DNA from: Solirubrobacteraceae bacterium
GTDB taxonomy: Bacteria; Actinomycetota; Thermoleophilia; Solirubrobacterales; Solirubrobacteraceae
Direction of reading: 5' to 3'
Assembly: GCA_035567335.1 (NCBI GenBank)
Contig: DATMPZ010000048.1
Coordinates: forward strand, 7,020 to 71,019
Length of the DNA: 64,000 nt
In this document: positions 1 through 64,000 of the stretch, piece by piece
How positions within the stretch are numbered: position 1 is the stretch's first letter
Layout: the number at the start of each line of letters is the position of its first letter
Notes under the pieces: model-generated
Told to the model about the DNA's origin: nothing
What the model saw: only the letters and a program-made list of their open reading frames with translations
Databases searched by the model: none
Made by a program: the position numbers and the translations under genes

Positions 1-516
1 GTGCTGGTCGAACTCGGCGCGACCGGATCCCACCACCTGACGCCTGGCGCCGCACTCGACCTGGCACTGGGCGTGCTGCTGCTCCTCCTCGCTCTCCGCC
101 TGCACCGTCAACGCTCCGACCCGCCGGCGTCCAACTCGGGCGACACGGCGGCCAATGCGAGCGAAGCGCCCTCCAAAATCGAGCGCTACCTGGAGAGTCG
201 TCGGTTGGCGTTCGTGCTCGGCGTCATCCTGTACGTGCTGCCGTCGCCAATCTACATCGGCGCCGTCAAGGCGATCGCCGACGCGAACCTATCGACCAGC
301 GCAGAGCTGGCCTCGCTCGTGGCGACCGTCGCGGTGATGCTGTGGATGGTCGAGCTGCCGATGCTGATGCTGCTCGTCGTCCCCGCTCGCGCGGCGAGCA
401 CGCTCGAAGGCATCAACCTGTGGTTCGCCCGCCACGGCCGTACGCTCGCGATCGTCGCAGCCGTCGCGGTTGGGATCTATCTGATCGTCAAGGGCCTCGT
501 CGACCTGATCGGATGA
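1..516 (+). CDS. GAP/Sap-family membrane protein, 5'-truncated by the window edge
   Basis: Multi-TM ORF ending NLWFARHGRTLAIVAAVAVGIYLIVKGL; helix pattern resembles GAP-family C-terminus. Confidence 0.6.
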   Translation: MLVELGATGSHHLTPGAALDLALGVLLLLLALRLHRQRSDPPASNSGDTAANASEAPSKIERYLESRRLAFVLGVILYVLPSPIYIGAVKAIADANLSTSAELASLVATVAVMLWMVELPMLMLLVVPARAASTLEGINLWFARHGRTLAIVAAVAVGIYLIVKGLVDLIG

Positions 517-602
517 TGCTCCACCGACACACAGGCGCCGGCGAATAGAGCTCGGCGTCATTGCGGTTTGGCGTGGAGGCTCCGGCGGCGCCCCTTCATG
601 GC

Positions 603-1784
603 TCAGATCTCGGTGTCGGCGGGCACGCCCTCGTGGTGCTTGGACCCGCGCTTTGCCTGTCGCTTGGCCTGCCGCTTGGCCTTGCGAGCCGCCGACTGCT
701 CGGCGCTCTTCTGGCGCGCTTCGGCGTATGACTGCTCGACGAGCGTCTTGCCCCCGCTCCAGCCGAACGCTCGCACGAGCAGCAGGATCGCCAGCAGGAT
801 GCTCCAGGCCGTGACCACGAGCTGCTGGGCCACCGAGTAAGCGGTCGCGTTGGCGGGAGTGGTGACGCCTCGCAGCGAGACGGCGTTGAACGCCTGCGTA
901 ACGCCCGCCCCGCCCGGCGTGACGGCTGTCGCGTTGGCGATCGAGTTGCTCGCCACCACGCGCATGATCGTGTGGAAGCTGACGGGGATGTCATACGCGC
1001 CCAGGAACACCGCGATGATTCCTAGCCCCGCAGCCCAGCTGATCGCCTGCGGCGCCACCACGCGCGTGAGGAACGCGCGGGGGCTGGCGAGGATCCTGCC
1101 CCCCGCCTTCGCCTGCTCCCACCACTTGTCGATCCGCTCGCGCAACATCTGCGCGACCAGGAACAGGAGCGCCGCGATGCCCACGAGCAGGACCGCGATC
1201 GCAACCGGATGGGCGCTGATGAAGCCCAGCTGCAGGCTGAACGATCCGCCGACGGTCAGGAACAGATACACGTAGCACGCCGTGCCGATCAGCGTGAAGA
1301 AGATCTTCTCCACCGCCAGCGAGCCCAGCACCCCCGCGAACGTAACGCCCGCGATGATCGTCGTGAACATCAGCAGCATCGCCCACGTCCCCAGATTCGC
1401 CGGCAGCACCCAGTTGAGCGCCACCGCCGCCGCATAGCAGGCGAGCACCTGCACGAACCGCACGCCCCCGCGCGGATACGCGCAGCGCAGGATCGAATAC
1501 CACGAGAACCCCACCATCGTCGTCTGCAGCGTCACGAGCGCGAGCGCGCCGAGCAGGCTGGCGAGCGGCAGGCTCGTGATCGTGTCCCAGATGTGGCGGA
1601 ACCAGGCTTCGACGTTCCAGCCGAACAGCGTCGCGCCGGCGCCGAGCACGACCAGCACGAGCGCGCCAATCAGCAGCCGTCTTGCGGGAAGGCGCCTCCC
1701 GATGGGCGCCGCCGGCCGATCGGCGATCCTCCGATCTCCCCGCGGCGGAGTGGGCGTGCCGCTGCTCTCAAGATACGCTCCCAC
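603..1784 (-). CDS. Lysylphosphatidylglycerol synthase TM-domain (YbhN/flippase-like) membrane protein
   Basis: About 8 TM helices, motifs ALNWVLPANLG and TPGGAGV, basic C-tail; N-terminus overlaps a GATC palindrome copy. Confidence 0.75.
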   Translation of the reverse strand: MGAYLESSGTPTPPRGDRRIADRPAAPIGRRLPARRLLIGALVLVVLGAGATLFGWNVEAWFRHIWDTITSLPLASLLGALALVTLQTTMVGFSWYSILRCAYPRGGVRFVQVLACYAAAVALNWVLPANLGTWAMLLMFTTIIAGVTFAGVLGSLAVEKIFFTLIGTACYVYLFLTVGGSFSLQLGFISAHPVAIAVLLVGIAALLFLVAQMLRERIDKWWEQAKAGGRILASPRAFLTRVVAPQAISWAAGLGIIAVFLGAYDIPVSFHTIMRVVASNSIANATAVTPGGAGVTQAFNAVSLRGVTTPANATAYSVAQQLVVTAWSILLAILLLVRAFGWSGGKTLVEQSYAEARQKSAEQSAARKAKRQAKRQAKRGSKHHEGVPADTEI

Positions 1785-1834
1785 ATGCTTAGATTAGGCT
1801 CTCTTACCAGCCAACTCGATCGCAACTCCATCGC

Positions 1835-1930
1835 GCGCCCGTAGCTCAGTGGTCAACGGTTCTCTTCGGGGAGCCAAAGAGCAGCGGTCTTTCAAGCCGC
1901 AGGCCGCGGGTTCGATTCCCGCCGGGCGCA
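1835..1930 (+). tRNA. tRNA with UUC anticodon (nominal tRNA-Glu) and a 31-nt D-loop containing an extra hairpin
   Basis: Acceptor GCGCCCG 1835-1841/CGGGCGC 1923-1929; D stem GCTC 1844-1847/GAGC 1879-1882; anticodon arm GCGGT-CTTTCAA-GCCGC 1884-1900; T arm GCGGG-TTCGATT-CCCGC 1906-1922; discriminator A1930; no encoded CCA. Confidence 0.8.
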
Positions 1931-1980
1931 CTTTGACAAGGCCTCAAATCCACGAGATTCGGAGGGATGGGCAGGTGGCG

Positions 1981-2053
1981 GGCGCCGGTCTTCAGGCGCC
2001 GGTCTTTAGTATCCGTGGATACCACTCGTGGATACCACTCATAGGTACCACCC
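1981..2053. repeat. Short tandem repeats downstream of the tRNA
   Basis: GGCGCCGGTCTT twice (1981, 1995); GTGGATACCACTC twice (2015, 2028) plus a degenerate third copy at 2041. Confidence 0.7.
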
Positions 2054-2108
2054 CTAACCTAACCCTGCGCGCCTGACCTCGCTCTTCGCGCCCAACTCAC
2101 GCCCAACC

Positions 2109-3689
2109 TCACCCCTCCGCAATCGCCCGCCAGGCCGCCCGCGCGCCCATGAATGGGGCGAGCGCGATGTAGACGACGTGGTCGGCCAGCTCGGGCAGGC
2201 GTCGCGACTGCCCGCGCAGGACGTAGTCGTGGAGCAGCTCGAACACGCCCCCGACGATCGCCTCCCCGACGACCGGCGAGGGCAGCAGCGAGGGCGCGTC
2301 GCGCGCCGTGCGCAGGTCGAGCAGCCCGGCGTAGAAGTCGTTGGCCTGCTGCACACGCTGGGCCATGTGCGGGTAGGCGATCATCACGTCCACGCACGCC
2401 AGGTGCGCGTAGGAGGGCTCGCAGGCGAGCAGCTCCAGCAGCGCCGCCGCCCCCGCGCGCACCGCGCCGATCCAGCTGGTCTGCCGCGCGAGCGTCTGGT
2501 TGACGACCGCCATCGCGCGCGCGTGACCGGTCTCGTAGGTGGCGACGAACGCCTCTTCCTTGCCGGCGAAGTGCGCGTAGAAGGTCTGCAGCGACACGGC
2601 CGCCTCGGTGGCGATCTCATCCAGGCCGAGGGCCGGATAGCCGCGCGCCGCCGTGAGGTTGGCGATCGCGTCGAAGATCCGCTCGCGCTGGTTGTGGGTG
2701 ACGAACCCGCGCGGCAGGTTGTGCTCGCCGCGCGGCAGCCCGCGCTCGCCCGACAGCGCTCGCGCCGATAGCGTGCCGGGCACGCGTCCGCCGAGCTGCC
2801 CGCCTGCGACGCGCGCACGCCGTGCGCGCGGGCGCCGCGGCAGCCCCTCGGGCGAGGGGTAGTAGCAGGCGATCCACGCGAGCAGGTCGGGCACGACCTC
2901 GGCCAGGTCCGCCCGCAGCGACCTGCTGGAGCGGGCGCGCTGCACCCGCGTGTACAGGATCCGGCGCACCGCCCCTACGATCGCCCTCGCCACCGGGTCG
3001 GGCACCGTGCCCGGTCCCTCGGCCCGCGCGAACCCCGCGACGATGTAGCGCTGCAGGCGCTCGGCCCCGTCCGCCCAGCGCTGCACCCCGGCCGGGCCCG
3101 CGGCGCCCATCTCCACGCACACCAGCCGGGCCGCGTCGGGTCGGTCGCCGGCGGCGTCGAACAGGGTGCGGATGTACGCCTCGAGCTGCTCGTTCCAGTT
3201 CTCGGTGGGATCCAGGGCCTCCTCCAGGCGGCGCCTCAACCGCTCGACCACCGTGTCGTAGGTCGCCAGCAGGCACTCGTCCTTGTTGTGGAAGTGCTCG
3301 TAAAAGCTGCGCCTGGAGATGCGCGCTCGCGCAACCAGCTCGGAGATGGTCGTCGCGACGTAGCCGTGCTCCTCCACGCATTCCACCATCGCCTTGTAGA
3401 GCCGCTCGCGCTGGTGGGCGGCGACCTGCTCGCGCGGGAGCGCCTGCGGGCCGCGCGGCAGAGCCGCCCCGGAGCGGCGCTCGCCGGCCCCGTCCGGAGC
3501 CTCGGCGCGTGTGGCTGTGGCTCTGCGCCCGGCATCGGCATCAGCCCCGCCCTCCGCCGTGGCTCCGCCTCCCGCTGTGGCTTCGCGCCCCGCCGTGTCC
3601 CCGGCGCGTGGGCGCGCCGGCTCGCTGCCGGCGCCCGTCGCACCTGCGCGGCCCCCACGATTTGCTCGACCCCTTCCAGCAGCTCCCAC
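2109..3689 (-). CDS. Tandem (double) TetR/AcrR-family transcriptional regulator
   Basis: Two TetR HTH modules: QRERLYKAMVECVEEHGYVATTISELVARARISRRSFYEHF and QRERIFDAIANLTAARGYPALGLDEIATEAAVSLQTFYAHF; GTG start with GAGGAG RBS. Confidence 0.85.
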   Translation of the reverse strand: MGAAGRGRANRGGRAGATGAGSEPARPRAGDTAGREATAGGGATAEGGADADAGRRATATRAEAPDGAGERRSGAALPRGPQALPREQVAAHQRERLYKAMVECVEEHGYVATTISELVARARISRRSFYEHFHNKDECLLATYDTVVERLRRRLEEALDPTENWNEQLEAYIRTLFDAAGDRPDAARLVCVEMGAAGPAGVQRWADGAERLQRYIVAGFARAEGPGTVPDPVARAIVGAVRRILYTRVQRARSSRSLRADLAEVVPDLLAWIACYYPSPEGLPRRPRARRARVAGGQLGGRVPGTLSARALSGERGLPRGEHNLPRGFVTHNQRERIFDAIANLTAARGYPALGLDEIATEAAVSLQTFYAHFAGKEEAFVATYETGHARAMAVVNQTLARQTSWIGAVRAGAAALLELLACEPSYAHLACVDVMIAYPHMAQRVQQANDFYAGLLDLRTARDAPSLLPSPVVGEAIVGGVFELLHDYVLRGQSRRLPELADHVVYIALAPFMGARAAWRAIAEG

Positions 3690-3715
3690 GGAGTTCCTCT
3701 CCTCGTATGACTCGC

Positions 3716-3769
3716 TTGACAGACTAACGTGCCCTGAGGTTGACAGACTGAGTAAAACATGATTTATAT
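3716..3769 (+). promoter_or_regulatory. Direct repeat TTGACAGACT (putative operator) overlapping a sigma70-like promoter
   Basis: TTGACAGACT at 3716-3725 and 3740-3749; AT-rich TTTATAT 17-18 nt after the second TTGACA. Confidence 0.5.
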
Positions 3770-4352
3770 GTCGGTGCGGGAAAGGACCTGCGCACGATCC
3801 GAGGAGGTTTGGTTAGGGTGGTGTGCGGGGTCAAAAGCGATTTGGGGGCCTGGGTATGGGTCAATGGTCAAGCAGGAGGCTGGGACCGGATAGGAGGGAG
3901 AGAGGGTGTGTCGCAGAATGGGCAAGTCTGCTCCCGTTCTGTAGGCGCCGTACTATTAGCTGGGACGTTCCGTCCCGTTGCAGGGATCTCTGTTGGCCGA
4001 TTCGGCCGACGAGCCGCGCGCGAGGCGCCGCCGCCGATGGGCGCCGGCCGTGCACGCGCCCGGAACGAGCAGAGAGGGAGGGAGAGAGATAGATGAGACT
4101 GCCGACTTGCGAGGAGCAGCGGATGCTGCGCTCGCTGCACGACCGATGGCCGTATCGCCGCTCGCACTGCCGTCACGACCTGCACTGGCTCGTTCGCGTT
4201 CGTCCGCGCAGGCGCTGGTGCGCGTCCGGGCGGGTGCACTCGGTGGCGGGCCTGCGGGCCTGCCGGCGCCGCCCGCCCGCCGGTTAGGGCTGGAAGGCGA
4301 GGTCCGCGATCCTGGGGCTGCGTCGATGCGACGCAGCCTCTAGGATCGGGCC

Positions 4353-6416
4353 GTGCCCGCAGTCGATGCACCCGACATACAGCGGCTCTCGATCGACACG
4401 ATCCGCGGCCTGGCGATGGACGCCGTCCAGCAGGCCGGCGCGGGGCACCCGGGCACGGCGATGGCGCTCGCGCCGCTGGGCTACACCCTGTACGAGCGCT
4501 TCCTGCGCGCGAACCCCCGGGACCCGCGGTGGCCCGAGCGCGACCGGTTCGTGCTCAGCTCCGGACACGCGTGCGTGCTGCAGTACTCGCTGCTGCATCT
4601 CACCGGCTATGAGCTGAGCCTCGACGATCTGAAGCAGTTCCGCCAGTGGGGCTCGCGCACGCCCGGTCACCCCGAGCGCGGGCACACGCCGGGCGTCGAG
4701 GTCACGACGGGCCCGCTCGGCCAGGGGTTCGCCAACGCCGTCGGCATGGCGATCGCCGAGCGCTTCCTCGCCGAGCGCTTCAACCGCCCCGGCAGCGAGA
4801 TCGTCGACCACCACACGTACGCGATCTGCTCAGACGGCGACATGATGGAGGGGATCAGCCAGGAGGCGGCCTCGATCGCCGGGCACTTCGGCCTCGGCAA
4901 GCTGATCGTCTGCTACGACGACAACCGCATCACGATCGACGGCAGCACCGCGATCTCCTTCGACGGCGAGAACCACGCCGAGCGCCTCGCCGCCGACGGC
5001 TGGCACGTGCAGCGGGTGTCAGACGCCGAGGACCTCGACGCGCTCACAGCCGCGCTGAGCGCCGCGCGCGAAGAACGCGAGCGGCCGTCTTTCGTCGCGA
5101 TCCGCTCGCACATCGCCTATCCGGCGCCGCACGCGGTCGACACCGCCAAAGCGCACGGCGCGCCGCTGGGCGAGGAGGAGGTGCGCGCCGCCAAGGCCGC
5201 GATGGGCTGGGAGGATCCCGAGCGCACTTTCTGGGTGGACGAGCGCGTACGCGAGCACATGTCGCTGCTGGACGCCGGCGCGCAGGCGCAGACGCGCTGG
5301 CAGGAGCGGTTCGATCAGTGGCGCCGTGCGCTGCCCGAGCTCGCCGCCGAGTGGGATCTCGTCTGGAACGGCAATGGCCTGCGCGAGGGTTGGCGCGAGG
5401 CATTATCGCTTCCCCACTTCGAGGCCGGCACGGAGATCGCCACGCGCGCGGCCGGGCAGAAGACGATGGCGGCGTTCTCCGAGTATGCGCCGACGATGAT
5501 CGGGGGCGCCGCCGATCTGGTCGAGTCGACCAAGACGGCGTTTGCGGGCGCGGGCGCGTTCTCCCGGCCGCACGCCGGGCGCAACGTGCCGTTCGGCATC
5601 CGCGAGCACGCGATGGGCGCGATCGTCAACGGCGCCGCCGCGCACGGCGGGATCGTCAAGCCGTATGGCTCGACGTTCTTGATCTTCTCCGACTACATGC
5701 GCGCGTCGGTGCGACTGTCGGCGCTGATGGGGCTGCCGGTCGTGTGGGTGTGGACGCACGACTCGGTCGGCCTCGGCGAGGACGGGCCGACGCACCAGCC
5801 GGTCGAGCACTATGCGGCGCTGCGCGCGATCCCGAAGCTGTGGGTGATCCGCCCGGCCGATGCGAACGAGACCGCGCAGGCGTGGCGGGTCGCGCTGGAA
5901 CGCACGGACGGCCCGGTGGCGCTGCTGCTCTCGCGGCAGAACATCCCCGTGCTCGACCGCGACGGCGATGGGCTCGGGCAGGCAAGCGAGCTGGAGCGCG
6001 GCGGGTACGTGCTGTGGGACTCCGCGCCGCCTGGCGAGGATAAGCCCGAGCTGATCCTGATCTCCACCGGCGCGGAGGTTCCGTTGACGCTGCGGGCCGC
6101 GCGGACGCTTGCGGCGGAGGGGACGCGGGTAAGAGTTGTTTCGATGCCCTGTATGGAGCTGTTCGAAGCCCAGCCGGCCGGCTACCGCGAGCAGGTGCTG
6201 GCGCCGAGCGTCGGCCCGCGCCTGGCGGTCGAGCCCGGCGCGAGCCTGAGCTGGTGGCGGTGGGTGGGCGATCGCGGCGGGGTGCTGGGGATCGATCGCT
6301 TCGGCGCGAGCGCGCCCGGGTCCAGGGTCCTCGAAGAGCTCGGCTTCACCGTCGAGAACATCGCCGCGCGCGCCCGCGCGCTGCTCGACGGAAAGGCACA
6401 GGAGGCGAGTCGATGA
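4353..6416 (+). CDS. tkt: Transketolase
   Basis: [49 protein letters not shown] motifs. Confidence 0.97.
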
Positions 6417-7528
6417 GCAAGAGTCCGATGGGCAAGAGTCCGTTGCATAAGCTCTCGGAGCTGGGGCAGAGCGTGTGGATCGACTCGCTCTCGCGCGCGT
6501 CGATCCGCGGCGGGCATCTGCAGAGCCTGATCGACGAGTGCGCGGTCGTCGGAGCGACGTCGAACCCGACGATCTTCCAGACGGCGATGGCAGAAGGCGA
6601 CGCCTATGACGAGCAGCTGCGCGAGCTCGCCGACCGCGATCCGAGCGACGCGTTCTGGGCGCTCGCCGTGCGCGACATCAAGGACGCCTGCGACGTGTTC
6701 AGGGGAGCGTTCGACGCGACGGGCGGGCGCGACGGGTACGTCTCGCTGGAGGTCGACCCGACGCTGGCGTACGAGACGCTGCAGACCTTCCGCGAGGCGA
6801 TCGAGCTGCACGAGACGGTGGACAGGCCGAATCTGCTCGTCAAGATCCCCGCGACCAAGCCGGGGCTGGCGGCGATCGAGGACGTGATCGCGTACGGCCG
6901 CTCGATCAACGTGACGCTGATCTTCTCGCTGCGTCGTTACGCCGAGGTCGCCGAGTCCTATATCCGCGGCATCGAGCGCCTGATCGCCGCCGGGGGCGAC
7001 CCCACCAAGGTGGCGTCGGTGGCGAGCTTCTTCGTCTCGCGCATCGACGCCGAGGCCGACCGGCGACTGCAGGAGATCGGCGGGCACGACGAGCTCAAGG
7101 GCAAGCTCGCGATCGCCAACGCGCGGCTCGCCTACCAGCACTACAAGAGCGCGTTCGCGAGCGAGCGCTGGGAGTTTTTGGCCGGCAAGGGCGCCACGCC
7201 CCAGCGCGTGCTGTGGGCATCGACCTCGACGAAGAACCCGGCCTATCCGGACACGCTGTACGTGGAGGAGCTGCTCGGACAGGACACCGTCAACACGATG
7301 CCCCAGCAGACGATCGACGCCTATCAGGACCACGGCGATCCGCAGCCGCGCCTGGAGCAGCGGCTCGAGCAGGCGCACGCCCTGTTCGACGAACTGGCCG
7401 CGGCAGGCGTCAGCTACGAGGACATCACCGACACGTGCGAGCGCGAGGGAGTCGCCAAATTCTCCGACTCGTTCGCCAAGCTGCTGGAGGGACTGCGCGA
7501 GAAGCAGGCGTCGCTCACCCCTGCCTGA
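6413..7528 (+). CDS. tal: Transaldolase
   Basis: [52 protein letters not shown]; ATG at 6413 overlaps the tkt stop (ATGA). Confidence 0.97.
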
Positions 7529-7680
7529 GGGCTGTGTGACCGGTGGCGGGTTATTGGGGGAAACCCATAGCCAGTTCAACTGCCACAGCTGTCGGCGCCG
7601 GTTACCGCACCCGCCGGCTGGGCGGAGGCAGACACGGCGCGGGCGATACCTCGGTCCACGTGCGAGACCGCGGCCGTGGC

Positions 7681-7718
7681 GATTCGCGGCGAGGGGTCTG
7701 ATTCGCGGCGAGGGGTCT
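7681..7718. repeat. Perfect 19-bp tandem duplication
   Basis: GATTCGCGGCGAGGGGTCT at 7681-7699 and 7700-7718, at the stop of the convergent lipoprotein gene. Confidence 0.85.
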
Positions 7719-9021
7719 ACGAGTAGGGGATCGGGATCAGCACCGCGATCCGCAGCGGACCCGACGGGAACGCCTCGGCGCGGAGCGTGTATACGCGGAA
7801 CGTGCGCCCGCGGTAGCGATAGGACCCGCTCGCGGGAACCGCGCCCGGCGCCGGGCCGAGGCTGTTCTTGACCAGGCGCGAGCCCATGTACATCAGCACG
7901 TCCAGGCCGGCGAGCCGCCCCGCCAGGCGCTTGTAGCCCTCGTCGTCCTGGATCGACAGCACGACGCTGCCGATCCGCCGGCCGTGCAGGCGCAACGGCG
8001 CGTGCACCGGCCCGAGCACGTAGGGGCCGCCGACGTCCGACAGCAGCCGTGCGCCCGCGCTGACCCGCAGGCGCACGATGTGCTGGTTGAGCAGGCCTGC
8101 GATCGCCAATCGCGTGGCTGCCGCATCGCGCATAGCGACCGCGCGCAGCAGCGGCTGGTTGTGCTGCACGCGGTGGACCTGGACCCGCGCGCGCGCGCCC
8201 ACCTCGCCGGCGTAGATCAGCCGCGCGACGCGGCCGATCGCGTTGACGACCGTATCCGTCGGCGTGTGCCCGCACAGCGGCGCGATCGAGGCGATCGACT
8301 TGAACAGGTAGATGCGCAGCGGCTGCCCGCTCGGATAGACGGCTGCCGGGAACGAGGTGTAGGCGTAGCTGACGCCCCCGACCGTGAGCGTTCCCCGCGC
8401 CGGCAGCGCGCCCGGTCCCAGCGCGATCGAGCCGGCGATGCTCTGCCCGCCGGCGCGCAGCGCGGTCGCGCCCTCCGCGATCCCGCTCGTCTCGGCGACG
8501 AGTCCGCTGTCGGTCCATACGCTGGTCACGAACGCGCCGATCGGCGCGCCGCCGGCGTCGAGGATGGGGCCATACAAGGGTGCGAGCGCGCCCTGACCGC
8601 CCACGTCGGCCAGCACCTGAGCGCCGCGCAGCACCCGCAGGTTGGTCATGTGCCCGGTCGCGATCAGCGCCTGCGCGGCGGCGCGCGCGGCCTGGGGATC
8701 GTCGCGTTCGACGGCTTCGCGCAGCGGAATCGAGTGCGTGATGAAGCCGATCGCCGATCCGGTGCGTTCGCTGGAGAGCCCCTCGTGATAGACGTGCATG
8801 GCGACGCTGCCGAGCGCGCCGAGCACCGCCGTCGAGCAGGCGCCCGGTACGGCCTGCGCGGAGGTGGTGGCGCTGGCACGTGCGCTGAGGCCGCCTCGCG
8901 TGCTCGACCCGCAGCCTGCCAGCGCGGCGAGGATCGCGCACGCGATCGCCGCGCGCGAGGCTGTCGAGGGCTTGCTCACGCGCGGAACCATCGAGCCGGA
9001 TCCTAAGCGGTTGCTAACCAT
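7717..9021 (-). CDS. Lipoprotein with an internally duplicated, possibly Cache-like domain
   Basis: Lipobox AALAGC; two homologous segments (PLREAVERDD..LADVGG..IGAFVTSV and PLLRAVAMRD..LSDVGG..IGSVVLSI); start uncertain (9021 or GTG 8979). Confidence 0.65.
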   Translation of the reverse strand: MVSNRLGSGSMVPRVSKPSTASRAAIACAILAALAGCGSSTRGGLSARASATTSAQAVPGACSTAVLGALGSVAMHVYHEGLSSERTGSAIGFITHSIPLREAVERDDPQAARAAAQALIATGHMTNLRVLRGAQVLADVGGQGALAPLYGPILDAGGAPIGAFVTSVWTDSGLVAETSGIAEGATALRAGGQSIAGSIALGPGALPARGTLTVGGVSYAYTSFPAAVYPSGQPLRIYLFKSIASIAPLCGHTPTDTVVNAIGRVARLIYAGEVGARARVQVHRVQHNQPLLRAVAMRDAAATRLAIAGLLNQHIVRLRVSAGARLLSDVGGPYVLGPVHAPLRLHGRRIGSVVLSIQDDEGYKRLAGRLAGLDVLMYMGSRLVKNSLGPAPGAVPASGSYRYRGRTFRVYTLRAEAFPSGPLRIAVLIPIPYS

Positions 9022-9150
9022 ATTGTGAGATTGCTCACATGCGGTTGTGCCCGGCTGTGCCGGGAGGTGTCGCCGCGGCGCGGGGAGCATCGCTCGTGCG
9101 CCTCACCCGCACGGGCGCCGCCGGCAGGTTCTGTCCGCTAGGGTCGGCCT

Positions 9151-10000
9151 GTGCCCACCGCCCTGATCACCGGCGCCTCCACCGGCATCGGGCGCGCCAC
9201 CGCGCTGCATCTGGCCGCCGGCGGCTGGACCGTCCTCGCCGGCGTAAGGGAGCGGGCGGCCGGCGAGCGCCTGCTCGCAGAGGCCGTGGCGGGGCAGGTG
9301 ATTCCGCTGATCCTCGACGTGACCGACCCGGGGCAGATCGCGCGGGCGAGGGCGCTGGTTCAGGAGGAGACCGCGCGGGCCGGCGGTGCGTGCGGGGGAG
9401 GACTCGACGCGCTCGTCAACAACGCCGGCATCGGCGTGGGCGGGCCGCTGGAGCTCCTCTCGCCCGAGGATCTGCGGATGCAGTTCGAGGTCAACGTGTT
9501 CGGTCAGCTCGCGGTCACTGCTTCCAGCGCTGCGAGCCGCGCGGGGGCGGATCGTGTTCCTCTCTTCGATCGGCGGGCTTGTCTCGGTGCCGTTCAACGG
9601 GCCCTATGCCGCGTCCAAGCACGCGCTCGAGGCGCTCGGCGACGCCCTGCGCGGGGAGCTGCACAGCTCGCACGTCCACGTCTCGCTGATCGAGCCGGGA
9701 TCGGTGAAAACGCCGATCTGGAGCAAGGCCCGTGACACCGCGGACGGATTGGAGATTCCGCCTGAGCTTCAACATGAGTACGGCCGCGTGCCGGCCGCGT
9801 TCGCCAAGGTCCTGAACGACACCGAGCGTCGCGGTGTCTCACCCGAGCAGGTGGCCGCCACGATCGAGCGGGCGCTCACCGCGCGCCGTCCGCGCGCCCG
9901 CTATCTGGTCGGGCGCGATGCCCGCGGCATGGTCCTCGCTCACGCGTTGCTGCCCTCCGGCGCGTTCGATCGGGTGCTCCGTCGCGTGCTGGGGATCTGA
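9151..10000 (+). pseudogene. Short-chain dehydrogenase (SDR) with a frameshift near 9520
   Basis: TGASTGIG and LVNNAG in frame 9151; GRIVFLSS and YAASK in the other frame; break at gtcactgcttcca. Confidence 0.75.
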
Positions 10001-10050
10001 CGGACACACCTGCTCTTTAACCGCTCCCGCTACCGTGCAGTGCAGGGGTT

Positions 10051-11070
10051 ATGGGTGAGAGGACGATCACGCTCGTGCGCCGCCTGCGCTTCTTCGCAGG
10101 AAATCGCCCCGTGCCCGCGTTCGAGCACGTGCCGTCGCCGCCCTCCGAACGCGGCCACTGGTTACTGGCCGGCACGATCGCCGCACTCGGCGCCGCGGTG
10201 CTGGTCGCAGTCCTCACGGGACTCGTCGGGCGCTCGGCGGGCGTGCCGCCGGCCTCGCCTGTGCCGGTGCTGATCACCGCGGCCACTGCGGCTCCCGCCG
10301 CGGCCTCGGCGGACGTGTCCGCGACAGGGTCGCCCGGGGCGATCGTCGCGCACCCCTCGACCGCCGCGCAGACACAGTCGCTGGCCCGTCTCGACAGTCC
10401 GCTGCAGATGCTCGTCTCCAGCCGTTGGATGGAAGGGTTCTACCCGATCTACTCCGTCGCCCAGACCACGTTCGGCGTCAACTGGCTGCTGATCGCTTCG
10501 ATCCACGAGCAGGAGTCGGCGTTCTCGACCGCCCCCACCACTTATCGCGGTCTCAACTTTGCCGGCTGCTGTGGGGGGCCGATGCAGTTCAACGTCACCA
10601 ACGGCCCCGTCTCGACGTGGGATCTCGTCAGCAACTCCTTCCGGTACGGGCGCCGCCCGGCGGCCTACGACCATCCGACGGTGCGGCACCCGTCGATCTA
10701 TGACGACTTCGACGCGATCATGGCGGCCGCGCACCTGCTGTCCACGGATGGCGCCACGCTCGCGCTCGGCGCCGGCGCGTGGAACGCGGCGTATGACTAC
10801 TACGGTCACGACGCCGCCGGCGTCGCCTACGCCGATCAGGTGCTCGCCCGCGCGATCGGCTGGTCTCAGCACGGGTTCTGCATCAACTGCGGTCTCGACA
10901 CTTCGATGGCCGCCGCCGTGCACGCCGCCTATGGCGCTCCCGTGCTGGCGGCGCTGGAAGCCGAAGCGGCGGCGGCGAGGCAGAGGGCGACGACGACCCG
11001 CAATACGACGACCTTGTCTGCCGGAGTCAGACCGTCGAAGCACGACAGAGCGCGGCCGGGCCATACCTAA
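10051..11070 (+). CDS. Membrane-anchored lytic transglycosylase (lysozyme-like) protein
   Basis: N-terminal TM, then VNWLLIASIHEQES (catalytic Glu), GPMQF, DAIMAAAHLL. Confidence 0.75.
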   Translation: MGERTITLVRRLRFFAGNRPVPAFEHVPSPPSERGHWLLAGTIAALGAAVLVAVLTGLVGRSAGVPPASPVPVLITAATAAPAAASADVSATGSPGAIVAHPSTAAQTQSLARLDSPLQMLVSSRWMEGFYPIYSVAQTTFGVNWLLIASIHEQESAFSTAPTTYRGLNFAGCCGGPMQFNVTNGPVSTWDLVSNSFRYGRRPAAYDHPTVRHPSIYDDFDAIMAAAHLLSTDGATLALGAGAWNAAYDYYGHDAAGVAYADQVLARAIGWSQHGFCINCGLDTSMAAAVHAAYGAPVLAALEAEAAAARQRATTTRNTTTLSAGVRPSKHDRARPGHT

Positions 11071-11172
11071 GAGTCCTGACGGTCGGAGGGCAAGCGATGA
11101 AAGGACGCACCGAGCGAAGTGTGCCGATGGACGGGATCGCCGATCGGCCAGCGCCGCCATCCGACCGTCAGG

Positions 11173-12336
11173 TCAGGCCGCGTCGGCCTGCGCGATCAGC
11201 TCGCCCGCTACCCGGTCGGTCGCTGCGCCAGTCCCGCCGAGCAGGCGTCGGGAGAGCTGGGCGCGGCGGAAATACAACGGCGCGTCGTGCTCCCAGGTCG
11301 CGCCGATGCCGCCGTGCACCGAGATCATCGTGCGCGCCGCGTGGTCGAGCGCGCGCCCGGCCACCGAGCGCGCGGCTGCGGCCGCGAGCGGGAACTCCTC
11401 CGGCGCGCCGCGCCGCGCCCAGCCCGCGTAGTACAGCAGCGAGCGCCCGTTCTCCAGCTGGCGCAGCACCTCGGTGAGCGAGTGCTTTACCGCCTGGTAG
11501 GAGCCGATCGCGCGACCGAACGTGTGGCGCTCCTTGGCATACTGCACGGATACCTCCAGCGCGGTTTCGACGCTGCCCAGCGACTCCGCGGCGATCAGCG
11601 CCTGCGCGAGATGCCATGCCGCGGCGAGCGTCTCCGTCGATGCGTCCAGCACGGTCGCCGGGGCGTCTTTCAGCGTGACGTGCCCCAGCGAGCGGGTCGC
11701 GTCATAGCGCGTGATCGCCTCGACGCTCACTCCCATGGCGTCGGCCTCGATCGCCACGCCCACGGGCGTCCCCACCAACCCCTCCGCGGTCGGCGCCGGC
11801 AGCGCCACGCCGACGAGCACGTCCGCGCCGGGGGCGTCGGGCACGAACGCCAGCTCGCCGCTGACCTTCGCCGTGGAGCCCTCCGCGGCGGTGGCGGTCG
11901 GCGCCGGCGCGCGCGCGGCGCCGTGGCGGGGGTCGACGCTCCAGCGGTCCTCGACGTCGCTGGGCGGGCTCGCGGGCAGGTAGGCCGCGCGGCGCTCGCC
12001 GCTCGCCAGCGGCCCCAGCAGGGATGCGGCGTCCGCGGAGTCGTTCAGGATCGCGCTCGCCGGCAGGTGCCCGAGCAAAGGGATGCCCGCGAGCACGCGG
12101 CCGCACTCGCCGAGCACGAGCATCGCGTCGAACGCGTCCAGCCCGGCGCCGCCGTGGGCTTCGTCGATCAACAGGCCCGGCCAGCCGGCCTCGCACGCGG
12201 CGGGCCACATGTCGGGCAGCGCATCCTCGTCGCCGTCGAGCGCCTCGCGAGCGGCCTGCAGCGTCTGAAAGCGCGACAGCGCTCCGCGGGCCGCCTCGCG
12301 CAGGAACACCTGCTCGTCTGACAGCGCGAGGTTCAT
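11173..12336 (-). CDS. Acyl-CoA dehydrogenase family protein
   Basis: MNLALSDEQVFLRE, YAKERHTFGRAIGSYQAVKH, VHGGIGATWEH. Confidence 0.9.
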   Translation of the reverse strand: MNLALSDEQVFLREAARGALSRFQTLQAAREALDGDEDALPDMWPAACEAGWPGLLIDEAHGGAGLDAFDAMLVLGECGRVLAGIPLLGHLPASAILNDSADAASLLGPLASGERRAAYLPASPPSDVEDRWSVDPRHGAARAPAPTATAAEGSTAKVSGELAFVPDAPGADVLVGVALPAPTAEGLVGTPVGVAIEADAMGVSVEAITRYDATRSLGHVTLKDAPATVLDASTETLAAAWHLAQALIAAESLGSVETALEVSVQYAKERHTFGRAIGSYQAVKHSLTEVLRQLENGRSLLYYAGWARRGAPEEFPLAAAAARSVAGRALDHAARTMISVHGGIGATWEHDAPLYFRRAQLSRRLLGGTGAATDRVAGELIAQADAA

Positions 12337-12419
12337 CGTGGGATCTCCTCGGCCGGGGTGACGCCGGCGCTGCGGCGGCGGGCGTCGTGAACGGGCGTCT
12401 GCGGTGGTGCGCTCATCAT
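12333..12419 (-). CDS. 28-aa bridging mini-ORF between the two acyl-CoA dehydrogenases
   Basis: MMSAPPQTPVHDARRRSAGVTPAEEIPR; ATG overlaps the upstream TGA and its TGA overlaps the downstream ATG. Confidence 0.35.
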   Translation of the reverse strand: MMSAPPQTPVHDARRRSAGVTPAEEIPR

Positions 12420-13633
12420 GCCGCCGTCGCTTCCTTGGAGCGCAGCTCCGAGAAGGGGATGCCCTTGTCCAGCCGCGGCTCGGGCGGCAGGCCGAGCACG
12501 CGCTCGCCGATCGTGTTGCGCAGGATCTCTTCGGTGCCGCCCGCCGACTTCAGGCCGGGCAGGAAGGAGATCATGTAGGCCCACTCGCTGTCCTTCTCGA
12601 GCGCGTCGGGGCCCTGCACGTCGGCGATCAGCTCGCCGGCCCTGATCGCGCCGTTGACGATCGTGACCTTCGCGAGGCCCGCCTCCGGGCCCGGGATCTG
12701 GCCTTTCTGCAGCGCGGTCAGCGTGCGGTAGCCGGTGAACCTGACGGCCAGCAGCTCGCTCGAGATCTCGCCGAGCCGGTGTCTGACATCCGGGTCGCGG
12801 CGGGCGTGCGCGTCGCCGGCGATCGCCGCGGCGAAGCGGGTCGAGTTGTACCCGAGCCCCTCGCCGCCGAGGCCGATCGTGACGCGCTCGTACATCAGCG
12901 TCGTCAGCGCCGTGCCCCAGCCGTTGCCGACCCCGCCGACGACCGCGCCGGCATCGAGCGGCACGTCGTCGAAGAACACCTCGTTGAACTCCGCCTCGCC
13001 GGAGATCTGGCGCAGCCCGCGCACGGTCACACCGGGCGCGTCCATCGGCACGACGAACATCGTCATGCCCTTGTGCTTGGGCACGTCGGCGTCGGTGCGC
13101 GCCAGCAGCAGGCCGTAGGCGGCGAACTGGGCGTTGGTCGTCCACACCTTCTGCCCCGTCAGCCGCCAGCTGCCGTCATCCTGCAGGCGCGCGCGCGTCT
13201 GCACCGCCGCGAGGTCCGAGCCGGCGGCGGGCTCGGAGAACAGCTGGCACCAGACCTCGTCGCCGTGCAGCATCGGGCCGAGATAGCGGCCCTTCTGCTC
13301 CTCGTCGCCGTGGGCGATGATCGTCGGGCCGAGCATGCCCACGCCGATCGCGTCGAGGATGCCCGGCACTTTCGCGCGCGCGATCTCCTGGTTGCAGATC
13401 ACCTGCTCGATCGGGCCGCGGCCCTGGCCGCCGTACTCCTTCGGCCACACCACGCCCGCGAGGCCGCCCTCGGCGAGCCTGCCCTGCCACACGCGCCGGG
13501 CGGCGATGATCTCGTCCTCGTCCTCGATCGCGCCGGGACCCTGCAGGACGGGCGCTTCCGAGACGTGCTGCTCGAGCCATGCTCGCGCCTCGACGCGGTA
13601 TGCGGCCTGCTCGGGTGTGTCGTCGAGATCCAC
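12416..13633 (-). CDS. Acyl-CoA dehydrogenase family protein
   Basis: WCQLFSEPAAGSDLA, GQKVWTT, EFNEVFFDDV, GGTEEILRNTIGERVLGLP. Confidence 0.92.
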   Translation of the reverse strand: MDLDDTPEQAAYRVEARAWLEQHVSEAPVLQGPGAIEDEDEIIAARRVWQGRLAEGGLAGVVWPKEYGGQGRGPIEQVICNQEIARAKVPGILDAIGVGMLGPTIIAHGDEEQKGRYLGPMLHGDEVWCQLFSEPAAGSDLAAVQTRARLQDDGSWRLTGQKVWTTNAQFAAYGLLLARTDADVPKHKGMTMFVVPMDAPGVTVRGLRQISGEAEFNEVFFDDVPLDAGAVVGGVGNGWGTALTTLMYERVTIGLGGEGLGYNSTRFAAAIAGDAHARRDPDVRHRLGEISSELLAVRFTGYRTLTALQKGQIPGPEAGLAKVTIVNGAIRAGELIADVQGPDALEKDSEWAYMISFLPGLKSAGGTEEILRNTIGERVLGLPPEPRLDKGIPFSELRSKEATAA

Positions 13634-13833
13634 GGCTCCTCCTTCGGGCTACGCTCAGGGCGGCTGACTGACTGACCAGTCAATCGACTGCACGTAACGG
13701 TACTCCCTCTTGGACGACGGTGTCGTCGCAGGGCGCGAGCGGGAGCCCGTCGCAGACGTGGGTGGGTGTCGTCGCGAGGCGCGAGCGGGAGCCGTCGTTT
13801 GGGCGGGCGCGCCCACGCCCGCCACGCCCGTGC

Positions 13834-14943
13834 TCAGGCCCCCGGGGGGAGCGGCGGCTCGGGGACGCGCGGCTGGTGGTAGACGCCCTCGAATCCGCGG
13901 TTGAGCAGGTAGCTCGCCTGGGTGCCCGGGTCGGGAGAGCGCAGCAGCACGACCCCCAGGCGCACGCCGTCGCGCTCGGCGGTCGCCACCAGGCAGCGAC
14001 CGGCCGCGAGCGTGTAGCCGGTCTTCAGACCCGTCAGCCCGGGGTAGTGGTAGATCAGCAGCGGGTTGTTGTTGTACAGGTACAGGTAGCCGCCGTGGAT
14101 CGGGAACGGCAGCCTCGCCGTGTAGGTGCGCGCGACGCGCGCGATGCGGGGCTGGGAGAGATCGACGTGCGCGAGCAGCGCCAGGTCGGCGGCGCAGGAG
14201 AAGTTGTACCGGTCGACATAGCCCGACGGCGAGGAGTAGCGGGTGCAGCCCATCCCGAGCTGCGCCGCCCGGGCGTTCATGCGCGTGACGAAGGCGCTCG
14301 AGCTCCCGGAGATGTGTTCGGCGAGCGCGACCGCGGCGTCGTTGCCCGAGGGGAGCATCAGGCCGTAGAGCATGCTCTCCAGGCGCACGCGCCTGCCCAG
14401 CGGCAGCACGCCGACCTTCGACCCGGCCGCCATGATCGCCTGCCGTGTCACGAGCACGGGCGCGCCGGGCGGCGAGGATTCGACCGCCAGGAGCGCGGTC
14501 ATCATCTTCGTCAGGCTGGCGATGTGCAGACGCGTGTAGGGGTTTGACTGCCACAGCGCCCGGCCGGTGTCGAGGTTGAACAGCAGCCCGGCGCGCGGCG
14601 GGGTGTGGAAGGCGACGTGCACCGAGTCGCGCCGGGGGTCTCCGATGCCCGTCAGCGCGAACGGTGGGGCGCCCAGCGGCAGGCCGAGCGGCGAGCGGGT
14701 CGGACGTGCCGCGATCGGGGCGCGCGCGTGCGCGCGCGAATGCGCACGGGCGCCCGAGGCTGACGCCGACCCGTGGGTGTCCGACCTTGCCAGGGCCATC
14801 ATGACCGCCACCGCGGCGCCGATCGCCAGCGCCAGCGCGCCGATTGCCAGCGCCCGCCTGCGCGCACGGCGCCGCCGCCGGGCGGTCTCGCGCCGCCGGC
14901 GACTCCGGTCGGGGGTCATGAAAGGAGAGTCGTACATCGTCAT
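13834..14943 (-). CDS. dacA: D-alanyl-D-alanine carboxypeptidase (peptidase S11)
   Basis: SxxK (ASLTK), SxN (SGND), KTG triad; N-terminal basic stretch plus TM; start set at ATG 14943. Confidence 0.88.
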   Translation of the reverse strand: MTMYDSPFMTPDRSRRRRETARRRRRARRRALAIGALALAIGAAVAVMMALARSDTHGSASASGARAHSRAHARAPIAARPTRSPLGLPLGAPPFALTGIGDPRRDSVHVAFHTPPRAGLLFNLDTGRALWQSNPYTRLHIASLTKMMTALLAVESSPPGAPVLVTRQAIMAAGSKVGVLPLGRRVRLESMLYGLMLPSGNDAAVALAEHISGSSSAFVTRMNARAAQLGMGCTRYSSPSGYVDRYNFSCAADLALLAHVDLSQPRIARVARTYTARLPFPIHGGYLYLYNNNPLLIYHYPGLTGLKTGYTLAAGRCLVATAERDGVRLGVVLLRSPDPGTQASYLLNRGFEGVYHQPRVPEPPLPPGA

Positions 14944-15119
14944 CGTCGCGGAGGGTTCAGCATCGCGCCGACGATCCCGATCCCGAGCAGCACGAGCACG
15001 AAGATCGAGACGGCGCTCAGCAGCGTAAACCCTTGCTGGGACACCGCGCTGAGGGTCAGGAACGCGAAGCCGGCGATGAACAGCAGCGCGGCGGCGAGGA
15101 CGAGCCGGCGGCGGGTCAT
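14940..15119 (-). CDS. Small two-TM membrane protein (59 aa)
   Basis: MTRRRLVLAAALLFIAGF...GIGIVGAMLNPPRR; ATGA overlap with dacA. Confidence 0.7.
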   Translation of the reverse strand: MTRRRLVLAAALLFIAGFAFLTLSAVSQQGFTLLSAVSIFVLVLLGIGIVGAMLNPPRR

Positions 15120-15238
15120 GCGAACATGGGTCCGGTGAGGCCGGAGCTGAGCTGCGGCGCGAGCCACGCGTCGAGCAGCAGCGCGGCCGAGATCTCGGCG
15201 ATCGTCGTCGGGAAGCGATCTCGCTGGATGTCGGCCAT
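15116..15238 (-). CDS. Possible 40-aa small ORF
   Basis: MADIQRDRFPTTIAEISAALLLDAWLAPQLSSGLTGPMFA; stop overlaps the next ATG; no clear RBS. Confidence 0.3.
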   Translation of the reverse strand: MADIQRDRFPTTIAEISAALLLDAWLAPQLSSGLTGPMFA

Positions 15239-15290
15239 GAGCGGCAGGATCGCGTGAGCCTATCCGCGCGACGCCGGCCGCCGGCACGGT

Positions 15291-15380
15291 CCGCCTGAAA
15301 GCGGCCGACGGCGCGGTGCGCCCGAAAGCAGCCGATGGGCCCGATGCGTCCCCGAAAGCGGCCGATGAGCGCGATGCGCT
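15291..15380. repeat. Three degenerate ~30-bp tandem repeats after the lipA stop
   Basis: Core (C/T)GAAAGC(G/A)GCCGA(T/C)..GC(G/C)CG(A/G)TGCG recurring three times within 15291-15380. Confidence 0.6.
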
Positions 15381-15389
15381 CCGAGGGAG

Positions 15390-16355
15390 CTACGCGCTCG
15401 CGGCGAGCGGCCCGACGCCCCCGCGTCGCTGGGGAACGTGCTGGTCGGCGTGGTAGGAGGAGCGCACGAGCGGTCCGGCGGCGACGTGGTCGAAGCCGAG
15501 CTCGTACGCGGCGCGCTCCAGCGCGGCGAACTCGTCGGGATGCCAGTAGCGCACGACCGGCAGATGGCGCTCGGAGGGGCGCAGGTACTGTCCGACCGTG
15601 AGCACCCGCACGCCATGAGCGCGCAGGGCGGCGAACGTCTGCACCAGCTCCTCGTGGGTCTCGCCGAGACCCACCATCAGCCCGGACTTGGTCACGACCT
15701 CGCCCTCGCCGAGCTCGCCTGCGAGCGCCAGCACGCGGCAGGAGCGGGCGAACTCCGAGCCGCGGCGCGCCAGCGGATACAGCCGCGGGACGACCTCGAC
15801 GTTGTGGTTGAACACATCCGGGCGCTCGGCGATCACCTTCGCCAGGGGCATCTCCTGACCCTGGAAGTCGGGCGTCAGCACCTCCACCCGGCAGTCGGGC
15901 GCCTGGCGGCGGACCTGGCGGATCACGCCGACGAACGCCGCGGCGCCCTTGTCGGGCAGGTCGTCGCGATCGACCGACGTGATGACGGCGTGGCGCAGGC
16001 CCATACGCGCGATCGAGCGCGCGACCCGCGCGGGCTCGAGCGGATCGTTCCAGGTGGGCTTGCCGGTCTTGACGTTGCAGAACCCGCAGCGGCGCGTGCA
16101 GGTGTCGCCGAGGATCATGAACGTCGCGGTGCCCCGCTCCCAGCACTCGCCGACGTTCGGGCAGGCCGCCTCCTGGCAGACGGTGTGCAGGTTCTCCGAG
16201 CGGATCAGCTCGGTCAGCTCGCGGTAGCGCTCGCCGCCGGGCGGGGGCACCTTGAACCACGGAGGCTTGCGCTCGCGCAGCGGGCGGACGTTCGAGCCGA
16301 GCACGCTCAGCACGTCCATGCCTCCGGGGTTCGCGCGCGAACGGGTGGCGCTCAT
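15390..16355 (-). CDS. lipA: Lipoyl synthase
   Basis: CQEAACPNVGEC, CTRRCGFC radical-SAM motif, RSSY. Confidence 0.97.
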   Translation of the reverse strand: MSATRSRANPGGMDVLSVLGSNVRPLRERKPPWFKVPPPGGERYRELTELIRSENLHTVCQEAACPNVGECWERGTATFMILGDTCTRRCGFCNVKTGKPTWNDPLEPARVARSIARMGLRHAVITSVDRDDLPDKGAAAFVGVIRQVRRQAPDCRVEVLTPDFQGQEMPLAKVIAERPDVFNHNVEVVPRLYPLARRGSEFARSCRVLALAGELGEGEVVTKSGLMVGLGETHEELVQTFAALRAHGVRVLTVGQYLRPSERHLPVVRYWHPDEFAALERAAYELGFDHVAAGPLVRSSYHADQHVPQRRGGVGPLAASA

Positions 16356-17209
16356 ACGGGGGCTCCGTGGCCGGTTACGGGGGTGAGGGCGTCAGGGGCG
16401 GTCGGGCTTTGACCGATCAAAGATCGGCCAGCATCCGCGCAGGCGGTTCCCGCTCGGCGCGGGTTGGCGCTGGCCGATCGGAGATCCCGTCGATCTCCGA
16501 TCGGTATCCGGCCCCGCATCAGCTCGGATCGCGAGACAGCCCGCGGGCGCCGGTGACAGGCGTCGGCGAAGTGGTCCGCCATGCGTGTCCGAAAGCCGTC
16601 CGGATCGATCGTGCGTCCGGAAGGAAGCTCGCGGGCGATCGAGGTCATCGTCACGTCCGGGAGACCGCAGGCGATCACCCACGAGAACGGCGCGAGATCG
16701 ACGTCGACGTTGACGGCGAATCCATGGGTGGCGATGCCGCGCGAGACGTGCACGCCGATCGAGGCGATCTTGCGGTCCTCCACCCACACGCCGGTATAGT
16801 CGGGTCCCTCTTCGCAACGCGAACGCGCCTTTACGCCGTAGCCGGCCAGCGCGGCAATGATCGCGGCTTCCATCGTGCGCAGATGCGCGCCGATGTCATC
16901 GACGCGCATGATCGGATAGCCGACCAGCTGGCCGGGACCGTGGTAGGTGACGCGCCCGCCGCGGTCTGTCTCGACGACCTCGATGCCACGCGCGCGGTAG
17001 AGGTCCTCGCCGAGCGTCAGCTCCCCCGGCGCCGAGCGCCGTCCGCGCGTGTAGACGGGCGGATGTTCGAGCAGCAGCAGCGTGTCTGGCAGCTCCCCGG
17101 TCAGCCGGAGTTCGCGGATGTGCAGTTGCAGGGCGAGCGCGTCGCGGTAGGAGGCCGTGCCCAGGTGGTGCACCCATAGCTCCGGTGAGGACGGTTTGGC
17201 TTCGATCAT
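16352..17209 (-). CDS. lipB: Lipoyl(octanoyl) transferase with a repeat-derived C-terminal extension
   Basis: LLLLEHPPVYTRG, DRGGRVTYHGPGQLVGYP, KIASIG, HGFAVN; start set at ATG 17209. Confidence 0.93.
   Translation of the reverse strand: MIEAKPSSPELWVHHLGTASYRDALALQLHIRELRLTGELPDTLLLLEHPPVYTRGRRSAPGELTLGEDLYRARGIEVVETDRGGRVTYHGPGQLVGYPIMRVDDIGAHLRTMEAAIIAALAGYGVKARSRCEEGPDYTGVWVEDRKIASIGVHVSRGIATHGFAVNVDVDLAPFSWVIACGLPDVTMTSIARELPSGRTIDPDGFRTRMADHFADACHRRPRAVSRSELMRGRIPIGDRRDLRSASANPRRAGTACADAGRSLIGQSPTAPDALTPVTGHGAPV
16411..16504. repeat. Composite of two inverted copies of the GATC palindromic element inside the lipB 3' end
   Basis: Full copy with a perfect 13-bp IR CCGATCGGAGATC/GATCTCCGATCGG at 16474-16504; shortened inverted copy at 16411-16432. 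Confidence 0.8.
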
Positions 17210-17286
17210 CGGCTGCAGTCTCAGGTTAGCGTCGGCCGAAGCGCTCGAAGACCTGGTGCGTTTTCGTCGTCCCATCATACGTTCGA

Positions 17287-17365
17287 TACACTATGACCTG
17301 CCAAGATGAGCGCTATTGAGTTGCTCATTCCGGGGTCCGGTTCGCCGGGCCCCGTCTTTGTTAAA
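17287..17365 (+). ncRNA. Putative antisense RNA, unit A (type I antitoxin-like)
   Basis: -10 TACACT 17287-17292; body GCCAAGATGAGCGCTATTGAGTTGCTCATT; hairpin CGGGGTCCGG-TTCG-CCGGGCCCCG 17331-17354 followed by TCTTTGTT. Confidence 0.55.
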
Positions 17366-17417
17366 CGTGCGTTCCGGCGGGCATCGGGCCCGACTCCCGC
17401 CGGAGCTGGGTTTGGCG

Positions 17418-17462
17418 CTACGTCTGGTTGCGGATGACCGCGACCAAAGCGCAATCGTCGCG
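17418..17462 (-). pseudogene. 3' remnant of a toxin-like peptide gene (unit A)
   Basis: Encodes ..VAVIRNQT-stop, paralogous to ..VAVIRSLR-stop of unit B; 5' part missing and 1-nt shift. Confidence 0.55.
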
Positions 17463-17570
17463 TTTGCGTCCCGTCATGCGTCCGGTACACTGGACGAGCC
17501 AAGATGAACTCAATGGAGTCGTTTATTCCATTGCCTCGGGGTCCGGCATGCCGGACCCCGGCTTCGTTTA
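17463..17570 (+). ncRNA. Putative antisense RNA, unit B (type I antitoxin-like), with its promoter
   Basis: TTTGCG-N17-TACACT (17463-17491); 17498-17531 complementary to codons 1-10 of the peptide mRNA; perfect palindrome CGGGGTCCGGCATGCCGGACCCCG 17537-17560 then GCTTCGTTT. Confidence 0.6.
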
Positions 17571-17621
17571 AAGGGCGCCCCGGCGGGCCCGAGGCCGACT
17601 CCCGCCGGAGCTTGGGTGGCG

Positions 17622-17690
17622 CTATCTCAGGCTGCGGATGACCGCGACCATGAGCGTAATCGCCAGAATGAACTCAACGGAGTAGTCCAT
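17622..17690 (-). CDS. 22-aa hydrophobic peptide, putative type I toxin (MDYSVEFILAITLMVAVIRSLR)
   Basis: Near-perfect SD AAAGGAGGTGA with GGAGG 7 nt before the ATG; single TM helix with basic C-end; paralogous remnant next door; 14-bp IR flanking the ORF. Confidence 0.7.
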   Translation of the reverse strand: MDYSVEFILAITLMVAVIRSLR

Positions 17691-17797
17691 CCCATCACCT
17701 CCTTTCCTGGGCCGGTCGGCCTCGGGCCGGCATGATCGGGCGGTGGGTGATAACCCGCCGACGAACCTACAGATCGCTTCGGGGATTCCTCCGAGGC

Positions 17798-19174
17798 TTA
17801 CAGCGTTAGCGAGGCGGGCTGTTCGAGCAGCTCGCGGATGCGCGCCAGGAAGCGCGCGGCGTCGGCGCCGTAGAGGATGCGGTGGTCGCAGGCCAGTGTG
17901 ACCGTCATCGTCTGACGCGCGGCGATCTCACCGTCCTCGCGCACGACGGGGCGGGGGCCGACAGAGCCAACCGCCAGGATCGCCGCCTGTGGCGGATTGA
18001 CGATCGCGGTGAACGCGCTGACGCCGAACATGCCGAGGTTGGAGACCGTGAACGTGCCGCCGCCGAGCTCGGGTGGCGTGATCGAGTGCTCGCGCACGCG
18101 CGAGGCCAGGGCGCGCGTCTCGCGGGCGATCTCGCCGAGCGACTTGGCGTCGGCGTCGAACACGGTCGGCACGATCAGCACGCCGCCGCTCGAGGGTCCG
18201 TCGGCCTCCACCGCGACGGCGATGCCGACGTTGACGCGCCCGTGCAACTGCAGACGCCCGTCGCGATAGCTGGAGTTCGCGCGCGGGTGCTCGCGCAGGG
18301 CCAGCGCGCAGGCCTTGACGACCATGTCGTTGTAGGTGGGTGCGTCCGCTTGGCCGAGGCGCTTGAGCTCGGAGCGCAGCGCGACGCACTCCTCCATGTC
18401 GATGTCGGCCTGGAGTGAGAAGTGGGGGATCGTGGCCTTCGACTCGGCCATGCGCCGGGCGATCGTCTGCTGGGTGCGCGAGAGCTCGATCTCGGTCGTC
18501 TCGCCGCGGGCCGTTGTCACACCCGCGAGCGCCGCTCCGGGCGACGAGCCGGCGGCCGCACCGGTGGTGGCCGTGTCTGCTACGCCGGATGGCCCGTCTG
18601 CGGCGTCGGCGGTCGTGCGGGGTGTCTCGGTGTGGACCGTCGAGGCGACCGCCTGGACGTCGGCCTTGACGATGCGCCCGCCCGGGCCCGTGCCGGTGAG
18701 CGCGTGCAGATCCACGTCGTTCTCCCGCGCGATGCGCCGCGCCAGCGGCGACGCCTTGACGCGCTTCTGGTTTGCCGTGGGGCTCGTCTCCGCCACCGGG
18801 CCCGGGATGGCCTCGCGGACGGCCTCGGCAGGTGTGGAGGGAGTAGCCGCACCAGACTGGCCGGCTGCAGCGACGGCGCCCTCGTTCGCATCCCCGCCGC
18901 CGGAGGTCACGTGCGCGTCCTGACCGCCCACGCCGGTCCCGTCGCCCGAGCCCACCTGCGCGATCACCGCGCCGACCGGCAGCGTGTCGCCCTCGGCGGC
19001 GACGATCTGAAGGACGCCGTCGAGGTCTGACTCGTAGGTCATGGTCGCCTTGTCGGTCTCGATCTCGACGATCTCCTGCCCGCGCCGCACCGGCTCGCCG
19101 TCGGCGGCGAGCCAGCGCAGGATCGTGCCCTCCTCCATCGTGTCGGACAGGCGCGGCATGACGATCTCGGCCAT
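17798..19174 (-). CDS. pdhC: Dihydrolipoamide acetyltransferase (E2)
   Basis: MAEIVMPRLSDTMEEG, lipoyl ETDKA, PSBD ASPLARRIA..GTGPGGRI, DHRILYG. Confidence 0.95.
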   Translation of the reverse strand: MAEIVMPRLSDTMEEGTILRWLAADGEPVRRGQEIVEIETDKATMTYESDLDGVLQIVAAEGDTLPVGAVIAQVGSGDGTGVGGQDAHVTSGGGDANEGAVAAAGQSGAATPSTPAEAVREAIPGPVAETSPTANQKRVKASPLARRIARENDVDLHALTGTGPGGRIVKADVQAVASTVHTETPRTTADAADGPSGVADTATTGAAAGSSPGAALAGVTTARGETTEIELSRTQQTIARRMAESKATIPHFSLQADIDMEECVALRSELKRLGQADAPTYNDMVVKACALALREHPRANSSYRDGRLQLHGRVNVGIAVAVEADGPSSGGVLIVPTVFDADAKSLGEIARETRALASRVREHSITPPELGGGTFTVSNLGMFGVSAFTAIVNPPQAAILAVGSVGPRPVVREDGEIAARQTMTVTLACDHRILYGADAARFLARIRELLEQPASLTL

Positions 19175-19233
19175 CAGCGCGTCTCTCCCGGAGTGAGACA
19201 CGCGCCCACGTAAAGGCCTGTGCGTCCGGCCAT
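19174..19233 (-). CDS. 19-aa bridging mini-ORF between pdhB and pdhC
   Basis: MAGRTGLYVGACLTPGETR; TGATG overlaps at both ends; CTGATGGCCG present at both junctions. Confidence 0.35.
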   Translation of the reverse strand: MAGRTGLYVGACLTPGETR

Positions 19234-20258
19234 CAGAGCCCCTCCTGCGCGGCGACGGGCGTGTCGGAGCCCTCGCCCCGCCCGAGTGTGGCCAGCGCGG
19301 CGGCCACCACCTGAGGCTCATGTGGAAATGCGATTTCCTCCAGCGGCTTGGAGTAGGGCATCGGCACGTCCGCGCCCGACACGCGTGCGACCGGGGCGTC
19401 GAGGTCATCGAAGGCGTGCTCGGCGATCAGCGCGGCGAGGTTCGCGCCGACGCCTCCGTGCGGCCAGCCCTCCTCGACGACGACGCAGCGGTTGGTGGTG
19501 TGCACGGAGGCGAGGATCGTGTCCAGGTCCAGCGGGCGCAGCGTACGCGGGTCGATCACCTCCGCCTGCACCCCGTGCTCGTCGGCGAGCGTGGTGGCCG
19601 CCCGTTCGGCGGTGAGCGCCATCCGCGAGACGCCGACGATCGTCACGTCCGAGCCCTCGCGGCAGACGCGCGCGCGGCCGAACTCGACGAGCGCGTCCTC
19701 GTCGTCTGCCACCTCTCCGCGGACGCCGTACAGCGACTCGTGCTCGATGAAGATGACCGGGTTCTCGTCGCGGATCGCCGTCTTCAACATGCCCTTGGCG
19801 TCGGCGGGCGTGGCGGGCACGGCGACGAGCAGGCCGGGGACGTGCAGGAACATCGCCTCCAGGCAGTGCGAGTGGGTCGGCCCGAGCTGGTGGCCGGCGC
19901 CCTGGGGCATGCGGATGACCAGCGGCACCGATACCTGGCCGCCGAACATGTAGCGGATGTGCGCGGCGTGGTTGACGATCTGGTCGAACGCGAGCAGCGA
20001 GAAGTTGATCGTCATCAGCTCGACCACGGGGCGCAGGCCGGTCATCGCCGCGCCGACGCCGATGCCGACGATCGTGTTCTCCGAGATCGGCGTGTCGCGC
20101 ACGCGCCGCTCCCCGAACTGCTCGAGCAGACCCTCGGTGACTTTGAACGCGCCCCCGAACACGCCGATGTCCTCGCCGAGCAGCACCACGCGCTCGTCGC
20201 GGCGCAGCTCCTCGCGCAGCGCCGCGTTCAGGGCTTCGCGATAGCGCAGCTCGCTCAC
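19233..20258 (-). CDS. pdhB: Pyruvate dehydrogenase E1 beta subunit
   Basis: LRYREALN, GEDIG, DTPISE, GPTHSH, IDPRTLRPLD; GTG start at 20258. Confidence 0.95.
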   Translation of the reverse strand: MSELRYREALNAALREELRRDERVVLLGEDIGVFGGAFKVTEGLLEQFGERRVRDTPISENTIVGIGVGAAMTGLRPVVELMTINFSLLAFDQIVNHAAHIRYMFGGQVSVPLVIRMPQGAGHQLGPTHSHCLEAMFLHVPGLLVAVPATPADAKGMLKTAIRDENPVIFIEHESLYGVRGEVADDEDALVEFGRARVCREGSDVTIVGVSRMALTAERAATTLADEHGVQAEVIDPRTLRPLDLDTILASVHTTNRCVVVEEGWPHGGVGANLAALIAEHAFDDLDAPVARVSGADVPMPYSKPLEEIAFPHEPQVVAAALATLGRGEGSDTPVAAQEGL

Positions 20259-20401
20259 CGGCGCCTCCCGCCGAGCGGCGGAGTGGCCGGCGGCGCGGCC
20301 ACGTGCGGGGATGTCCAGGGCGTGGATGTGGGCGTGGATGTCGGCGACACCGATGCCCGCGCGGACGAAGGGCGACCGGATGCAGGGCGGCGGGCGCTCA
20401 T
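20255..20401 (-). CDS. 48-aa S/P/T-rich bridging mini-ORF between pdhA and pdhB
   Basis: Starts at the ATGA overlap with the pdhA stop, ends at the GTGA overlap with the pdhB start. Confidence 0.3.
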   Translation of the reverse strand: MSARRPASGRPSSARASVSPTSTPTSTPWTSPHVAAPPATPPLGGRRR

Positions 20402-21447
20402 GCGTGGTACCGCCCGTGGGGCTGCTCCCCAAGCACGTATACGTCCTCATACAGCGACTCGGGCGTGGGAAACGGCGAGTTCTCGGCGAACTCCACGGCG
20501 CGCTCGACCTGCTCGGCCGCCTCGCGCTCGATCAGCTCGCGCGCCGCTGTGTCGAGAACGCCCTCGCGCTGCAGCCGCTCGCCGAACTGGGGGATCGGGT
20601 CGCGCTCGCGCCACTGAGCGACCTCCTCCCTCGTGCGGTACTCCTCGGGGTCGGCCATCGAGTGGCCGCGAAAGCGATAGGTGACGGCCTCCACCAGCAG
20701 CGGGCGGCGGTCCTCGCGCACGCGCCGGATGGCCTCGTCGACGACGGTGTAGGTGTCGAGCACGTCCATCCCGTCGCAGCGCACGCCGGCGACGCCGAGC
20801 GACTCGCCCTTGCGGCGCAGGTCGGTCACCGCCGAGTGGCGCTCGATCGAGGTGCCCATGCCGAACTGGTTGTTGACGACCATGAACACGACCGGCAACC
20901 GCCACAACGCGGCGAGGTTGAGCGTTTCACCGAACGTGCCCTGGTTGGTGGCGCCGTCGCCGAACGCGCACAGCGTGACCTCGTCGCGGGCGAGATAGTC
21001 GCTGCTCAGGCCGATGCCCGCCCCGATCGGCAGGTTGCCGCCGACGATCCCGTAGCCGCCCATGAAGCGGCGCTCGAAGTCGAACATGTGCATCGAACCG
21101 CCGTGCCCGCCACAACAGCCGTCGGCGCGCCCGAACAGCTCGGCCATGACCCGCTCGGGCGGGGTGCCGCGCGCGATCGCGTTGCCGTGCGAACGGTAGG
21201 TCGAGATCAGGTAGTCCTCGTCACGCAACGCGCGCGCGGCGCCGACGATCGTCGCCTCCTCGCCGATCGACAGGTGCAGGAACCCGCCGATCTTCGCCCG
21301 CGCGTACATCTCCCCTGCCCGCTCCTCGAAGCGGCGGATGAGCGTCATGGTTGCAAGCCACTCGCGGGCGACAGCGGGCTCCGGCAGGGGCGCGTGCGGG
21401 GGCGCCGGGCCCTCGCCGGTGGCAGCCGAAGCGCGCTCCTGAGCCAT
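20398..21447 (-). CDS. pdhA: Pyruvate dehydrogenase E1 alpha subunit
   Basis: IGGFLHLSIGEEA, TPP motif GDGATNQG..NN, YRFRGHSMADP. Confidence 0.95.
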   Translation of the reverse strand: MAQERASAATGEGPAPPHAPLPEPAVAREWLATMTLIRRFEERAGEMYARAKIGGFLHLSIGEEATIVGAARALRDEDYLISTYRSHGNAIARGTPPERVMAELFGRADGCCGGHGGSMHMFDFERRFMGGYGIVGGNLPIGAGIGLSSDYLARDEVTLCAFGDGATNQGTFGETLNLAALWRLPVVFMVVNNQFGMGTSIERHSAVTDLRRKGESLGVAGVRCDGMDVLDTYTVVDEAIRRVREDRRPLLVEAVTYRFRGHSMADPEEYRTREEVAQWRERDPIPQFGERLQREGVLDTAARELIEREAAEQVERAVEFAENSPFPTPESLYEDVYVLGEQPHGRYHA

Positions 21448-21484
21448 CCAGGCAACCTTAGAACACGCATGGCCGGCCCGGTGA

Positions 21485-21724
21485 CTACGCTTCGACGGCG
21501 CTCCAGCGCGCGAGGAACTCCTCGGCCTGCAGCTGCGACAGATCGGCGCGCAGCGCCCGGGCCGTACGCGAGGCGGTCTGCGGCGGGAGATCCCAGAACA
21601 GCACGACCTCGCCGGAGTCGATCTCGACGACCTCGATGTGGTCTACCCGGGTCGCGTCGGCGAGCAGCGCAGGGGTCAACCCGCCGCGGGTGACGATCAG
21701 GCGATACGCGCGGTTGGCTCTCAT
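21485..21724 (-). CDS. Hypothetical protein (79 aa)
   Basis: MRANRAYRLIVTRGG...EEFLARWSAVEA; ATGA-coupled to the upstream gene; host-like codon use. Confidence 0.65.
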   Translation of the reverse strand: MRANRAYRLIVTRGGLTPALLADATRVDHIEVVEIDSGEVVLFWDLPPQTASRTARALRADLSQLQAEEFLARWSAVEA

Positions 21725-22335
21725 GTCACGGCCGTCCGCCCGAGTGCGCCGGTCCTGCCGAGTGCGCTCGCGCGCTTGAGGGCGTCCTCGCCGACGAACA
21801 CGTGTGTGCCGATGCGAACCGCGGGAACGTCGCTCACGCCGGCTTGCGCGGCCGCCGCCGTCGTGGCGTCCAGCTGCGCGCGCACGGAGATGAGCTCGGC
21901 GCCCTTCAACACCGCGGCCGGATGCATCTCGCACGCCGCGGCGGCGATCAGCACGTTGTCGGGCTCGCCGAGCGAGCGCCCTCCGGCGAACGCCTGGCGG
22001 AACGCGGCCTGCGCAAACGGCACGGTGCGGCCGATCGACTTGGCGTACGTCGCGGCGCGCATCGCGAGCGTGCTGTCGAACGGGAACTCCGCCGGCCAGC
22101 GCAGTGGCTGCAGTGCGAGCGAGCGCGCGCGACGGGCGACGTCCACGCGAAAGACGTCTTCGTCCTCATGGCAGCGGAACGCGTCGAACGTCTCCGCTCC
22201 CGGCAGGTCGCGGGCGAGCACCGGCTGCCACTGCACCGGACCCGGCAGCACATGCAGGATGCGCTCCGCGGCGAGGTAGGCCAGCGGGCTGGCCAGGTCG
22301 AAGTAGAAAGCGGCGTCCGGTGCGGTCATCGGCAT
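21721..22335 (-). CDS. DsbA-family / 2-hydroxychromene-2-carboxylate isomerase-like protein
   Basis: FYFDLASPLAYL N-terminus; GVSDVPAVRIG..FVG C-terminus. Confidence 0.8.
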   Translation of the reverse strand: MPMTAPDAAFYFDLASPLAYLAAERILHVLPGPVQWQPVLARDLPGAETFDAFRCHEDEDVFRVDVARRARSLALQPLRWPAEFPFDSTLAMRAATYAKSIGRTVPFAQAAFRQAFAGGRSLGEPDNVLIAAAACEMHPAAVLKGAELISVRAQLDATTAAAAQAGVSDVPAVRIGTHVFVGEDALKRASALGRTGALGRTAVT

Positions 22336-22426
22336 CGAGGTTCAAGGCCCCGTGCCGGTGGGCGGGAGGTGGAGGTCTGGCAGGCGATCGGGTCTGCGCC
22401 GCGCCCGGCAGGAGGCGGGGGGATCG

Positions 22427-22555
22427 TTATCTTTTTAAAACTTTGTTTACCATAGTATGGCGGCATATACGAAAGTAGAACCTAAAGTATAAATAATAGT
22501 ATATACCCTACTACTATGGCACACCAACGGATAACAACACAACACACCACCACCC
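22427..22555. other. Strongly AT-rich intergenic patch with nested inverted repeats
   Basis: CCATAGTA 22450-22457/TACTATGG 22512-22519 and ATATAC 22465-22470/GTATAT 22499-22504 share one symmetry centre. Confidence 0.6.
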
Positions 22556-22575
22556 AGGTCTCCGCGAACATACTC

Positions 22576-23964
22576 TCAGCCGTGAATCAGCCACCCATCC
22601 GCCGCGCGTCCCGCCTCCATGACCGCCTCCGATAGCGTCGGGTGGCCGTGGATGATGCGCGCGACCTCGGCATAACCGCCCTCCAGCGCGCGCACGTTGA
22701 CGAGCTCCTGGATCAACTCGGTCGCGCGCGAGCCGACGATATGTCCGCCGAGCAACTCGCCGTAGCGCGACTCCCCCACGAGCTTGACCAGCCCGGTGCG
22801 ATCGCCATAGACGGTGCCCCCGCCGACCGCGCCGTAGGGGACCTTGCCGACCACGACGTCGTAGCCCTGCTCGCGCGCCTGTGCCTCGGTCAGCCCGAAC
22901 GAGCCGACGTTGGGCGTGCAGAACGTCGCGCGCGGGATGTCCACGTAGGACAGCGGGTGAGTCTGCAGGCCGGCCGAGTCCTCGACGGCGATAATGCCCT
23001 CGTCGGAGGCCTTGTGCGCGAGCGCGGGACCGGCGACGAGGTCGCCGATCGCATACACGCCCGGCGCTGAGGTGCGCAGCGCGCCGTCGACCCTGACGAG
23101 GCCACGCGCGTCCAGCTGCACGCCGGCTGCCTCCAGGCCGAGCGCATCGACGTCGGGACCGCGGCCGGCGGCGATCGCCAGATAGTCGACTTCGGTCTCC
23201 TCGCCGCCGTAGGTGAACGTCACGCCGGAGTCCGACGGCTGCACCGACTCGATGGGAGTGCCCGTGTGCACGCCGATCGACTGGCGCTTCAGCCCACGCT
23301 CCACCAGGCGCGAGATGTCGGCGTCCTCGCTGGGGAGCACGCGCTCGAGCGCCTCCAGCAGCAGCACCTCGCTGCCGAGTCGCGCGAACCCCGAGGCGAT
23401 CTCCGCGCCCGAGGCGCCGGCGCCGACGACCGCGAGGCGCGCGGGCAGATCGGACAATGCCCAGGCCTCCTCGGTGCCGAGCACCCGTCCCCCGAGCTCG
23501 ACTCCGGGGATGGCGCGCGCAACCGAGCCGGCGGCGAGGATCACGGTCGCGGCGCTCAACTCGCGCTGGCCCACCCGCACCGGGACGGCGCCCGTGGCGC
23601 TGCCGCCTGGACCGAGCGAGGCCTTGCCCTCTATCAGCTCGATCCCACCTTTCTTGAACAGCCCCCCGACCCCGCCGGTCAGCGTCGAGACGACCTTTTC
23701 GCGCCGCGCCTGCACGGCCGGATAGTCGACCTCGACGCCCGACACCCTCAGCCCGAACTCCTCGGCGTCGCGGATCTCCGACAGCAGGTCGGCCGAGCGC
23801 AGCACGGCCTTGGCGGGGATGCACGCGTAGTTCAGACAGCGCCCGCCGACCCTGTCCTGCTCGACGACGGCGGTCTTTTTTCCGAGCTGGGCGGCACGGA
23901 TCGCGGCCACGTAACCACCCGGCCCGGAGCCGATCACGATGCAGTCGTAGGAGGTCTCTGCCAT
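22576..23964 (-). CDS. lpdA: Dihydrolipoyl dehydrogenase (E3)
   Basis: GSGPGG, GGRCLNYACIP redox motif, HPTLSEA. Confidence 0.96.
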   Translation of the reverse strand: MAETSYDCIVIGSGPGGYVAAIRAAQLGKKTAVVEQDRVGGRCLNYACIPAKAVLRSADLLSEIRDAEEFGLRVSGVEVDYPAVQARREKVVSTLTGGVGGLFKKGGIELIEGKASLGPGGSATGAVPVRVGQRELSAATVILAAGSVARAIPGVELGGRVLGTEEAWALSDLPARLAVVGAGASGAEIASGFARLGSEVLLLEALERVLPSEDADISRLVERGLKRQSIGVHTGTPIESVQPSDSGVTFTYGGEETEVDYLAIAAGRGPDVDALGLEAAGVQLDARGLVRVDGALRTSAPGVYAIGDLVAGPALAHKASDEGIIAVEDSAGLQTHPLSYVDIPRATFCTPNVGSFGLTEAQAREQGYDVVVGKVPYGAVGGGTVYGDRTGLVKLVGESRYGELLGGHIVGSRATELIQELVNVRALEGGYAEVARIIHGHPTLSEAVMEAGRAADGWLIHG

Positions 23965-24090
23965 GGCTGCTCGGAGCCTATCGAAGCCGGGCATGCGGCC
24001 AGAGCCGTCTCGCAAGGCTCTTGGCGATCACCGCGTTGCGCCGAGGCCGTCGAGAGTCGAGCGCCACCAGACGCAGGGAGCGCGGCGTGC

Positions 24091-24120
24091 CGGCCGATCG
24101 GAGATCCAGTCCGATCGGTA
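24091..24120. repeat. Internally deleted copy of the GATC palindromic element
   Basis: CCGATCGGA-GATCCAG-TCCGATCGG 24094-24118, with flanks like the full copies. Confidence 0.75.
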
Positions 24121-24139
24121 AGGACGCCGTAACGCGAGG

Positions 24140-24550
24140 CTATCGGCGGTCCCGGGCCTGAATGCGTCCCATCACCCGCACCAGCTTCCAGAACAGCCAC
24201 CCCGCGAGCCCGATCGACACCAGGCACAAACCGGCGGCGAGCGGCGTGGAGGCGACCACCAGCGCGAGCGAGGTCACGAGGATCTGAAACGCGAGCAGCG
24301 CCTCGAACGCGAGCACCGCCCAGTAGCGGCGCCGGTACATCCCGAGCGCGAGCAGCGCGAGCACGCATGCCAGGAACACTCCGCCCGCCGGCGACCCCCC
24401 GTGGCGGCTGAGGCCGTGGACCGTGAGTGTGCCGACGACCACTCCCAGCGCGAGCAGCACGGCGACGACCACGGCGACGAGCAGGGCCGGCGAGCGCTCG
24501 CCGGGTCCGAGCGGTGTCAGCGAAGCCCGCGCCTGCGCATCGCGCGTCAC
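24140..24550 (-). CDS. Membrane protein (about 4 TM)
   Basis: Hydrophobic helices, RRRYWAVLAFEALL; GTGA overlap with the thiE stop. Confidence 0.7.
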   Translation of the reverse strand: MTRDAQARASLTPLGPGERSPALLVAVVVAVLLALGVVVGTLTVHGLSRHGGSPAGGVFLACVLALLALGMYRRRYWAVLAFEALLAFQILVTSLALVVASTPLAAGLCLVSIGLAGWLFWKLVRVMGRIQARDRR

Positions 24551-25230
24551 AGCAGTGCGCGCAGTTCGCGCGCCGCGCGCGCGGGGTTCTCGGCCTCGGC
24601 GACGGCGCGGAGAACACACACACGGGTAGCCCCCGCCGCGGTGGCCTCGCCGACGTTGCCGGCACCCAGGCCGCCGATCGCGAAAAACGGCACGCGGGCG
24701 TGGGCCGCCGCATAGCGCACGAGCTCGAGCCCGACGGCGCGGCGGCCCGGCTTCGTCGGCGTTGTGTGAACGGGGCCGACGCCGATGTAGTCGACGAGGG
24801 CAGGATCGGCCGCGTCGATCTCTTCCGGTGAGTGCGTCGAAAGGCCGACCAGCATGTCCGCACCGACGATGGCGCGCACCTCGGCCACCGCCATGTCGTC
24901 TTGCCCCACGTGCACGCCATCGGCACGGACTTCCCGGGCGATCTCGGGATAGTCGTTGACGACGAACAGCGCGCCGTGTTCTTCGCACAGCTCGGCCGCG
25001 TGACCGGCCGCTTCGAGCATGAACCGCCGCTCGTAGGGATCCTCGCGCCAAGCGCTGTTCTTCTCGCGCAGCTGCACGATTTCCACGCCTCCGGCGATCG
25101 TCGCAGGCAGGAAGTCCCGCAGACTGTGGCCGCCGGGCATGGCATCGCACACGAGATACAGCCGCGCGGCGGCGAGACGTGCACGACGGTCGTCACCGAT
25201 CGGGTTGGGCACGACACGCAGGTGGGACAT
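24547..25230 (-). CDS. thiE: Thiamine-phosphate synthase
   Basis: VQLREK, VNDY, DGVHVGQDD, GLSTH, TPTK, FAIGG. Confidence 0.95.
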   Translation of the reverse strand: MSHLRVVPNPIGDDRRARLAAARLYLVCDAMPGGHSLRDFLPATIAGGVEIVQLREKNSAWREDPYERRFMLEAAGHAAELCEEHGALFVVNDYPEIAREVRADGVHVGQDDMAVAEVRAIVGADMLVGLSTHSPEEIDAADPALVDYIGVGPVHTTPTKPGRRAVGLELVRYAAAHARVPFFAIGGLGAGNVGEATAAGATRVCVLRAVAEAENPARAARELRALL

Positions 25231-25264
25231 CGCGCAAGTCTGACACCGGACTAGCATCAACCGT

Positions 25265-26418
25265 ATGTCCGAGCACACCGAGTCGGCCGATGTCGCGATC
25301 GTCGGCGGTGGGATCGTCGGGCTCGCCTGCGCCTGGCGTGCCCGCCTGCAGGGGATGTCGGTGACGCTGCTGGAGCGCGATCGCGTCGGGCGAGGCGCCT
25401 CGCACGTGGCGGCGGGGATGCTGGCGCCGGTGTCCGAGGTCGAGTTCGGCACGGCGGGCAGAAGGCTGTTGGAGCTGGGGCTGCGCTCGGCCGAGATGTG
25501 GCCGGGGTTCGCGCGCGCGCTGGAAGAGACGGCGGGCACCGGTGTGGGGCTGCTGAGGACGGGCACGCTCGTGCTCGCCCGCGACGAGGACGAGGCGCGC
25601 GAGCTCGAGCGCCGGCTCGTGTTTCGCCGCTCGCTGGGCTTGCACACCGAGCGGTTGCGCGCGAGCGAGGCGCGCGAGCGCGAGCCGGGGCTGGCGCCGG
25701 CCGTACGGCTGGCGATCGAAGCGCCGGACGACCACTCGGTCGATCCGCGGCTGGCGCTCGCGGCGCTGCGCCGTGTCTGCGAGATCGCCGGGGTCACCGT
25801 CCGTGAGCACGCCACGGTCGAGTCGGTCGAGCTGGATGAGCACCACGAGCGCGCGATCGGCCTGCTGCTGCGTGGAGGCGAGCGTGTCAGGGCCGCTGAC
25901 TTCGTGCTCGCCGCCGGCCCGTGGAGCGGGCAGATCGAGGGGTTGCCCGCTGCCGCGCAGGTGCGCGTGCGTCCGGTCAAGGGCCAGATCCTGCGTCTGC
26001 GCGATCCGGCGGGCGCGGGTCTGCTGAGCCGCGTCGTGCGCTTCGAGGGCGGCTATCTCGTGCCGCGCGCGGACGGCCGGTACGCGCTCGGCGCGACGGT
26101 CGAGGAGCAGGGCTTCGATCTGAGCCCGACCGCCGGCGGAGTGTATGAGCTGCTGCGTGATGCCAGCGAGCTCGTGCCGGGGATCGACGAGCTGCGAATC
26201 GAGGAGCTGTCCGTCGGGCTGCGCCCCGGCACCCCTGATAACGCCCCGGTGATCGGCCGCGGCGCGCTGACGGGGCTCGTGTGGGCGACGGGCCACCACC
26301 GCAACGGGATCCTGCTCGCGCCGCTCACCGCCGAGCTGGTTGCCGCTGCCCTCGCCGGCGAGCCCCCCGGGCCGCTCGCCGAGTCCTGCCGGCCGGATCG
26401 CTTCGAGGCGGTGCCCGC

Positions 26419-26422
<4 letters not shown>
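25265..26422 (+). CDS. thiO: Glycine oxidase
   Basis: GGGIVG, AAGML, VKGQ, GLRPG, GHHRNGILLAP. Confidence 0.93.
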
Positions 26423-27950
<1,528 letters not shown>

Positions 27951-27975
27951 GGCGTCATCCTAGACTGCCGGGTCC

Positions 27976-28935
27976 ATGCCTCGCCACTTCCTCACCGGGG
28001 CCGAGCTGACCGCCGCCGAGCTGCACGCGCTACTCGACCGCGCGCTCGAGCTGAAGGCCGCCCCGCTGTCCTCCCAGGCGCTCGCCGGGCGCAGCGTCGC
28101 GCTGATCTTCCAGAGGCCCTCCACGCGCACACGGCTGTCGTTCGAGGTGGGGGTGCGCGAGCTCGGCGGCCATTCCGTCGTGCTGCGCGCCGAGGAGCTG
28201 CAGCTCTCGCGCGGGGAGGCGCTGCGCGACACCGCCTACGTCCTCTCCCGGCACGTCGTCGCGGTGGGGGTGCGCACCGGACCCGACGCGATGCTCAGCG
28301 AGCTGGCCGAGCACAGCGGCGTGCCGATCGTGAACATGCTCACCGCGCTGCACCACCCCTGCCAGGCGCTGGCCGACCTGCTCACGCTGCGCGAGGCGTA
28401 TGGCTCGCTGGAGGGCGTACGCGTGGCGTATGTAGGCGACGGCAACAACGTCGCGCGCTCGCTCGCGCTGCTCGGCACCCTCGCGGGGATGCACGTGGCG
28501 ATCGCCTCGCCCGCCGGCTACACGCTCGACGAGCAGGCTACGCCGCTGCCCGCGCCCGCTGGCGCGACGGGAACGCTCGAGCTGCACACCGACCCCCGCG
28601 CGGCGGTGCAGGGCGCGCAGGCGGTGTATGCGGACGTGTGGGTGAGCATGGGCGACGAGGACACCGCCACCGATCGGCGATCGATGGGATCGCCGATCGA
28701 CCGGCGCCGCGCCGCGCTCGCCTCCTACCGGCTCGACGACGCGCTGCTGGACGCGGCCGCGCCGGGCGCGTTCGCGATGCACGACCTGCCCGCGCATCCC
28801 GGCGAGGAGATCGCCGCCGAGGTCCTCTACGGCGAGCGCCAGCGCATCTGGGACCAGGCCGAGAACCGCCGCCACGCGCAGAAGGCGCTGCTGGAGCTCT
28901 TGGTCGCGCCCGCGGCCGGCCCCGCGTCGCGATGA
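27976..28935 (+). CDS. argF: Ornithine carbamoyltransferase carrying an in-frame palindrome insertion
   Basis: STRT, HPCQ, GDGNN, SMG, HDLP, QAENR. Confidence 0.93.
   Translation: MPRHFLTGAELTAAELHALLDRALELKAAPLSSQALAGRSVALIFQRPSTRTRLSFEVGVRELGGHSVVLRAEELQLSRGEALRDTAYVLSRHVVAVGVRTGPDAMLSELAEHSGVPIVNMLTALHHPCQALADLLTLREAYGSLEGVRVAYVGDGNNVARSLALLGTLAGMHVAIASPAGYTLDEQATPLPAPAGATGTLELHTDPRAAVQGAQAVYADVWVSMGDEDTATDRRSMGSPIDRRRAALASYRLDDALLDAAAPGAFAMHDLPAHPGEEIAAEVLYGERQRIWDQAENRRHAQKALLELLVAPAAGPASR
28668..28705. repeat. GATC palindromic element inserted in frame in argF
   Basis: 12-bp IR CGATCGGCGATC 28671-28682/GATCGCCGATCG 28688-28699; encodes part of TDRRSMGSPIDR. Confidence 0.75.
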
Positions 28936-30410
28936 CCTCCCGGTCCGGGACTCTGCCCGCTGCGACGCCCGGCGACGAGCGTCCGGCGCGCCCGCGCCCC
29001 GGCGACGAGCTGGAGCTGCGGATCGACTCGCTCGCCTTCGGCGGCGAGGGCGTCGCGCGGCTCGGCGCGGAGGGCTATGTCGTGTTCGTCGCCGGTGGCA
29101 TTCCCGGCGATCGCGTGCGCGCGCTCGTCTACAAGCGCAAGCGCTCCTACGCGCACGCCCGCGCGATCGAGGTGCTCGAGCCGAGCCCGGAGCGCATTCC
29201 CCCGACCGCCGACCATCCCGGCGTGCCCTGGCAGGTGCTGCCCTACGAGCGCCAGCTGCAGATCAAGCGCGACCAGGTCGGCGAGGCACTGCAACGGATC
29301 GGGCGGCTGGACGGCTTCGAGCTCGAACCCATCGTGCCCGCCATCGAACAATGGCGCTACCGCAACAAGCTCGAGTACTCGTTCGGCGAAACCGAGGACG
29401 GCGGCCTCGTGTGCGGCTTCCATGTGCCCGCCGGCGCCAAGCGGGTGACCGCCATGGGCGACTGTCTGCTCGCCTCGGAGGTCGGCAACCGCGCGCGCCA
29501 GCTCGTGCTCGACTGGTGTCGAGCGCAGGGACTGTCGGCTTGGGATCGTGGCCGCAGGCGCGGACGCCTGCCGCCCGCTGTCCAGGGCGAGCGCGCCCAG
29601 CCGCCGGCGCCCGCGCCAGACGGGCGCATACGCCTGCGCAACCTGGTTGTGCGCGAAGGGCGCAAAACGGACAAGCTGCAAATCCGCCTCGTCACGACCG
29701 ACGGGACGCTCGAGCCGGACGGGCTCGCCGCCGTGCTGCAGCGTGCGCTCGGCGAGCATCTCAGCGGCGTCCTGTGGACGCGCTCACGCTCTCTCGCCGA
29801 GACCACGGCGGGCGGGCAGACCGAGCTCGTGTGGGGCGAGGCCGAGCTGCCCGAGACCCTCGGCGAGCTGGATCTGCGCATCTCCGCCGAGGCGTTCATG
29901 CAGACGAACACCGAGATGGCCGAGCTGCTGTACGGCGTCGTCGCCGAGTACGCCGCCCTTGAGGGCTGGGAGCGGGTGTACGACCTCTACAGTGGCATCG
30001 GCACGATCGCGCTGACGCTGGCGCCGCGCGCGGGCGAGCTGTGGGGGATCGAGCTCGTCGAGCAGGCCGTCGCCGACGCGATCGCGTCGGCGCGACGCAA
30101 CGAGGTGACGAACGCGCACTTCTTCGCCGGCGACACCCGCCTCGCGCTGCCCGAGCTGGTGCAACGCGCCGGGCGCCCCGACGTGCTCGTCGTGGACCCG
30201 CCCCGCGCTGGGCTGTCCAAGAAAGTGGTGCGGCGGATCGTCGAGGCCTCGCCCAAGCGGATCGTGTACGTCTCCTGCAACCCCACCACCCTCGCGCCCA
30301 ACGCGGCCGAGCTGGTGCAGGCGGGATGGATGCTGAGGAAGGTGCGCCCCGTGGACATGTTTCCGCAGACACATCACATCGAGTGCGTGGCTTTGTTCGA
30401 GCGAGGATAG
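28932..30410 (+). CDS. rlmD: 23S rRNA m5U methyltransferase (RlmD/TrmA family)
   Basis: TRAM domain, YRNK, FMQTN, DLYSGIG, VDPPRAG, YVSCNP, DMFPQTHHIE. Confidence 0.88.
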   Translation: MTSRSGTLPAATPGDERPARPRPGDELELRIDSLAFGGEGVARLGAEGYVVFVAGGIPGDRVRALVYKRKRSYAHARAIEVLEPSPERIPPTADHPGVPWQVLPYERQLQIKRDQVGEALQRIGRLDGFELEPIVPAIEQWRYRNKLEYSFGETEDGGLVCGFHVPAGAKRVTAMGDCLLASEVGNRARQLVLDWCRAQGLSAWDRGRRRGRLPPAVQGERAQPPAPAPDGRIRLRNLVVREGRKTDKLQIRLVTTDGTLEPDGLAAVLQRALGEHLSGVLWTRSRSLAETTAGGQTELVWGEAELPETLGELDLRISAEAFMQTNTEMAELLYGVVAEYAALEGWERVYDLYSGIGTIALTLAPRAGELWGIELVEQAVADAIASARRNEVTNAHFFAGDTRLALPELVQRAGRPDVLVVDPPRAGLSKKVVRRIVEASPKRIVYVSCNPTTLAPNAAELVQAGWMLRKVRPVDMFPQTHHIECVALFERG

Positions 30411-30419
30411 GCTTCGCCG

Positions 30420-31358
30420 ATGCGCGCCGCCACCATCCGCGAGCAGGAGATCGTGATCGAGGAGCACCCGGACCCGGTGCCGGGCGCGGGTGAGGTGCTC
30501 GTGCGTGTGCATGCGGCGGGCCTCAACGGCGCGGACATGATGCAGCGGCGCGGCCTCTACCCGGCGCCGCCCGGCTCGCCCCAGGACATCCCCGGCTTGG
30601 AGCTGGCTGGGGAGGTGGTCGCGCTCGGTCCGGGCGCCGCGCGGTTCGCCGCGGGCGAGCGCGTGATGGCGGTCGTCGGCGGCGGCGCTCAGGCCGAGCT
30701 GGCCGTCGTGCACGAGCGCCAGCTGATGCCCGTGCCCGCGTCGCTTGGCTGGCCCGCGGCGGGCGGGCTGCCCGAGGCGTTTACGACCGCTCACGACGCG
30801 ATCTTCGTCCAGGCCGGGCTGCGCCCGGGTGAGCGCCTGCTCGTGCACGGCGGCGCCGGCGGCGTGGGCACGGCGGCGATCCAGCTCGGCCGGGCGGCCG
30901 GGGCGCGCGTGATCGCGACCGTGCGCAACGAGTCCTCGCGCGGGCAGGTCGCCGCGCTGGGCGCGCATGCGATCGCGCCCGAGGATGTCGCGCAGCATGG
31001 ACCGTTCGACGTGATCCTGGAGCTCGTGGGCGCGCCCAACATGCCCGAGAACCTGAACGCGCTGGAGACCGGCGGGCGGATCGTCGTGATCGGCGTCTCC
31101 GCGGGCGTCAAGACCGAGCTGAACCTGCTCGCGCTGATGGGCAAGCGCGCGCGCATCCACGGCTCCACGCTGCGCTCCCGCCCGCTGGAGGAGAAAGCGA
31201 TCACTGCCCGCCTCTTGGAGCGCGAGGTGCTGCCGCTCCTCGACACGGGCGCGCTGGGCGTGCCGATCGCCGCGACGTTCCCGCTGTCGGAGGCCGCCGC
31301 CGCCTACGAGCGCTTCGCGGCGGGCGGCAAGCTGGGGAAGATCGTGCTCACGCTGTGA
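30420..31358 (+). CDS. NAD(P)H-quinone oxidoreductase (MDR superfamily)
   Basis: PGLELAGEV, LVHGGAGGVG, GKLGKIVL. Confidence 0.88.
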   Translation: MRAATIREQEIVIEEHPDPVPGAGEVLVRVHAAGLNGADMMQRRGLYPAPPGSPQDIPGLELAGEVVALGPGAARFAAGERVMAVVGGGAQAELAVVHERQLMPVPASLGWPAAGGLPEAFTTAHDAIFVQAGLRPGERLLVHGGAGGVGTAAIQLGRAAGARVIATVRNESSRGQVAALGAHAIAPEDVAQHGPFDVILELVGAPNMPENLNALETGGRIVVIGVSAGVKTELNLLALMGKRARIHGSTLRSRPLEEKAITARLLEREVLPLLDTGALGVPIAATFPLSEAAAAYERFAAGGKLGKIVLTL

Positions 31359-31502
31359 ACGATCAGTTGTGTCGATATTCCGCGAGCCAGTCCGCGATGA
31401 CGGCTTTCGCCCAACGAAGCCGATTGCCGAAGAGGGTGCGAGGCCGGGCTTCGAAAGCAGCCAGGTGCTCGGTAGACGCCATGGGTTGAGCTAACAGGCC
31501 TC

Positions 31503-32108
31503 TCAGTACGGCGGCTGCGCCGCCCACCAGTCTCCGAGTGCCCGGAACGCCGCCCAGAACGCGCGCTTTGAGTCGGTCTCGTCGAGGGAGTCGTCGATGT
31601 TGGGGACGTACAGCGCGTCGATCGTGGGGGTCAGTTGCTGGATCTCGCCGAGGCGCGGCTCGAGCTCGCGCGCGAGCGGGATCTCCAGCTCGCCCAGCGC
31701 GGTGAGCGCGCCTGCGCCCATCACGACGACGATCCGCGGCTGCACGATCGCGATCTCCTCGACGACACGCGCGACACAGGCAAAATCGGCGAGCGAAGCG
31801 TCGCTGAGCGGGCACTTGACGCACAGCGTGCCGTACACCGCCAGCGGGTCGATCGACAGGCGCTTGAGCGACTTCATCAGCGCGCCGCCGGCGCGGCCGT
31901 AGAAGGCGACGCCCTCCTCGATCTCCGACGGCTGGGGGGCGTACTTGAGCAGCATCACGTCGGCCTGGGGATGCCCGGAGCCGAGCACCGGCATCAGGTT
32001 GCCGCGCGGACAGTGCGGGCAGGCCTGTAGCTCGCGCGTGAGCGTGTTCAGCTCGCGGATGGCGCGCTCCAGGTACTTCTCGCGGATCTCGTCGTCGGTC
32101 ACGGGCAT
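31503..32108 (-). CDS. Uracil-DNA glycosylase-like protein
   Basis: CPHC..GSG..ADVM, FYGRAG, CVKC; family 4-like fold. Confidence 0.7.
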   Translation of the reverse strand: MPVTDDEIREKYLERAIRELNTLTRELQACPHCPRGNLMPVLGSGHPQADVMLLKYAPQPSEIEEGVAFYGRAGGALMKSLKRLSIDPLAVYGTLCVKCPLSDASLADFACVARVVEEIAIVQPRIVVVMGAGALTALGELEIPLARELEPRLGEIQQLTPTIDALYVPNIDDSLDETDSKRAFWAAFRALGDWWAAQPPY

Positions 32109-32158
32109 CGACCCCGAGGGTTTTGACGGACCCACGATGTCTCCCTGCCCCTGCACTC

Positions 32159-33628
32159 TTACTTGCGGCTGCCGCCCATCGCGCGCTTGACTCGTCGCGC
32201 GCGGCTGGCGCGGCGCGCGGAGGGGGGGGTGGCGCGGGTCTGCAGGAACTTGAGCGCCTGCACGTACAGCAGGCTGGTGGGGCGCGTGAGGATCTCGGCG
32301 TCGCGCAGGGATTGCAGGAACTCGGCCGGGCCGTCGAAGTCGCGCATGCGGTTGCGGACCGAGCCGAGGCCCTGGGCGACGTGCGAGTCCGAGCCCGCCG
32401 CGGCGACGATCCGGTACTTGGCGGCGAAGCGGGCGGCCTCGTCGTTGAACGCGCCGATCGCCACGCGCGGGTTGAACACCTCGAGCGCGTCGATCTCGCC
32501 CACGATCTGAAGCAGGTGCTCGTAGTCGGGGACCGCGTGCAGCCGGTCGAACGGGTGCGGCACGTACACGACCCCGCCCTGGCGGCGGATCTCCGCGACG
32601 GTCTCCTGCAGGGTCATGCCGCGCGGGATCAGCTCCTCGACGAACAGCCCGATCACCTCGCCCTCCTCGGCGGTCTTGACCTCCTCGCCGACGATCACCC
32701 GCACGCCGATGTCCGCTTCCCGCGCGTGTTCGCGGGCGGCGATCGCGCCGGAGATCTCGTTGTGGTCGGTCACCGCGATCGCCCCCAGGCCGCGCTCGCG
32801 CGCGGTCGCGAGCAGCACCTCGACGGGGGTGGCGCAGTCGTGGGAGTGGTCGGTGTGCATGTGCAGGTCCACGTCGATCCGCCGCCGCCCGGCCAGGCGC
32901 TCGCGCAGCGCGGGGTCGCCGTCGGGGTCGTGCCGGCGGGCCGCCAGCTCGCGGTAGATCGACTCCAGCTCCGCGGCGGCGCCGCCTGAGTCGGGCACGA
33001 GGCGGTAGTCGCCGGGGAACTGGCGCGCCATCAGCTCCGCCGCCGCGGGCGCGCTCGCGGTGCGCGCGTCGAGCCGGCCGAAGAAGCTCTCCACGAACCG
33101 GCGCGCCACGAGCGTGGACAGCACGTAGCGCTCGGAGGCGGAGTGAAACGAGCCGACGTTCAGCGCGCGCGAGTGGCGCAGCGCCGCACCGGAGGCGCTC
33201 GGGGCGAACGGCTCGTGCACGTGCACGACGTCCAGCGGCACGGTGCTCAGCAGTTCCTCGATCGTGCGCGCCACGTCGATCGGCAGCGCGGGCGTGCGCC
33301 GTCGCGAGGAGCCGGGTGGCCCAGCGCCGTCGTGGTGGGCGGCGACCGGCAGGTCGAGCACCTCGCCGACCGCGATGACCCTGGGGATGCCGCCGTCGGT
33401 TCCCGCGAGCAGAGATCCGGGCCCGTCCGCCCGGGCGCGCGCGGCGCGCAGCTCCCGCCGCGAGGCCCGCACCCGCTCCTGTGAGCGCGAGGGGGCGAGG
33501 ATCAGCACGCGGTGCCCGCGCCGCGAGAGCTCCTCACAGACCGCGCGGACGTGGGCGTTGACCTCGTTGTCCTGCGCCTCCCACGGATAGGGAGTCACAT
33601 GGGCGATCGAGAATCGCGACGAGGCCAT
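32159..33628 (-). CDS. Fusion of a GT4 N-terminal domain to a PHP metallohydrolase domain
   Basis: DVVHVHEPFAPS and GSFHS (PimA-like), then DLHMHT, AVTDHN, VGEE, HPFD, GSDSH. Confidence 0.8.
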   Translation of the reverse strand: MASSRFSIAHVTPYPWEAQDNEVNAHVRAVCEELSRRGHRVLILAPSRSQERVRASRRELRAARARADGPGSLLAGTDGGIPRVIAVGEVLDLPVAAHHDGAGPPGSSRRRTPALPIDVARTIEELLSTVPLDVVHVHEPFAPSASGAALRHSRALNVGSFHSASERYVLSTLVARRFVESFFGRLDARTASAPAAAELMARQFPGDYRLVPDSGGAAAELESIYRELAARRHDPDGDPALRERLAGRRRIDVDLHMHTDHSHDCATPVEVLLATARERGLGAIAVTDHNEISGAIAAREHAREADIGVRVIVGEEVKTAEEGEVIGLFVEELIPRGMTLQETVAEIRRQGGVVYVPHPFDRLHAVPDYEHLLQIVGEIDALEVFNPRVAIGAFNDEAARFAAKYRIVAAAGSDSHVAQGLGSVRNRMRDFDGPAEFLQSLRDAEILTRPTSLLYVQALKFLQTRATPPSARRASRARRVKRAMGGSRK

Positions 33629-33695
33629 CGTTCCCATTATCAAGCCACTCGCTCGGTGGCGTGGAGCGTCATCGGCGCCTGCGCCTCGCGGCCCG

Positions 33696-34919
33696 CTAGG
33701 CGGCGCTCGCCTTCGCGGCGGGCTCGGCCCCGGCTCGCGCCGTCGCCGGCTTCATCGCCCGCGCGGTCTTCTCCACCCGCCTGGTCGTTCCGGGTGCGCC
33801 GGCGTACTTGGCGATGAACTTCTCCGTCGCCTCGCGCGCCTGGTCGTCGGGGCGCTGGTTGTGCGGCGACTTCATCAGGTACGACGACGGCCCGTCGAGC
33901 TGGCCGCCGACGCCGTGGTTGAGCGCGAGCTTGCAGCAGCGCACGGCGTCGATCACGATGCCGGCCGAGTTGGGCGAGTCCCACACCTCGAGCTTCAGCT
34001 CGACGTTCAAGGGCACGTCGCCGAACGCCTGGCCCTCGACGCGGATGTGCGCCCACTTGCGGTCGGTCAGCCACGGCACGTAGTCGGACGGTCCGACGTG
34101 GACGTCGTTCGCCGGCAGTTCGTGGTCCATGATCGAGGTGACGGCGTTGGTCTTGGAGATTTTCTTGGACTCCAGCCGCTCGCGCTCGAGCATGTTGTAG
34201 AAGTCCATGTTGCCGCCGACGTTCAGCTGCGAGGTGCGCAGCATCTTCACGCCGCGGTCGGCGAACAGGCGCGCGAGCGTGCGATGCACGATCGTGGCGC
34301 CGACCTGAGACTTGATGTCGTCGCCGACGATCGGCAGACCGGCCTTTTTGAAGCGTCGGTCCCAGTAGTCCTCGCGGGCGATGAACACGGGGATGCAGTT
34401 GACGAACCCGCAGCCGGCCTCGAGCACCTGCTCGACGTACCACTTGGTCGCTTGCTCGGAGCCGACCGGCAGGTAGGAGACGACGACGTCTGTGTGCGTG
34501 TCCTCGAGGACCTTGACGATGTCCGCCGTCTCGCCGGGGGCCTTCGCGATCTTCTCCTTGAGATACTTGCCGAGGCCGTCGTGCGTCATCCCGCGGTGCA
34601 CGGGCACGCCGAGCTTCTTCGGCACCTTGGCGAACTTCATCGTGTTGTTCTGCCCCGCCCAGATCGCCTCGCCCAGGTCCCTGCCGACCTTCGTGCGGTC
34701 GATGTCGAACGCGGCGGTGAACTCGATGTCGCGCACGTGATAGCCGCCGAGATCGACGTGCATCAGGCCGGGCACTTCCGCGGCTGGATCGGCGTCGCGG
34801 TAGTGGTGCACGCCCTGCACGAACGCCGAGGCGCAGTTGCCGACGCCGACGATCGCCACACGGACCTTCTCGCGCTGATAGCGCGCAGCGCCGTTGGACG
34901 AAGCGCCGTTATTGCTCAT
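33696..34919 (-). CDS. ino1: myo-Inositol-1-phosphate synthase
   Basis: [39 protein letters not shown]. Confidence 0.96.
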
Positions 34920-35028
34920 GGGAGTCAAATCCAGTTTTTCCTTCCTAAAGATTTCGATAACTGCCCCGTCGGCCGGAAAACAACTTTCCTTCCGATATCT
35001 CCACCATTACCCCGCCGGACGCGCCAGG

Positions 35029-35715
35029 TCACACGGACGAGGAGGCGGGCGCCGCCAGCTCGCGCCTTACGTGGGCGATGCGCTGGGCGACGGTGATCAG
35101 GCTGAGCGCCGCCAGCACGTACACCGCGGGGGCCAGCAGCTGAAAGTCTCCGAGCGAAGCTCCGCGGGCGAAGATCAGGCCGATCGAGAGGATCACGACG
35201 CGCACGGGGCGGGTGGCGATGCCGACCTTGCACTCCACGCCGAGCGCCTCGGCGCGGGCGCGGGTGTAGGAGACCATCAGCGAGGCGAGCACCGCGACGA
35301 CGACCGCGGCCGCCGCGACGCGATCGCCCTGCAGCGCGAAGTAGGCGGCGACGGCGGTCAGCACTATGCCCTCCTCGATGCGGTCGAGCGTCGAGTCCAG
35401 GAACGCGCCGAAGGGGGTGCCCTTGCCCGACATGCGCGAGTAGCGCCCGTCGAGCGTGTCCATGATCGAGCCGACGACGAACGCGACGCCGCCGAGGAAG
35501 AACAGCTGCTCCCACACGAGCACGGCGGCAACCAGGTTCAGCATCAGACCGGTGAGCGAGATCGCGTTGGGGGTCAGCCGCGACTCGATCAGGGCGTTGC
35601 GCACGAGCTCGCGCCGAACGCCGGAGCCGATCGGCGCGCGCCGGCGGCGGGCACGGGTGCGGTAGGCGCCGCGGCGCAGGCGTCGCGGGGGAGTGTCGCG
35701 GCGGCGGGGGGTCAT
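35029..35715 (-). CDS. pgsA: CDP-alcohol phosphatidyltransferase (phosphatidylinositol-phosphate synthase-like)
   Basis: TPNAIS, DTLDGRYSR..G..FGAFLDSTLDR signature, SYTRARAE; adjacent to ino1. Confidence 0.88.
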   Translation of the reverse strand: MTPRRRDTPPRRLRRGAYRTRARRRRAPIGSGVRRELVRNALIESRLTPNAISLTGLMLNLVAAVLVWEQLFFLGGVAFVVGSIMDTLDGRYSRMSGKGTPFGAFLDSTLDRIEEGIVLTAVAAYFALQGDRVAAAAVVVAVLASLMVSYTRARAEALGVECKVGIATRPVRVVILSIGLIFARGASLGDFQLLAPAVYVLAALSLITVAQRIAHVRRELAAPASSSV

Positions 35716-35786
35716 GGTCCACAGACGCCGGTGGAGCCATCGTCGTCGTCATCGCCGGCGGCGCCCGACCTGTCCGGCTCGCTCAC
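35712..35786 (-). CDS. 24-aa acidic bridging mini-ORF
   Basis: (V/M)SEPDRSGAAGDDDDDGSTGVCGP; GTGA overlap upstream, ATGA overlap with pgsA. Confidence 0.3.
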   Translation of the reverse strand: MSEPDRSGAAGDDDDDGSTGVCGP

Positions 35787-36652
35787 GTTCGCGACGTCCC
35801 TTCGCGAGCGCTCGCAAACGCCGCCGCCGGGCCGCCGGTCGCGCTCCATCCGCCCACGCCGGCGGGGACCGGCGACACCGCTCCAGAGAAGCGCCAGACA
35901 GCGGGTCGAGTCCGCGCGAGCCACATCGCGCCGTAGGCGGAGGCGCCGGCGGTGAGCGCGCCGAGGAGCGCGTCGACGATGAAGTGGTTGGCGGTGACGA
36001 CGATCACGAACACCATCAGGAACGGGTAGAGCAGCCACAGCACCCTGACGACGCGCCGGCGGGCCAGGCGCGCGAGCGGCCAGCCGATCATCAGCGCGAA
36101 CGCGACGTGCATCGAGGGGACGGCGGCGTACGGGTTGAACAGCGCGCTCATCGAGGCGCTGGTGTGGGAGACGTTCACGGGTGTGAAGTCGGAGACCGAG
36201 TCGATGAAGCCCCACTCGGGCATGAAGCGTGGGGGGGCGGTGGGGAAGACTATGTAGCCGACGAGCGCGATCGCCATGGCGATCATGAACATGTTGCGCA
36301 CGAAGTAGAAGTTGCGGTTGTGGCGCAGGTAGAGGTAGAGCAGCGCGGCGATCGTCACCGTCCCCTGCGCGTTCACGTACAGCCAGCTGGCGAGCGCCAT
36401 CACGAAGTGGCTGCCCGACGCCCACGCCTGCACCGAGGGCTCGACGAACAGGTGGGTCGCGCGCTCGAGCGAGATCAGGTCGCGCGCGTGGGCGAACGCG
36501 GCGTTGGCGTTCCCCTCGACCAGCCCGCGCACGAGCCGGTAGGCGAGGTAGGCGAGGGCGAACAGGGCGACCTGGCGCAGCACGTCCAGCCATCCCTGAG
36601 GCAGGAGGCGTGCCTGCAGGGCACGAACGCGGGCGAGGGCGGACCCGGGCAT
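35783..36652 (-). CDS. PAP2-superfamily AUR1/IPC-synthase-like membrane protein
   Basis: PTAPPRF, NPYAAVPSMH, TANHFIVD. Confidence 0.85.
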   Translation of the reverse strand: MPGSALARVRALQARLLPQGWLDVLRQVALFALAYLAYRLVRGLVEGNANAAFAHARDLISLERATHLFVEPSVQAWASGSHFVMALASWLYVNAQGTVTIAALLYLYLRHNRNFYFVRNMFMIAMAIALVGYIVFPTAPPRFMPEWGFIDSVSDFTPVNVSHTSASMSALFNPYAAVPSMHVAFALMIGWPLARLARRRVVRVLWLLYPFLMVFVIVVTANHFIVDALLGALTAGASAYGAMWLARTRPAVWRFSGAVSPVPAGVGGWSATGGPAAAFASAREGTSRT

Positions 36653-36665
36653 CTGGTGCAGAAGC

Positions 36666-38180
36666 CTAGCGTGAGGGCGGGTCGAAGGCGTACAGCCGCC
36701 AGTGCTCCGAACGCCAGAGTTCGCGCAAATAGGGCAGTCCGCTGGCTATCAGCGCGCCCTCGGCCCGACCGGCGTCGTCCAGGCGCACGTCGGGCAGCGC
36801 GACGTAGGCGACGCGGTTGGCGCGCAGCCACGCCGCGTACTGCGAGGCGCTCAGGCGCGGCTCATAGAACAGGCGGGCGTAGCGCGTGTCGAGCTGGCGC
36901 TCCCAGCCGCGGGCCAGGGCGACGCCGCCGTGCCCGGCGAGGTCGGCGGCCTCCCAGTGCGAGCCGGTCAGGGGCACCTCGACGATCGTGCGCCGCCCGC
37001 CGGTGAGGGTGCGCAGCTCCGCGCGTAGGGGGGCGTAGTAGGCGGCGTGCACGGAGGGGTCGCCGGCGAGCGCGGCCTGGTCGTTGATCGGCGTCTCGAG
37101 CTGCCAGTACAAGAGCACAGGGGCGAGCAGGCACAGGATCAGGCGGTGGCGATCCCACAGCGCGCCCGCCAGCAGCGGGCCGGCCAGCAGCGCGCCCAGG
37201 CGCGCGGAGTTGCCGCCGACGGGAGTGTGCAGCGCGAACGAGCCGATCAGCGCCAGCGCGTACAGGGCGGCGCCCACACGCACGACACGATGCGCGCGCT
37301 GGGTGAGCGAGCCCCGGGGCAGCAGCAGGGCGATCAGCAGGACGCCGGCGAGCGCCGGCCAGAAGGCGGACGGCGCGAACGGCTCCCAGCCGCCTTCGGG
37401 GAAGATGATCACCAAGACCGCGATCGGGGTTAGCGCTGCCGCGGCATGCGCCAGCCCGCGCCCTGCCTGCCTGCGACGCCTATCGCTCTCGCCGAGGCCG
37501 GGCTCCGCCCGCCGGGTGGGGGGGTCGAGGTCGCTGGGCTCGGCCCGCGTCCCCCGATCGGCGTGGGCTTTACGCAGGATGGCGGCCAGTGCGTCGGCCA
37601 CGCCCGCGAGCGCGAGGAACGCGCCGGCCACTGGACTCGCGAGGCTCGTCAGGACTGCGAGCGCCAGCGCGAGCGCGAAGCGATCGCACAGCAGCGCGAG
37701 CACGGAGGCGAGGCCGATGACGAAGCCGAGGTCGTAGGGGACGCGCCCGGACAGCAGGCCGACGCCGAAGCCGAGCGCGAACCAGCCGGTGGCGACGCGC
37801 GCGCCGGCGGGGGAGAAGACGCGCTTCGCGATCAGCCCGAACAGCGCGGCGGCCGCGACAGCGGAGAGCGCGAGGAGGGTGTAGACGCCGAGCCACGCCC
37901 CCAGCTCGGGGGAGAGCAGCGAGTAGCCCGGCAGGTAGTGGCCGTGGACGGCGTACCAGCCGTCGTCGCGCAGCTGAAAGCCGGCGCGGGCGAAGAGGTC
38001 GCCGCGGTAGGTGGCGGCGGCGAGGTCGCCGGCGGGGGGCTGGACGATCAGGTAGGCCAGCGCGAGCGGGACGGCGACGGCGAGGGCTACGGCCCAGGGC
38101 GGAACGTCGCGGCGCGCGCGCGCCGCGGAGGGCGCCGGCGGGGTGGGTGCGGCCACGGCCGGCGAGGCCAATCGGATCAC
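36666..38180 (-). CDS. Polytopic membrane protein, probable GT-C glycosyltransferase
   Basis: DLAAATYR, W..GHY.PGYS, LARGWERQLD; more than 10 TM; GTGA-coupled start. Confidence 0.6.
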   Translation of the reverse strand: MIRLASPAVAAPTPPAPSAARARRDVPPWAVALAVAVPLALAYLIVQPPAGDLAAATYRGDLFARAGFQLRDDGWYAVHGHYLPGYSLLSPELGAWLGVYTLLALSAVAAAALFGLIAKRVFSPAGARVATGWFALGFGVGLLSGRVPYDLGFVIGLASVLALLCDRFALALALAVLTSLASPVAGAFLALAGVADALAAILRKAHADRGTRAEPSDLDPPTRRAEPGLGESDRRRRQAGRGLAHAAAALTPIAVLVIIFPEGGWEPFAPSAFWPALAGVLLIALLLPRGSLTQRAHRVVRVGAALYALALIGSFALHTPVGGNSARLGALLAGPLLAGALWDRHRLILCLLAPVLLYWQLETPINDQAALAGDPSVHAAYYAPLRAELRTLTGGRRTIVEVPLTGSHWEAADLAGHGGVALARGWERQLDTRYARLFYEPRLSASQYAAWLRANRVAYVALPDVRLDDAGRAEGALIASGLPYLRELWRSEHWRLYAFDPPSR

Positions 38181-39022
38181 CCCGCGGCGGCGACGCCCGG
38201 GACCTCGGCGCCCAGGAAGTCGGCCACGCGCTCGACGACGTCGGGCCGGTCGAACCACGGCCAGTGGCCGGCGTCTGGGAGCTCGAGCAGCTCGGCGTGC
38301 GGGAGCGCCTGCGCGTAGGCGCGGGCGAAGCGCGCGGGGATGTACGGGTCGGCCTGGCCCCAGAGGACGAGCGCGGGCATCGTCAGCGTCGCAAGGCGCG
38401 CGCCCGCGGCGGCGAGCACGTCGGAGGGCGAGCTGCGGTACAGGCGCAGGATCGCGCGCTGGGTGCCCTGGTCGAAGTGGTCGAAGACGGTGTCCAGCCA
38501 CGTGTCGGGCATGGGCCGCCGGCCGGGGCGCGCCTCGCGCGTGGAGAAGCGCATGACGGCGCGCGTGGTGGCGCCCATCGCCAGCTCGCCCAGCAGGGGG
38601 GTGCGCCAGATGCGCGCGGTGCGGTGCCAGCGGTAGCCGGGCAGGAGGGGGACGGCGTTGATGACGATCAGGCGCGCGACGCGCTCGGGGTGGCGCTGGG
38701 CGAAGGCGAGCCCGACGGCGCCCCAGTCGTGGACGAGCAGGCTGACGCGATCGACACAGACGAGGTCGAGGTAGCGCTCGAGGAAGTCGGCGTAGCCGTC
38801 GATCGTGTAGTCGAGGTTGGCGGCCTTGCCGGTGCGCCCGAAGCCGGGCAGGTCGGGCGCCAGGCCGCCGGTGCGCGCCAGGAACGGGAGCCAGTCGTCG
38901 GAGTTGGTCGGGACTCCGTGCACGTACAGGGGCGTGGGTGCGCCCTCGTCCGTCACCGGCGCCTGGCGCCAGAACACGGGCATCGTGTCGATCGTGGCGG
39001 TCTGATCGCTGACGGAGGGCAT
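38177..39022 (-). CDS. Alpha/beta-fold hydrolase
   Basis: HGVPT, PDLPGFG, VHDWG nucleophile elbow, GHWP. Confidence 0.88.
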   Translation of the reverse strand: MPSVSDQTATIDTMPVFWRQAPVTDEGAPTPLYVHGVPTNSDDWLPFLARTGGLAPDLPGFGRTGKAANLDYTIDGYADFLERYLDLVCVDRVSLLVHDWGAVGLAFAQRHPERVARLIVINAVPLLPGYRWHRTARIWRTPLLGELAMGATTRAVMRFSTREARPGRRPMPDTWLDTVFDHFDQGTQRAILRLYRSSPSDVLAAAGARLATLTMPALVLWGQADPYIPARFARAYAQALPHAELLELPDAGHWPWFDRPDVVERVADFLGAEVPGVAAAG

Positions 39023-39154
39023 GCGGCGAACGATCATAGGGTCGCGCGGAACGTTTCGGGCTTTGGGTGGTAGGCAACTTTGGTCGTTACCTAAAGTCGT
39101 AGCGTCCCCGGCCACATACGGGCGGCCCGGACAGGCGGTCCGGTGGTTAGGGTC

Positions 39155-39883
39155 ATGCAGATGCGGACGGTGAAGACAGAGCTGGATGGCGAGTCGCAGG
39201 TCTGGAAGCCACCGACGCGCGCGCGGGTGCTACGGGTCAGGGAACGGCTGCGCGAGGTGTATGGCGTACCGCTGATGCGGCCGCACGGTCATCCGCTCGC
39301 GGAGCTGGTGCTGACGGTGCTGTCGCAGAGCACGAACGACCGCAACCGCGACGTGGCGTACCTGCGGTTGCGCGAGCGACTGCCGAGCTGGGAGGCGGTG
39401 ATGCGCGCGCCGGTGGAGGAGGTCGAGGAGGCGATCCGCCCGGGCGGGATATCGAAGGTGAAGTCGGCCCGCATCCAGGCGATCCTGCGCGCGATCGCGG
39501 AGAGCCCGAGGGACGCGGACCACGAGCTGTCGCTGGACTGGCTGAGGGACGCGCCGATCGAGGAGGCCCGCGACTACCTGACCGCGCTGCCGGGCGTGGG
39601 CCGCAAGACGGCGGCGTGCGTGCTGCTGTTCGCGTATGGAAGGAGGGACGTGCCGGTGGACACGCACGTATCGCGGGTAGGTATGCGCTTGGAGCTGCTG
39701 GAGCCGGGCGCGCCGTTCGAGCGGCTGCACGGGCAGATGCTCGCGCTGACGCCGCCGGGAGAGGAGCTGGAGCTGCACGTGAACCTGTTGCGCCACGGCC
39801 GGCGGACGTGTCACGCGCGCAAACCGGCGTGTGGGGAGTGCGCGCTGGCGCGGATGTGCCCGAGTCGCGGGATGTTCGCCTGA
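39155..39883 (+). CDS. nth: Endonuclease III family (HhH-GPD, Fe-S) DNA glycosylase
   Basis: LSQST, LPGVGRKTA, VDTH, C-X6-C-X2-C-X5-C. Confidence 0.85.
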   Translation: MQMRTVKTELDGESQVWKPPTRARVLRVRERLREVYGVPLMRPHGHPLAELVLTVLSQSTNDRNRDVAYLRLRERLPSWEAVMRAPVEEVEEAIRPGGISKVKSARIQAILRAIAESPRDADHELSLDWLRDAPIEEARDYLTALPGVGRKTAACVLLFAYGRRDVPVDTHVSRVGMRLELLEPGAPFERLHGQMLALTPPGEELELHVNLLRHGRRTCHARKPACGECALARMCPSRGMFA

Positions 39884-39947
39884 GCGCATATTTCCCTCCA
39901 CAGAGCCAGCTTGCGCTCCTGACGTCAACCCATGCGCAGTTGGGGAC

Positions 39948-39977
39948 TTGACAAGCCGTGCCGTGTGTGCTTATGAT
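39948..39977 (+). promoter_or_regulatory. Near-consensus sigma70 promoter with no convincing downstream ORF
   Basis: TTGACA 39948-39953, 18-nt spacer, TATGAT 39972-39977. Confidence 0.55.
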
Positions 39978-40209
39978 TGGTAGGTCAGGTGCTCTCGATC
40001 GAGGGGGCACGGGGAAATAGATCGGGTTTGGGTCGGTCTTCTGGATCGAGTTCAAGCGCTTTTGCAGAGGGATTAAGCAGTTCGGGGAGAGGAAGCCGGA
40101 TCGCATGAAGAGGGGTTGTACACACGTGAGTCCGTTGGGGACAGATGTGAAGAGGGTCGTTGCGCGGCGATGCGCGCCCGTAGGTAGATGCGTCAGCAGC
40201 GCTGACTCA

Positions 40210-40232
40210 TCTCTCTCTCTCTCTCTCTCTCT
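40210..40232. repeat. (CT)11 microsatellite
   Basis: Direct reading of the sequence. Confidence 0.95.
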
Positions 40233-40328
40233 TGTTCCAGTAGCACCCCGCTTCTAGCCGCCGATTTCCCCTGTTCCGAGCGGCGCTCGCGGGGACGGGC
40301 CACTCGCGGGCATGAGTCCGCTCTCGTC

Positions 40329-40703
40329 TCAGGCGTTCAGTCGCCGGTGGGCGATCTCGTAGACGGTCGGCGCGTGGGACCCCACGGGGTGGTGGCGCAC
40401 GCCAAAGGCGAGAAACTCCAGTCGCAGTCGACCGTCGACGTCGATGACCTTGAAGACCATGCCGAACTTTCCGGCCGGCCGGGGCACGTAGATCTTGACG
40501 CAGCCCGTGAGTCGTGTCCCGTCTCTGCTTTCGGCTTGGCAGCCCTTCAACCAGGATTTGGGGACGCCGGTGTTCTTGAGCCGACCGATGAGTGGAGCTA
40601 CGGCAGCGCGTCCGGCCGCGGTTGTGTGTGCGAGGTCTTCATCGAACAGGATGTCGTCAACCCCGACCGTGAAGCGTCGCTCCGGCCCGTCATATGTGGG
40701 CAT
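40329..40703 (-). CDS. Hypothetical protein (124 aa), possible RelE-fold toxin
   Basis: Downstream gene of a tight pair; strand pattern KIYV..FGMVF..LEFLAFGVRH. Confidence 0.6.
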   Translation of the reverse strand: MPTYDGPERRFTVGVDDILFDEDLAHTTAAGRAAVAPLIGRLKNTGVPKSWLKGCQAESRDGTRLTGCVKIYVPRPAGKFGMVFKVIDVDGRLRLEFLAFGVRHHPVGSHAPTVYEIAHRRLNA

Positions 40704-40706
40704 CGG

Positions 40707-40937
40707 TCAGCCCTCGTCGTCGGTGGGCAGGTCTCCGAAGTGTCGCTCGAACTCCTCTGCGGTCAACTCGCGACCGCCGGAGCGCTCGAGGATTTCAGCC
40801 CAGGTGATCTTGGGATAGAGATCGTTGGGGTCAGGCGCGAGCACGAGGCGCCCGTCGGGGCGTTCCTCCTCGATCACGTACTCGCCGGCACGGTCGCCGC
40901 TGAGCGTTACATGGGGTGGTGCTGCCACGGGGTTCAT
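40707..40937 (-). CDS. Small protein (76 aa), possible antitoxin
   Basis: Beta-rich N-terminus, acidic C-terminus, GGAGG RBS, 3-nt gap to the next gene. Confidence 0.65.
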   Translation of the reverse strand: MNPVAAPPHVTLSGDRAGEYVIEEERPDGRLVLAPDPNDLYPKITWAEILERSGGRELTAEEFERHFGDLPTDDEG

Positions 40938-41090
40938 GATGCCAGATCCTCCTTTGTTCGTGAGGCGCTTGGGGTTCGGAGCACCGCTTCTTCCTGTTCC
41001 GACGGGATCCTGAGATCGGGACAGGCGTCAGCCGGTCGTCGCCCTCGCCATCCTCATCTGGCGGCGGCGCGCGGGGAGGCCCCGGGGCGT

Positions 41091-41127
41091 GCTGGCCGAT
41101 CGGAGATCCGTCGATCTCCGATCGGTA
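41091..41127. repeat. Full intergenic copy of the GATC palindromic element
   Basis: CCGATCGGAGATC 41096-41108, loop CGTC, GATCTCCGATCGG 41113-41125. Confidence 0.85.
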
Positions 41128-41147
41128 CACGCGGGGGCTGTTGTTCA

Positions 41148-41182
41148 GGACGCCGCGGTCTTGACCCGAGGCCGCGGCGTCC
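41148..41182. terminator. Strong GC hairpin upstream of the secreted-protein operon
   Basis: GGACGCCGCGGTC/GGCCGCGGCGTCC 13-bp stem, 9-nt loop; weak U tract. Confidence 0.4.
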
Positions 41183-41261
41183 AGGTCTTTGCAGTGCTCA
41201 ACACGCGTGCGCAGCGCCGGGCGCTCACACGTCCAACTCCATGGAGGAGGGATAACCGATC

Positions 41262-41987
41262 ATGATGTTGCTCTCAGCAATACGTAAACGTCTCACTTAT
41301 GCCAATGTCGCGGTGACGCTCGTGCTCGTGTTCGCGATGAGCGGTGGCGCGTATGCCGCGAGCAAGTATGTGATCACCTCGACGAAGCAGATCAAGCCCA
41401 GCGTGCTCGCGCAGCTGCGCGGCAAGCCGGGAGCGAGCGGCGCTCCCGGTCCAGCTGGGGCGGCGGGAGCCGCAGGTCCGCAGGGCGCCGCCGGGGCGGG
41501 TGGCTCCCAGGGACCCCAGGGCCCGCAGGGGCCCAAAGGCGAAACCGGAGGTAAAGGCGAAAAGGGCGAAAAAGGCCTGAAAGGCGAAAATGGGACGACC
41601 GGCTTTACGGAAACCCTTCCGTCCGGGAAGACCGAGACCGGTAGCTGGGCCGCCCACCCAGCTGAAGGCGCGGAAGAATTCATACCCATCTCGTTCGCGA
41701 TCCCGATTGCATCCGAAATGGAATTCCAGAATGGTCACCCGGAAGCGCATGGTGTCCATATCGGGCCGGGCCCGGAGTGCCCCGGCAGTGCGAAAGAACC
41801 GAAGGCCCTGCCGGGAAGTCTGTGTGTCTATGTAGGCGAAAACTTCTTGGAACACGTGGAAGTCATCGCTGTCCAAAAGCCCTATGCATTTGAAACGGGC
41901 GCGGGCACCGCCGGTGGGGCTCTCAAAGTAAGGGGCCTTGGCGCCCCTGCCCTCGCGCTCGGCACGTGGGCAGTGACCGCAGAATGA
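41262..41987 (+). CDS. Secreted collagen-like protein
   Basis: Signal RLTYANVAVTLVLVFAMSGGAYA; 20 uninterrupted Gly-X-Y triplets; globular C-domain with two Cys. Confidence 0.88.
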   Translation: MMLLSAIRKRLTYANVAVTLVLVFAMSGGAYAASKYVITSTKQIKPSVLAQLRGKPGASGAPGPAGAAGAAGPQGAAGAGGSQGPQGPQGPKGETGGKGEKGEKGLKGENGTTGFTETLPSGKTETGSWAAHPAEGAEEFIPISFAIPIASEMEFQNGHPEAHGVHIGPGPECPGSAKEPKALPGSLCVYVGENFLEHVEVIAVQKPYAFETGAGTAGGALKVRGLGAPALALGTWAVTAE

Positions 41988-44900
41988 TCCGCCGGTCGCA
42001 ATCTGGCGGCCGCCCGCGTTGTGCCGTTGTGCACGGCGAGAAGCGCGGTCTGCCTCGGCTCCTCGCCGTCTTGCCGGCGGTCGCCGCGGCAACGTTCGTC
42101 GTCGTCTCGTTCGCCGGCGCGGCGACCGGCCCGCCCAAGTTTGAAGTGCTAAGCAACAGTGTCCACGCGTTTTCGACCCGCGCGATCGTGCGCACAGAAC
42201 TAATCGAACCTCCACCGAAAACCAGTTACCGCGCGGAATATTCGACCAGCGAAACCGGCCCTTGGACGTTTGTCAACGGCGGTGGCACGGAAGGAGGAGT
42301 CGCTCATCTCCTCTTCTACCTCGGAACCGAATGGGAATACCCCTTAATAAAAACTAATGGCACCTGCGATACTTGTGTGCTTCGACATCTCGCCCCTAGC
42401 ACCCAGTATTATGCAAGGTTCTCGGTGAGAGACGAAGCGGGCGAATCGAGCGAGATCGTGCCGTTCAAGACGACGCCGATCGCCAAGCCGGAACTCCGCA
42501 CTGAATTCGGCAGCACATTCCGGGGTACAGGTGAATTCACCACCAACGCGGCGGGATTCACGGCGCGGATCGAGACGAATGGCGCCGAAGCGACATACGC
42601 ATTCGCCTATTCCACCTCGCAGTCGGGCCCGTGGACGCCGTGTGGCGCGGGCGGGGCGATAACGGTGGCCGAAGACTTCGCGGAACCTACCGGCGCGTGC
42701 ACGGGCCTGAAACCCGAAACGAGCTATTTTGCTCGGGTCGCGGCGTCGAACGAAAAGGGCGCGGTCGAAGAACTGAAGGCGTTCGAAACGCCGTCGGTCA
42801 AGGCCACGGTCAACCCCCTCCAGAGCAGTGACGTTTATAACGTCACGGCGGTCTCCGTCCGCCCGCGCGGGGCGGTCTCCCCTCATGGTTCGAAGACGAG
42901 TTGGCGGTTTGAATCGGCGCCGTCGGCTTCGGGCCCGTGGTCGCCGATCCCGGGCGCGTCGGGCACGATCTCCCGGGCCCGCGCCGAAGAACTCGGCGTT
43001 AGTCACAGCGAACCAATCGACGCCGCCCTCACGGGTCTGAGGCCTTCGACCACATACTACATGCGGCTGTTCGCGGAAAACGACGCGGGTGAAGCTCTGT
43101 GCAGCCAGGGTGGCTCGCCGATTTCCGAAGGGAAGTGCGTGACGTCGTTCGAAACCTCTGGTCCCCCGTCTGCGGCGACGTTTGCGACGCACGGGGTCCA
43201 TGGTGAAGCCGCGCGCGTGATGGGAGCGGTGGATCCGCGGAGCACGCCGACGTCGGCTGAGCAGCAGGTCAGGATCGAAGGCGCCCCGACGGGCGGAACG
43301 TTCACGCTCTCCTATGAAGGGCGGACGACCCCGCCGATCCCGATCAACGCCCCTGGCGAAGCTGGCCCGGAAGGGCAAGAAACGGTCAGCGGTGCGCTTG
43401 AGAAGCTTCCTGGCGGTGCGCCTGGGCTCGTGTTCGTCGATGGTCCTCCGGGCGGCCCGTACGATGTGATGTTCGCCGGTGGTGGGGCGCAGCCGCTGCT
43501 GCAAGGGGATGGTTCGGGTTTGACGCCGTCGGGTTCGGTGAACGTGACGACGATCCAGGCGGGTGGCGAAGCGTACGACGCGCACTACCACTTCGAATAT
43601 GAACCGGTGGAACCTGGCGTCGAACCGTTCTCGCGTGCGCTCTCGACGCCGTCGAACGATGGGGGCTCGGGCGCGCAACCGCAGATCCGCGGCGTCGACC
43701 TCCCGGGTGTGTCGCCTGGCGCGAGCTATCGTTACCGTCTGGCGGCGTCGAGCACGGCTCCGGGTAATCCGGTTGTGCATGGCCAGGAACAGACGCTCAC
43801 GGCACCGGTGCCCTCGACTGCCTCGAGTGAACCGTGTCCGAATGAAGCCCTTCGGACCGGGCCGTCGGCGAATCTCCCGGACTGCCGCGCCTACGAGCAG
43901 GTGACCCCGGTGGAAAAGGGCGACGCGCAGGAACCGTTCAACTACGGTGTCAGCTTGGAAGCGGAAGCGCCGGTCGGGGTGGACGGGGAACATGTGCTCG
44001 TGAACTCCCCGGCCGCGTGGGGCGCTGGGCCGCACGCCGGCCACGGCCCGTACCTGTTCTCGCGCACCGCCGGCGGCTGGCAGATGACCGCCGCGGCGCC
44101 GGAGCCAGAGTTCGGGGTCAACAGGCTCGAACCGCGGGGGCTCACGCCCGATCTCACCTCGATGCTGTTGAAGTCGTTCGCGGAAACGGTGCCCGGGGAA
44201 CGCGGCGAACAGGTCGAATACCGCTTCGGCCCTACCGGCGGCCCGTACACGACGGTCGCTACGGTCCCGGCGAAGCAGGCCGGGCTTGGGTTCGTGTCTG
44301 CGACCCCGGACTACTCGAAGGTGATCCTCGCCGTCGAAGACCGCAACCTCGTCGAACCGCACTCCACGACCAAATCGGGGGAGGACCTCTACGAATACTC
44401 CGGCGGAGAACTGCGTCAGGTCAACGTGGGTGTCGGCACGTGCGGCGCGACCAGCAAGGGCGTCTCCCCCGACGGGTCCCGTGTGAGCTTCGAAGCGGTC
44501 CCCGGCGGCAACTGCAGCGCGCCGCGCCACCTCTACGTGCGGGTCGACGGCACCGAAACTCAGGACCTCGGCGTCGCCTCGGCGACCGACACGGTCCGCG
44601 GCTCAAACGAAGCCGGCACCGAGCGGCTGCTCGAACGCACCACCGGCGAAGAACACGAGCTCCTGCTCGAAGAACCCGAAACCGGGCACACCACGCACCT
44701 GCTCACCCTCCACGGCCAATTCGAACTCGCCCCATCGCGGAACCTCGGCGCGTTCTATCTGACCACGGGGCAGGCGCTCACCACGGAAGCGCCGGAAGGG
44801 TCCGTCGCTCCCGAATCGCCGACACCAAACGGCAGCCCGTCGGTATCCGTCTACCGTTACGACATCCCCCTCCGGAGCTTGCGGTTCCTGTTCGTCGCGA

Positions 44901-45826
44901 GCAACAACGCGAAGTCGCCTCTCCCCGTTCCGGCCGATCCGGAAGGCCGCTACGCCTACTTCCAGGCGCGCACCGTCGCCGGGCTGCCGGGCGGCGCAGA
45001 GGAAATCATCAAAAAACATATACCGCAACCGATCGAAACACCGGCCATGCAGGTGTACCGCTACGACAGCGAGACGGACGCGGTTGAGTGTGTTTCGTGT
45101 GCGTCGCCGTCGGATCCGGAACCGCGGTTCGGCTCCTACGCGCTGATCACACAGATCAAACCCAACGTTGGCCCGGGGTTGACGTCGGCGTCCGCGAACG
45201 GGGAGTTCGCGTTCTTCTCGACCCCCGCCGCGCTCTTGCCCGCAGACGTCGACGGCGAAATCGAACCCGAACCAAACGACACCCCTCCCGACACTCACCC
45301 TAGTCTCGGCGGCGAGACGTCGCTCTCGAGCGACGTGTATGAGTGGCGTGCGGATGGCGTGTATGGCTGTGCCCGCGTCCAGGGTTGCTTGTCGTTGATC
45401 ACGAATGGCCGCGGGGGTTATCTGAACCTGCCGCTTGGGAGTGCCCATGAAGGCCGTGACGTCTTCATCTACACGCGCTCGCAGCTCGCGTCGTCTGACC
45501 GGGACAACGCGGGGGATGTCTATGATGTGCGGATCGGTGGGGGTTTCCCGCCGCCGCCGCCCGGTCCGGTGGAATGCGAAGGCGACGCGTGCTCGACCCC
45601 GGCGAGCGCGCCGAACGACGCGACCCCTTCAAGCTTCACGTTCCAGGGCACTGGCAACCTCGTTGCGCCGCTTGCGACAGCGGCGCCACCCCCGCCGCAG
45701 TCGCACAGGTGCCGGAAGGGTACGCGCTTGGTGCGTCACAGGTGTGTGAGGGTGAGGGCGAGGCACGCGAAGGCGAGGACCCGCCGCACCAGCTCAGGGT
45801 ATCGTCGGCGGGGCGGCTCGCGATGA
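41984..45826 (+). CDS. Giant secreted protein with FN3-like repeats and a beta-propeller-like region
   Basis: Signal/TM; repeated L.P.T.Y.AR/YMR FN3-type strands; NLPDCRAYEQVTP; basic Cys-containing tail; ATGA overlaps at both ends. Confidence 0.8.
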   Translation: MIRRSQSGGRPRCAVVHGEKRGLPRLLAVLPAVAAATFVVVSFAGAATGPPKFEVLSNSVHAFSTRAIVRTELIEPPPKTSYRAEYSTSETGPWTFVNGGGTEGGVAHLLFYLGTEWEYPLIKTNGTCDTCVLRHLAPSTQYYARFSVRDEAGESSEIVPFKTTPIAKPELRTEFGSTFRGTGEFTTNAAGFTARIETNGAEATYAFAYSTSQSGPWTPCGAGGAITVAEDFAEPTGACTGLKPETSYFARVAASNEKGAVEELKAFETPSVKATVNPLQSSDVYNVTAVSVRPRGAVSPHGSKTSWRFESAPSASGPWSPIPGASGTISRARAEELGVSHSEPIDAALTGLRPSTTYYMRLFAENDAGEALCSQGGSPISEGKCVTSFETSGPPSAATFATHGVHGEAARVMGAVDPRSTPTSAEQQVRIEGAPTGGTFTLSYEGRTTPPIPINAPGEAGPEGQETVSGALEKLPGGAPGLVFVDGPPGGPYDVMFAGGGAQPLLQGDGSGLTPSGSVNVTTIQAGGEAYDAHYHFEYEPVEPGVEPFSRALSTPSNDGGSGAQPQIRGVDLPGVSPGASYRYRLAASSTAPGNPVVHGQEQTLTAPVPSTASSEPCPNEALRTGPSANLPDCRAYEQVTPVEKGDAQEPFNYGVSLEAEAPVGVDGEHVLVNSPAAWGAGPHAGHGPYLFSRTAGGWQMTAAAPEPEFGVNRLEPRGLTPDLTSMLLKSFAETVPGERGEQVEYRFGPTGGPYTTVATVPAKQAGLGFVSATPDYSKVILAVEDRNLVEPHSTTKSGEDLYEYSGGELRQVNVGVGTCGATSKGVSPDGSRVSFEAVPGGNCSAPRHLYVRVDGTETQDLGVASATDTVRGSNEAGTERLLERTTGEEHELLLEEPETGHTTHLLTLHGQFELAPSRNLGAFYLTTGQALTTEAPEGSVAPESPTPNGSPSVSVYRYDIPLRSLRFLFVASNNAKSPLPVPADPEGRYAYFQARTVAGLPGGAEEIIKKHIPQPIETPAMQVYRYDSETDAVECVSCASPSDPEPRFGSYALITQIKPNVGPGLTSASANGEFAFFSTPAALLPADVDGEIEPEPNDTPPDTHPSLGGETSLSSDVYEWRADGVYGCARVQGCLSLITNGRGGYLNLPLGSAHEGRDVFIYTRSQLASSDRDNAGDVYDVRIGGGFPPPPPGPVECEGDACSTPASAPNDATPSSFTFQGTGNLVAPLATAAPPPPQSHRCRKGTRLVRHRCVRVRARHAKARTRRTSSGYRRRGGSR

Positions 45827-48792
45827 GAGCTCGGATTACCCGCTCGCTTGTGATCTGTGTCGTGGCCGTAGCGCTGACCCCGGCGGTGGCGCTGGCGAAG
45901 CCGAGCGCGGAACCGTTTGAAATTGTCCCTGGCTCGTTTCGTTTCGTGCCGTCGTCTTTGCAGGCGGGTGCGCACGCGGATTGGGTGACGTCGTTCGATT
46001 TCGCGCATGACCCGAATGGGGCGACCCATAACGATGTGCGCAACATCCTCGTGAACGTGCCGGCTGGTTTCGTGGGTAGCAGCACGGCGGTGCCGACGTG
46101 CACCGACGCCCAGCTGCTGGCACGGACGGGCCTGGAAAAGGAAGTGCCGGAGTGTCCGGTGGCGAGCCAGGTCGGTCAGGTGAGGGTGGCGATCACCCCG
46201 TCCAACGAAGGGGGGAGTGGGGGTGTGCGTCTGGTTACGGTGCCGTTGTATAGCATGCAGGTGGCGAGTTTTGGTGTGGCGGCGGAGCTGGGGTTCAGGA
46301 CGGCGCTGTTCACGGGGCTGCTTCAGATTGTGGTGCGACCGGGGGATACGGGTTTGAGCTCGACGACTCCGAATGTCCCGCGGACGGGTGAAGCGCATGA
46401 CATCACGGTGACGGTGTGGGGTGACCCGGCCTCCTCGGAACATGACGCGCAGCGCGGCGAAGTTTGTGAGAGCGAAGGGTTTTGCAAAAACGAACTTGGT
46501 GGCCCGCAGCCCGCGGGTATCCAGAGCAAGCCGTTTCTCTCGAACCCGACGAGTTGCGGGATGTTTTTGGCGTCGATGGAAGCGTTTTCGTGGGAGACGC
46601 CGGACTCGCCGTCGTTTGCGAGCTCGGAAGTGGGGCCGGTGACGGGTTGTGAGCGTGTGCCGTTCGAGCCGTCGATCGAAGTGCAGCCGACGACGCGGGC
46701 GGCGGAATCCCCGTCGGGGTTGAACGTGTCGCTGGTGGTGCCGCAGGAATACGACAATCCGCTCTCGTTGGCGTCGGCGAACTTGAAGGACACGCGGGTG
46801 ACGTTGCCGGAAGGTATGACGATCAACCCGTCCGCCGGCTCCGGGCTGGGGGCCTGCTCGCCGCAGCAGTACGAAGCGGAGACGTCGTCTTCGCCGCCGG
46901 GGGCTGGTTGCCCGGAAGAATCGAAGATCGGCTCGATCGAGATCGAAACGCCGTTGCTTGAAGAAAAGGTCGATGGGGCGGTGTTTGTCGCGACGCCGTA
47001 TGACAACCCGTTCCCGGAACCCGCACACCCGGGCGGGTCGTTGTTGGCGCTGTATATCGTCGCGAAGGACCCGGGGCGGGGGATCGTGATCAAGGTCGCG
47101 GGCCGGGTGTCGCCTGACCCGGTGACGGGCCGGTTGACGACGACGTTCGATAACACGCCGCAGCAGCCGTTCAGCAGGTTCACGCTGAAGTTCCGCCCGG
47201 GCGCGACCGCGCCGCTCGTGTCCCCGCCGGCGTGCGGGACGTTCGCCGCGCAGGCTGCTTTGACGCCGTGGTCAGCGCCCACGGAACCCAGGCTCTTGGA
47301 AAGCCCGGGGTTCCTGCTCACCGAAGGCGTCCACGGCGGCCCCTGCCCGTCGGGCGGCGTGCCCCCCTTCAACCCCCGTGTGGTCGGTGGCACGCAGAAC
47401 AACGCGGCGGGCACCTACAGCGCCTTCTACCTGCGCCTGATCCGCGAAGACGGCGAACAGGAGCTCACCCGCTTCTCGACCGTCATGCCGCCGGGCCTCA
47501 CCGGCAACCTCACCGGGATCCCGTTCTGCCCCGACGCGGCGGTCGAAGCAGCGCGATCGCAGACAGGCGCGCAGGCGGAAACCGAACCGTCGTGTCCCGC
47601 GGCGAGCCAGATCGGGCACACGATCGTCGGCGCCGGCGTCGGCACCGTGCTCGCGCAGACCCCCGGCCGGCTCTACCTCGCGGGCCCTTACCACGGCGCC
47701 CCGCTGTCCCTGATCTCGATCACGAGCGCGAAGGTCGGCCCGTTCGATTTGGGAACGGTCGTGATCCGCTTCGCTTTGCGGATCAACCCGATCACGGCCC
47801 AGGTTGAAGTGGACGCGACCGGGTCGGATCCGATCCCGCACATCATTCGGGGGATCGTGGTGCATGTGCGTGATATCCGCGCGTACGTCGACCGGCCCGG
47901 GTTCATCAAGAACCCCACGAGCTGCGAGCGTATGCAGATCGCTAACACGGTTACGGGGGCTGGGGCCGACCCGTCTAACCCCGCCGGCCAGCAGGCCGTG
48001 AACGTTACGAGCCCTTTCCAGGCCGCGGACTGTCAGAGCCTTGCCTTCAAACCGTCCTTCATGGTCACGACCAGCGGGAGGACCAGCAAAGCGGATGGGG
48101 CAAGCCTGTCCGTGAAGCTCGCCTACCCGAACGCGCCGCAGGGCTCGCAGGCGAACATCCACCAGGTCAAAGTGGAACTCCCCGTCCAGCTTCCCTCACG
48201 GTTGACGACGCTGCAGAAGGCGTGCACCGCCGCGCAATTCCACACCAACCCGGCAGGTTGTCCCGCCCCGTCGGTCGTGGGTTACGCCCGCGCGATCACA
48301 CCGATCCTGCCCGTCCCTCTGGAAGGCCCCGCGTACTTCGTCTCCAACGGCGGGGAAGCGTTCCCGAACCTCATCGTCGTGCTGCAGGGGTACGGCATCA
48401 CGATCGACCTCGTCGGCGACACGTTCATCAGCAAACAGGGCATCACCAGCAGCACGTTCAAGGCGGTCCCGGATCAGCCCGTCACGAGCTTCGAACTGAC
48501 CCTCCCCCAGGGCCCGTTCTCCGCACTGACAGCCAACGGCAACCTCTGCGCGCTAACCCGCACCGTGCTGGTCAAGAAGAAGGTCACGGTCAGAACCAGG
48601 GGTCGCAGGCGCACGATCGTGCGCAGGGTCAGGCAGACACTCCCCGCCTCCCTGTCGATGCCGACCGAATTCGTGGCTCAGAACGGCATGACCCTCCACC
48701 AGAAAACCCTCGTCAGCGTCACCAACTGCGCCAAGGCCAAACCGGCAAAGAAGCGCAAGCACTCCAAAAAGGCTTCCAAGAAGAAGGGCTGA
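45823..48792 (+). CDS. Giant secreted Cys/Pro-rich beta protein of unknown function
   Basis: Signal MRARITRSLVICVVAVALTPAVALA; CPEESKIG/CPAASQIG/CPAPSVVG repeats; Lys-rich tail. Confidence 0.8.
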   Translation: MRARITRSLVICVVAVALTPAVALAKPSAEPFEIVPGSFRFVPSSLQAGAHADWVTSFDFAHDPNGATHNDVRNILVNVPAGFVGSSTAVPTCTDAQLLARTGLEKEVPECPVASQVGQVRVAITPSNEGGSGGVRLVTVPLYSMQVASFGVAAELGFRTALFTGLLQIVVRPGDTGLSSTTPNVPRTGEAHDITVTVWGDPASSEHDAQRGEVCESEGFCKNELGGPQPAGIQSKPFLSNPTSCGMFLASMEAFSWETPDSPSFASSEVGPVTGCERVPFEPSIEVQPTTRAAESPSGLNVSLVVPQEYDNPLSLASANLKDTRVTLPEGMTINPSAGSGLGACSPQQYEAETSSSPPGAGCPEESKIGSIEIETPLLEEKVDGAVFVATPYDNPFPEPAHPGGSLLALYIVAKDPGRGIVIKVAGRVSPDPVTGRLTTTFDNTPQQPFSRFTLKFRPGATAPLVSPPACGTFAAQAALTPWSAPTEPRLLESPGFLLTEGVHGGPCPSGGVPPFNPRVVGGTQNNAAGTYSAFYLRLIREDGEQELTRFSTVMPPGLTGNLTGIPFCPDAAVEAARSQTGAQAETEPSCPAASQIGHTIVGAGVGTVLAQTPGRLYLAGPYHGAPLSLISITSAKVGPFDLGTVVIRFALRINPITAQVEVDATGSDPIPHIIRGIVVHVRDIRAYVDRPGFIKNPTSCERMQIANTVTGAGADPSNPAGQQAVNVTSPFQAADCQSLAFKPSFMVTTSGRTSKADGASLSVKLAYPNAPQGSQANIHQVKVELPVQLPSRLTTLQKACTAAQFHTNPAGCPAPSVVGYARAITPILPVPLEGPAYFVSNGGEAFPNLIVVLQGYGITIDLVGDTFISKQGITSSTFKAVPDQPVTSFELTLPQGPFSALTANGNLCALTRTVLVKKKVTVRTRGRRRTIVRRVRQTLPASLSMPTEFVAQNGMTLHQKTLVSVTNCAKAKPAKKRKHSKKASKKKG

Positions 48793-48799
48793 TTCCGTC

Positions 48800-49858
48800 A
48801 TGGCCTCCGCTCGCGTTCGCCGACCGGACCGCTCGCGGCCCCCAGCGCGTCCCCGGGAGGGCGCTGTGCAGGTCTCAGAGGTGCAGCGCGCGCGGATCCT
48901 CGCGGCGATGGTGCACGTCGTGGCCGAGCATGGTGTCGGCTCTGCGACGGTCGCGCGTGTCGTGGCGCGTGCGGGTGTGTCGCGGCGCACGTTCTATGAG
49001 CAGTTCACGGGTTGCGAGGAGTGCTTCCTGGCGGTGTTCGAGGACGCCCTGGCGCGCGCGGGCCGGAGCGCGAGCGAGGCGGCCGCGGGCGCACCGCCGG
49101 CTTGGCGCGAGCAGCTAAGGGTCGGCCTGGGCGCGCTGCTGGCGTTCTTCGACGAGGAGCCGGCGCTGGGGAGGCTGCTGGTCGTGGACGCGCTGGGCGC
49201 CGGTCCGCTCGTCCTGGAGCGTCGCACACGGGTGCTGCAGGCCCTTGCCACGGTCGTTGACCGGGGGCGCGCGCAGGCCAGGCACGGGCGCAGGACCCCA
49301 GCTCCCTCTTCGCCGCCGGAGCTGACCGCCGAGGGAGTCGTCGGCGCGGTGTTCAGCGTGGTCCATGCGCGCATGCTCGAAGCGGGCGCGGATCATCCGG
49401 TCAACGGGTCCTCGCGTTCCGGTTCGCGTCATGCCGCCGCGCCGCTCAGCGGCCTGCTGAACCCCCTGATGGGAATGATCGTGCTGCCCTATCTCGGCCA
49501 GGCCGCCGCTCAGAAGGAGCTCGTTCGTCCCACGCCGAAGGCTCCTCGTCCGCGTGGGTCCTCCCTCGCGCCACGCGAGCCTTCCGGGGACCCGTTGCGT
49601 GGCCTGAACATGCGCCTGACCTACCGCACCCTCGTAGTCCTCTCAGCCGTCGCGACCGACCCCGGCGCCAGCAACCGCCAGATCGCCGACCACTCAGGCG
49701 TCCACGACCAGGGCCAGATCTCAAAGCTCCTCACCCGCCTGCAAAAACTCGGCCTGATCGACAACACCGGGCACGGACAAGCCCACGGCGAACCCAACGC
49801 CTGGACCCTCACCCCCCACGGAACAGAAGTCCAACACGCACTCACAACCGGTCGCTGA
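48800..49858 (+). CDS. TetR-family regulator with an extra C-terminal winged HTH
   Basis: QRARILAAM..ATVARVVARAGVSRRTFYEQF; C-terminal ASNRQIAD..GQISKLLTRLQKLGLI. Confidence 0.85.
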   Translation: MASARVRRPDRSRPPARPREGAVQVSEVQRARILAAMVHVVAEHGVGSATVARVVARAGVSRRTFYEQFTGCEECFLAVFEDALARAGRSASEAAAGAPPAWREQLRVGLGALLAFFDEEPALGRLLVVDALGAGPLVLERRTRVLQALATVVDRGRAQARHGRRTPAPSSPPELTAEGVVGAVFSVVHARMLEAGADHPVNGSSRSGSRHAAAPLSGLLNPLMGMIVLPYLGQAAAQKELVRPTPKAPRPRGSSLAPREPSGDPLRGLNMRLTYRTLVVLSAVATDPGASNRQIADHSGVHDQGQISKLLTRLQKLGLIDNTGHGQAHGEPNAWTLTPHGTEVQHALTTGR

Positions 49859-49868
49859 CCGCGCGCCG

Positions 49869-50015
49869 AGGCCTCTCGACACCTCGGTCGTGATCGACCT
49901 CGAGCTGCTCAGCCCGGAGGTCCTGCCGATCGAGCTGGCGGTTTCGGCGATCACGATGGCCGAGCTGGCGACCGGCCCGGAGGCCGCCGCCGATCCGGAT
50001 GAGCGCGCGCGCCGG
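49869..50015 (+). pseudogene. vapC: Truncated, frameshifted VapC (PIN) toxin remnant
   Basis: G-L-(shift)-DTSVVID..AVSAITMAELATGP..DPDERARR, then homology is lost. Confidence 0.65.
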
Positions 50016-50152
50016 ATCGCGCTCATCCAGCCCGCCCTGGATCGTGCCGGCCGGATTAAGGAACTGCTCGGTCGCGCTGAACGCCACCTCGATCGCCCCG
50101 CGGAGCAGCCATCTGCACATGATCGATACCCACCACGCTCATCACCTGCAAC

Positions 50153-50275
50153 CTAGTGTCGTGAGTCGGAGATTCGTTGGCAGTATCGGGTGAGGCTGTC
50201 GAAAATCTGGTCTGCGGTCTTGGCCCAGACGTAGGGCGGGGGTTTTCGTTCCAGTGGGCGATCCAGTCGCGGACG
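50153..50275 (-). mobile_element. IS630-family transposase 3' remnant with IS end
   Basis: RDWIAHWNENPRP-(shift)-YVWAKTADQIFDSLTRYCQRISDSRH-stop ending CACTAG, resembling actinobacterial IS630 C-termini. Confidence 0.7.
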
Positions 50276-50362
50276 AAAGGCCGGTCGGCGGGAAGGTCAA
50301 GCGTGCGGCGAGCGCCAAACGAACCCAAGGGCGGCAAGCTCAGTCGCGCCGGTATCAGTTGT

Positions 50363-53308
50363 TTAGTCGTCCCAGGTCCAGCCGAACCATTCGTTCAGCG
50401 TACTGCGCAAGGCGGCCAGCCTCGTCCACCGGAAGCGGCGAATCAACTCGCCCACAGTCGCGTCGGCCTCGGCCTTTCTGTTCACGCTTTCAAGTGCCTC
50501 GGACTTGTATTTCAGGGCGAGGACTACCTTTTCCAACACCTCAGGATTGCTGCTTGTGACAGAGTGGGATACGAGGTCATCGAATGCTTGAATCCCCTCA
50601 TCGAAACGGTGCACGTCTACGCACAGGATGAGCCCTCGGTTTACGATGCTGTCGGCGACCAAAGCTTGGACCTGCTCGGCTGGCTCGTCGGCACAGATCG
50701 AGATCAGCTCCTCTTGTGCGGCGAGGGCCTCTTCGCACCTGTCGCGTCCCCAGAGCGCACCCATCTTTTTCAGCAAGGCCAGCGCGATCGCATTGCGGAA
50801 TTCCCAGTGTTCCTCACTCCGGAACTGCGCCGCGGTTTCATCCCACACTGCGAGCGCCTCGGCCTCGCGCTCGACCGCCAGCAGGCGCTCGCCCTTCATC
50901 ACCATCGCCATCGCAGCTCGTGCGCGGAGTCGCTCGTCCGGCTCCCGCGAGTAGAGCCCGACCGACTCGTCCAGAAGCTCGATCGCGCGCGCCATGTCGG
51001 CAATCTCGGCTGCCATTAGGCCACGCGCTCGGGCGACCATGACGCGCAACTCGATGTAATCCGCGTCGCCGAACCGCCGGATGACCTCGTTGTAAACGTC
51101 TACCGCGTCGCGGCTGTGGCCTTGTTCGCTGAGCATAGCCGCCTTGTTCAACAGTCCGCGGGCGACCTCGGTGTCGACGAGTGGATCGCCGCTGGAGGCA
51201 TACCGGGCGGCGAGGTCATCGATGACCTTCATCGCGTCAGCGTCGCAACGAGCGAACTTTTTCAGCGCCATGTTCACACCGGCGTGGACCACGGAAGCCG
51301 TTATATCAGCCCCACCTACCCCTTCGTAACGCTTCACCATCGCAGCATTTACGTCGATCGACTCATCCTCTCGGCCCAGTTCTCCGAGGGTCGCCGCCTT
51401 TTCGACAAGCGCAGTGACGACGCTCTCCTGCACACGCAAGTCGTCATCCGCGCCGAACCTTGAGATCACATCGTCGTAAGCCGCGAGAGCGGCGTCCGGT
51501 TCACCGAGCACGATCGCCCGCCCGGCAGCGTAGAGCTCCATCGAAGCCACCTCCGCACGGACGAGTGGGTCCCGGTCTCGGCTGAACCGCATCACCATTT
51601 CGTCGACCTCGTTGAAGTCGTCCGCGAGGAGATCGAGCTTTCCCTTCGTGACCCCGTCGACTACATACGACGACGGCGATGTCCTGCCTTCCAGGACGTC
51701 CCGCCACACATCGGCCGCTTCCGAGCTTCGCTCCGCAGAGCCCCTCATTTTGTAGAAGAAATCCGCGCTTTTGACGGCGATGCCGAGGTGGTGTGGAAGT
51801 GCGCCGGACGCCCTCACGAGAAGCGACTGCTTCCCCCAAGGTTTTATCCCGGTGAAATGCACGAGGCGTGGCTCGCCGGCGACGCGTATTTCCATACACG
51901 TGTGTCGAAGCCGGTCGACCTTGTGTGCCGTGCCAGCGGCCATGTAAGCAAGAAAGGCTCGCGAAACCGGCTGGGGATGGCCAAGTTCGGCAACCGTGCC
52001 TACCCAGTTCTCGTCTTTGAACCCTTTGCGCCCCGCATAGAGGACGTGGCCATCCGCGCACAGTGCCAGGTCTGCAGGCCGGCCCGTGAGGTTTGGAGGC
52101 ACGGCGCTGTGTGCGGGGAAGATTTCGACGCGATCAATGCGTACGACGTGTTCGAGATACGGCTCGAAGCCAGGCGTCGCCGCTTGTGTCCTTCCCGTGA
52201 TCGATGGGGTCGCCGTCGTAGACGCCGCAGGCGCACGCGGCACTCCGTCAACAATAGTCGCTGCATCGTCGTCGGTACGTTCCTCCTGCCTGGCTGGGCG
52301 GTGAATAGTCTCGGGCGACCCGCCCCCGACCGACGCTGGGTCGAACCCGAGCAGCGTCCCGTCCATGTGGGAAACCCACACGGTGTCGTCCCACACCTCG
52401 ATCGAACGTGGCTTCTCGCCCACCTCAATTAGTTCGCCTGAGATCTCGCTGGCGCGGGCGTCAAGGCGCGTGATCGTGTTCGAGTTGATGTTAGCGGTCC
52501 AAGCGCTGCCCTCACCGAAAGCGATCGCGTACGGGCCGGTGTCGATGGCATCAAGCGTCCCGAGAACCTCGCCGGTAGTTGAGTTAAGTCGAACGATCCG
52601 TTGTTGCACCCAGTCGCAGGCCCACACGCTACCCTCGCCCACCACGACCGCCATCGGGTCTGAAGCCATCTCGATTGGGTCGCCGATGACTTGCATCGAG
52701 GTGGGGTCGATGCGGCGGAGCGTGCGAAATGTGCCGACCCACACGGCTCCTTCACCGACCGCTATAGCTTCGGGCTGTTTGTCGAGTAGGAGAGGCTTTC
52801 CCACAGGTCGTCCGCGTCCTGAATCGAGGTGTATAACAGCGCCCGCCTTTGCGGCGCTGTCGGTGAGTGAAGTGGTGATTACCCAGACTCCCTCGTCGCC
52901 GATAGCAATCCCCTCGATCTTGTCACCGACTTGATCGCGCGTCCTGTGTATTCGCGCTTCGGTGCGCTTGAAGAGGGCGGACAGCCCGCTTCCGCCGACA
53001 ACTATCCAGCCAACTCGCCCGTCATCGCCTGCCACCCATACGCGGTCGTCGCCGACGGCGAGCGCGACAGGCCGTGCGCCAACCGGAATCGAGGCTCCGA
53101 GCTTCTCTCCAGTCCCTGGATCCACGCGCGCAATCGATGGCCCGTGATATGGATAGTCTTCGACCCAGATCCCACCCCCTCCGATGCCGAAGACTCCTAC
53201 GGCGCCTGGCTTAATCGGCCCACAGGTGATACGCGGTTTCGTTGGCCGTGACGGGTTGCTTATGTCCCTGGCCTCACACGTGCTTGCCACAACGCAGCCA
53301 CGATACAC
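50363..53308 (-). CDS. Beta-propeller (Vgb/YncE-like) plus TPR-like repeat protein
   Basis: About 7 repeats of IAVGEGAVWV type; C-terminal helical repeats A..YD.VI.RFG.A..; start uncertain. Confidence 0.7.
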   Translation of the reverse strand: MYRGCVVASTCEARDISNPSRPTKPRITCGPIKPGAVGVFGIGGGGIWVEDYPYHGPSIARVDPGTGEKLGASIPVGARPVALAVGDDRVWVAGDDGRVGWIVVGGSGLSALFKRTEARIHRTRDQVGDKIEGIAIGDEGVWVITTSLTDSAAKAGAVIHLDSGRGRPVGKPLLLDKQPEAIAVGEGAVWVGTFRTLRRIDPTSMQVIGDPIEMASDPMAVVVGEGSVWACDWVQQRIVRLNSTTGEVLGTLDAIDTGPYAIAFGEGSAWTANINSNTITRLDARASEISGELIEVGEKPRSIEVWDDTVWVSHMDGTLLGFDPASVGGGSPETIHRPARQEERTDDDAATIVDGVPRAPAASTTATPSITGRTQAATPGFEPYLEHVVRIDRVEIFPAHSAVPPNLTGRPADLALCADGHVLYAGRKGFKDENWVGTVAELGHPQPVSRAFLAYMAAGTAHKVDRLRHTCMEIRVAGEPRLVHFTGIKPWGKQSLLVRASGALPHHLGIAVKSADFFYKMRGSAERSSEAADVWRDVLEGRTSPSSYVVDGVTKGKLDLLADDFNEVDEMVMRFSRDRDPLVRAEVASMELYAAGRAIVLGEPDAALAAYDDVISRFGADDDLRVQESVVTALVEKAATLGELGREDESIDVNAAMVKRYEGVGGADITASVVHAGVNMALKKFARCDADAMKVIDDLAARYASSGDPLVDTEVARGLLNKAAMLSEQGHSRDAVDVYNEVIRRFGDADYIELRVMVARARGLMAAEIADMARAIELLDESVGLYSREPDERLRARAAMAMVMKGERLLAVEREAEALAVWDETAAQFRSEEHWEFRNAIALALLKKMGALWGRDRCEEALAAQEELISICADEPAEQVQALVADSIVNRGLILCVDVHRFDEGIQAFDDLVSHSVTSSNPEVLEKVVLALKYKSEALESVNRKAEADATVGELIRRFRWTRLAALRSTLNEWFGWTWDD

Positions 53309-53452
53309 CGTGGGTCGAACGTGACTCGAATCTCCGACATCCTTCCGGCCGCGCGAGTAGTCAGCGACCTGACCCCATAGCTAGCCGCGGGCCGCCACCG
53401 AGTGCGCGGCGATCGGCGGGTGTAGGATGGAGTGCCCGACTGGGAGGTGAGC

Positions 53453-54313
53453 ATGGAGTCCAAGACGCTTGATTCCGCCGAGTTTCGAGACGGACAGCGG
53501 CAACAGTGGAACATAGCTGCGACTGGCTGGCGCAGATGGTCGGAGCTGATCGACGGGGCGGCGAGCGGAATCAGTGAGCGCTTGGTCGAGCTGGCCGGCG
53601 TCGAGCCCGGCAGCCGAGTGTTGGACGTGGCCGCCGGCTACGGCGAGCCGTCGCTGACCGCAGCCAGAGCGGCTGGGCCCGAGGGTGCCGTGCTGGCTAC
53701 CGATATCTCCGCCGAGATGATCGCTTTCGGCCGTGAGCGCGCGGCTGCCACCGGGCTCGAAAACATCGAGTTCGTTCAATCGGATGCGGCATCCCTGGAC
53801 TTCCCCGCAGCTAGCTTCGACGCCGCGCTCTCACGCTGGGGGATCATCTTCGAGCCCGATGCAGAGGCCGCCGCGGCGCGTATTCGTAGCTTCCTAAAGC
53901 CCGGCGGACGGATGGCGATCAGCTCGTGGGGATCGCCGGACCGTGTCCCGTTCCTCGCGATTCCCATGCGGACCGCGATGCAGCGCCTCGGGGTTCCGCC
54001 CCCGCCGCCCGGAACACCCGGTCCGCTCTCGCGTCCGACGCCGCAGGCGCTGGGCGGCCTGCTGGAAGCGGCCGGCTTTTCCGACGTGGAGGTGCAGGAG
54101 GCCGAGGTCACGTTCGAGTGGCAATCGCCCGAGGAGTTCACCATCTTCATCAGGGAGATCGCCCCGCCGATCACCGCGATGATGGCTTCGCACCCACAGG
54201 GGGTGCAGGATGAGACCTGGGTCGCCATAACTGAGGCGATCCGGGAGACGGCCGGAGATGGCGGAGCGGTGAGGCTTTCGAACCTGGTCCTGCTCGCAGC
54301 CGGACGAGCGTAG
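53453..54313 (+). CDS. Class I SAM-dependent methyltransferase
   Basis: VLDVAAGYGEP motif I; FDAALSRWGIIF; GGAGGTG RBS before ATG 53453. Confidence 0.88.
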   Translation: MESKTLDSAEFRDGQRQQWNIAATGWRRWSELIDGAASGISERLVELAGVEPGSRVLDVAAGYGEPSLTAARAAGPEGAVLATDISAEMIAFGRERAAATGLENIEFVQSDAASLDFPAASFDAALSRWGIIFEPDAEAAAARIRSFLKPGGRMAISSWGSPDRVPFLAIPMRTAMQRLGVPPPPPGTPGPLSRPTPQALGGLLEAAGFSDVEVQEAEVTFEWQSPEEFTIFIREIAPPITAMMASHPQGVQDETWVAITEAIRETAGDGGAVRLSNLVLLAAGRA

Positions 54314-54323
54314 CCGAGGACCG

Positions 54324-54791
54324 TCACCGCATCCACACGCGCCTGCGTAAGCGAGCGCGCCAGCCTCTCCGCTCATCTGGGAAGGCGGCGGTGCGCCGCG
54401 CGATCTCGGCTGTCGGCATCCCGCCCCGTTTGAGCGCCCAGGCGCCAAGCGCCAGGCCACCGGCGCCGCCGGTGGGCAGGAGCGCGTTCGCGCCCAGCTC
54501 CGACATCCCGATCTGGTAGCTGACGCGCCAGCTCATGCGCCTGCAGAACACCATCCGAAAGATCGCCACATACCCCAGGCCCGAGAGCACCTTCAGCCCC
54601 GCTCCAAGCACGAGCCACACCGGGTCGGCGTACGAGAGCCGCGTGCGCAACCCCTCGAGGCCCGGAAGCAGCGTCACGACCGCAACGACGGCGAGGACGA
54701 CCCCAGTCAAGAACAGCAACTGCTTACGCACCTTGCGACGGCTCAGCTCCGCGGGAACCCGCAGATCGTCTGGAAGAACGCTCGCCGTCAT
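54324..54791 (-). pseudogene. N-terminal fragment of a YbhN/lysylphosphatidylglycerol-synthase-like membrane protein
   Basis: ANALLPTGGAGG motif; homology ends after about 135 aa, far short of the ~330-aa family length. Confidence 0.6.
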
Positions 54792-54873
54792 GCGCCACCC
54801 CCGCAGCCCGTCCTGGCGCGGGTGTCCTGACCTTTACATCTCACAAGACGACCGTAACGCGGGGATAGCGCTC

Positions 54874-56469
54874 TCAGGAAACAACACCGGATCGAGTGGT
54901 GAGCCGGGCCAGTCGCTCGTGTGCGAACTGGACCACGGCGGCGCCCTCGCCGACCGCGGTCGCGCAGCGCTTGATCGAGCCTGCGCGCACGTCGCCAGCT
55001 GCATAGACACCGGGCACGCTCGTCTCCAGAAGGCCCTCTGCGCCAGCGTCCGTGCCGGTCAGGATGAAACCGTCGGCGTCACGCGCCAGCACCTCGTCGA
55101 GCCACTCAGTGCACGGTGTAGCGCCCAGGAACAGGAACACAAAAGAGAACGGCAGCTGCTCTCCGTCGGCGAGCGTGACCGCTCGCAATCGCCCGTGCTC
55201 GCCTTGGAGGTCGGTGATTTCAGAGCGATCGCGCACGGCGACCCCGTAGCGGTGGAGCTCTTCGATCAGATACCGCGACATCGTCTCGCGCAGGGCGCCG
55301 CGGCGGTGCAGGAGTGTGACGAGCGCCCCCCCGCGCGCCAGCCAGACGGCGGCCTGGCCCGCCGAGTTGCCCCCGCCGACGACCGCCACACGCTGGGCTG
55401 TGCAGAGCTGACCCTCTGACGGCCCAGCGGCATAGAACACGCTCAGCCCCTCGTACGCTTCGAGTCCCGCGACGGGCAGACGCCGGTATTCGGCGCCGGT
55501 GGCGAGCAGCACCGCGCGTGCGGCGATCTCGTTGCCGTCCTCGAGCTTCACGAGGTGGCGTTCGGTGCCGGGCCTCAGTTCCTGGGCACGGTAGGGCGAG
55601 GCCATGCGCGCGCCAAACTTGCGCGCCTGGGTGGCAGCACGGCTGATCAGTTCGCTGCCGCTGATACCGGCCGGAAAGCCCAGGTAGTTCTCGATCCTGC
55701 GCGAGGTGCCTGCCTGGCCGCCGATGCCGCTGCTCTCCAGGATCAGCGTGTCCAATCCCTCGGAGGCACCGTACACGGCTGCACCGAGTCCCGCAGGGCC
55801 TCCGCCGACGATCAGAAGATCGACCTCCTCGCGCGGCGCGAGCTCCAGACCTATGCCGAGCGTCCGTGAGAGCTCGCCGTTACTCGGGTTCAGAAGCTCC
55901 ACGCCGCCAGGCAGTCGCACCAGTGGCATGGCGGACACGGAGGGCTCCGTCGCCGGGTCAGCACCATCGGTCGTCTCGGTGGGATCGATCCACGTGTGGG
56001 GGAGCCGCTGGGCTCGCGCGAACTCGAGCAGCCGGCGGGTGTCGGGCGAGTCGCGCGGGCCGATGATCTCTGGTCCGATGCCTTGGCGCTGCTGAAGCAG
56101 CTCGCGGCGCTCCACCAAGGCGCCCAGGATCAGATCTGAGAGCGAGGGGTCATCGAACAGCAGGGCTCGCAGCTTCTCGCGTGGGAGGGCGATGTAGCGC
56201 ATCGGCTGGGTGACGACCGCGGTGACGAACACCGCCTGCCCACTGAGAAGGTTGACCTCGCCGAGAAACCCCGACGCGCCGTGGCGCACGATTTCGTTCC
56301 CTGCGCCATCCAAGATTGCCGCCTCACCGTCGATGATCGCGATGAACGGATAGGTCGCGTCGCCGATCTCATACAGCTTCTCGCCCACCCCGGCTACGTG
56401 CTCCTCGCCGTGCTCGGCAAGCAGCTCAAGCTGAGTGCTCGAAAGCACTCTGGCGGCCGGAACCGCCAT
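54874..56469 (-). CDS. cNMP-binding domain plus thioredoxin reductase-like FAD oxidoreductase
   Basis: GFLGEVNLL cNMP motif; GGGPAG, RIENYLGFP, GGGNSAGQ, YAAGDVR. Confidence 0.88.
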   Translation of the reverse strand: MAVPAARVLSSTQLELLAEHGEEHVAGVGEKLYEIGDATYPFIAIIDGEAAILDGAGNEIVRHGASGFLGEVNLLSGQAVFVTAVVTQPMRYIALPREKLRALLFDDPSLSDLILGALVERRELLQQRQGIGPEIIGPRDSPDTRRLLEFARAQRLPHTWIDPTETTDGADPATEPSVSAMPLVRLPGGVELLNPSNGELSRTLGIGLELAPREEVDLLIVGGGPAGLGAAVYGASEGLDTLILESSGIGGQAGTSRRIENYLGFPAGISGSELISRAATQARKFGARMASPYRAQELRPGTERHLVKLEDGNEIAARAVLLATGAEYRRLPVAGLEAYEGLSVFYAAGPSEGQLCTAQRVAVVGGGNSAGQAAVWLARGGALVTLLHRRGALRETMSRYLIEELHRYGVAVRDRSEITDLQGEHGRLRAVTLADGEQLPFSFVFLFLGATPCTEWLDEVLARDADGFILTGTDAGAEGLLETSVPGVYAAGDVRAGSIKRCATAVGEGAAVVQFAHERLARLTTRSGVVS

Positions 56470-56631
56470 CTGATCGTCATCGTGGGAAGTCACTAGAGGC
56501 AAGCGTAGCTGGCCTACGATGGCCGCCAGGCGGCCGCGGGGCCGCCCGCTGTCGCAACAGACCACACGAATTGCCTGCAAACGTGTCGACTTTCGACGAG
56601 CCACATGGCTGGTCGGGCAGGTCTACCCACC

Positions 56632-56674
56632 ACTGAAAATCGTGGTGTCCCCAGTTCGAATCTGGGTCTGGCCA
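56632..56674 (+). other. 3' half of tRNA-Phe(GAA): att-site-like remnant
   Basis: CTGAAAA loop, TCGTG-GTGTC, T arm CCCAG-TTCGAAT-CTGGG, acceptor 3' strand TCTGGCC-A; no matching 5' strand or D arm upstream. Confidence 0.75.
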
Positions 56675-56862
56675 TCCAGGTTTTGCCTGCTATTTCGCGG
56701 GGTTTCAACTCTTTCTGGCAAGGCTGCGTTCGGGCCCAAGGGTTTGCGAACGCGACGCTTCCCCCTCCGCACACTGGGGGATGCGGGCGCTCGGCGAGTA
56801 CGTCCTCGACTGGGACGATCTCGGGCCGCTTCGGCGGCACTCGGCGTGGTGCTCCGTGTGGT

Positions 56863-57291
56863 TCAGGAGTCAGCTGGCGGGCGGCGCTCGCGCTTGCGTT
56901 CGGAGGCCCGGCGCTTGGCCGCCAGGCGCCGCTCACGCGACGCCGCGGTGGGACGGGTGGCGCGGCGGCGCTTGGGGGTGGCGAGCGCGCTCGCCAGCCG
57001 GGCGCTCAGGCGAGTCACAGCCAGCTCGCGGTTACGCGCCTGCGATCGCTCGTCCTGCGCTATCGCCACCAGGCGCGGCCCGGCGCGCGCCAGCACCCGC
57101 CTGCGCTGCGCATCGGTCAGCGACCGCGAAGCGAACACGTCGAAGCTCGCTTCCACACGCGAGGCCGTGACATTGGCATGCTGTCCCCCCGGGCCAGAGG
57201 AGCGGCTTACGCGCACCGTGACCTCCGAGAGGGGAATCGTCAACTCGCCGGTGATCCGCAACCGTTGATGAGCGCCCTCTTCAGATTCCAT
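56863..57291 (-). CDS. arfB: Alternative ribosome rescue factor B (peptidyl-tRNA hydrolase)
   Basis: SSGPGGQHAN GGQ motif, ERSQARNR, basic C-tail. Confidence 0.92.
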   Translation of the reverse strand: MESEEGAHQRLRITGELTIPLSEVTVRVSRSSGPGGQHANVTASRVEASFDVFASRSLTDAQRRRVLARAGPRLVAIAQDERSQARNRELAVTRLSARLASALATPKRRRATRPTAASRERRLAAKRRASERKRERRPPADS

Positions 57292-57316
57292 CGATGGTGT
57301 CACCGCGCCGCAGGGA

Positions 57317-57583
57317 TCAGTCGAGGTTCTCGAGAATCTCGTTCGCGCGCGACCACTGGCCGGGAGCGACGAGGAGGTAGATGTCGCCACGCCCATGCCG
57401 ATCCAGCGGATGATCGGCGACACACCCCGCGTCGATCCCGAATGCGCGCAGTTGGTCGCGCCACGCCACCGCTGTGCTCTGATCCTCGAAGGCGCCGACC
57501 GTCTCCCAACCGTCAAAGCGAGGGTCACCGATCGCGACCGGCGGGTCCTTGGCCGCACCACCGAACAGGCGAAGAGCACGCAT
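57317..57583 (-). CDS. Hypothetical protein (88 aa)
   Basis: Compact ORF with plausible composition; no motif recognised. Confidence 0.5.
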   Translation of the reverse strand: MRALRLFGGAAKDPPVAIGDPRFDGWETVGAFEDQSTAVAWRDQLRAFGIDAGCVADHPLDRHGRGDIYLLVAPGQWSRANEILENLD

Positions 57584-57845
57584 CGAAATGAGCCTACACC
57601 GCGGCCGGCTCGATCACTCTTGCTCCCGTGAGCGGAACGCAGACAGAACCGCCGCTGACAGTCGACGATTGCGCGGATGTCGTCGTGCCGGCCGGCTGAC
57701 CGGCAGATCAGACCGCCGTTCCCCAGCAGGGCCAGACTCAGTGCGAACCATTGCGCATAGCTCCCTGGCGGGAGGATGTCGCTTGACGAGGCCTGGGCAA
57801 GGAGCTTCGCGGGATCTTGTCGTGGTCCTTGACGTTTCATCGCGA

Positions 57846-58289
57846 TTACTTCTGCGTGCGGATTAGCCGTGGGTTGTAGAGGATCTCCCATAGGTGCCCA
57901 TCTGGATCGCGAAAGTAGCCGGAGTAGATTCCCCATGGACGGTCGTGGGGTGGGTCGGTGAGCGTGGCTCCGGCGGCTTGGGCTTGGGTTAGCAGTGCGT
58001 CGACCTCGGCTTTGCTTGCGACCGCGTGTCCGATGCTGAACTCGCCGGTTTTCGGTGGGCCGAGCGGGACGTTTGCGTCCTTCGCCAGCTCTGTGCGGGG
58101 GTAGAGCGACAGGATCAGCCCGTCTCGGAGCTCGAACATTGCGATGGCCCCGGCCGGGTTGACGTCGTCGCCGACGAACTCGGTGCCGATCACCCCGCGC
58201 GACTGCAATCCGAGGCCGTCTCGGTAGAAGTCGAGCGCCCGCTCCAGATCGGCGACGGCGAGCGTGATTATGTCGATTCGGGCTTGCAT
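57846..58289 (-). CDS. VOC/glyoxalase family protein
   Basis: ITLAVADLERALDFY, WGIYSGYFRDPDGHLWEI; GGTGGAAG before the ATG. Confidence 0.9.
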   Translation of the reverse strand: MQARIDIITLAVADLERALDFYRDGLGLQSRGVIGTEFVGDDVNPAGAIAMFELRDGLILSLYPRTELAKDANVPLGPPKTGEFSIGHAVASKAEVDALLTQAQAAGATLTDPPHDRPWGIYSGYFRDPDGHLWEILYNPRLIRTQK

Positions 58290-58487
58290 CTTCCACCTTT
58301 CTTCACGACGGATCGTATTCGTCGAGCAACTCGCGGCAAAAGTTGGCTGTGCGCGCATGGCGTCCGCGCGCGCCTTGCTCCAGAAGCCCTGGGTGTGAGA
58401 GCGAAGCGCACGGGCTCTCCGAACCGCGCTTAAGCAGCCGGCACGGCAAATCCTTCTCTATAACAGTCCGATACCTGGAGTCGCTCA

Positions 58488-60485
58488 TCATCGCGGAGAA
58501 ATCACACGCAGCGATGCCCCGTTCCAGAGGGATTGAGCGGCATCGTTTTCGCCCTTCCGACTAAAGCGTTCGACACTGCCGTTGCCCCATGTGGCGGTAA
58601 CAGAAATGTGTGTACCGTCTGTGATTAACGATCTTCCGGCGGGCGTGAGCGGAACGTCAAAACCGTAGTTTGGGTAGGGAGTGGTTGAGTGAAAGTTGCC
58701 TGCGGCGACAACGACGCGGCGACCATGGTTCTTGACTGTCTCGACTATCCGGACTGTGCACGGACAGGACGAGACGGTGAACTCCTCGAGCCGGTCATTG
58801 TCTTCGAGGACCTTCTCCAGCTGGAGGCTGCCGTCGGAGGCAGCCACGATGCGAAATCTGGCGTGGGACACGAACTCGACGCAAGAGGCAGAGGGCCTTG
58901 GGCATACCCAGTCGAGGCGCACACGAGCGGTCGCCCATCCTGGACCCCGTCTAATCGAGGCCGTGTGGATCCGCGGGACTAGCCGCAAATGGGCGCTCGC
59001 TTCTGGAATCGCGGATACGGCTTCTTCGCGTGGCGACGTGGATTGGTAGACGAAATCGCTAGCGAGCGATGTCGTATGGCCATGCACGGTAACGTCATGG
59101 GCATACGCGGTGAGCAGGTGTCTGATTTCGCTGACTGCGGGGACGGGAAGCGGCGGGGTTGGGGCCGGTGAGGGGGCAGTGGGGGAGGCGGACTGACTGG
59201 AGGGTTTCGGGTTACTCGAGTGGCCCCCACGCAGTACAAACCCAATAATCAGCGCAAGGCAAACCCCGACGGCGAGCAAGGCGCGGGCCGGCATTTCCTT
59301 GCGGCGTCTCTCCCGCTTCGCCCTTGCCTCGGCCGCCCGTCGAGCCTGCTCTGAAGCCTCCCGCGTAGCCTGCCGCGAAGCGTTCCGTCGAGCCTGCTCT
59401 GAAGCCTCCCGGGTGGCCGTCAATACGTCCCGGCGGCGCACCGTCTGTTCATCGAGCCGGACGCGAAGCTTCGACTGACGGCCCCTGTTCGCCGCGATCC
59501 CAGAGACCCCTTCTGGGCGACCGGCGGCGGGCGTCTGCCCGGGCCTCGCCTCAAGGATCGGCTCCTCTGCCTGCAACTGGCGCAGAGCCGGTGTGGCGTC
59601 TGCGAGTTTGGTCAGAGTAGCGGTCAAGGCGGTGGCTATCTGGCGTAGTGACTTGTGGTCGCTCTCGCTCCACGCTAGAAGGGCCGGCGACCTCAGTGGA
59701 TCGCGTAGATCAGCGGCACTTAGGAGGAGCTTGTCGTCCCCCCCGTCGTAGCGCTCCCACGACTCAGGATCATGAGCGCAGAGCAGGATCGAGCCGTAGA
59801 TGACCCAGGCGGCGTACCGATCCATCTCGGGACCGTAGAGGTCGAGCTGGCCCGAGATGCGCGAGGGGTGCTGGTAGTTGGGGTGTCCAGCCTCGCGGCT
59901 GGGCGTACCTGCGAGCTGTGGCACGTACATGCCGTCGTAGTCGACGAGCTTGAGCCGCCCGTCCGCCAAGACGAGAATGTTGCCATGTTGGAGGTCGCCG
60001 TGCGCCCAGCCACAGCGACCGAGGTCGTCGACGATGCTGCGGAAGCGCTGCGCCAGAGTTATGAGCTGCTGCGAATCGCCCAGGTGGTCGGCGATGTACT
60101 CGTCCAGGCTCGCGCCGTCAATCCATTGCATCTTGACGATCGGGAACTCTCCTCCGTCGACGCGGATCCCCGGATCCTGGAAGTCAAACGGCACGTACCA
60201 GTCGCGCGCCTGCGAGCCGAGCACGTGGCTCAGCCACCGGCTGCGCTCCTCGCGTCCAGTCTGGTTGCGCACGAAGCACTTGATTGCAAACGGGGTCGCG
60301 GCTGTCGCGACGTGAAATACGGAAGAGAACTGCCCACTACGCATGAGCGGCAGTCCGCTCGTGCCGTTCGTGGCCGTGGCCCCGTCCTGTAGATCGGAAT
60401 CGAGGAAGCAGGTCGCGGGAACCCGGATGGCCGCGGAGTACTCAATCCGGGCGGGCCATCGGCGCAGGTTTTCGCTCCCCATCAC
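58488..60485 (-). CDS. Ser/Thr kinase (TerY-P type) with TM helix and extracellular domain
   Basis: FAIKCF, HGDLQHGNILV, LVDYDG; duplicated TREASEQARR; TM ALLAVGVCLALIIGFVL; Pro linker. Confidence 0.85.
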   Translation of the reverse strand: MMGSENLRRWPARIEYSAAIRVPATCFLDSDLQDGATATNGTSGLPLMRSGQFSSVFHVATAATPFAIKCFVRNQTGREERSRWLSHVLGSQARDWYVPFDFQDPGIRVDGGEFPIVKMQWIDGASLDEYIADHLGDSQQLITLAQRFRSIVDDLGRCGWAHGDLQHGNILVLADGRLKLVDYDGMYVPQLAGTPSREAGHPNYQHPSRISGQLDLYGPEMDRYAAWVIYGSILLCAHDPESWERYDGGDDKLLLSAADLRDPLRSPALLAWSESDHKSLRQIATALTATLTKLADATPALRQLQAEEPILEARPGQTPAAGRPEGVSGIAANRGRQSKLRVRLDEQTVRRRDVLTATREASEQARRNASRQATREASEQARRAAEARAKRERRRKEMPARALLAVGVCLALIIGFVLRGGHSSNPKPSSQSASPTAPSPAPTPPLPVPAVSEIRHLLTAYAHDVTVHGHTTSLASDFVYQSTSPREEAVSAIPEASAHLRLVPRIHTASIRRGPGWATARVRLDWVCPRPSASCVEFVSHARFRIVAASDGSLQLEKVLEDNDRLEEFTVSSCPCTVRIVETVKNHGRRVVVAAGNFHSTTPYPNYGFDVPLTPAGRSLITDGTHISVTATWGNGSVERFSRKGENDAAQSLWNGASLRVISPR

Positions 60486-60491
60486 ACCCCT

Positions 60492-61409
60492 TCACATCGG
60501 GACGATGCGCATCACCGACACGTCGTCATTGTGAATCGCCCTCTGCTCGACGCGGCGCTCGAGCCAGCGAGCCATAACTTCGCTATCGCTGCTCGCCAAC
60601 AGATCGTCGAGCTCGCTCCAGGGAGTTCCCCCGTCGCTGCTGGAGCGAAGGAACCATTCGGCGAGCGCGTCGGTGCAGAGATAGAAGCGATCGCCCGGAT
60701 CCCAGTGCCACCACCAGTCGGCCAGGCTGTTGAGCGATCGCTCGACATCGGGGAGGGCTCGCCGGCTGGTCGGCACGAGTTCTGGGCGCGTGCCAAACTG
60801 CTCGGGTCGGCGCAACGGATGCGCCCAGTACACGTCCACCTCGCCGGCTGGGATCTGGAACACGCAGGAATCGCCAACCGCGCGTCCGAGCCACAGGCCG
60901 CATTGGATGTCCTCGCGGTAGGGCAGCAGGTCGAGGACCAGGAGCGTCGAGAACGCGCCATGGCGGAGGTTCTTCTGCTCGAACCACTGCAACGGTTCTC
61001 TCCTAGTCTCGCGGTCCACGACGTAGTTTTCGATGTCGAGCTCCCAAGCGTCGACCGATGCCGACAGCAGCCCATCGACGTCAAAGGGATCGGCAGCGCA
61101 GGCCTCTCGCGCGAGGATCTGCGCCCACTGGCCACAGCGATAGCCATAGCTCGCGCCGTCAGCTATCGCGCACCGCAGCGCCCGCATGTTGCGGTCGCCG
61201 ACGTAGGTGCCGTTGGGCGGGAAGACCGCGTCCCGGCACTGCTCCCTGCGAGCGTCGAGCTTCGGCGCCGAGATGCTCGACACCAGCGGCCGCAGCGGCG
61301 TCTCGATATCCACCGCAGTGTGGCCGTCGGGGGTTACCGGCAGAGGGCGGATCCACGTTTTCAACCGCCGGCTGGGAGGCGAGCGGAGCAGCCAGTTCAC
61401 AGGACGCAT
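60492..61409 (-). CDS. PP2C-like phosphatase (TerY-P type)
   Basis: AIADGAS, AVGDSC, LCTDAL, NDDVS. Confidence 0.85.
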   Translation of the reverse strand: MRPVNWLLRSPPSRRLKTWIRPLPVTPDGHTAVDIETPLRPLVSSISAPKLDARREQCRDAVFPPNGTYVGDRNMRALRCAIADGASYGYRCGQWAQILAREACAADPFDVDGLLSASVDAWELDIENYVVDRETRREPLQWFEQKNLRHGAFSTLLVLDLLPYREDIQCGLWLGRAVGDSCVFQIPAGEVDVYWAHPLRRPEQFGTRPELVPTSRRALPDVERSLNSLADWWWHWDPGDRFYLCTDALAEWFLRSSSDGGTPWSELDDLLASSDSEVMARWLERRVEQRAIHNDDVSVMRIVPM

Positions 61410-61427
61410 ACGCGGCCGCGACGCTGG

Positions 61428-62405
61428 CTAGCGGAGCGCGCCCGGATTGGGTCTGGTGCCGATGTCAATGAACTTAATGAGAGCCGTCATATCGGCGTTG
61501 TAGACGAAGCCACGGCTGTTTCCGGTGATCTCGCCGAAACCCTCGTTTGCGGCAAGCCTACGCATCGGTGGGGGCAGAACGCTGGAAAGCGCGAAGAGCT
61601 GCATCGCAAAGCGAGCGTTGAGGCGGTCGGGGGAATCGGGGAACATCACAGGGTTTCCGCTGTCCTCGGACAGGTGAAGGTTAAAGAGTAGGATGTTCCC
61701 GTTGCCCGTCGCCAGATCCGTCAGGCGGCGTGCGTGCCCGTCAGGCTGATCGTCTTGGTTTGCCTCACCATCCGTGATGTTCATGACGATCGGCGGGAAG
61801 TCCATATCGGTTGGGTGCTCGGCGACCCACCGGGACGCGACGTCGATCGCTTGCCGCATGGCCGATCCCATCGGCGTGCCTCCCTCCGCTACTGGCTCGA
61901 ACCAAACCGGGAAGCTGCCCGATCGGCTGAGCGACGCGTAGTTGACCGCGACCTCGCTGATTGGCAGCAGATCCCTGTCCGCGAGGGCCCCGCCGAAGGC
62001 TGGGCCGACGCGGGCGCCGTAGCCGATAACCGAGACATAGACGCGGTCGATGATCTCGGCGTCTAGGGAGTTCTGCGCGATCAGCTCAGCAAGAAGACGG
62101 TTGATCTGATCGGCTACGCCGTCGGCCTTCGATTGCTTGGGCTTGCTGCCGGCCATCCGATCCCGCATCGAGGCTGATTGATCGATGAGGAATATGAAGC
62201 AGGCTGGGTGGCGACGATTGATCTCGGCTGTGTAGTGCGTCGGATCCTCAGACCGCGAGGGCGCCGGGGTGACCGTTGGCTGGGGGTCGGGTTGCGGCGA
62301 CGTCGCCTTGGGAACAGACTGGGGCGTCTGCAATAGCGCGGCGCCGCACTTCTTACAGAATTTGGCGCTAAGACGATTGTCGTGGTCGCAGACGGGACAT
62401 CGCAT
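61428..62405 (-). CDS. Zinc-ribbon plus vWA (TerY-like) protein
   Basis: CPVC..FCKKC; MIDAS DQSAS; TPMG; NITDGE. Confidence 0.85.
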   Translation of the reverse strand: MRCPVCDHDNRLSAKFCKKCGAALLQTPQSVPKATSPQPDPQPTVTPAPSRSEDPTHYTAEINRRHPACFIFLIDQSASMRDRMAGSKPKQSKADGVADQINRLLAELIAQNSLDAEIIDRVYVSVIGYGARVGPAFGGALADRDLLPISEVAVNYASLSRSGSFPVWFEPVAEGGTPMGSAMRQAIDVASRWVAEHPTDMDFPPIVMNITDGEANQDDQPDGHARRLTDLATGNGNILLFNLHLSEDSGNPVMFPDSPDRLNARFAMQLFALSSVLPPPMRRLAANEGFGEITGNSRGFVYNADMTALIKFIDIGTRPNPGALR

Positions 62406-62766
62406 GAGTCTGACTCCTTAAGATGTGTCGCAGGCTTGGCGGATTGTAGCGATAGAGGCCCTGACACGGCTATCGGCTATCAATGGACCGAGGTCGAAAA
62501 GCCGGACCTTCGACAAGCCCAGTTCCCCAAGCTCAGCCGGACAACCTAGACTTAGCGTCGCGGTGAGTGGGGTGCCTCGGGCTGGTCAGTTCAAGCCGCC
62601 GACCGATTCGCGTCTCACGGATCACATCTCGATCGGGGTGTTTCTGGCATCACGCTTCACCTCGTGGCAGTTTTCGCGGCCGGTACAAACGCCTGCGGGC
62701 AGTCGTCGTCGATGCGGTGAAGTGACCTTTCATGTAGCATGCCCCCGTCGAAATTCGAGGAGGCTC

Positions 62767-64000
62767 GTGGCGGCAGCGCCCAACCAGCGGCGGTGGGTAC
62801 AGGTCCTGGAGGGGAGCCGTGTCGAGGACCCTGCACGCGTCGTCGGCGTCGATTTCACCGACGGGGTGCCCCCTCGCGCGGTCGTCCAGGGCATCGACAG
62901 CGCCTTTCGGTTCAACGACGAGCTGCTCAGCAAGCACGTTCTGTTCCTGGGGAGTATCGGCTCGGGCAAGACGAACGCGATGCAAGCGCTGTTCTGGTCG
63001 CTGCGAGAAAACAGCAGACCGGACGACGTATTCGTCATATTCGACACCAAGGGCGACTTCTTGGAGGGGTTCTACCAGGATGGCGATGCCGTTATCACCA
63101 ACGACCGTGACCTCGCCGACGGCTGCGTCACGTGGAACATCTTCGACGATCTCCATGGGGTCGGCAAAGAGCGCATCGACGATGCTTTTGAGATCGCATC
63201 GACGATCTTCAGCGAGACATTGGCGCAGGCATCGAACAATTACTTCTTCGCGGCCGGCGCGAGGGACATCTTTGCCGCCGTCCTCGAGGCGATGGCCCGC
63301 GGCGACGGTAGTCGTCCATCGAATCAAGAGCTGCGCCAGGCACTCGAAGGCTCACCCCAACAGCTGTTGGAGTTGCTCGAGCCGCACCCCGACCTGGCCA
63401 GCAGTCGTGCGTATCTGACGGGCGAGGTGATCGCAAGATCTACACTGGCCTACCTCCAGCAGGCGGTACGGACCGCCTTTTCGGGTGCGTTCCAAGACCC
63501 GGGGAGCTTCTCGGTGCGAGGGTACGTGCGGGAAAAGGGGGGGCGGGCTCTATTCGTCGAGTACGACATAGCCAAAGGTGCTGTCCTCCTTCCGATCTAC
63601 CGGGTCCTGCTCGACCTGGCGATTAAGGAGTCGCTCGGACGCTCACGCGCGCCCGGCAGCGTGTTTTTCCTGCTGGACGAGTTCGCGCTCCTCCCGGAGC
63701 TCCGGCACATCTCAGATGGAATCAACTTCGGGCGCTCGCTGGGCCTGAAGTTCATCGTCGGCAGCCAGAACGTCTCACAGGTGTATCACTCATATGGCGA
63801 AAACATCGGCACCAGCATTCTCAGCGGTTTCGGCACGGTGTTCGCCTTTCGGCTGATGGACGCGCCGAGCCGTTCGTTCGTGTCTGACCGCTTCGGACAC
63901 AATCGCAAGCGCATAACGATCGAGCAGTCGGTCAGAGCCGAAGGCGTGCATGACAGCGTGCACGAAGGCAAGGTCATCGAGGACTGGGATCTGTCCTCAC
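62767..64000 (+). CDS. TrwB/TraD/VirD4-like coupling ATPase, 3'-truncated; absent from the ORF track
   Basis: Own translation of frame 1: HVLFLGSIGSGKT (Walker A), IFDTKGDF, FFLLDEFALLP (Walker B), GRSLGLKFIVGSQNVSQ; no stop to the window end; GTG start with GAGGAG is tentative. Confidence 0.8.
   Translation, partial: MAAAPNQRRWVQVLEGSRVEDPARVVGVDFTDGVPPRAVVQGIDSAFRFNDELLSKHVLFLGSIGSGKTNAMQALFWSLRENSRPDDVFVIFDTKGDFLEGFYQDGDAVITNDRDLADGCVTWNIFDDLHGVGKERIDDAFEIASTIFSETLAQASNNYFFAAGARDIFAAVLEAMARGDGSRPSNQELRQALEGSPQQLLELLEPHPDLASSRAYLTGEVIARSTLAYLQQAVRTAFSGAFQDPGSFSVRGYVREKGGRALFVEYDIAKGAVLLPIYRVLLDLAIKESLGRSRAPGSVFFLLDEFALLPELRHISDGINFGRSLGLKFIVGSQNVSQVYHSYGENIGTSILSGFGTVFAFRLMDAPSRSFVSDRFGHNRKRITIEQSVRAEGVHDSVHEGKVIEDWDLSS

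Follow-up and report, generated by a model that had tools for sequence, protein, structure and literature searches.

Our analysis identified a tRNA gene with the anticodon UUC whose D-loop contains a complete additional hairpin, and the comparison of related genomes points firmly to the encoded five-armed tRNA as the conserved reader of GAA in two clades of Solirubrobacterales. The sequences compared also suggest that this tRNA probably pairs with LysRS-2, a second class II lysyl-tRNA synthetase (LysRS), and that the hairpin marks it off from its Lys and Arg relatives. We lean toward the explanation that a functional five-armed tRNA replaced tRNA-Glu(UUC), is charged by LysRS-2 with the hairpin as an identity mark, and delivers an acidic residue at GAA.

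A tRNA gene with a fifth arm

The gene occupies positions 1835–1930 on the plus strand of the window, a 64,000-nucleotide stretch of DNA from a Solirubrobacteraceae bacterium. Infernal aligned it to model positions 1–71 of the Rfam tRNA family RF00005 with 66.6 bits (gathering score 29). It has the discriminator A1930 (A73) and does not encode CCA. The acceptor stem begins with GCGCCCG (1835–1841), which forms 7 of 7 pairs with CGGGCGC (1923–1929), two of them varying on both sides among relatives; U8 and A9 (TA in the gene) join it to the D-stem. The D-stem strands, GCTC (1844–1847) and GAGC (1879–1882), are invariant in 20 distinct sequences and enclose three elements: the 5' part of the D-loop, AGTGGTCAAC (1848–1857), with the G18 G19 equivalents at 1851–1852 and columns 14–23 invariant or nearly so; the fifth arm (1858–1875), a 7-bp helix of GGTTCTC (1858–1864) and GGGAGCC (1869–1875) with two G–U pairs and a UUCG cap (TTCG, 1865–1868), recognized as an arm by covariation; and an AAA linker (1876–1878), invariant in the same 20 sequences, which returns to the D-stem. 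A single A leads to the anticodon arm (1884–1900), with its 5-bp stem (GCGGT/GCCGC), the loop CUUUCAA (CTTTCAA in the gene) and the anticodon at 1891–1893, as placed by the sequence and the Rfam alignment. It is followed by a 5-nt variable loop, AGGCC, and by the T arm, GCGGG–TTCGATT–CCCGC (1906–1922), which rests on the Rfam alignment and the covariation analysis. All these features are on the plus strand, as is a terminator-like hairpin with a T-rich tail at 1981–2000, 50 nt 3' of the tRNA, recognized by a consensus scan only, which gave 2 overlapping sites versus 0.3 expected from shuffles.

The Rfam alignment treats 25 nt of the tRNA as an insertion placed after G18 G19 U, and ARAGORN detected the gene and misassigned the D-loop hairpin as the anticodon arm. 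In the minimum-free-energy fold the cloverleaf is retained (z = −3.1). No other tRNA among the 41 that Infernal found in the source metagenome-assembled genome (MAG G000; 2.76 Mb, 93% complete) has such an insertion. A sequence-only reading of the gene had described a 31-nt D-loop, a GCTC/GAGC D-stem, the 7-bp UUCG-capped stem at 1858–1875 and a 5-nt variable loop, and each of these was found in its place. With a D-loop of 31 nt, versus about 7–11 nt in class I elongators, the gene falls outside the four-armed form. The class I core is present: U8, A14, G18 G19, U33, a purine at position 37, a 7-nt anticodon loop and the T-loop TTCRA. This core is nearly all invariant across 20 relatives. Six of the seven anticodon-loop columns (55–59 and 61) do not vary; the seventh, column 60 (position 37), is mostly A and in three sequences C. 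The UUC anticodon is kept in 20 of 20 distinct sequences.

All genomes compared are uncultured MAGs. Of the 36 species genomes of the genus, 34 carry the 96-nt gene at 88–100% identity, and its sequence was identical across 17 independently assembled species genomes; several genomes in either set consist of a single contig. The same search also covered five other families of the order and did not find it there. A pattern scan of bacteria and archaea, with one genome per species, returned 120 loci, of which about 95 were Solirubrobacteraceae/Solirubrobacterales (Thermoleophilia) MAGs with the five-armed design; the remaining loci were mostly archaeal D-loop-intron genes, with a few chance matches spanning adjacent tRNA genes.

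The five-helix structure is 99.3% paired over the 20 distinct sequences. In the extra helix, all 7 pairs vary, 5 have changed on both sides, and 97% of the cells are paired; none of 500 shuffles reached the observed values, and the signal was lost when the partners were slid. Pairing is kept in hairpin variants such as GGTTCTC/GGGAGCC, GGGACTC/GGGTTCC, GGGTCCT/GGGGCCC and GGCCTCT/GGGGGCC, and the loops of relatives are UUCG, UACG, GAAA, GCAA or UUUG, with 5–6-nt loops in a few genomes. No variation was seen among relatives in the CAAC and AAA linkers or in the G18 G19 pair. These patterns of covariation indicate that the fifth helix is under selection, and the combination of invariant linkers with a varying but paired hairpin fits a structural arm seated next to the elbow, where the D-loop is variable. 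The proposal that the gene encodes a five-armed tRNA is thus borne out by its Rfam score, its presence across the species of the genus and its covarying extra helix, and the insertion is not peculiar to the source assembly.

Reading of GAA and the sides of the membrane

The five-armed gene appears to be the reader of GAA in the genus. When genomes were scanned for the pattern of a UUC anticodon arm followed by a T loop, it was the only tRNA-like UUC match in the complete genomes G005, G023 and G025 of the genus, as well as in G157, G159 and G161 of a second clade. Other families of the order have a canonical Glu-type tRNA(UUC), found in G037, G043, G051, G052 and G059. The presence of a canonical gene in those families and its absence from the scans of the genus, including the three complete genomes, indicate that it was replaced. 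The source MAG has two further UUC tRNA-like genes (C17:18422-18493 and C21:80286-80358), for which the pattern scan found no counterparts in G005, G023, G025 or G030. The codon itself is used thousands of times in the genome.

By its pattern of exchanges, GAA still behaves as an acidic, glutamate-like codon. In three flanking genes it exchanges with GAG 37 times, with GAC 7 times and with AAG 4 times. When cytoplasmic genes were aligned with those of three control genomes, E stood opposite GAA in 50% of cases and D in 13%, a profile the same as that of GAG; in both exported and cytoplasmic genes, GAA aligned with E and then D of the control genomes. A lysine reading of the codon was rejected, since K stood opposite GAA in only 2–8% of cases. 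At sites conserved as E in cytoplasmic genes, GAA stood at 0.060 versus 0.086 here and, in the controls read reciprocally, at 0.048 versus 0.068; cytoplasmic GAA at conserved-E sites is no more depleted here than in the controls.

For residues that come to lie outside the membrane, GAA is now the preferred codon. With signal peptides, topology and ORFs called by simple heuristics, the GAA share of Glu codons in the source MAG was 0.59 in exported proteins (80 strict signal-peptide proteins) versus 0.10 in cytoplasmic proteins, and in G025 it was 0.49 versus 0.11. Three controls with a canonical tRNA-Glu(UUC) had shares of 0.02–0.14 in exported versus 0.11–0.15 in cytoplasmic proteins. Among 19 codon pairs compared between the two classes, only Glu differed clearly, Lys and Cys differed more weakly (the AAA share was 0.21–0.26 in exported versus 0.11 in cytoplasmic proteins), and GC3 was equal. 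The split also runs through single proteins: in 158 multi-pass membrane proteins, with the sides of loops predicted by the positive-inside rule, the GAA share was 0.28 in outside loops versus 0.15 in inside loops (p = 1e-13), and the direction was reversed in the control genomes. A compositional shift or foreign origin of the exported genes was rejected as the cause, because mainly Glu differs, GC3 is equal and the split occurs within single proteins. Two ORFs of the window illustrate the usage: a 1072-aa ORF with one predicted membrane segment (45574–48792, plus strand), which gave no Pfam match, has 40 GAA and 15 GAG codons, and a predicted lipoprotein ORF (27480–27950, minus strand) has 6 GAA and 0 GAG.

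The choice between GAA and GAG is conserved site by site. We compared G025 with the source MAG over 394 orthologue pairs (approximately 71% amino-acid identity). In the 33 GAA-rich genes, 152 sites were GAA in both genomes, 106 were GAG in both, and 35 were discordant versus 123 expected gene by gene, a ratio of 0.28 with an odds ratio of 56. Other synonymous pairs of the same genes gave 0.74–0.94 of expectation, with AAA/AAG at 0.56 and ACA/ACG, with few sites, at 0.51. Neighbouring base or residue context was considered as the cause and rejected as too weak, with values of 0.62–0.82 across most contexts. Where GAA sites of exported proteins have changed, the outcome is Ala, Asp, Gln or Ser more often than GAG.

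Glutamates at Walker-B-like sites were encoded by GAA in 2 of 175 cases here (background 9.4%) versus 6 of 69 in the controls (9.3%; Fisher p = 0.007). In a strict P-loop set, GAA occurred at 0 of 75 sites here; the controls, at 0 of 13 with a low background, have no power for this comparison. The Walker-A Lys codon AAA and the zincin His codon CAT are similarly avoided in these genomes, so that part of this avoidance may be a general accuracy effect.

A LysRS paralogue as candidate partner

The body of the tRNA resembles that of a Lys or Arg tRNA. When the hairpin is left out, its identity is 80% to tRNA-Arg(UCU), 79% to tRNA-Lys(UUU) and 63% to tRNA-Glu(CUC) of its own genome, which upholds the earlier description of a Lys/Arg-like, non-Glu body. 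It shares with bacterial tRNA-Lys(UUU) the discriminator A73, the D-stem and the T-arm in a Lys-type body (to which tRNA-Arg(UCU) is equally close), but has C instead of U at position 36 and carries the fifth arm. With canonical bacterial tRNA-Glu(UUC) it has in common the anticodon, of the YUC type, and a codon that is glutamate- or acid-like in alignments; it differs in its Lys/Arg body, its long D-loop, the absence of the Glu-type augmented D-helix and, probably, its synthetase. The identity set of E. coli GluRS comprises U11:A24, U13:G22–A46 and the absence of nucleotide 47. The tRNA has C11:G24, C13:G22, nucleotide 47 and a 5-nt variable loop; therefore, the D-arm elements of E. coli GluRS are missing, as the sequence-only reading had held.

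Three class IIb synthetase genes occur in the genomes of the genus versus two in the controls, and NCBIfam models assign them to two class II LysRSs and an archaeal-type non-discriminating AspRS. The GluRS family has one gene per genome examined, and no match to GlnRS was found there. LysRS-1 is 65% identical to the LysRS of a control (G037), while LysRS-2 is only 47% identical to LysRS-1. LysRS-2 (G000:C43:101815-103332) nonetheless aligns full-length with solved LysRS structures and, like class II LysRS (LysS/LysU), scores above the model cut-offs (NF001756, 536 bits, cut-off 468; TIGR00499, 473 bits, cut-off 427.6).

Its amino-acid pocket has been rebuilt. In the numbering of E. coli LysU, checked on chain 1e1o, LysRS-2 keeps E240, R262, E278 and E428, and Y280, N424 and F426 are replaced by M, S and D, respectively, with the motifs E-W-Y and A-N-A-F-S-E changed to E-F-M and V-S-G-D-T-E. 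It thus lacks the complete lysine pocket of LysU (E240, E278, Y280, N424, F426 and E428), of which Y280, F426 and E428 presumably line the space for the lysine side chain. In the paralogue of the second clade, the pocket changes are Y280 to F, N424 to G, F426 to G and E428 to D, with the motifs E-M-F-V-G-G and V-G-G-G-T-D. The anticodon domain differs from that of class II LysRS as well: GEL has become GQL in every member of the clade, and DRSGKIQ has become DLSGQVQ. We take the glutamate of GEL to belong to the anticodon-reading surface, and we infer that its change to glutamine would suit the change from U to C at position 36. The sequences thus nominate LysRS-2, with its rebuilt pocket and changed anticodon domain, as a new candidate partner synthetase for the five-armed tRNA.

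The distribution of the enzyme follows that of the tRNA. The comparison took in 121 genomes, which represent 48 genera of the order. Close orthologues of LysRS-2 (at least 80% identity) and the tRNA were found only in the three genomes of the genus, and neither was found in the other 118. Those others carry a single canonical LysRS, in some cases along with a long LysX-type fusion, and G153 has two standalone copies. Within the genus, LysRS-2 was found in 49 of 61 genomes and, of the 26 genomes with at least 90% completeness, in 25. G003 (93% complete) carries the tRNA and gave no LysRS-2 match at E ≤ 1e-180, and five further tRNA-bearing genomes gave two or three LysRS-like matches each. In the phylogenetic tree, LysRS-2 of the genus and the extra copies of G157, G159 and G161 formed one clade (100/100), apart from canonical LysRS (100/100). 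In the second clade, 13 species loci have the paralogue immediately 5' of the tRNA gene and in the same orientation, 115 bp to 2.5 kb away; at one locus (L097), Lgt and PrmC are followed by the LysRS paralogue, two variable genes and the tRNA. G030 has two copies of LysRS-2 matched by two five-armed tRNAs, and G170 and G176 have two LysRS-2-like genes with one five-armed tRNA detected. Since the two clades are related, this co-occurrence counts as two independent events at the most. In a wider protein search, the paralogue gave matches that, among those listed, were all at least 82% identical and came mostly from soil metagenomes; those with an organism name were all from Solirubrobacterales, and all were named "lysine--tRNA ligase". 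Among the 120 matches listed, no independent lineage could be recognized.

These observations can be combined as follows. A tRNA of the Lys/Arg type would have given rise to the five-armed tRNA, which has taken over GAA from canonical tRNA-Glu(UUC) in the genus and in the second, related clade. We infer that the functional elongator retains the hairpin in its mature form as a fifth arm, projecting near the elbow, and that it is charged by the dedicated LysRS-2, most likely not by the single GluRS. The hairpin may serve as an identity or anti-identity mark that separates the tRNA/LysRS-2 pair from LysRS-1 and ArgRS, and the residue inserted at GAA would be one that evolves as acidic and glutamate-like. 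Altered charging had been suspected from the sequence alone; the candidate LysRS paralogue, co-occurring with the tRNA and in part adjacent to it, speaks for that suspicion, whereas its extension to a lysine reading did not hold, because GAA aligns with Glu and Asp.

The single GluRS may instead charge the five-armed GAA reader with plain glutamate through the UUC anticodon, which we regard as a possible but less probable course. The enzyme, probably of the non-discriminating type, would be an ordinary one, LysRS-2 would be an unrelated copy for stress, resistance or the supply of lipid lysinylation, and the GAA bias of exported proteins would reflect decoding speed or accuracy. A second LysRS could indeed be an inhibitor-resistant or stress copy. 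One GluRS without a GlnRS match implies that GluRS already tolerates variation at position 36, cytoplasmic GAA acts as an ordinary Glu codon also at sites conserved as E in other families, and the source genus has the tRNA and LysRS-2 unlinked, on separate contigs. The retained acidic residues of the LysRS-2 pocket would suit a cationic substrate: E278 and E428, which in LysRS presumably hold the cationic end of the side chain, accord badly with glutamate as the substrate, as does D428 in the second clade. On the other hand, the tRNA lacks the D-arm features that bacterial GluRS is known to use, and a paralogue with an altered anticodon domain co-occurs with the tRNA and, in the second clade, adjoins it. 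A uniform effect on speed, moreover, leaves unexplained why GAA and GAG sites are conserved separately within exported proteins. We favor charging by LysRS-2.

If LysRS-2 is the charging enzyme, a bolder reading is that what the pair delivers at GAA is not ordinary glutamate but a glutamate-like non-standard residue, a tRNA-modified residue or a mixture; we consider this rather doubtful. Cells would then place the residue outward and avoid it at catalytic glutamates. Since the tRNA travels with a re-tooled LysRS paralogue, GAA and GAG may no longer be true synonyms, and the retained acidic pocket, the site-wise conservation of GAA and GAG and the avoidance of GAA at catalytic sites leave room for a residue besides plain glutamate. 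In its favor we count the rebuilt LysRS-2 pocket, the low discordance (35 versus 123), the changes of GAA to Ala, Asp, Gln or Ser and the Walker-B-like sites (2 of 175). Against it, cytoplasmic GAA occurs at conserved-E sites as often as in the controls, and no biosynthetic genes linked to the tRNA/LysRS-2 pair were found.

Other explanations and known systems

We consider it improbable that the hairpin is an intervening sequence, excised by an unknown bacterial activity to leave a four-armed tRNA. Archaeal tRNA genes with D-loop insertions (Thermoplasmata and Methanomassiliicoccales) match the same search pattern, and paralogues of the gene carry inserts of 14 to about 150 nt at the same site. 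However, the archaeal introns need a bulge-helix-bulge and a splicing endonuclease, neither of which was found for the five-armed tRNA: the insert is a plain hairpin, as the sequence-only reading had noted, and the endonuclease (PF01974) was found in 0 of 5 genomes versus 4 of 4 archaeal controls by the same search. Group I introns in tRNA genes are longer than 200 nt, lie in the anticodon loop and have a ribozyme core. The insert here is in the D-loop, is too small for a self-splicing intron at 18 nt (25 by the model alignment), and matched no Rfam ribozyme or intron family. Its UNCG and GNRA caps and its invariant CAAC and AAA flanks are those expected of a structural arm, and the covarying helix with stable tetraloops disfavors the processed insertion that had been proposed.

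It is more improbable still that the gene encodes a tRNA-like RNA outside translation, such as an amino-acid donor for lipids or the cell wall or a regulator, with GAA read by other means. The neighbouring gene at 603–1784 (minus strand) has a lysyl-phosphatidylglycerol-synthase TM domain, and long LysX-type ORFs, which are LysRS fusions for lipid lysinylation, are present in the order. This neighbour was rejected as a functional partner, because it gave matches in only 5 places among the related loci searched. A role outside translation also fits poorly with the invariance of six of the seven anticodon-loop columns and the UUC of every distinct sequence, and with the lack of any other conserved UUC tRNA in complete genomes despite thousands of GAA codons; the earlier suggestion of a non-translational RNA is disfavored on the latter ground. 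An assembly artefact or a decaying pseudogene is hardly credible, given an identical sequence in 17 independently assembled species genomes and compensatory changes that preserve five helices.

The four-armed cloverleaf with its short D-loop is, to our knowledge, among the most constant shapes in biology. The nearest structural comparison is with the class II tRNAs (Leu, Ser and Tyr) and tRNA-Sec, which also have an extra or enlarged helix that leaves the L-shape undisturbed and can be read by partner enzymes. Their arms are in the variable region or form a lengthened D-stem, whereas the hairpin described here is inside the D-loop. Such a separate D-loop hairpin is not among the tRNA classes of a 2020 review, and the literature searched contained no description of a bacterial D-loop-hairpin tRNA, of a GAA split or of the LysRS-2 paralogue.

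As a pairing of a dedicated synthetase, its pocket rebuilt, with an atypical tRNA, the system resembles PylRS/tRNA-Pyl and SepRS/tRNA-Cys, and in the second clade the two genes are side by side. Those pairs either decode a stop codon or supply a tRNA-dependent conversion; the candidate pair would instead read a sense codon of a two-codon box. The codon pattern recalls the bldA tRNA-Leu(UUA) of Streptomyces, where a minority codon, read by one tRNA, is enriched in genes of one functional class. Unlike bldA, the split here follows the side of the membrane within single proteins and is conserved site by site, with no switch at the level of genes.

A conserved bacterial five-armed elongator tRNA that takes over a sense codon would be a natural exception to the cloverleaf, and the candidate partner enzyme makes an odd gene a testable system. 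If plain glutamate is inserted, a synthetase would have changed both its amino acid and its codon; if another residue is inserted, the genetic code would have been expanded naturally at one of its sense codons. Should the bolder reading be true, a two-codon sense box would have been split by a new synthetase/tRNA pair. In either case, engineering would gain an orthogonal pair ready for use as well as a new tRNA design.

Other anticodons and insert sizes were also seen on this acceptor stem and D-loop frame. A related gene with the anticodon UUU and a 46-nt insert is present in three copies in G011, and others have UGU with a 35-nt insert, UCU with 14 nt, and also ACC. In other genera, related genes with UUC or UGG carry inserts of about 135–150 structured nt; the long D-loop inserts of these paralogues matched no Rfam family. 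A genus that has a long-insert UUC gene keeps its canonical tRNA-Glu, and its exported proteins are without GAA bias. The same frame is found on phage contigs (43–69% GC) with the anticodons UUC, CCU, UUU and UGC.

Flanking genes and partial copies of the five-armed tRNA

Our analysis revealed a repeat tract 3' of the five-armed tRNA (window 1981-2050). Two direct copies of GGCGCCGGTCTT together make a terminator-like hairpin; after them, GTGGATACCACT occurs twice, along with a variant, ATAGGTACCACC. On one side, the neighbour of the tRNA is a gene whose product has a lysyl-phosphatidylglycerol-synthase transmembrane domain (603-1784, minus strand); a search of related loci matched this gene in only five places. 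On the other side lies the gene for a double-TetR regulator of 526 aa (2109-3689, minus strand), and beyond it a transketolase gene (4353-6416).

In several relatives the 3' half of the five-armed tRNA is duplicated 4-32 kb from the intact gene (G027:C2:289340-289388, G034:C2:151540-151590, G032:C1:2199848-2199892, G031:C3:729677-745231 and G009:C8:116854-128476). Such copies would be expected if elements had integrated into the five-armed tRNA gene and left attachment-site repeats. The source MAG (G000) has no 3'-half copy.

Related tRNA designs and other tRNA calls

Paralogues of the five-armed design occur with other anticodons or inserts: UUU with a 46-nt insert in three copies in one genome (L032-L034, G011), UGU with 35 nt (L031, G001), UCU with 14 nt (L035, G019) and ACC (L094). 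A second UUC copy, differing in its acceptor stem, is present at G030:C1:1881888-1881965; this genome also has two LysRS-2-like genes. In other genera of the order, tRNA-like genes with the anticodon UUC or UGG (L036, L038, L039, L040) carry a structured insert of about 135-150 nt at the same D-loop site. The cloverleaf is retained in their predicted fold, and the inserts matched no Rfam family. One of these genes, L038 (L244:12115-12317, genome G043), is followed by a degenerate LeuRS-like ORF of 645 aa (L244:12364-14301).

The source MAG also contains several other odd tRNA genes: one with the anticodon UAA on a class I body (G000:C37:12686-12758), a UUC gene with an irregular anticodon arm (G000:C21:80286-80358), a low-GC UUC gene with a U1/G73 body (G000:C17:18422-18493), an Asp-like gene with an encoded CCA (G000:C17:41376-41446) and a copy that resembles tRNA-Arg(UCU) but is degenerate (G000:C35:70080-70153). 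Three ARAGORN calls in the window (10764-10835, minus strand; 49347-49438 and 56606-56678, plus strand) received no Infernal support at the Rfam gathering score, nor genome-wide at E <= 0.01; in such GC-rich DNA they are likely to be spurious.

Synthetases and the lysine codon AAA

The AspRS of the genus is archaeal-type, non-discriminating and 436 aa long (G000:C9:22413-23723, equivalent to L305:1414-2724), whereas that of the control genome G037 is bacterial-type (L308:2013-4982). Two phage contigs that match the D-loop-insertion tRNA pattern encode LysRS-like proteins at most about 6 kb from the match (L226:7769-9154 and L220:5553-6995, both on the minus strand). The match on L226 is a tRNA of the five-armed type, and the LysRS-like protein of this contig has its pocket tyrosine replaced by F; on L220 the match looks like two neighbouring tRNA genes.

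Genome-wide in G000 and the same-genus genome G025, the lysine codon AAA partly parallels GAA. Its share is raised in predicted exported proteins, to 0.19-0.26 versus 0.11. Of 161 Walker-A lysines, AAA encodes 1, compared with a background of 6.6%, and AAA/AAG discordance between orthologues of the two genomes is about half of that expected in all gene classes.

Follow-up and report, generated by a model that had tools for sequence, protein, structure and literature searches.

[quoted passage not shown] The described systems that come closest to the locus analyzed here are par of Enterococcus faecalis pAD1 (Fst/RNA II) and SprA1/SprA1as of Staphylococcus aureus. In par the peptide mRNA and a small RNA converge, the gene of the small RNA lying on the 3' side of that of the toxin. 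The transcripts interact via direct repeats that include the toxin initiation region and lie outside any 3' overlap (PMC8594479), and a 5' structure of the toxin mRNA limits translation. The antisense RNA SprA1as is also encoded 3' of its toxin gene and acts in trans on the toxin initiation region via a non-overlapping 5' domain (PMC8594479), and the toxin PepA1 is a small membrane peptide. All of these features have predicted counterparts in an uncultured soil actinobacterium, where a membrane peptide of 22 residues is encoded by a conserved gene between the housekeeping genes E2 and lipB, on the same strand as both.

Architecture of the locus between E2 and lipB

We analyzed the locus within its window, the whole stretch of 64,000 nucleotides, and compared it with orthologous loci (about 30) and paralogous loci (about 36), all of them from uncultured MAGs. 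Every sequence feature listed in the original prediction was found in the window, and each element of the type I-like architecture proposed there was confirmed by the comparison or is at least conserved among these loci. The placement in Thermoleophilia and Solirubrobacterales was correct as well. As predicted, the region between lipB and E2 is a tandem locus, with a repeat unit of about 200 nt present in 2.8 units, and the window holds one intact and one decayed unit (Table 1). lipB itself most likely starts at 17209 rather than at 17278, because its relatives align from residue 21–24 of the long frame and because module-free sites retain an identical upstream motif.

Table 1: Features of the intact and the decayed unit (positions of the window).
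Feature	Position	Strand	Remarks
Predicted −10 box of the peptide mRNA, TAGGTT (TAnnnT type)	17764–17769	minus	directly after the E2 stop codon
5' leader of the peptide mRNA	17691–17757	minus	anti-SD ATCACC (17751–17746) and G+C-rich hairpin holding inverted-repeat arm 17715–17731
Shine–Dalgarno (SD) region AAAGGAGGTGA	17705–17695	minus	4 nt upstream of ATG; nearly invariant in all loci
22-codon ORF plus stop, MDYSVEFILAITLMVAVIRSLR	17690–17622	minus	candidate toxin; short single hydrophobic helix, basic C-terminus
HP1, 11-bp stem-loop	17577–17611	minus	just 3' of the stop codon; loop carries the second inverted-repeat arm 17583–17599
HP2, predicted intrinsic terminator, with U-tract CTTCGTTT	17536–17561	plus	from terminator scan
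Predicted antisense RNA 1, ~72 nt	17498–17569	plus	candidate antitoxin; gene ~120 nt past the ORF stop codon
Predicted promoter of antisense RNA 1	17463–17491	plus	TTTGCG 17463–17468, 17-nt spacer, TACACT 17486–17491
Second toxin gene, remnant	17418–17456	minus	last ~12 codons and stop; 1-nt deletion, no start codon or SD
HP1 copy of the decayed unit	17373–17404	minus	from repeat analysis of the region
Orphan antisense RNA 2 (predicted)	17287–17362	plus	−10 box TACACT 17287–17292; RNA ~17300–17362; terminator 17331–17354 and TCTTTGTT

The predicted minus-strand ORF has conserved homologues in about 30 related Solirubrobacterales genomes. Of 32 orthologous loci, 31 have an ORF of exactly 22 codons; the start codon ATG never varies, and a strong SD lies at the proper distance from it. 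In codons 7–19 the second codon positions are near-invariant (entropy 0.46), and the first (5.14) and third (7.59) vary. Since the length is fixed at 22 codons and the substitutions follow codon position, the alignments show that the ORF is a real coding gene. The hydrophobic core of the peptide comprises residues 7 to 18, a hydrophobic stretch of 12–14 residues being short for a membrane span. Type I toxins are encoded by small (<60 aa) translated genes whose products are usually hydrophobic, and the ORF appears to be a gene of this kind. The peptide had been described as lacking the Fst motif and as belonging to no recognised family, and this holds: the motif is absent, and the peptides gave no match in Pfam or NCBIfam (both up to E 10) or in PADLOC. 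In profile searches covering 300 genomes of the order and 400 of the class, no full-length match to the peptide turned up outside the genus.

The peptide mRNA is predicted to start near 17757, and T, A and the final T of its −10 box are invariant in 32 aligned loci (columns T22, A23 and T27 of alignment A3). Near its 5' end the leader carries the motif ATCACC, which is complementary to GGTGAT of the SD region and had been proposed to pair with it. The resulting helix is conserved with compensatory changes: it is 95.4% paired, three pairs are changed on both sides, its covariation score was reached by none of 500 shuffles, and pair 13/69 switched from U-A to C-G about five times independently as judged from a rough tree. 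The comparison shows in this way that a leader helix predicted to sequester the SD exists. HP1 has compensatory changes at six stem pairs and G·U pairs that suit a minus-strand RNA, and it is likely the 3' hairpin or terminator of the peptide mRNA. The two inverted-repeat arms (17 nt each, 17583–17599 and 17715–17731) show 94% complementarity with a perfect 14-nt core. This 14-bp repeat had been read as 5'–3' pairing, of which the perfect match in the window and a 10-bp core kept in the relatives stand; the 14-bp length is perfect only in this window, and no covariation or compensatory change was found among the relatives for the long-range helix between leader and HP1 loop.

On the plus strand the predicted promoter TTTGCG-N17-TACACT is present as a sequence. 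A generic sigma-70 scan of the region returned no promoter, and the call is made because the TAnnnT hexamer is conserved across relatives: orthologues carry TACACT, TACAAT, TATAAT, TACATT or TAGCAT on the plus strand, 6–9 nt upstream of the repeat edge, and a TAnnnT hexamer occupies the same plus-strand place in all 36 paralogous loci. The palindrome at 17537–17560, expected to end the plus-strand RNA, turned out to be a strand-specific terminator (HP2). The terminator scan gave four terminator-like sites vs 0.8 expected, and stem pair 63/78 is U·G in 18 of 30 loci, so that HP2 can close its stem in a plus-strand RNA only; the minus-strand reading of the stem contains C·A mismatches. Taken over all loci, the alignments show that HP1 and HP2 exist and that their predicted folds belong to the minus and the plus strand, respectively. 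Two plus-strand ORFs of 45 and 43 aa, which begin at corresponding points of the repeat within the window, were considered as a coding alternative and rejected because the equivalent frames in relatives span 2 to 94 aa. A search of the region against Rfam gave sub-threshold matches only, and the best of them (20.9 bits vs a gathering score of 50) is just a generic hairpin-plus-terminator resemblance.

Target and repeat, distribution and decay

Positions 17498–17537 are a direct-repeat copy of the 5' end of the ORF (17662–17701) with 78% identity, and the 5' ~40 nt of antisense RNA 1 are complementary to the SD, the start codon and codons 1–10. The complementarity to codons 1–10 had been foreseen, and the repeat also covers the SD and the start codon. 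Extended complementarity of the antisense RNA gene is a criterion for type I TA systems, and the predicted pairing of about 40 nt would provide it. For the window we calculated −61.9 kcal/mol for the duplex between antisense RNA 1 and the initiation region vs −21.8 ± 3.6 kcal/mol for shuffled sequences, and across the loci the RNA 5' end reaches a mean of −54.9 kcal/mol with its own initiation region, −44.0 with those of other genomes and −22.0 with shuffled ones. In the variable codons 1–6 a target is matched by its own repeat at 7.84 of 12 positions vs 5.79 of 12 for the repeats of other genomes, and the differences between target and repeat comprise 94 wobble-compatible vs 19 incompatible transitions in subfamily A and 60 vs 25 in the paralogues, the p-values of the permutation and asymmetry tests being overstated because related genomes were treated as independent. 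G+C pressure acting on a copy free of constraint could account for part of the T-to-C differences; G-to-A differences run counter to this pressure. In several repeats ATG is changed to ACG, ACA or ATA, by which the copy loses its start codon and the pairing is kept, and in three subfamilies the repeat always covers only the segment from the SD to codon 10. From the aligned loci we could show that target and downstream repeat co-evolve within each genome.

The module is carried by 50 of 400 other genomes sampled from the genus. In subfamily A it occupies one fixed chromosomal site and is vertically inherited, and no match was found in plasmid and phage collections. This E2–lipB site is polymorphic: among 80 loci about 24 are empty with E2 abutting lipB, 19 are full and at least nine contain the RNA gene only, and in none of them was a toxin found that lacks the repeat. 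Loci with broken toxin ORFs retain the RNA gene, and the comparison shows the same for toxin-less remnants, as judged from the predicted gene. Paralogous subfamilies with peptides of 24 aa share this layout, and each carries a repeat that copies the initiation region of its own peptide gene. They are found at unrelated loci without a common neighbour gene, adjoining MurB, biotin-synthesis and glycosyltransferase genes, and two of them are present in the genome of the window. A BLASTN search detected no second copy of the locus in its own genome; the two paralogues were found there via the second locus of a relative. Comparison of the 22-aa and 24-aa peptides by hhalign gave a probability of 77% over 11 columns, which is suggestive of homology, and the link comes mainly from the shared architecture and the similarity of the leaders.

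In the decayed unit (17260–17460) a toxin gene that has lost its 5' part is accompanied by an orphan RNA gene. The toxin remnant is 96% identical to an intact module in a genome of the same genus (L011), and the peptide model matches residues 14–22 at this place (G000:C48:24440-24466). Pairing of RNA 2 with the intact initiation region is weak (−34.3 kcal/mol vs −24.8 ± 3.9 kcal/mol for shuffled sequences); the initiation region that its repeat does match is that of the L011-type toxin, which is lost from the window. In the proposed explanation the decayed unit arose by recombination of a second module, diverged in a different way, into the resident one, whereby the 5' end of its toxin gene was lost and the cognate RNA gene was kept.

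Proposed mechanism and rival explanations

We propose, with a probability of roughly 65%, that the locus is a type I TA-like module of a previously uncatalogued family. The label 'type I TA' is used here as a well-supported inference rather than as a demonstration: we infer transcription of both RNAs and toxicity of the peptide, and also repression, because the pairing falls over the ribosome-binding site. For toxicity, the repeated inactivation of ORFs at loci that retain the RNA gene would be an indirect hint. According to this model the minus strand would be transcribed from the TAnnnT promoter after the E2 stop codon up to HP1, giving an mRNA of about 185 nt that encodes the hydrophobic peptide and in which, at full length, the leader helix would occupy the ribosome-binding site and limit translation. 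The convergent plus-strand gene would give the ~72-nt RNA, whose first ~40 nt would be the reverse complement of the direct-repeat copy of the initiation region (SD, AUG and codons 1–10). An mRNA paired with this RNA would be inaccessible to ribosomes or become a target of cleavage, and no peptide would be made. If the RNA is lost, the peptide would be produced and be expected to damage or depolarise the membrane. With slightly less confidence we regard the locus as part of the first type I TA superfamily of Actinomycetota, which would be a multi-copy set of at least two to three subfamilies with peptides of 22–24 residues, each copy with its own cognate convergent RNA that reads a duplicate of the toxin initiation region, would be restricted, as far as sampled, to one large soil genus of Solirubrobacteraceae, and would decay toxin-first to orphan antitoxin genes.

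The coding and antisense evidence would suit equally well a non-toxic small membrane protein regulated by antisense, that is a complex modulator like KdpF, AcrZ or MgtS, the level of which is tuned by the RNA. The very short hydrophobic segment also speaks for such a protein, and the fixed position of subfamily A, unlinked to mobile elements, is the pattern that a domesticated regulatory small protein would show. We nevertheless consider it unlikely, as several paralogues are located at unrelated loci with neighbours that are not shared, the module is missing from most of the genomes sampled from the genus, and the ORF has been inactivated repeatedly with the RNA gene retained, the opposite never being seen; moreover, a double hold on translation by a sequestered SD and an antisense RNA is typical for harmful products. 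Much less probable is that the peptide gene is real and the repeat only a relic of tandem duplication homogenised by gene conversion, with no functional antisense RNA and with HP2 acting as terminator for E2 or for the peptide mRNA. The tandem-repeat nature of the locus and the clear recombination between units in the window fit such a relic, and gene conversion could yield the similarity within a genome. It is disfavoured by the confinement of the repeat to the same short segment in three subfamilies, by a copy that is non-coding yet complementary with a G·U-compatible bias, which is a strand-specific signal, by the TAnnnT hexamer and the U-tract at fixed distances on the antisense strand, and by the C·A mismatches of the HP2 stem on the other one.

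Slightly less credible still is that the region serves the E2-lipB-lipA cluster in cis, as a regulatory element or terminator, for example as a leader-peptide attenuator of lipB, and is no autonomous module. The region does lie between E2 and lipB on their strand, and its hairpins could modulate read-through into lipB, but related E2–lipB junctions often do without it, the same type of module is also found beside genes of other function, and the peptide has no run of regulatory codons and is conserved in sequence as a hydrophobic helix. That the ORF is untranslated and the region a structured non-coding RNA or a repeat element is the reading to which we give the least weight, with hardly any chance of being correct. 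High nucleotide conservation of the leader, HP1 and part of the ORF would agree with it, and 22 codons are too few for any gene caller to report, but the codon-position pattern of the substitutions, the fixed ORF length with its invariant ATG and well-placed SD, and the lack of an Rfam match all argue against it.

With a peptide of 22 aa and an RNA of ~72 nt, the parts of the module are all small enough to be synthesised and expressed for a direct test of the type I TA-like reading. Dozens of natural variants already act like compensatory-mutation data for the RNA–RNA pairing, empty, full, RNA-only and duplicated alleles occur naturally at one chromosomal site, and the paralogues are suited for tests of cognate specificity. 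The analysis also yields a search signature that is independent of homology, namely a copy of a small-ORF initiation region located downstream, past a hairpin and beside a −10 box on the opposite strand, which is usable for finding similar systems in other high-G+C phyla.

Comparison with described type I systems

In summary, the locus represents a well-defined and comparatively supported candidate family in Actinomycetota, and if the proposal of a superfamily in this phylum is true, the published phylum limit would reflect search methods and not biology. Its predicted architecture matches that of par and of SprA1/SprA1as, but it is a member of neither family. In contrast to Fst, the peptide has no sequence similarity to it, no Pfam or NCBIfam match and no Fst motif. 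The module has one long repeat whereas par has two short ones, it appears to have separate hairpins (HP1 fitting the sense and HP2 the antisense RNA) instead of one shared bidirectional terminator, and its host is a member of the Actinomycetota, with a chromosomal location, and not of the Firmicutes. From SprA1/SprA1as it differs by an unrelated peptide of other length and by the phylum.

With Ibs/Sib, Ldr/Rdl, Zor/Orz and AapA/IsoA the module shares a very short hydrophobic peptide (18–19 aa in Ibs), multiple paralogues per genome with their own cognate RNA, tandem duplication, a lineage-restricted distribution (PMC5367252, on type I families) and a layered control of translation by mRNA folding and antisense RNA. 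There is no sequence similarity to any of them, and their RNA genes are found either overlapping or 5' of the toxin gene, whereas here the RNA gene is located downstream and convergent. Membership in hok/Sok was rejected: the leader holds no overlapping ORF corresponding to mok, and the RNA gene is located downstream, away from the 5' region that the antisense RNA of that family overlaps. In comparison with the hok/Sok fold-back, the module has a conserved 10-bp complementarity between leader and HP1 loop without compensatory change. MsoT1/MsoA1 of Microcystis aeruginosa is likewise a type I candidate derived from de novo criteria outside Proteobacteria, Firmicutes and Tenericutes (PMC12390103). 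Its sequence is unrelated and MsoA1 binds the 3' end of the coding region (PMC12390103), and while toxicity data in E. coli are available for MsoT1/MsoA1 (PMC12390103), the module between E2 and lipB has broad comparative support from sequences.

The E2–lipB junction and its 22-codon gene

In the gap between the E2 gene and lipB an antisense RNA probably controls, at a confidence of about 0.8, a translated small hydrophobic peptide. The 22-codon minus-strand ORF of the original prediction is present with a strong SD at the correct spacing, and it belongs to a conserved family: in a sample of 400 further genomes of this GTDB genus, 50 gave a BLASTN match to the region, and the module lies between E2 and lipB in every case with both flanks checked. 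An ORF of precisely 22 codons, its ATG unchanged and its SD almost so, is shared by 31 of the 32 distinct loci; the remaining one has a 1-nt insertion in the ORF. The peptides of these modules (subfamily A) follow the consensus M-x5-(L/F)ILAI(A/T)L(M/L)VAVIR-x2-(T/R); the 22-aa peptide has no match in Pfam, NCBIfam or PADLOC, and no Rfam family matches the gap region. Summed over the columns of codons 7–19, entropy amounts to 5.14, 0.46 and 7.59 at codon positions 1, 2 and 3, respectively, with synonymous variation at the codons for Ile, Leu, Val, Arg and Ala, a pattern which indicates that selection acts on the hydrophobic peptide and not on the RNA. The 15-nt stretch GTCGCGGTCATCCGC (17634–17645 and 17430–17441; ORF codons 15–19) is conserved at the nucleotide level beyond coding need, and as it is able to fold a small GCGG/CCGC hairpin it may be under an additional RNA-level constraint, or else reflect mere codon bias.

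The source MAG (2.76 Mb, 93% complete) has uncultured soil Solirubrobacterales/Solirubrobacteraceae as its nearest relatives. Its longest lipB frame begins with the ATG at 17278, but the alignment of relatives begins only at residue 21–24 and module-less sites retain the same short motif ahead of the ATG equivalent to 17209, so that lipB probably starts at 17209. With this start the non-coding gap measures ~590 nt and lipB excludes the promoter that would serve the orphan RNA described below. The entire gap is a tandem repeat of 2.8 units of ~200 nt.

Features of the E2–lipB junction and of the two further modules in the same genome
Feature	Position	Strand	Remarks
Pyruvate/2-oxoacid dehydrogenase E1-alpha, E1-beta, E2		minus	upstream flank
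E2	17798–19408	minus	upstream flank of the module
TAnnnT hexamer TAGGTT	17769–17764	minus	just past the E2 stop codon; three defining positions invariant
22-codon ORF	17690–17622	minus	candidate toxin
Inverted repeat	17583–17599 / 17715–17731		17 nt at 94%, 14 nt perfect
HP1	17577–17611	minus	stem-loop past the stop codon; six pairs with compensatory changes
HP2	17536–17561	plus	palindrome, then T-rich tail
Direct-repeat copy of the ORF 5' end	17498–17537
Predicted antisense RNA 1	~17498 to 17569	plus	repeat edge to terminator
Resident ORF remnant	17418–17456		last ~12 codons, 1-nt deletion
LipB (lipoyl/octanoyl transferase), then lipoyl synthase		minus	downstream flank
Intact paralogous module	C45 43490–43730 (L196 ~1450–1690)		between GT4 and GT2 glycosyltransferase genes
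Third module (L203)	C1 ~15170–14900	minus	between aminotransferase class III and dethiobiotin-synthetase-like genes

Peptide mRNA and convergent RNA

The leader hexamer noted earlier is present and complementary to the SD region. In the RNAalifold consensus of 29 loci, 5' leader and SD region form a helix that is 95.4% paired and supported by covariation, with changes on both sides at three pairs and a covariation score matched by 0 of 500 shuffles; one pair alternates between U-A and C-G, with about five switches and no intermediate state on a rough tree. The G·U pairs of HP1 fit a minus-strand transcript. Judged from these predicted folds, the peptide mRNA is built for poor translation. The inverted repeat said to flank the ORF exists, but its perfect 14 bp occur only in the window. 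In the corresponding long-range pairing between leader hairpin and HP1 loop a 10-bp complementary core is conserved (87.7% of cells paired versus 20–45% with the partner slid), but compensatory change was found at no pair of this core, and we regard the pairing as less secure.

The convergent RNA is marked by a terminator, a promoter and the lack of a coding frame, all three of them conserved in the plus-strand reading alone. The palindrome noted earlier is a plus-strand intrinsic terminator (HP2), with a T-rich tract behind it at almost every locus. Its closing pair shows seven double changes, and 18 of 30 loci have U·G at its stem pair 63/78, a C·A mismatch when read on the minus strand. Both the proposed promoter TTTGCG-N17-TACACT and the direct repeat were located in the window, and among the loci a plus-strand TAnnnT (TACACT, TACAAT, TATAAT, TACATT or TAGCAT) lies 6–9 nt ahead of the repeat edge, whereas no hexamer recurs in this way on the minus strand of the loci compared. 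A plus-strand coding frame was considered as well; frames from the repeat's ATG span 2 to 94 codons and are hence not conserved. Two loci in which HP2 is missing (L057) or degenerate (L014) nevertheless carry the ORF; should the model hold, the antisense RNA of these loci must have its end at another site, possibly HP1, as for the C45-type paralogue.

The downstream repeat duplicates the segment from the SD to codon 10, in some lineages only from the AUG to codon 10, and since it is a copy of the initiation region the plus-strand transcript is the reverse complement of that region. The 5' 40 nt of the RNA give a mean predicted energy of -54.9 kcal/mol with their own initiation region, -44.0 kcal/mol with those of other genomes and -22.0 kcal/mol when shuffled; for RNA 1 of the window the predicted value is -61.9 kcal/mol against the intact initiation region and -21.8 ± 3.6 kcal/mol after shuffling. 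In the variable codons 1–6 the own downstream copy matches at 7.84 of 12 positions versus 5.79 for copies from other genomes, the p-values of this co-evolution test and of the directional tests being inflated as the genomes are related. Differences between target and copy mostly preserve G·U pairing in the mRNA:antisense duplex (target G/copy A, target U/copy C), with 94 such cells in subfamily A versus 19 opposite transitions and 48 transversions, or 21 versus 8 opposite as distinct combinations of position and type. The ATG has become ACG, ACA or ATA in several copies, by which the start codon is lost and pairing to the AUG is kept. G+C pressure may account for part of the T-to-C differences, but those from G to A oppose it.

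Module decay and paralogous modules

A census of the E2–lipB junction at 80 related E2 loci found about 24 empty junctions with E2 abutting lipB, 19 full modules, at least 9 junctions with only HP2, repeat and promoter, sometimes HP1, and no ORF (the state of L019, L018/L080, L086, L099, L017 and L091), and 0 with an ORF lacking the repeat. A small tandem duplication lies inside the repeat region of L019. The RNA gene is kept with all broken ORFs, namely the subfamily A insertion, a paralogue frameshift, the copy on contig C1 and the truncated unit of the window. This asymmetry matches the prediction of an addiction logic, but other explanations are possible. In L032, from genome G333, a 1-nt insertion at codon 13–14 (CTCAATGG versus CTCATGG in relatives) shifts the ORF's frame in an otherwise intact module, reflecting a natural knockout of the toxin or else a fault of the assembly.

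The window itself holds two units of different similarity, as 17260–17457 shares 96% identity with the module of one genome of the genus and 17480–17757 shares 83% with that of another, and the join falls within the resident ORF. Beside the remnant of this ORF the decayed unit keeps an HP1 copy and an RNA gene (~17300–17362), whose RNA 2 reaches only -34.3 kcal/mol with the intact initiation region, a weak pairing that makes it an orphan.

Next to murB lies a module of like design that encodes another peptide, of 24 residues (the second BLAST match of a relative), and a search with it finds 65 of 400 other genomes of the genus, often with several loci each. The peptides are of the M-x5-VLAIALLVAMLVIDRLAR type. 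Every paralogous locus examined has a copy of its own initiation region 135–175 nt past the start of the peptide gene, with a core sequence unlike that of subfamily A; an antisense-strand TAnnnT hexamer stands at a fixed distance from the copy in 36/36 loci, and the wobble asymmetry recurs (60 versus 25). On this sequence comparison we take the paralogues as an independent replication of the subfamily A design. Two such loci occur in the window's own genome. The intact one on contig C45 encodes the 24-aa peptide MANTLNVLAIALLLAMLIIDRLAR and has a single large hairpin past the stop codon; its initiation region is repeated downstream, and it carries the antisense -10 box TATCGT, with no separate HP2-type terminator evident. 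On C1, in a neighbourhood of biotin-synthesis genes, a ~45-nt insertion leads to a premature stop in the ORF, and the module still has HP1, HP2, the repeat and a TACACT box in antisense orientation. The leaders of both module types are alike enough for BLASTN cross-matches; homology between the two peptides, of 22 and 24 aa, is no more than suggested by a profile comparison (77% probability). Neither profile has a full-length match outside the genus among 300 genomes of the order and 400 of the class.

Relation to known type I systems

That the module is a toxin–antitoxin pair in the functional sense seems to us reasonably likely. Type I systems have been reported only from Proteobacteria, Firmicutes and Tenericutes (PMC12390103; PMC5367252), with the first cyanobacterial candidate in 2025 (PMC12390103). 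Our literature search found no actinobacterial or Solirubrobacter example; the family is absent from the databases searched, and no such system is reported from its phylum in that literature. Fst/RNAII and SprA1/SprA1as have their RNA gene on the 3' side of the toxin gene, and their RNAs interact outside the overlap (T1TAdb paper, PMC8594479). The module described here has the same layout together with a 5' structure that would limit translation, but its peptide has no similarity to theirs, it carries one long repeat instead of two short ones, and it seems to use two strand-specific hairpins instead of one bidirectional terminator. By these differences in peptide, repeat and terminator, the locus is not a member of either family.

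Follow-up and report, generated by a model that had tools for sequence, protein, structure and literature searches.

A candidate type I toxin-antitoxin module between the E2 and lipB genes of soil Solirubrobacterales

We propose that a short intergenic region in the genome of an uncultured soil bacterium of the Solirubrobacteraceae probably holds a chromosomal type I toxin-antitoxin (TA) module, which would belong to a previously undescribed par-like/hok-like family. The window, that is, the whole stretch of 64,000 nucleotides that was analyzed, contains one complete module and one degenerate module at 17260-17800 (Table 1). The complete module comprises an unannotated minus-strand ORF for a 22-aa hydrophobic peptide and, convergent with it, a plus-strand element predicted to encode an antisense small RNA (sRNA). 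An earlier note on this DNA had listed an ORF, a Shine-Dalgarno (SD) sequence, repeats, promoter hexamers, and a palindrome, and all of these are present at the coordinates that it claimed. Its description of the locus as tandem holds in part: a repeat of the module is present, but only the right-hand module is intact.

Table 1. Coordinates of the features of the two modules in the window
Feature	Position	Strand	Remarks
Left-hand orphan sRNA gene	17287-17365	plus	-10 box TACACT 17287-17292, body 17300-17365, terminator 17331-17354
Left-hand copy of 3' hairpin	17373-17404	minus	palindrome I2, repeats D4/D5
Second toxin-gene remnant (..ALVAVIRNQT*)	17418-17457	minus	C-terminal part only; without start codon or SD
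Cognate sRNA promoter	17463-17491	plus	TTTGCG (17463-17468)-N17-TACACT (17486-17491)
Predicted antitoxin sRNA, ~70-74 nt	17498-17571	plus	terminator hairpin 17536-17561 and U-rich tail
Predicted toxin mRNA, ~185 nt	17572-17757	minus	5' UTR, 22-codon ORF, 3' hairpin; ends predicted
3' hairpin past stop codon, presumed mRNA terminator	17578-17610	minus	loop GUCGGCCUCG (within 17583-17599) is 3' arm of long-range pairing
Toxin-like ORF, 22 aa, MDYSVEFILAITLMVAVIRSLR	17622-17690	minus	variable N-terminus, hydrophobic core, invariant R19, polar tail
Start-codon hairpin (AUG with codons 6-9)	17666-17692	minus	RNAalifold columns 71-79 with 89-97
SD AAAGGAGGUGA	17695-17705	minus	with flanking GG, a 13-nt match to the 16S 3' end
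Leader hairpin, loop CGAGGCCGAC	17715-17731	minus	inverted repeat I3; loop is 5' arm of long-range pairing
Anti-SD 2 GAUCAUGCC	17729-17737	minus	second SD partner, mutually exclusive with anti-SD 1
Anti-SD 1 AUCACC	17746-17751	minus	near mRNA 5' end; pairs with GGUGAU of SD and spacer
Predicted -10 box TAGGTT, toxin mRNA promoter	17764-17769	minus	just past E2 stop codon
E2 stop codon	17798-17800		

A conserved locus and its coding sequence

Self-comparison of the window reveals a repeat of about 200 bp in 2.5 copies, which Tandem Repeats Finder did not detect as an array in this region because the units are only about 80% alike and differ by indels. A DNA search of the genome itself found the module element to be single-copy, and a MITE or REP-type repeat was rejected on that basis. 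A mosaic or chimeric assembly as the origin of the tandem form was also judged unlikely, since a single contig from an independent soil DNA run spans the entire stretch with 6 differences and since identity to the nearest relative shifts gradually, with no abrupt change.

The left unit (17287-17457) consists of a second sRNA gene with its own terminator and the C-terminal remnant of a toxin gene. The orphan sRNA (fold z = -4.2) matches its counterpart in the nearest relative, G003, at 96% identity and pairs poorly with the intact toxin mRNA of the window (-27 kcal/mol). The toxin remnant, which aligns to the G003 toxin MNEATQLILAIALLVAVIRNQT and gives a partial match of 76 bits to a covariance model of the locus (R1), ends at 17457, where the right-hand module starts. 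Contigs from a DNA run and from an RNA library carry an uninterrupted, G003-like single-module form. The left unit would be the relic of a second module, its toxin gene having been severed when the first module arrived or was duplicated.

The comparative set consists of 45 non-redundant loci from soil Solirubrobacterales MAGs. Across these loci, the element is conserved at 75 to 96% nucleotide identity and shows covariation, which is more than chance would give. The earlier note had named conserved homologues, synteny, and a covariance model as checks on its proposal. Nearly all of the 45 loci lie between E2 and lipB, the site of the module in nearly all family-1 loci, and R1, which covers 17572-17757, scores 157 to 213 bits in 44 loci. 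The assignment to Thermoleophilia, made from the letters, agrees with the hosts: all 44 public loci come from Solirubrobacterales/Solirubrobacteraceae MAGs, of which two are labeled only "Actinomycetota." Among 150 genomes of the class, R1 found no convincing relative beyond the order. The E2 proteins of the host species are 53 to 83% identical to that of the window (57 to 76% for full-length matches). Within the genus, R1 placed the element in only about 21 of 151 sampled genomes, and in the empty sites, E2 and lipB are 24 to 30 nt apart.

Paralogous families of 24 to 25 aa, with the same architecture and DRLTR-like tails, occur at unrelated loci; one is in the genome of the window, and the set includes contig C45 of G000. 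A strict degenerate DNA pattern for VIDR-type modules, run on 400 genomes of the order, gave one true match and missed known positives, so that it carries no information on prevalence. With regard to expression, a search restricted to RNA runs listed none with the locus, and a search of runs of any kind returned one soil metatranscriptome with 4% of the words. At a depth of 3, contigs from this one library extend over the G003-like form between the 3' end of E2 and the sRNA region; they are blind to strand, transcript ends, and expression level and could reflect DNA carry-over.

The minus-strand ORF of 22 aa was confirmed in the ORF list, is intact in 40 of the 45 non-redundant loci, and has a fixed stop codon position. 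For codons 7 to 19, entropy at the three codon positions is 0.49, 0.05, and 0.58, such that second positions are almost invariant, and residues L9, A10, V17, and R19 are invariant across the non-redundant loci. Judged by this coding pattern of substitution, the small ORF is under protein-coding selection. According to the published criteria (PMC2887945), type I toxins have fewer than 70 aa and a transmembrane stretch, end in a polar or charged C-terminus, and occur in tandem copies. The peptide here has this size, a stretch with predicted membrane insertion, and a C-terminus of this kind, with a hydrophobic core (residues 5 to 18) of only about 14 residues. Scans of five peptides against Pfam-A and NCBIfam with hmmscan at E ≤ 10 assigned no family; the earlier note had likewise observed that the Fst motif is absent and had not recognized the peptide. 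A sub-threshold match to PEF-CTERM (E = 0.09) was dismissed. Seven peptides were looked up by exact match in a collection of about 15 billion predicted proteins, and none of them is present there.

The antisense RNA and the folded toxin mRNA

The earlier note had proposed a plus-strand promoter, TTTGCG-N17-TACACT, and both hexamers stand where it placed them. Counted from the sequence, this promoter agrees with 7 of the 12 sigma-70 consensus positions and is weak, and a strict sigma-70 scan of the region called no promoter. The promoters here belong to the TAnnnT type, in which the -10 box dominates. Wherever a locus has an sRNA copy, a -10 box (TACACT, TAGCAT, TACAAT, or TATAAT) lies 6 to 8 nt 5' of GCCARGATGA, and some relatives use TTGACT-N19-TATAAT as the sRNA promoter. 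For the toxin mRNA, which is predicted to start near 17757, all 45 non-redundant loci have a TAnnnT hexamer in the corresponding position, and family-2 loci share the motif GAGTAGCTT.

The mirror of the toxin start that the earlier note had described is also borne out, as 17498-17537 is a direct repeat (D1) of 17662-17701 at 78% ungapped identity, and a plus-strand RNA from this segment is therefore complementary to the start region of the toxin. The palindrome at 17537-17560 is a perfect 12+12 repeat followed by CTTCGTTT and was scored as a plus-strand intrinsic terminator; terminator-like sites number 4 against 0.8 expected. The sRNA adopts a predicted two-hairpin fold that includes this terminator (z = -4.9), and the plus-strand element keeps its -10 box and terminator in at least 39 genomes. 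In most loci, the sRNA and the mRNA have separate terminators in two hairpins, while the sRNA of three loci (L032, L059, and L084) lacks its own terminator and continues into the 3' hairpin of the mRNA.

The 5' 39 nt of the sRNA can pair with the part of the toxin mRNA that spans the SD and extends through codon 10. The 5-nt bulge that had been drawn into this pairing is not needed: the 39 nt pair almost without interruption, with a few mismatches and G-U pairs, over codons 10 to 1 and on into the SD (-56 kcal/mol). Duplexes with the own toxin reach -56 to -60 kcal/mol, whereas the row mean is -40. Across loci, duplex energy is -54.4 kcal/mol with the cognate target and -43.3 kcal/mol with non-cognate ones, the cognate target takes first place in 17 of 39 loci, and the variable segment alone gives a cognate score of 5.2 versus 0.4. 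The cognate excess holds for 26 distinct N-termini with p ≤ 5e-5, a value that overstates independence given that the genomes are related. By these comparisons of sequence, the 5' region of the sRNA co-evolves with the toxin start region of its own genome, which argues that sRNA-mRNA pairing is under selection. The convergent antisense element is predicted from its conserved -10 box, its terminator, and its co-evolution with the cognate toxin start. Gene loss at the locus is asymmetric: all 41 evaluable intact toxins have an sRNA copy, and toxins have been lost with the sRNA kept in sRNA-only or toxin-broken loci (G032, G007, the left unit of the window, L080, L054, and L078). This asymmetry lends the presumed toxicity indirect support, and, taken with the empty sites, the patchy distribution, and the paralogous families, it amounts to TA-like population genetics.

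The SD noted earlier, AAAGGAGGTGA, is the reverse complement of 17695-17705; it is very strong and is kept as GGAAAGGRGGUG in all loci. Pairing of the leader ATCACC with the SD had been suggested as well, and this hexamer covaries with the SD spacer. GGUGAU occurs with AUCACC/AUCGCC and related variants in 25 loci, and GGUGGU occurs with GCCACC/ACCGCC and related variants in 18; 2 G-U pairs and 1 mismatch were also counted, and further pairs are GGUGAC with GUCGCC and GGUGGC with GCCAUC. As the partner was taken to be the best 6-mer, this count is biased to pairing, although the position of the partner is constant nonetheless. The count is motif-anchored, and column-wise counts from the covariance model alignment are blurred by alignment offsets. 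The RNAalifold consensus pairs the SD with anti-SD 2 (columns 26-33 with 60-68). The motif CCCGAUCA is invariant in a seven-sequence alignment (A1) and nearly so in the 45 to 50 rows listed, such that anti-SD 2 displays conservation without compensatory change.

Further elements of the mRNA fold carry compensatory changes. In the RNAalifold consensus, three pairs of the start-codon hairpin are changed on both sides, and the 3' hairpin has an 11-bp stem with three compensatory pairs (-27.7 kcal/mol). The inverted repeat 17586-17599/17715-17728 is perfect, as had been claimed, and it extends to 17 nt at 94% identity (17583-17599/17715-17731). Of the 10 pairs in its 10-bp core, 8 can form in 45 to 51 of the 51 rows, and the other two in 38+7 and 36; over the wider span of 16 pairs that was scanned, 4 pairs have changes on both sides. 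Among the paralogues, six different sequence pairs preserve the complementarity of the two loops, and these compensatory changes across paralogous families support the proposed 5'-3' long-range pairing. The minimum free energy structure of the window's toxin mRNA also closes the 5' and 3' ends (z = -2.83).

We envision that the minus strand would give rise to a toxin mRNA of about 185 nt from the TAnnnT promoter just past the E2 gene. Its very strong SD would be masked by the 5'-proximal anti-SD AUCACC or by the second anti-SD, GAUCAUGCC, the start codon would be held in a hairpin, and pairing between the loops of the 3' hairpin and the leader hairpin would leave the mRNA closed and translationally inert, in a manner resembling the fold-back of hok or AapA1 mRNA. 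Downstream of the toxin gene and convergent with it, an sRNA of about 70 nt would be read across the diverged direct repeat of the toxin start; its 5' 30 to 45 nt would pair with the SD, the start codon, and codons 1 to 10, blocking ribosome binding, and the duplex would probably invite cleavage. Upon a fall in the sRNA and opening of the mRNA by processing, the 22-aa hydrophobic peptide would be made and inserted into the membrane. Within this scheme, we infer the transcription of both RNAs, their relative stability, the processing of the mRNA, and the toxicity and target of the peptide. The proposal of a type I family in Thermoleophilia is supported at the level of sequence, in that each of the hallmarks inferred for it is backed by comparative evidence.

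Other readings and known type I systems

Tight control, and not toxicity, is what the RNA evidence speaks to, and the peptide might instead be an sRNA-controlled small membrane protein, such as a harmless subunit with a regulatory or accessory role in a membrane complex, with the sRNA and the mRNA fold tuning its synthesis. The fixed site with vertical inheritance across species that have 53 to 83% E2 identity, purifying selection on the peptide core, and the fact that the loci read gave no sign of mobile elements nearby all agree with such a role. Nevertheless, we hold it to be unlikely in light of the patchy distribution with clean empty sites, the unrelated gene contexts of the paralogues, and the repeated decay of the toxin ORF with retention of the sRNA, the reverse of which was never seen. 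Moreover, the variable N-terminus of the peptide tracks RNA pairing, not a protein interface.

Two other explanations rank low. In many loci, only about 20 nt separate the start codon of lipB from the sRNA -10 box, and transcripts of lipB must therefore traverse the module or begin inside it. This geometry, the position of nearly all family-1 modules between E2 and lipB, and the RNA-library contig that connects the 3' end of E2 to the leader could denote a cis-regulatory lipB/lipA leader, in which the small ORF is a leader peptide, the hairpins form an attenuator, and the sRNA, as an antisense RNA, curbs transcription that reads through from the pdh operon into lipB. That reading is highly improbable, however, as evidenced by same-genus genomes without the module, where the 24 to 30 nt between E2 and lipB go along with a -10-like TAGGCT; by paralogous modules that follow murB or sit among glycosyltransferase genes; by the conserved hydrophobic helix of the peptide, which has no run of regulatory codons; and by sRNA-only loci that retain lipB. 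The repeat of about 200 bp in 2.5 copies, with its visibly degenerate left unit, might also be viewed as a non-functional tandem duplication remnant or repeat element, whose complementarity is a by-product of duplication. This idea, already disfavored, has next to no likelihood: the element is unique in its genome and conserved in 45 loci with a coding signature, the repeat copy retains its own promoter and terminator, and cognate similarity exceeds non-cognate similarity, which independent decay after one old duplication would not yield.

We return to the type I TA module and to its place among known systems. The Rfam, Pfam, and NCBIfam scans gave no known family. For RNA, cmscan with Rfam over 16900-18100 on both strands at E ≤ 10 returned chance-level matches only, the best of which, sau-6072 (E = 0.23), is the terminator hairpin; no match was obtained to the models for Fst/RNAII, SprA1AS, Sok, IstR, RatA, SR4, Sib, Rdl, or other curated antitoxin RNAs.

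The par locus of pAD1 makes convergent RNAs, of which the antitoxin is read across direct repeats. Its organization (Fst toxin/RNA II, Enterococcus faecalis), as summarized in PMC8594479, resembles that predicted for the present locus in the convergence of toxin mRNA and antitoxin RNA, in an antitoxin that spans direct repeats and has a 5' end complementary to the toxin initiation region outside any 3' overlap, in a small hydrophobic toxin peptide, and in an SD masked within the mRNA. The three loci in which the sRNA continues into the mRNA 3' hairpin resemble the bidirectional par terminator, but most loci have separate terminators, and the 5'-3' loop-loop pairing is an extra feature here. 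Unlike par, which is carried on a Firmicute plasmid, the present locus is on a high-GC actinobacterial chromosome; its peptide has 22 aa versus 33 and is devoid of the motif of the Fst/Ldr family; its pairing is one continuous block of 30 to 45 nt rather than two short repeats; and neither its peptide (Pfam, NCBIfam) nor its RNA (Rfam) is related in sequence to par.

Staphylococcus aureus SprA1/SprA1AS likewise has an antisense RNA encoded 3' of the toxin gene, with a non-overlapping 5' domain that acts on the SD and start codon (PMC8594479), and its toxin is a small membrane peptide, as is predicted here. The two systems nonetheless differ in their unrelated peptides and the lack of any sequence or Rfam match, and the RNAs of SprA1/SprA1AS overlap at their 3' ends, whereas the RNA ends of the present locus are predicted only.

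In the hok model, the mRNA is processed at its 3' end. Both hok/Sok of plasmid R1 and AapA1/IsoA1 of Helicobacter pylori keep the full-length mRNA inert via 5'-3' pairing and SD-sequestering hairpins, as is proposed here, and the two alternative anti-SDs recall the successive metastable hairpins of AapA1 mRNA (PMC6733600). However, the antitoxins of these systems are cis-encoded within the toxin mRNA region and perfectly complementary, whereas the sRNA here is a neighboring gene with imperfect complementarity. Peptides and RNAs are unrelated, mRNA processing is only assumed for the present locus, and neither a mok-like overlapping frame in the ORF list of the window nor a Hok/Gef Pfam match was found. 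What the locus shares with hok/Sok is only the principle of 5'-3' fold-back, the sRNA being a separate downstream gene.

According to PMC3919570 and PMC8594479, TisB/IstR-1, ZorO/OrzO, DinQ/AgrB, and ShoB/OhsC have in common with the organization predicted here a separate neighboring antitoxin gene of limited, imperfect complementarity and an inert primary transcript; their toxins are hydrophobic peptides of 26 to 29 aa, and ZorO/OrzO also occurs in tandem copies. These systems are proteobacterial and unrelated in sequence, and their sRNAs, encoded 5' of the toxin gene in divergent orientation, target the 5' UTR or a standby site.

What the locus would mean for type I systems

The module occupies a fixed chromosomal site in deeply diverged species, a pattern at least as compatible with a retained host function as with a selfish addiction element, and perhaps more so. 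We also consider, tentatively and with more doubt than conviction, the joint proposition that Actinomycetota contain an order-wide type I TA superfamily with co-diversifying, orthogonal specificities and that the window captures a replacement event. If true, the founding example would combine a par-like neighboring antisense RNA, a hok/AapA-like 5'-3' fold-back, and two alternative anti-SDs, while the first six codons of the toxin and the seed of the sRNA would co-diversify into mutually orthogonal specificity types. An incoming module of the DYSVEF type would have cut a resident toxin gene of the NEATQL type, leaving behind an orphaned resident antitoxin, which does not pair with the new toxin any more (-27 versus -56 kcal/mol).

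As a compact natural RNA-control system, the locus would unite an antisense seed, two anti-SDs, a start-codon hairpin, and 5'-3' closure; compensatory changes mark the seed, anti-SD 1, the hairpin, and the closure. It also provides a search recipe for high-GC genomes, namely, a strong SD and an ORF of about 20 to 25 codons, with a diverged direct copy of the start region farther downstream that has a -10 box facing the ORF and a terminator.

Nearly all known type I TA families come from Proteobacteria and Firmicutes, a narrow range that is itself puzzling (PMC5367252), and the text describing T1TAdb, which holds 24 families, does not mention Actinobacteria (PMC8594479). Our literature searches for type I TA systems in Solirubrobacterales or Actinomycetota found nothing. 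A covariation-backed family in the abundant Thermoleophilia of soil would suggest that this gap at the level of the phylum is at least partly a detection bias.

Layout and conservation of the module

The module falls within a minus-strand gene row, pdhA-pdhB-E2-lipB-lipA, and the window holding it is contig C48 (7020-71019) of a 2.76-Mb MAG that is 93% complete. The 22-aa ORF with its Shine-Dalgarno sequence (SD), the plus-strand TTTGCG-N17-TACACT, and the perfect 14-bp inverted repeat that an earlier note had read from the DNA are all present, the repeat being longer still (17 nt at 94%); the palindrome at 17537-17560 (12+12, with a T-rich tail) was scored as a plus-strand intrinsic terminator. 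The tandem locus of the same note stands insofar as a unit of about 200 bp occurs in 2.5 copies, but the second module is degenerate. The copies start with GCCAAGATGA at 17300 and 17498 and with GCCAGAATGA at 17662; each of the first two follows a TACACT box and leads into a plus-strand terminator, while the third is the antisense of ORF codons 1 to 10. The C-terminal half of the ORF and its 3' hairpin recur at 17373-17457. This layout therefore yields one complete and one degenerate module, and the element is single copy in its own genome.

Features of the E2-lipB interval (window coordinates)
Feature	Position	Strand	Detail
E2 (dihydrolipoamide acyltransferase), longest ORF	17798-19408	minus	536 aa
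E2 stop codon	17798-17800	minus	flanks the module
22-aa ORF	17690-17622	minus	SD AAAGGAGGTGA
Complete module, toxin gene	17572-17769	minus	
Complete module, sRNA gene	17463-17571	plus	
Degenerate module, toxin remnant	17418-17457		no start codon, no SD
Degenerate module, sRNA gene	17287-17365	plus	
Likely lipB start (ATG)	17209	minus	flanks the module

Two features of the flanking genes deserve mention. The initial ~80 residues of the E2 ORF look like a non-coding extension, with the lipoyl domain beginning at MAEIVMPRLSDTMEEG and the true start probably near 19170. Also, the lipB start codon lies 20 to 90 nt from the opposite-strand sRNA -10 box (17209-17300 in the window; relatives include loci L011 and L013), and in many relatives a plus-strand TAGCAT overlaps a minus-strand TATGCT, placing the -10 boxes face-to-face. 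Because of this proximity, transcription of lipB and the sRNA may interfere, or lipB may rely on read-through from the predicted toxin promoter.

A covariance model built on the predicted toxin mRNA (R1), a check that the earlier note had proposed, gave 21 strong matches (157-213 bits, the window's own counted) in 151 sampled genomes of the genus, and same-genus relatives carry one module each in the same place. Combining R1 matches with a pattern scan gave 45 non-redundant loci, nearly all between E2 and lipB. The note's placement in Thermoleophilia is right, since 44 public loci, defined by the common diagnostic leader/SD pattern and all from soil MAGs, are labeled Solirubrobacterales or Solirubrobacteraceae, save two labeled simply 'Actinomycetota'. 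The E2 of the host species is 53-83% identical to that of the window (57-76% for full-length matches).

The ORF has exactly 22 codons in 40 of the 45 non-redundant loci. Across codons 7 to 19, entropy is 0.05 at the second position, versus 0.49 at the first and 0.58 at the third. Peptide substitutions are confined to I/V/L/M/F or A/T; L9, A10, V17, and R19 are invariant, residues 2 to 6 are highly variable, and the stop codon position is fixed. Given the near-constant second position, these restricted exchanges, and the fixed stop, the substitution pattern is that expected for a translated hydrophobic helix. Seven such peptides were absent from about 15 billion predicted proteins, and Pfam and NCBIfam returned no family match for the peptides.

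The predicted toxin mRNA and antisense RNA

A TAnnnT hexamer occupies a fixed upstream place in 45/45 loci. In the consensus fold, the SD pairs with the nearly invariant GAUCAUGCC, the AUG is buried in a hairpin in which three pairs have both partners changed, and the 3' hairpin of 11 bp has three compensatory pairs. The leader AUCACC near the 5' end, singled out by the earlier note, is an alternative anti-SD for the same SD and covaries with the SD spacer across loci. At the covarying pair (spacer position 5 versus leader position 2), to which all these counts refer, the spacer GGUGAU accompanies AUCACC/AUCGCC and related leader variants (U opposite A) in 25 loci, and GGUGGU accompanies GCCACC/ACCGCC and related variants (C opposite G) in 18; two loci have a G-U pair and one a mismatch. 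Two further spacers, GGUGAC and GGUGGC, accompany GUCGCC and GCCAUC, respectively.

The two partners in the 5'-3' pairing are the loops of the leader hairpin and the 3' hairpin. In the 22-aa modules (family 1), nearly all rows can form a 10-bp core, and changes on both sides are seen at four pairs within a wider scanned span of 16. Paralogues retain the complementarity with differing sequences. The minimum free energy fold of the whole window mRNA is likewise closed by this pairing (z = -2.83).

Arms of the predicted 5'-3' pairing
Source	Leader arm	3' arm
Family 1	CGAGGCCGAC	GUCGGCCUCG
Family 2 (24-aa paralogues)	GGGGCC	GGCCCC
G293 (other genus, same family), first locus	CGGGGUCGAC	GUCGACCCCG
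G293, second locus	CGGGGCCGAC	GUCGGCCCCG
G297 (other family of the order)	CGGAGCCGA	UCGGCUCCG
Window's own genome, contig C45	CGGGGCCGU	ACGGUCCCG

In 41/41 intact-toxin loci with enough flank, two of which were missed by a regular expression and inspected by hand, the start region of the toxin gene recurs downstream of that gene as a direct but diverged copy. On the opposite strand, an sRNA -10 box (TAGCAT, TACACT, TACAAT, or TATAAT) stands 6 to 8 nt before GCCARGATGA, accompanied in some genomes by TTGACT at 19 nt, and the start-region copy is followed by a G+C-rich hairpin and a U-rich tail. CAUCACCUC, which is complementary to the SD and spacer, is also present in many sRNAs. Both predicted window sRNAs adopt a two-hairpin fold (z = -4.9 and -4.2). 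The 5-nt bulge that the earlier note had placed in the sRNA-mRNA pairing proved unneeded, as the two can form a near-continuous 39-nt duplex of -56 kcal/mol.

Mean duplex energy is -54.4 kcal/mol for cognate pairs versus -43.3 for non-cognate ones, and the sRNA ranks its own toxin first among targets in 17/39 cases and within the top three in 26/39. For the variable segment only, alignment scores average 5.2 (cognate) versus 0.4 (non-cognate); when each of the 26 distinct N-termini is represented once, they are 4.8 versus 0.3, and 0/20,000 permutations attain the observed sum. Because the genomes are related, the p-values overstate independence, although the effect is clear in both direction and size. 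An sRNA thus resembles its own toxin more than those of other genomes, which argues against independent drift after one old duplication. By these comparisons, every genome maintains complementarity between its sRNA seed and its toxin start region. The RNA anatomy, and selection on it, are shown here in silico.

Variant layouts also occur. In the family 2 loci L050 and L054, a single toxin gene is followed by two tandem convergent sRNA copies, each with its own terminator; the antitoxin therefore duplicates without the toxin in the paralogous family too. In L102, the first locus of G293, a 13-nt element (GATCTCTCGGCTC) 3' of the toxin hairpin is complementary to the toxin start (GAGCCGAGAGATC). 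Its strand is that of the mRNA; instead of forming part of a convergent sRNA, it could act in cis in the 3' untranslated region or come from a co-directional RNA.

Paralogues, empty sites, and the tandem form

Elsewhere, R1 gave weaker matches of 30-56 bits, where the encoded peptide has 24 aa (MSTTVAVLAIALLVAMLVIDRLAR, downstream of a murB-like gene, is an example). Promoter motif, leader, SD, and 3' hairpin are shared with family 1, and the convergent sRNA is present once or twice. A module of this kind occurs on contig C45 of the window's own genome (peptide MANTLNVLAIALLLAMLIIDRLAR); a regular-expression scan of that genome found exactly this peptide and the window's 22-aa peptide. The C45 module (locus L115, about 43780-43960, outside the window) lies among glycosyltransferase-like genes and has the SD GAGAAAGGAGGG, a 3' hairpin with a loop that complements the leader, and, downstream, a diverged start-region copy facing a TATCGT box. 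Beyond the genus, R1 found two loci in G293 and one module, with a convergent sRNA copy, in G297; in a 150-genome sample of the remainder of the class, it found no convincing module.

Presence is uneven. In the same-genus genomes G014 and G005, the E2-lipB gap is just 24 to 30 nt, which makes it an empty site, and empty-site genomes have ACGCTAGGCTGA immediately before lipB. Loci with an sRNA only occur in G032, G007, and the window's left unit, and broken toxins stand beside intact or decaying sRNAs in L080 (frameshift), L078 (nonsense), and L054 (32-nt insertion); no intact toxin lacking an sRNA was seen among 41 evaluable loci. Judged by sequence, the empty sites and one-sided decay fit the population pattern of toxin-antitoxin modules. 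The insert of ~32 nt in L054 (genome G086) is rich in GATCG palindromes (CCGATCGACGATCGATGGGATCGACTGATCGG), and both downstream sRNA copies persist.

A soil DNA run of a different study contains the whole tandem form on a single contig, with 6 differences, so an assembly artifact of this MAG does not explain the arrangement. On that contig, a T after 17447 gives the CCAATAGCG spelling of the nearest relative, G003, and one base is absent at 17453, so the toxin remnant is polymorphic between samples. The single-module form of G003, in which 17447 joins 17688 with a NEATQL-type start region (named after its N-terminal residues) between, was found in another DNA run and on contigs of one soil RNA library. 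The RNA-library contigs, which at depth 3 span the E2 3' end, the leader, the ORF, and both hairpins as far as 17316, are a weak hint of transcription, their strand and ends being indiscernible and DNA carry-over a possible source.

Identity to G003 is 96% for the left unit, which exceeds that of flanking lipB (88%), and about 81% for both the right unit and E2; the right unit carries a DYSVEF-type toxin and sRNA, as does L093. At the junction 17457/17458, mid-toxin sequence gives way to the stretch that immediately precedes the -35 box of the second sRNA. Possibly duplication of a segment from sRNA promoter to mid-toxin was followed by divergence of its copies, or a resident toxin gene may have received an insertion of an other-type module; under either origin, the resident toxin is destroyed. 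Pairing between the left-unit sRNA (17300-17365) and the mRNA of the surviving toxin is poor, at -27 kcal/mol versus -56 for the right-unit sRNA.

A candidate type I toxin-antitoxin family

We propose that the E2-lipB module is probably a chromosomal type I toxin-antitoxin module of a previously undescribed family. We infer expression, stability, processing, and toxicity for a mechanism in which the toxin mRNA would be made inert, its SD masked by one of two anti-SDs, its AUG held in a hairpin, and its 5' and 3' ends joined. The neighboring convergent sRNA would pair from the SD to codon 10 and block initiation; upon loss of the sRNA and opening of the mRNA, a membrane-active 22-aa peptide would be synthesized.

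The main rival, that the peptide is a harmless small membrane protein under tight control, would account for a chromosomal site fixed across deep divergence, but we give it a small chance, as presence is patchy, paralogues occupy unrelated contexts, and decay is one-sided. That the module is an attenuator of lipB, or an inert duplication, we likewise regard as unlikely.

For the toxin-antitoxin reading, several known systems offer parallels. The fold of the mRNA recalls that of hok mRNA, with its 5'-3' closure. The combination of such closure with a dual anti-SD resembles the AapA1 mRNA. In three loci, one hairpin would serve as the common terminator of both predicted RNAs, as in par, and the general layout is of the par/SprA1 type, the toxin gene being followed on its 3' side by the antisense gene and the interaction falling outside any overlap (PMC8594479). 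Nevertheless, membership in the par, SprA1, hok, or AapA1 families fails on sequence because Pfam, NCBIfam, and Rfam gave no match, and full-text literature searches yielded no description of a type I system from Solirubrobacterales or Actinomycetota. On these grounds, we rate the putative toxin/antitoxin family as novel, its phylum as new for such systems, and the combination of control devices as novel, the devices themselves being known.

Follow-up and report, generated by a model that had tools for sequence, protein, structure and literature searches.

The toxin mRNAs of hok/Sok and AapA1/IsoA1 carry 5′–3′ complementarity able to lock the full-length message, and local hairpins mask the start; in hok, 5′–3′ folding and 3′ processing play a role. 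The Ibs peptides are only 18–19 residues long. The par system has direct repeats, convergent promoters, sequestration of the Shine–Dalgarno sequence (SD) and a peptide whose family is defined by a PXXXG/C motif (PMC7472228), and the organisation of par and SprA1 has also been summarised elsewhere (PMC8594479). In TxpA/RatA and BsrG/SR4, a convergent antisense RNA is found at the 3′ end of the toxin gene (PMC8594479). So far, type I systems have been described from Proteobacteria, Firmicutes and Tenericutes only, with a single cyanobacterial candidate besides (reviews; PMC12390103), namely MsoT1/MsoA1 of Microcystis aeruginosa, a recent candidate outside the three classical phyla (PMC12390103). 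A search of the literature found no report of type I systems for Actinobacteria or Solirubrobacterales. This narrow phylum range may be genuine or may stem from the way in which searches were done.

The locus analysed here lies in a stretch of 64,000 nucleotides (hereafter the window) from a member of the Solirubrobacteraceae. It is probably a chromosomal, par-like type I toxin–antitoxin-like module inserted between the gene for an E2 subunit and lipB, and would represent a new type I-like family, the first candidate in Actinomycetota. The first-pass annotation had read it as a type I-like family, and the computable parts of that reading hold (homologues, coding, SD sequestration, convergent RNA and co-evolution); it is from these that we infer the toxin–antitoxin role itself. 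The family was found from sequence alone, in what would be a fourth or fifth phylum for type I systems.

Genomic setting and distribution of the module

Pfam matches and the list of open reading frames (ORFs) give the minus-strand gene order E1 alpha, E1 beta and E2 of a 2-oxoacid dehydrogenase complex, a gap of ~590 nt, lipB and lipA. The module sits within the E2–lipB gap, between the E2 stop at 17798 and the likely lipB start, an ATG at 17209. Direct alignment reveals this gap to be a tandem duplication of a ~205-nt unit, with 82% identity between units; Tandem Repeats Finder reported nothing on the locus because the units are too diverged and gapped. The locus had been annotated as tandem, which is correct for the duplication; only unit B is intact, however, and unit A has decayed. 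The window thus reads as one intact pair (unit B) and one orphan RNA (RNA A).

17262–17468: unit A, toxin remnant only

The distribution of the module was explored by several methods. By BLAST, it is present in 35 of 200 congeneric genomes. An exact degenerate pattern (SD plus leader) applied to 185,579 species returned 59 loci, all of them in soil metagenome-assembled genomes (MAGs) of Solirubrobacterales/Solirubrobacteraceae or in MAGs labelled Actinomycetota only. A covariance model built for the mRNA was positive in 50 of the 146 high-quality genomes of the genus, with 1–5 loci each falling into three score tiers, and recovered divergent members outside it, in one further genus and two further families of Solirubrobacterales. 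The genome under study itself carries a second, divergent locus on another contig (MANTLNVLAIALLLAMLIIDRLAR). The model matches L117 and L123 were discarded, as they lie inside ordinary coding genes. Among ~125 genomes from other orders of the class there was no credible match, the sole one above threshold lying inside a permease gene, and plasmid and phage collections gave no match to the module.

The family comprises two main types, named after their peptides (see below). Type 1 modules occupy the E2–lipB gap in nearly all carriers; they are syntenic and look vertically inherited. Type 2 modules are found in the murB–ftsQ gap or upstream of uvrA. The conserved, syntenic homologues on which the first-pass reading depended therefore exist, in the 59 pattern loci, in the retention of type 1 at E2–lipB and in the genomes recovered by the covariance model. 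At all three sites (E2/lipB, murB/ftsQ, uvrA) the peptide gene runs in the same direction as the neighbouring genes. In congeners without the module, the E2–lipB spacing is only ~15–30 nt; since the module also occurs elsewhere and module-free congeners have this short gap, it is an insertion dispensable for lipB.

The peptide gene and the predicted structure of its mRNA

The intact unit encodes a short hydrophobic peptide on the minus strand, preceded by an SD.

17622–17690, minus strand: 22-codon ORF encoding the hydrophobic peptide MDYSVEFILAITLMVAVIRSLR, candidate toxin B (ORF list and homologues)
17695–17702, minus strand: SD GGAGGUGA (GGAGGTGA), with GGnGGUG invariant in 56 aligned loci

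Both had been noted from the sequence, and both stand: the ORF is in the ORF list and displays coding-type conservation, and the SD is found at 17702–17695, with its GGAGG 7 nt before the ATG. Peptide B has 22 amino acids and a GRAVY of 1.28; its hydrophobic stretch covers only ~14–15 residues, little for crossing a membrane, and this counts against the toxin–antitoxin reading. The two main peptide subfamilies are type 1, with 22 amino acids and the consensus M-x5-[LF]-ILA-[IVM]-[AT]-L-[ML]-V-[AVT]-VIR-x2-[TR], and type 2, with 24 amino acids and the C-terminus LVIDRLAR. Within each subfamily the length is constant (22 or 24 codons) and the ATG invariant, neither changing across 41 distinct type 1 ORFs. 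In the core of type 1 (codons 7–19), 12 of 13 codons have an invariant second position, and third positions vary; pN/pS in the core is 0.26 (type 1) and 0.20 (type 2). Codons 2–6 are fast-evolving, with pN/pS of 0.63–0.77. This evolutionary pattern points to a translated gene under purifying selection. Two sets of competing frames were rejected: an overlapping 23-codon GTG ORF (17698–17627), as the codon periodicity fits the 22-codon frame alone, and plus-strand ORFs across the small RNA described below, where the periodicity lies elsewhere and indels in the RNA region break every frame.

The peptide had gone unrecognised and had been described as devoid of the Fst motif. Searches agree on both points: none of 7 peptides matches any Pfam family at E ≤ 10, no family among the NCBIfam/Pfam small-protein models was matched at E ≤ 10, and the PXXXG/C motif occurs in 0 of 21 aligned peptides. 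Exact look-up of 8 peptides in a collection of 15 billion proteins found none of them; since no such peptide occurs among these predicted proteins, the narrow known range of type I systems would reflect tiny ORFs left unannotated.

The elements of the peptide mRNA are as follows.

17764–17769, minus strand: putative −10 box TAGGTT of the peptide mRNA (TAnnnT conserved in 58 of 58 loci)
17746–17751, minus strand: anti-SD element AUCACC near the mRNA 5′ end, pairing with GGUGAU of the ribosome-binding site (RBS)
17711–17731, minus strand: leader hairpin, stem GCCGG/CCGGC, loop CCCGAGGCCGA (RNAalifold)
17715–17728, minus strand: 5′ arm of a perfect 14-bp inverted repeat, partner 17586–17599
17666–17692, minus strand: start-codon hairpin, stem with AUG and codons 7–8, loop formed by the variable codons 2–6
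17577–17611, minus strand: conserved 3′ hairpin past the stop codon, loop complementary to the leader loop
17586–17599, minus strand: 3′ arm of the perfect 14-bp inverted repeat, partner 17715–17728

In the alignment, a TAnnnT hexamer, mostly TAG[GC][CT]T, stands at the same position in every one of the 58 loci. In the window it lies ~30 nt past the E2 stop codon, and the peptide mRNA would start near 17757. A consensus promoter scan of the locus gave no sigma-70-like site, the promoter of the small RNA staying below threshold, which also counts against the toxin–antitoxin reading; the promoter calls follow the conserved −10 boxes.

Structure was assessed by counting pairs on an alignment of 56 mRNAs for five helices, namely the anti-SD helix, the leader hairpin, the AUG hairpin, the 3′ hairpin and the terminator stem. 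Taken together, the five helices are 93.2% paired, versus 87.0% for shuffles (0 of 500 reach the observed value) and 35–51% for slid registers, and 21 pairs change on both sides in a compensatory manner. Individually, the anti-SD helix is 89.7% paired, with pair 12–69 co-switching from U–A (30) to C–G (16); the leader hairpin helix is 92.5% paired, with pair 36–48 being G–C in 21, A–U in 17 and unpaired in 16; the start-codon hairpin helix is 93.8% paired, with six pair types at pair 74–98; and the 3′ hairpin helix reaches 99.2%, with compensatory changes at 6 of its pairs. The leader ATCACC had been proposed to pair with the SD; it is complementary to the SD flank GGUGAU, and the helix covaries. 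RNAalifold offers an alternative in which the SD pairs with ORF columns 109–112. The anti-SD helix is preferred because its pairs co-vary, whereas those of the alternative never do, although the two could both exist as alternative folds. Folds of single sequences are no better than shuffles for the 101-nt leader plus start region (z −0.25) and for the 3′ hairpin (z −1.3).

Long-range 5′–3′ contact was another element of the first-pass annotation. The two arms flanking the ORF, 17715–17728 and 17586–17599, are exact reverse complements, as claimed, and a repeat search lengthens the match to 17 nt (94%). The 14-bp helix is part of the minimum-energy fold computed for the whole mRNA (−113.6 kcal/mol, z −3.5) and dominates it. 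The long-range pairing holds at 14 bp in this genome, but other loci have only a loop-to-loop match of 6–10 nt; the 14-bp helix was rejected as a family-wide feature, the 6–10-nt core alone being common to the loci. Across the 56 mRNAs, the contact of the leader loop with the 3′ loop is 85.9% paired versus 19–46% for slid registers, with just one co-varying pair. Divergent loci keep it by compensatory changes (CGAGGCCGAC/GUCGGCCUCG, CGGAGCCGA/UCGGCUCCG, CGGGGCCGAC/GUCGGCCCCG, CGGGGUCGAC/GUCGACCCCG and CCGGGGCCGU/ACGGUCCCGG), and in five type 1 loci it is interrupted by a central mismatch. The chance background is high in such G+C-rich DNA, shuffles giving at least 9 bp in 5.8% of cases. On this evidence the leader-loop to 3′-loop contact is probable.

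The predicted convergent small RNA and its cognate partner

Opposite in direction to the peptide gene, a small RNA is predicted with its own promoter and terminator.

17463–17491, plus strand: promoter of small RNA B, TTTGCG (17463–17468), 17-nt spacer, TACACT (17486–17491)
17498–17569, plus strand: predicted antisense small RNA B, ~72 nt, putative ends
17536–17569, plus strand: terminator of small RNA B, 11-bp G+C stem, 4-nt loop, T-run (terminator scan)

The promoter first proposed, TTTGCG-N17-TACACT, is present in the sequence, and 57 of 58 loci have a TAnnnT box at its −10 position, 3–11 nt upstream of the conserved RNA 5′ sequence GCCAAG (or GCTAG). The antisense stretch had likewise been said to end at a palindrome, 17537–17560; this is a perfect 12+12 palindrome followed on the plus strand by a T-run, and it scores as a plus-strand terminator. 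The hairpin at 17536–17561 is common to small RNA B and to the 3′ end of the peptide mRNA, with the T-run on the RNA side only; on the peptide strand it has no U-run and marks at most a putative end of the mRNA, which also counts against the toxin–antitoxin reading. Across loci, the mean number of T after the stem is 5.2 on the RNA strand versus 1.7 on the peptide strand; the distant homologue L116 has T-runs on both sides. The shared hairpin is a canonical terminator for the small RNA only. Its loop is mostly UUCG and is unlikely to serve as a kissing site.

Small RNA B folds at −33.9 kcal/mol (z −3.9). The consensus fold of the family has two hairpins: after a short single-stranded 5′ end comes a hairpin GAUGAGC/GCUCAUC with a variable loop, and then the terminator, with an anti-SD stretch CAUCACCUC often lying between the two. 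The RNA is non-coding, since its indels are not multiples of three. Rfam covariance models gave nothing significant, the best match reaching 20.9 bits versus a gathering score of 50.

Positions 17498–17531 are a direct repeat of 17662–17701 (78% identity, with a 5-nt insertion), and the RNA is therefore antisense to the SD, the ATG and codons 1–10; the complementarity to codons 1–10 first read from the sequence is confirmed. The computed duplex of small RNA B with the start region of the peptide gene reaches −57.8 kcal/mol, versus −18.1 ± 3.7 for shuffles. The direct repeat is retained in type 1, type 2 and distant homologues despite sequence drift, and cognate partners match better than non-cognate ones. 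Duplex energies are −46.4 versus −31.8 kcal/mol for type 1 and −40.1 versus −21.6 for type 2, and local alignment scores 17.8 versus 12.5 (type 1) and 16.6 versus 10.2 (type 2), contrasts that overstate independence, the loci being related by common ancestry. As judged from these comparisons, the RNA 5′ domain co-evolves with the start region of its own partner.

Unit A illustrates how such a pair may decay.

17261–17292, plus strand: promoter of small RNA A, −10 box TACACT at 17287–17292
17299–17362, plus strand: predicted small RNA A, ~64 nt, orphan antisense RNA, terminator 17331–17354 (terminator scan)
17373–17407, minus strand: unit A copy of the 3′ hairpin (inverted repeat and unit alignment)
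17418–17456, minus strand: toxin A remnant, C-terminal ~12 codons (..ALVAVIRNQT) plus stop, with a 1-nt deletion

Small RNA A folds at −31.5 kcal/mol (z −3.6) in the shape of the family consensus and is 96% identical to the RNA of a sister genome (L012/L029), where the unit A peptide MNEATQLILAIALLVAVIRNQT is intact. In the window, the toxin A stub is fused to the RNA B promoter, which lies upstream of it, and the covariance model gives unit A 75 bits versus 173 bits for unit B. Pairing of RNA A with toxin B is predicted to be weak, at only −25.4 kcal/mol, where RNA B reaches −57.8 and shuffles give −18.1 ± 3.7. Among the loci, intact peptide genes are always accompanied by a repeat-bearing RNA element, and the converse fails. 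An RNA without an intact ORF is found in unit A of the window and at L016 (RNA only); the ORF is frameshifted, extended or prematurely stopped at L043, L073 and L079, some of these breaks possibly being long-read assembly errors, and L063 has no ORF at all. At L043 the toxin is broken and the RNA retained. An RNA outliving its toxin ORF would fit the decay typical of toxin–antitoxin loci.

Proposed function and comparison with known systems

The comparisons above establish the anatomy of this family and its conservation, selection on the coding sequence, covariation in the RNA, complementarity between cognate partners, a patchy distribution in several copies and the existence of decayed copies; from them we infer the transcripts with their ends, the toxicity of the peptide and its repression by the RNA. 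The module might then work as follows. A minus-strand mRNA of ~225 nt would encode the 22-residue, single-helix membrane peptide and, alone, would be poorly translatable, the anti-SD element lying on the RBS and the AUG within a hairpin; pairing of the leader loop with the loop of the 3′ hairpin would add a possible 5′–3′ lock. A plus-strand RNA of ~72 nt, made from its own promoter, would stop at the T-tailed terminator. Its 5′ domain repeats the start region in direct orientation and diverged form, so that this RNA would pair in trans with the SD, the AUG and codons 1–10; should the mRNA run through the terminator hairpin, the two RNAs would be fully complementary there too (in cis). The fast codons 2–6, which form hairpin loops, would evolve in step with the RNA and give pair-specific recognition. 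Pairing would keep ribosomes from binding and would probably expose the duplex to cleavage by a double-strand RNase, and upon loss of the RNA a membrane-active peptide would be made; these last two steps are modelled on par (PMC7472228). Unit A would be a decayed copy that has kept the RNA alone. At about even odds of being right in our estimation is a more specific proposal, that the family follows a hybrid logic in which par-like direct-repeat pairing in trans is combined with a hok/AapA1-like 5′–3′ lock and with co-evolving loops that insulate up to five paralogous pairs per genome, all inside essential operons (2-oxoacid dehydrogenase/lipB, murB/ftsQ, uvrA).

The most serious alternative, unlikely but of real weight, is the same anatomy without toxin–antitoxin logic, in which a cis-encoded antisense RNA tunes the synthesis of a small membrane protein that is not toxic, such as an accessory or regulatory subunit. 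The purifying selection on the peptide, the synteny and apparently vertical inheritance of the type 1 locus, the lack of the module in plasmids and phages and its co-direction with essential neighbour genes at three sites would all suit such a protein. Yet only about one third of the species of the genus carry the module, with 1–5 diverged copies per genome; some copies are tandem and decayed, the RNA outlasting the ORF; the specificity region evolves fast and together with the RNA; translation appears to be silenced in several layers; and no known small-protein family is matched. Patchiness, decay, co-evolution and silencing fit a selfish or toxin–antitoxin module better than a housekeeping subunit.

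Far less probable is a leader peptide or attenuator controlling lipB–lipA transcription. The ORF does lie upstream of lipB on the same strand with strong hairpins after it, and the hairpin at 17536–17561, having no U-run on that strand, could allow read-through into lipB. This reading was nevertheless rejected, as the same module occurs at murB–ftsQ and before uvrA, and congeners without it have E2 and lipB ~15–30 nt apart; moreover, the core amino acids are conserved, which is unexpected for a leader peptide, and the terminator T-run is on the opposite strand, with its own promoter. That the region is a gene-less, repeat-rich spacer whose ORF and pairings arose by chance is scarcely credible: G+C-rich DNA is expected to yield many ORFs and hairpins, and some single-sequence folds equal shuffles (z −0.25 and z −1.3), but codon periodicity is conserved across dozens of species, base-pair changes are compensatory, complementarity is specific to cognate pairs and the exact pattern is confined to one order among 185,579 species.

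With its dozens of naturally occurring RNA pairs, cognate and non-cognate, the family is material for the study of how antisense specificity evolves, and it flags unannotated genes within core operons of abundant soil bacteria. The comparative evidence is strong enough for experiments to be designed directly from it.

Among known systems, the closest in organisation is par (Fst/RNA II of pAD1 from Enterococcus faecalis, with its relative SprA1/SprA1as). As in par, the promoters converge, here with conserved −10 boxes that face each other; the small RNA is encoded to the 3′ side of the toxin message, and the two have a terminator hairpin in common. Oppositely transcribed direct repeats provide complementarity at the translation start, away from the overlap, the SD is sequestered by an element within the mRNA itself, and the small peptide has one hydrophobic helix and a charged end. 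Unlike in par, the peptide, of 22–25 residues versus 33 for Fst, is unrelated, with no Pfam/NCBIfam match, no PXXXG(C) and no conserved Trp. On the peptide, membership of the Fst family fails, for want of the PXXXG motif and of any model match. A single long repeat, from the SD to codon 10, takes the place of DRa and DRb, the terminator has its T-run on the RNA side only and a mostly UUCG loop, an extra conserved 3′ hairpin is present, and the host is a high-G+C actinobacterium whose locus is chromosomal and syntenic.

With hok/Sok (R1) and AapA1/IsoA1 (Helicobacter pylori), the module shares 5′–3′ complementarity in the toxin mRNA and a start region masked by hairpins. Here, however, there is no overlapping leader ORF of the mok kind (ORF list), the antisense RNA lies 3′ of the ORF and not opposite the 5′ leader, the peptide has no similarity to Hok or AapA (no Pfam match), and the 5′–3′ match is in most loci a 6–10-nt loop-to-loop core. 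TxpA/RatA and BsrG/SR4 (Bacillus subtilis) share with it a small hydrophobic toxin gene that has a convergent antisense RNA at its 3′ end; they pair via a 3′ overlap that includes the 3′ part of the ORF, whereas a trans-acting repeat at the translation start is used here. MsoT1/MsoA1 is unrelated to this locus in sequence and in phylum. In Ibs/Sib (Escherichia coli), Sib is antisense to the entire ibs ORF (PMC8594479) and there is no sequence similarity, but both families display a very short hydrophobic peptide encoded in several diverged copies with cognate-specific RNAs.

Junction and flanks of the tandem units in the window

Within the window, the remnant of toxin A in the decayed unit A runs up to the RNA-B promoter of the intact unit B, meeting it at the promoter's -35 region, and a short hairpin lies on the E2 side of the module.

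Window 17418-17470: junction of unit A and unit B
Window 17776-17797: short hairpin CUUCGG..CCGAGG, in the stretch that separates the E2 stop codon from the module's -10 box

The toxin-A stub begins at about codon 10 and carries a 1-nt deletion; a B-type unit seems to have taken the place of an A-type toxin's leader and codons 1-10, perhaps by recombination through the repeats. The hairpin pairs well on the plus strand only, by virtue of a G-U pair. Both flanking genes have mechanical ORFs that start well upstream of their likely starts, namely MIEAKPSS at 17209 for lipB (308 aa; window 17209-17278) and the lipoyl-domain start at about 19174 for E2 (536 aa; window 19171-19408). In its longer form the lipB frame would overlap the RNA-A promoter.

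RNA-only and damaged loci, and type 2 insertion sites

At locus L016 of genome G007, the RNA element directly adjoins the E2 stop codon, and the peptide gene and leader are both absent. At five further loci (L043, L073, L079, L063 and L107) the peptide ORF shows an extension, a frameshift, a premature stop, loss or an extra codon, defects that reflect either true decay or homopolymer errors in long-read MAGs. Type 2 modules, encoding 24-aa peptides, occupy the murB-ftsQ gap within the cell-division/wall cluster or lie immediately upstream of uvrA. Their hosts are essential operons, and without exception they run in the same direction as these neighbours, as does the module at the E2-lipB site.

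L016:1500-1600: RNA-only locus, with promoter, shortened 5′ domain and terminator
L098:4390-4561, L082:3599-3771, L076:7592-7763; L109:4491-4663, L053:1534-1706: type 2 modules at murB/ftsQ or uvrA sites

Divergent copies in the same genome and in another family

The window's own genome holds a divergent second module on another contig, and the most distant homologue belongs to a different family of the same order.

G000:C45:43497-43668 (= L120:1501-1672), plus strand: second copy, outside the window
L116:1501-1656, genome G271: most distant homologue

The second copy encodes MANTLNVLAIALLLAMLIIDRLAR, is equipped with its own -10 box (TAGAGT), SD and 3′ hairpin, and has a direct repeat of the start region downstream; it falls in a third score tier of the mRNA covariance model, one that is common in the genus. 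The distant homologue, with the peptide MTGATEFIVALIVLVVVASRID, has no separate 3′ hairpin. Because A- and T-runs flank its terminator on both sides, this terminator appears truly bidirectional, and in this it resembles the bidirectional terminator of par, the Fst/RNA II system of Enterococcus faecalis pAD1.
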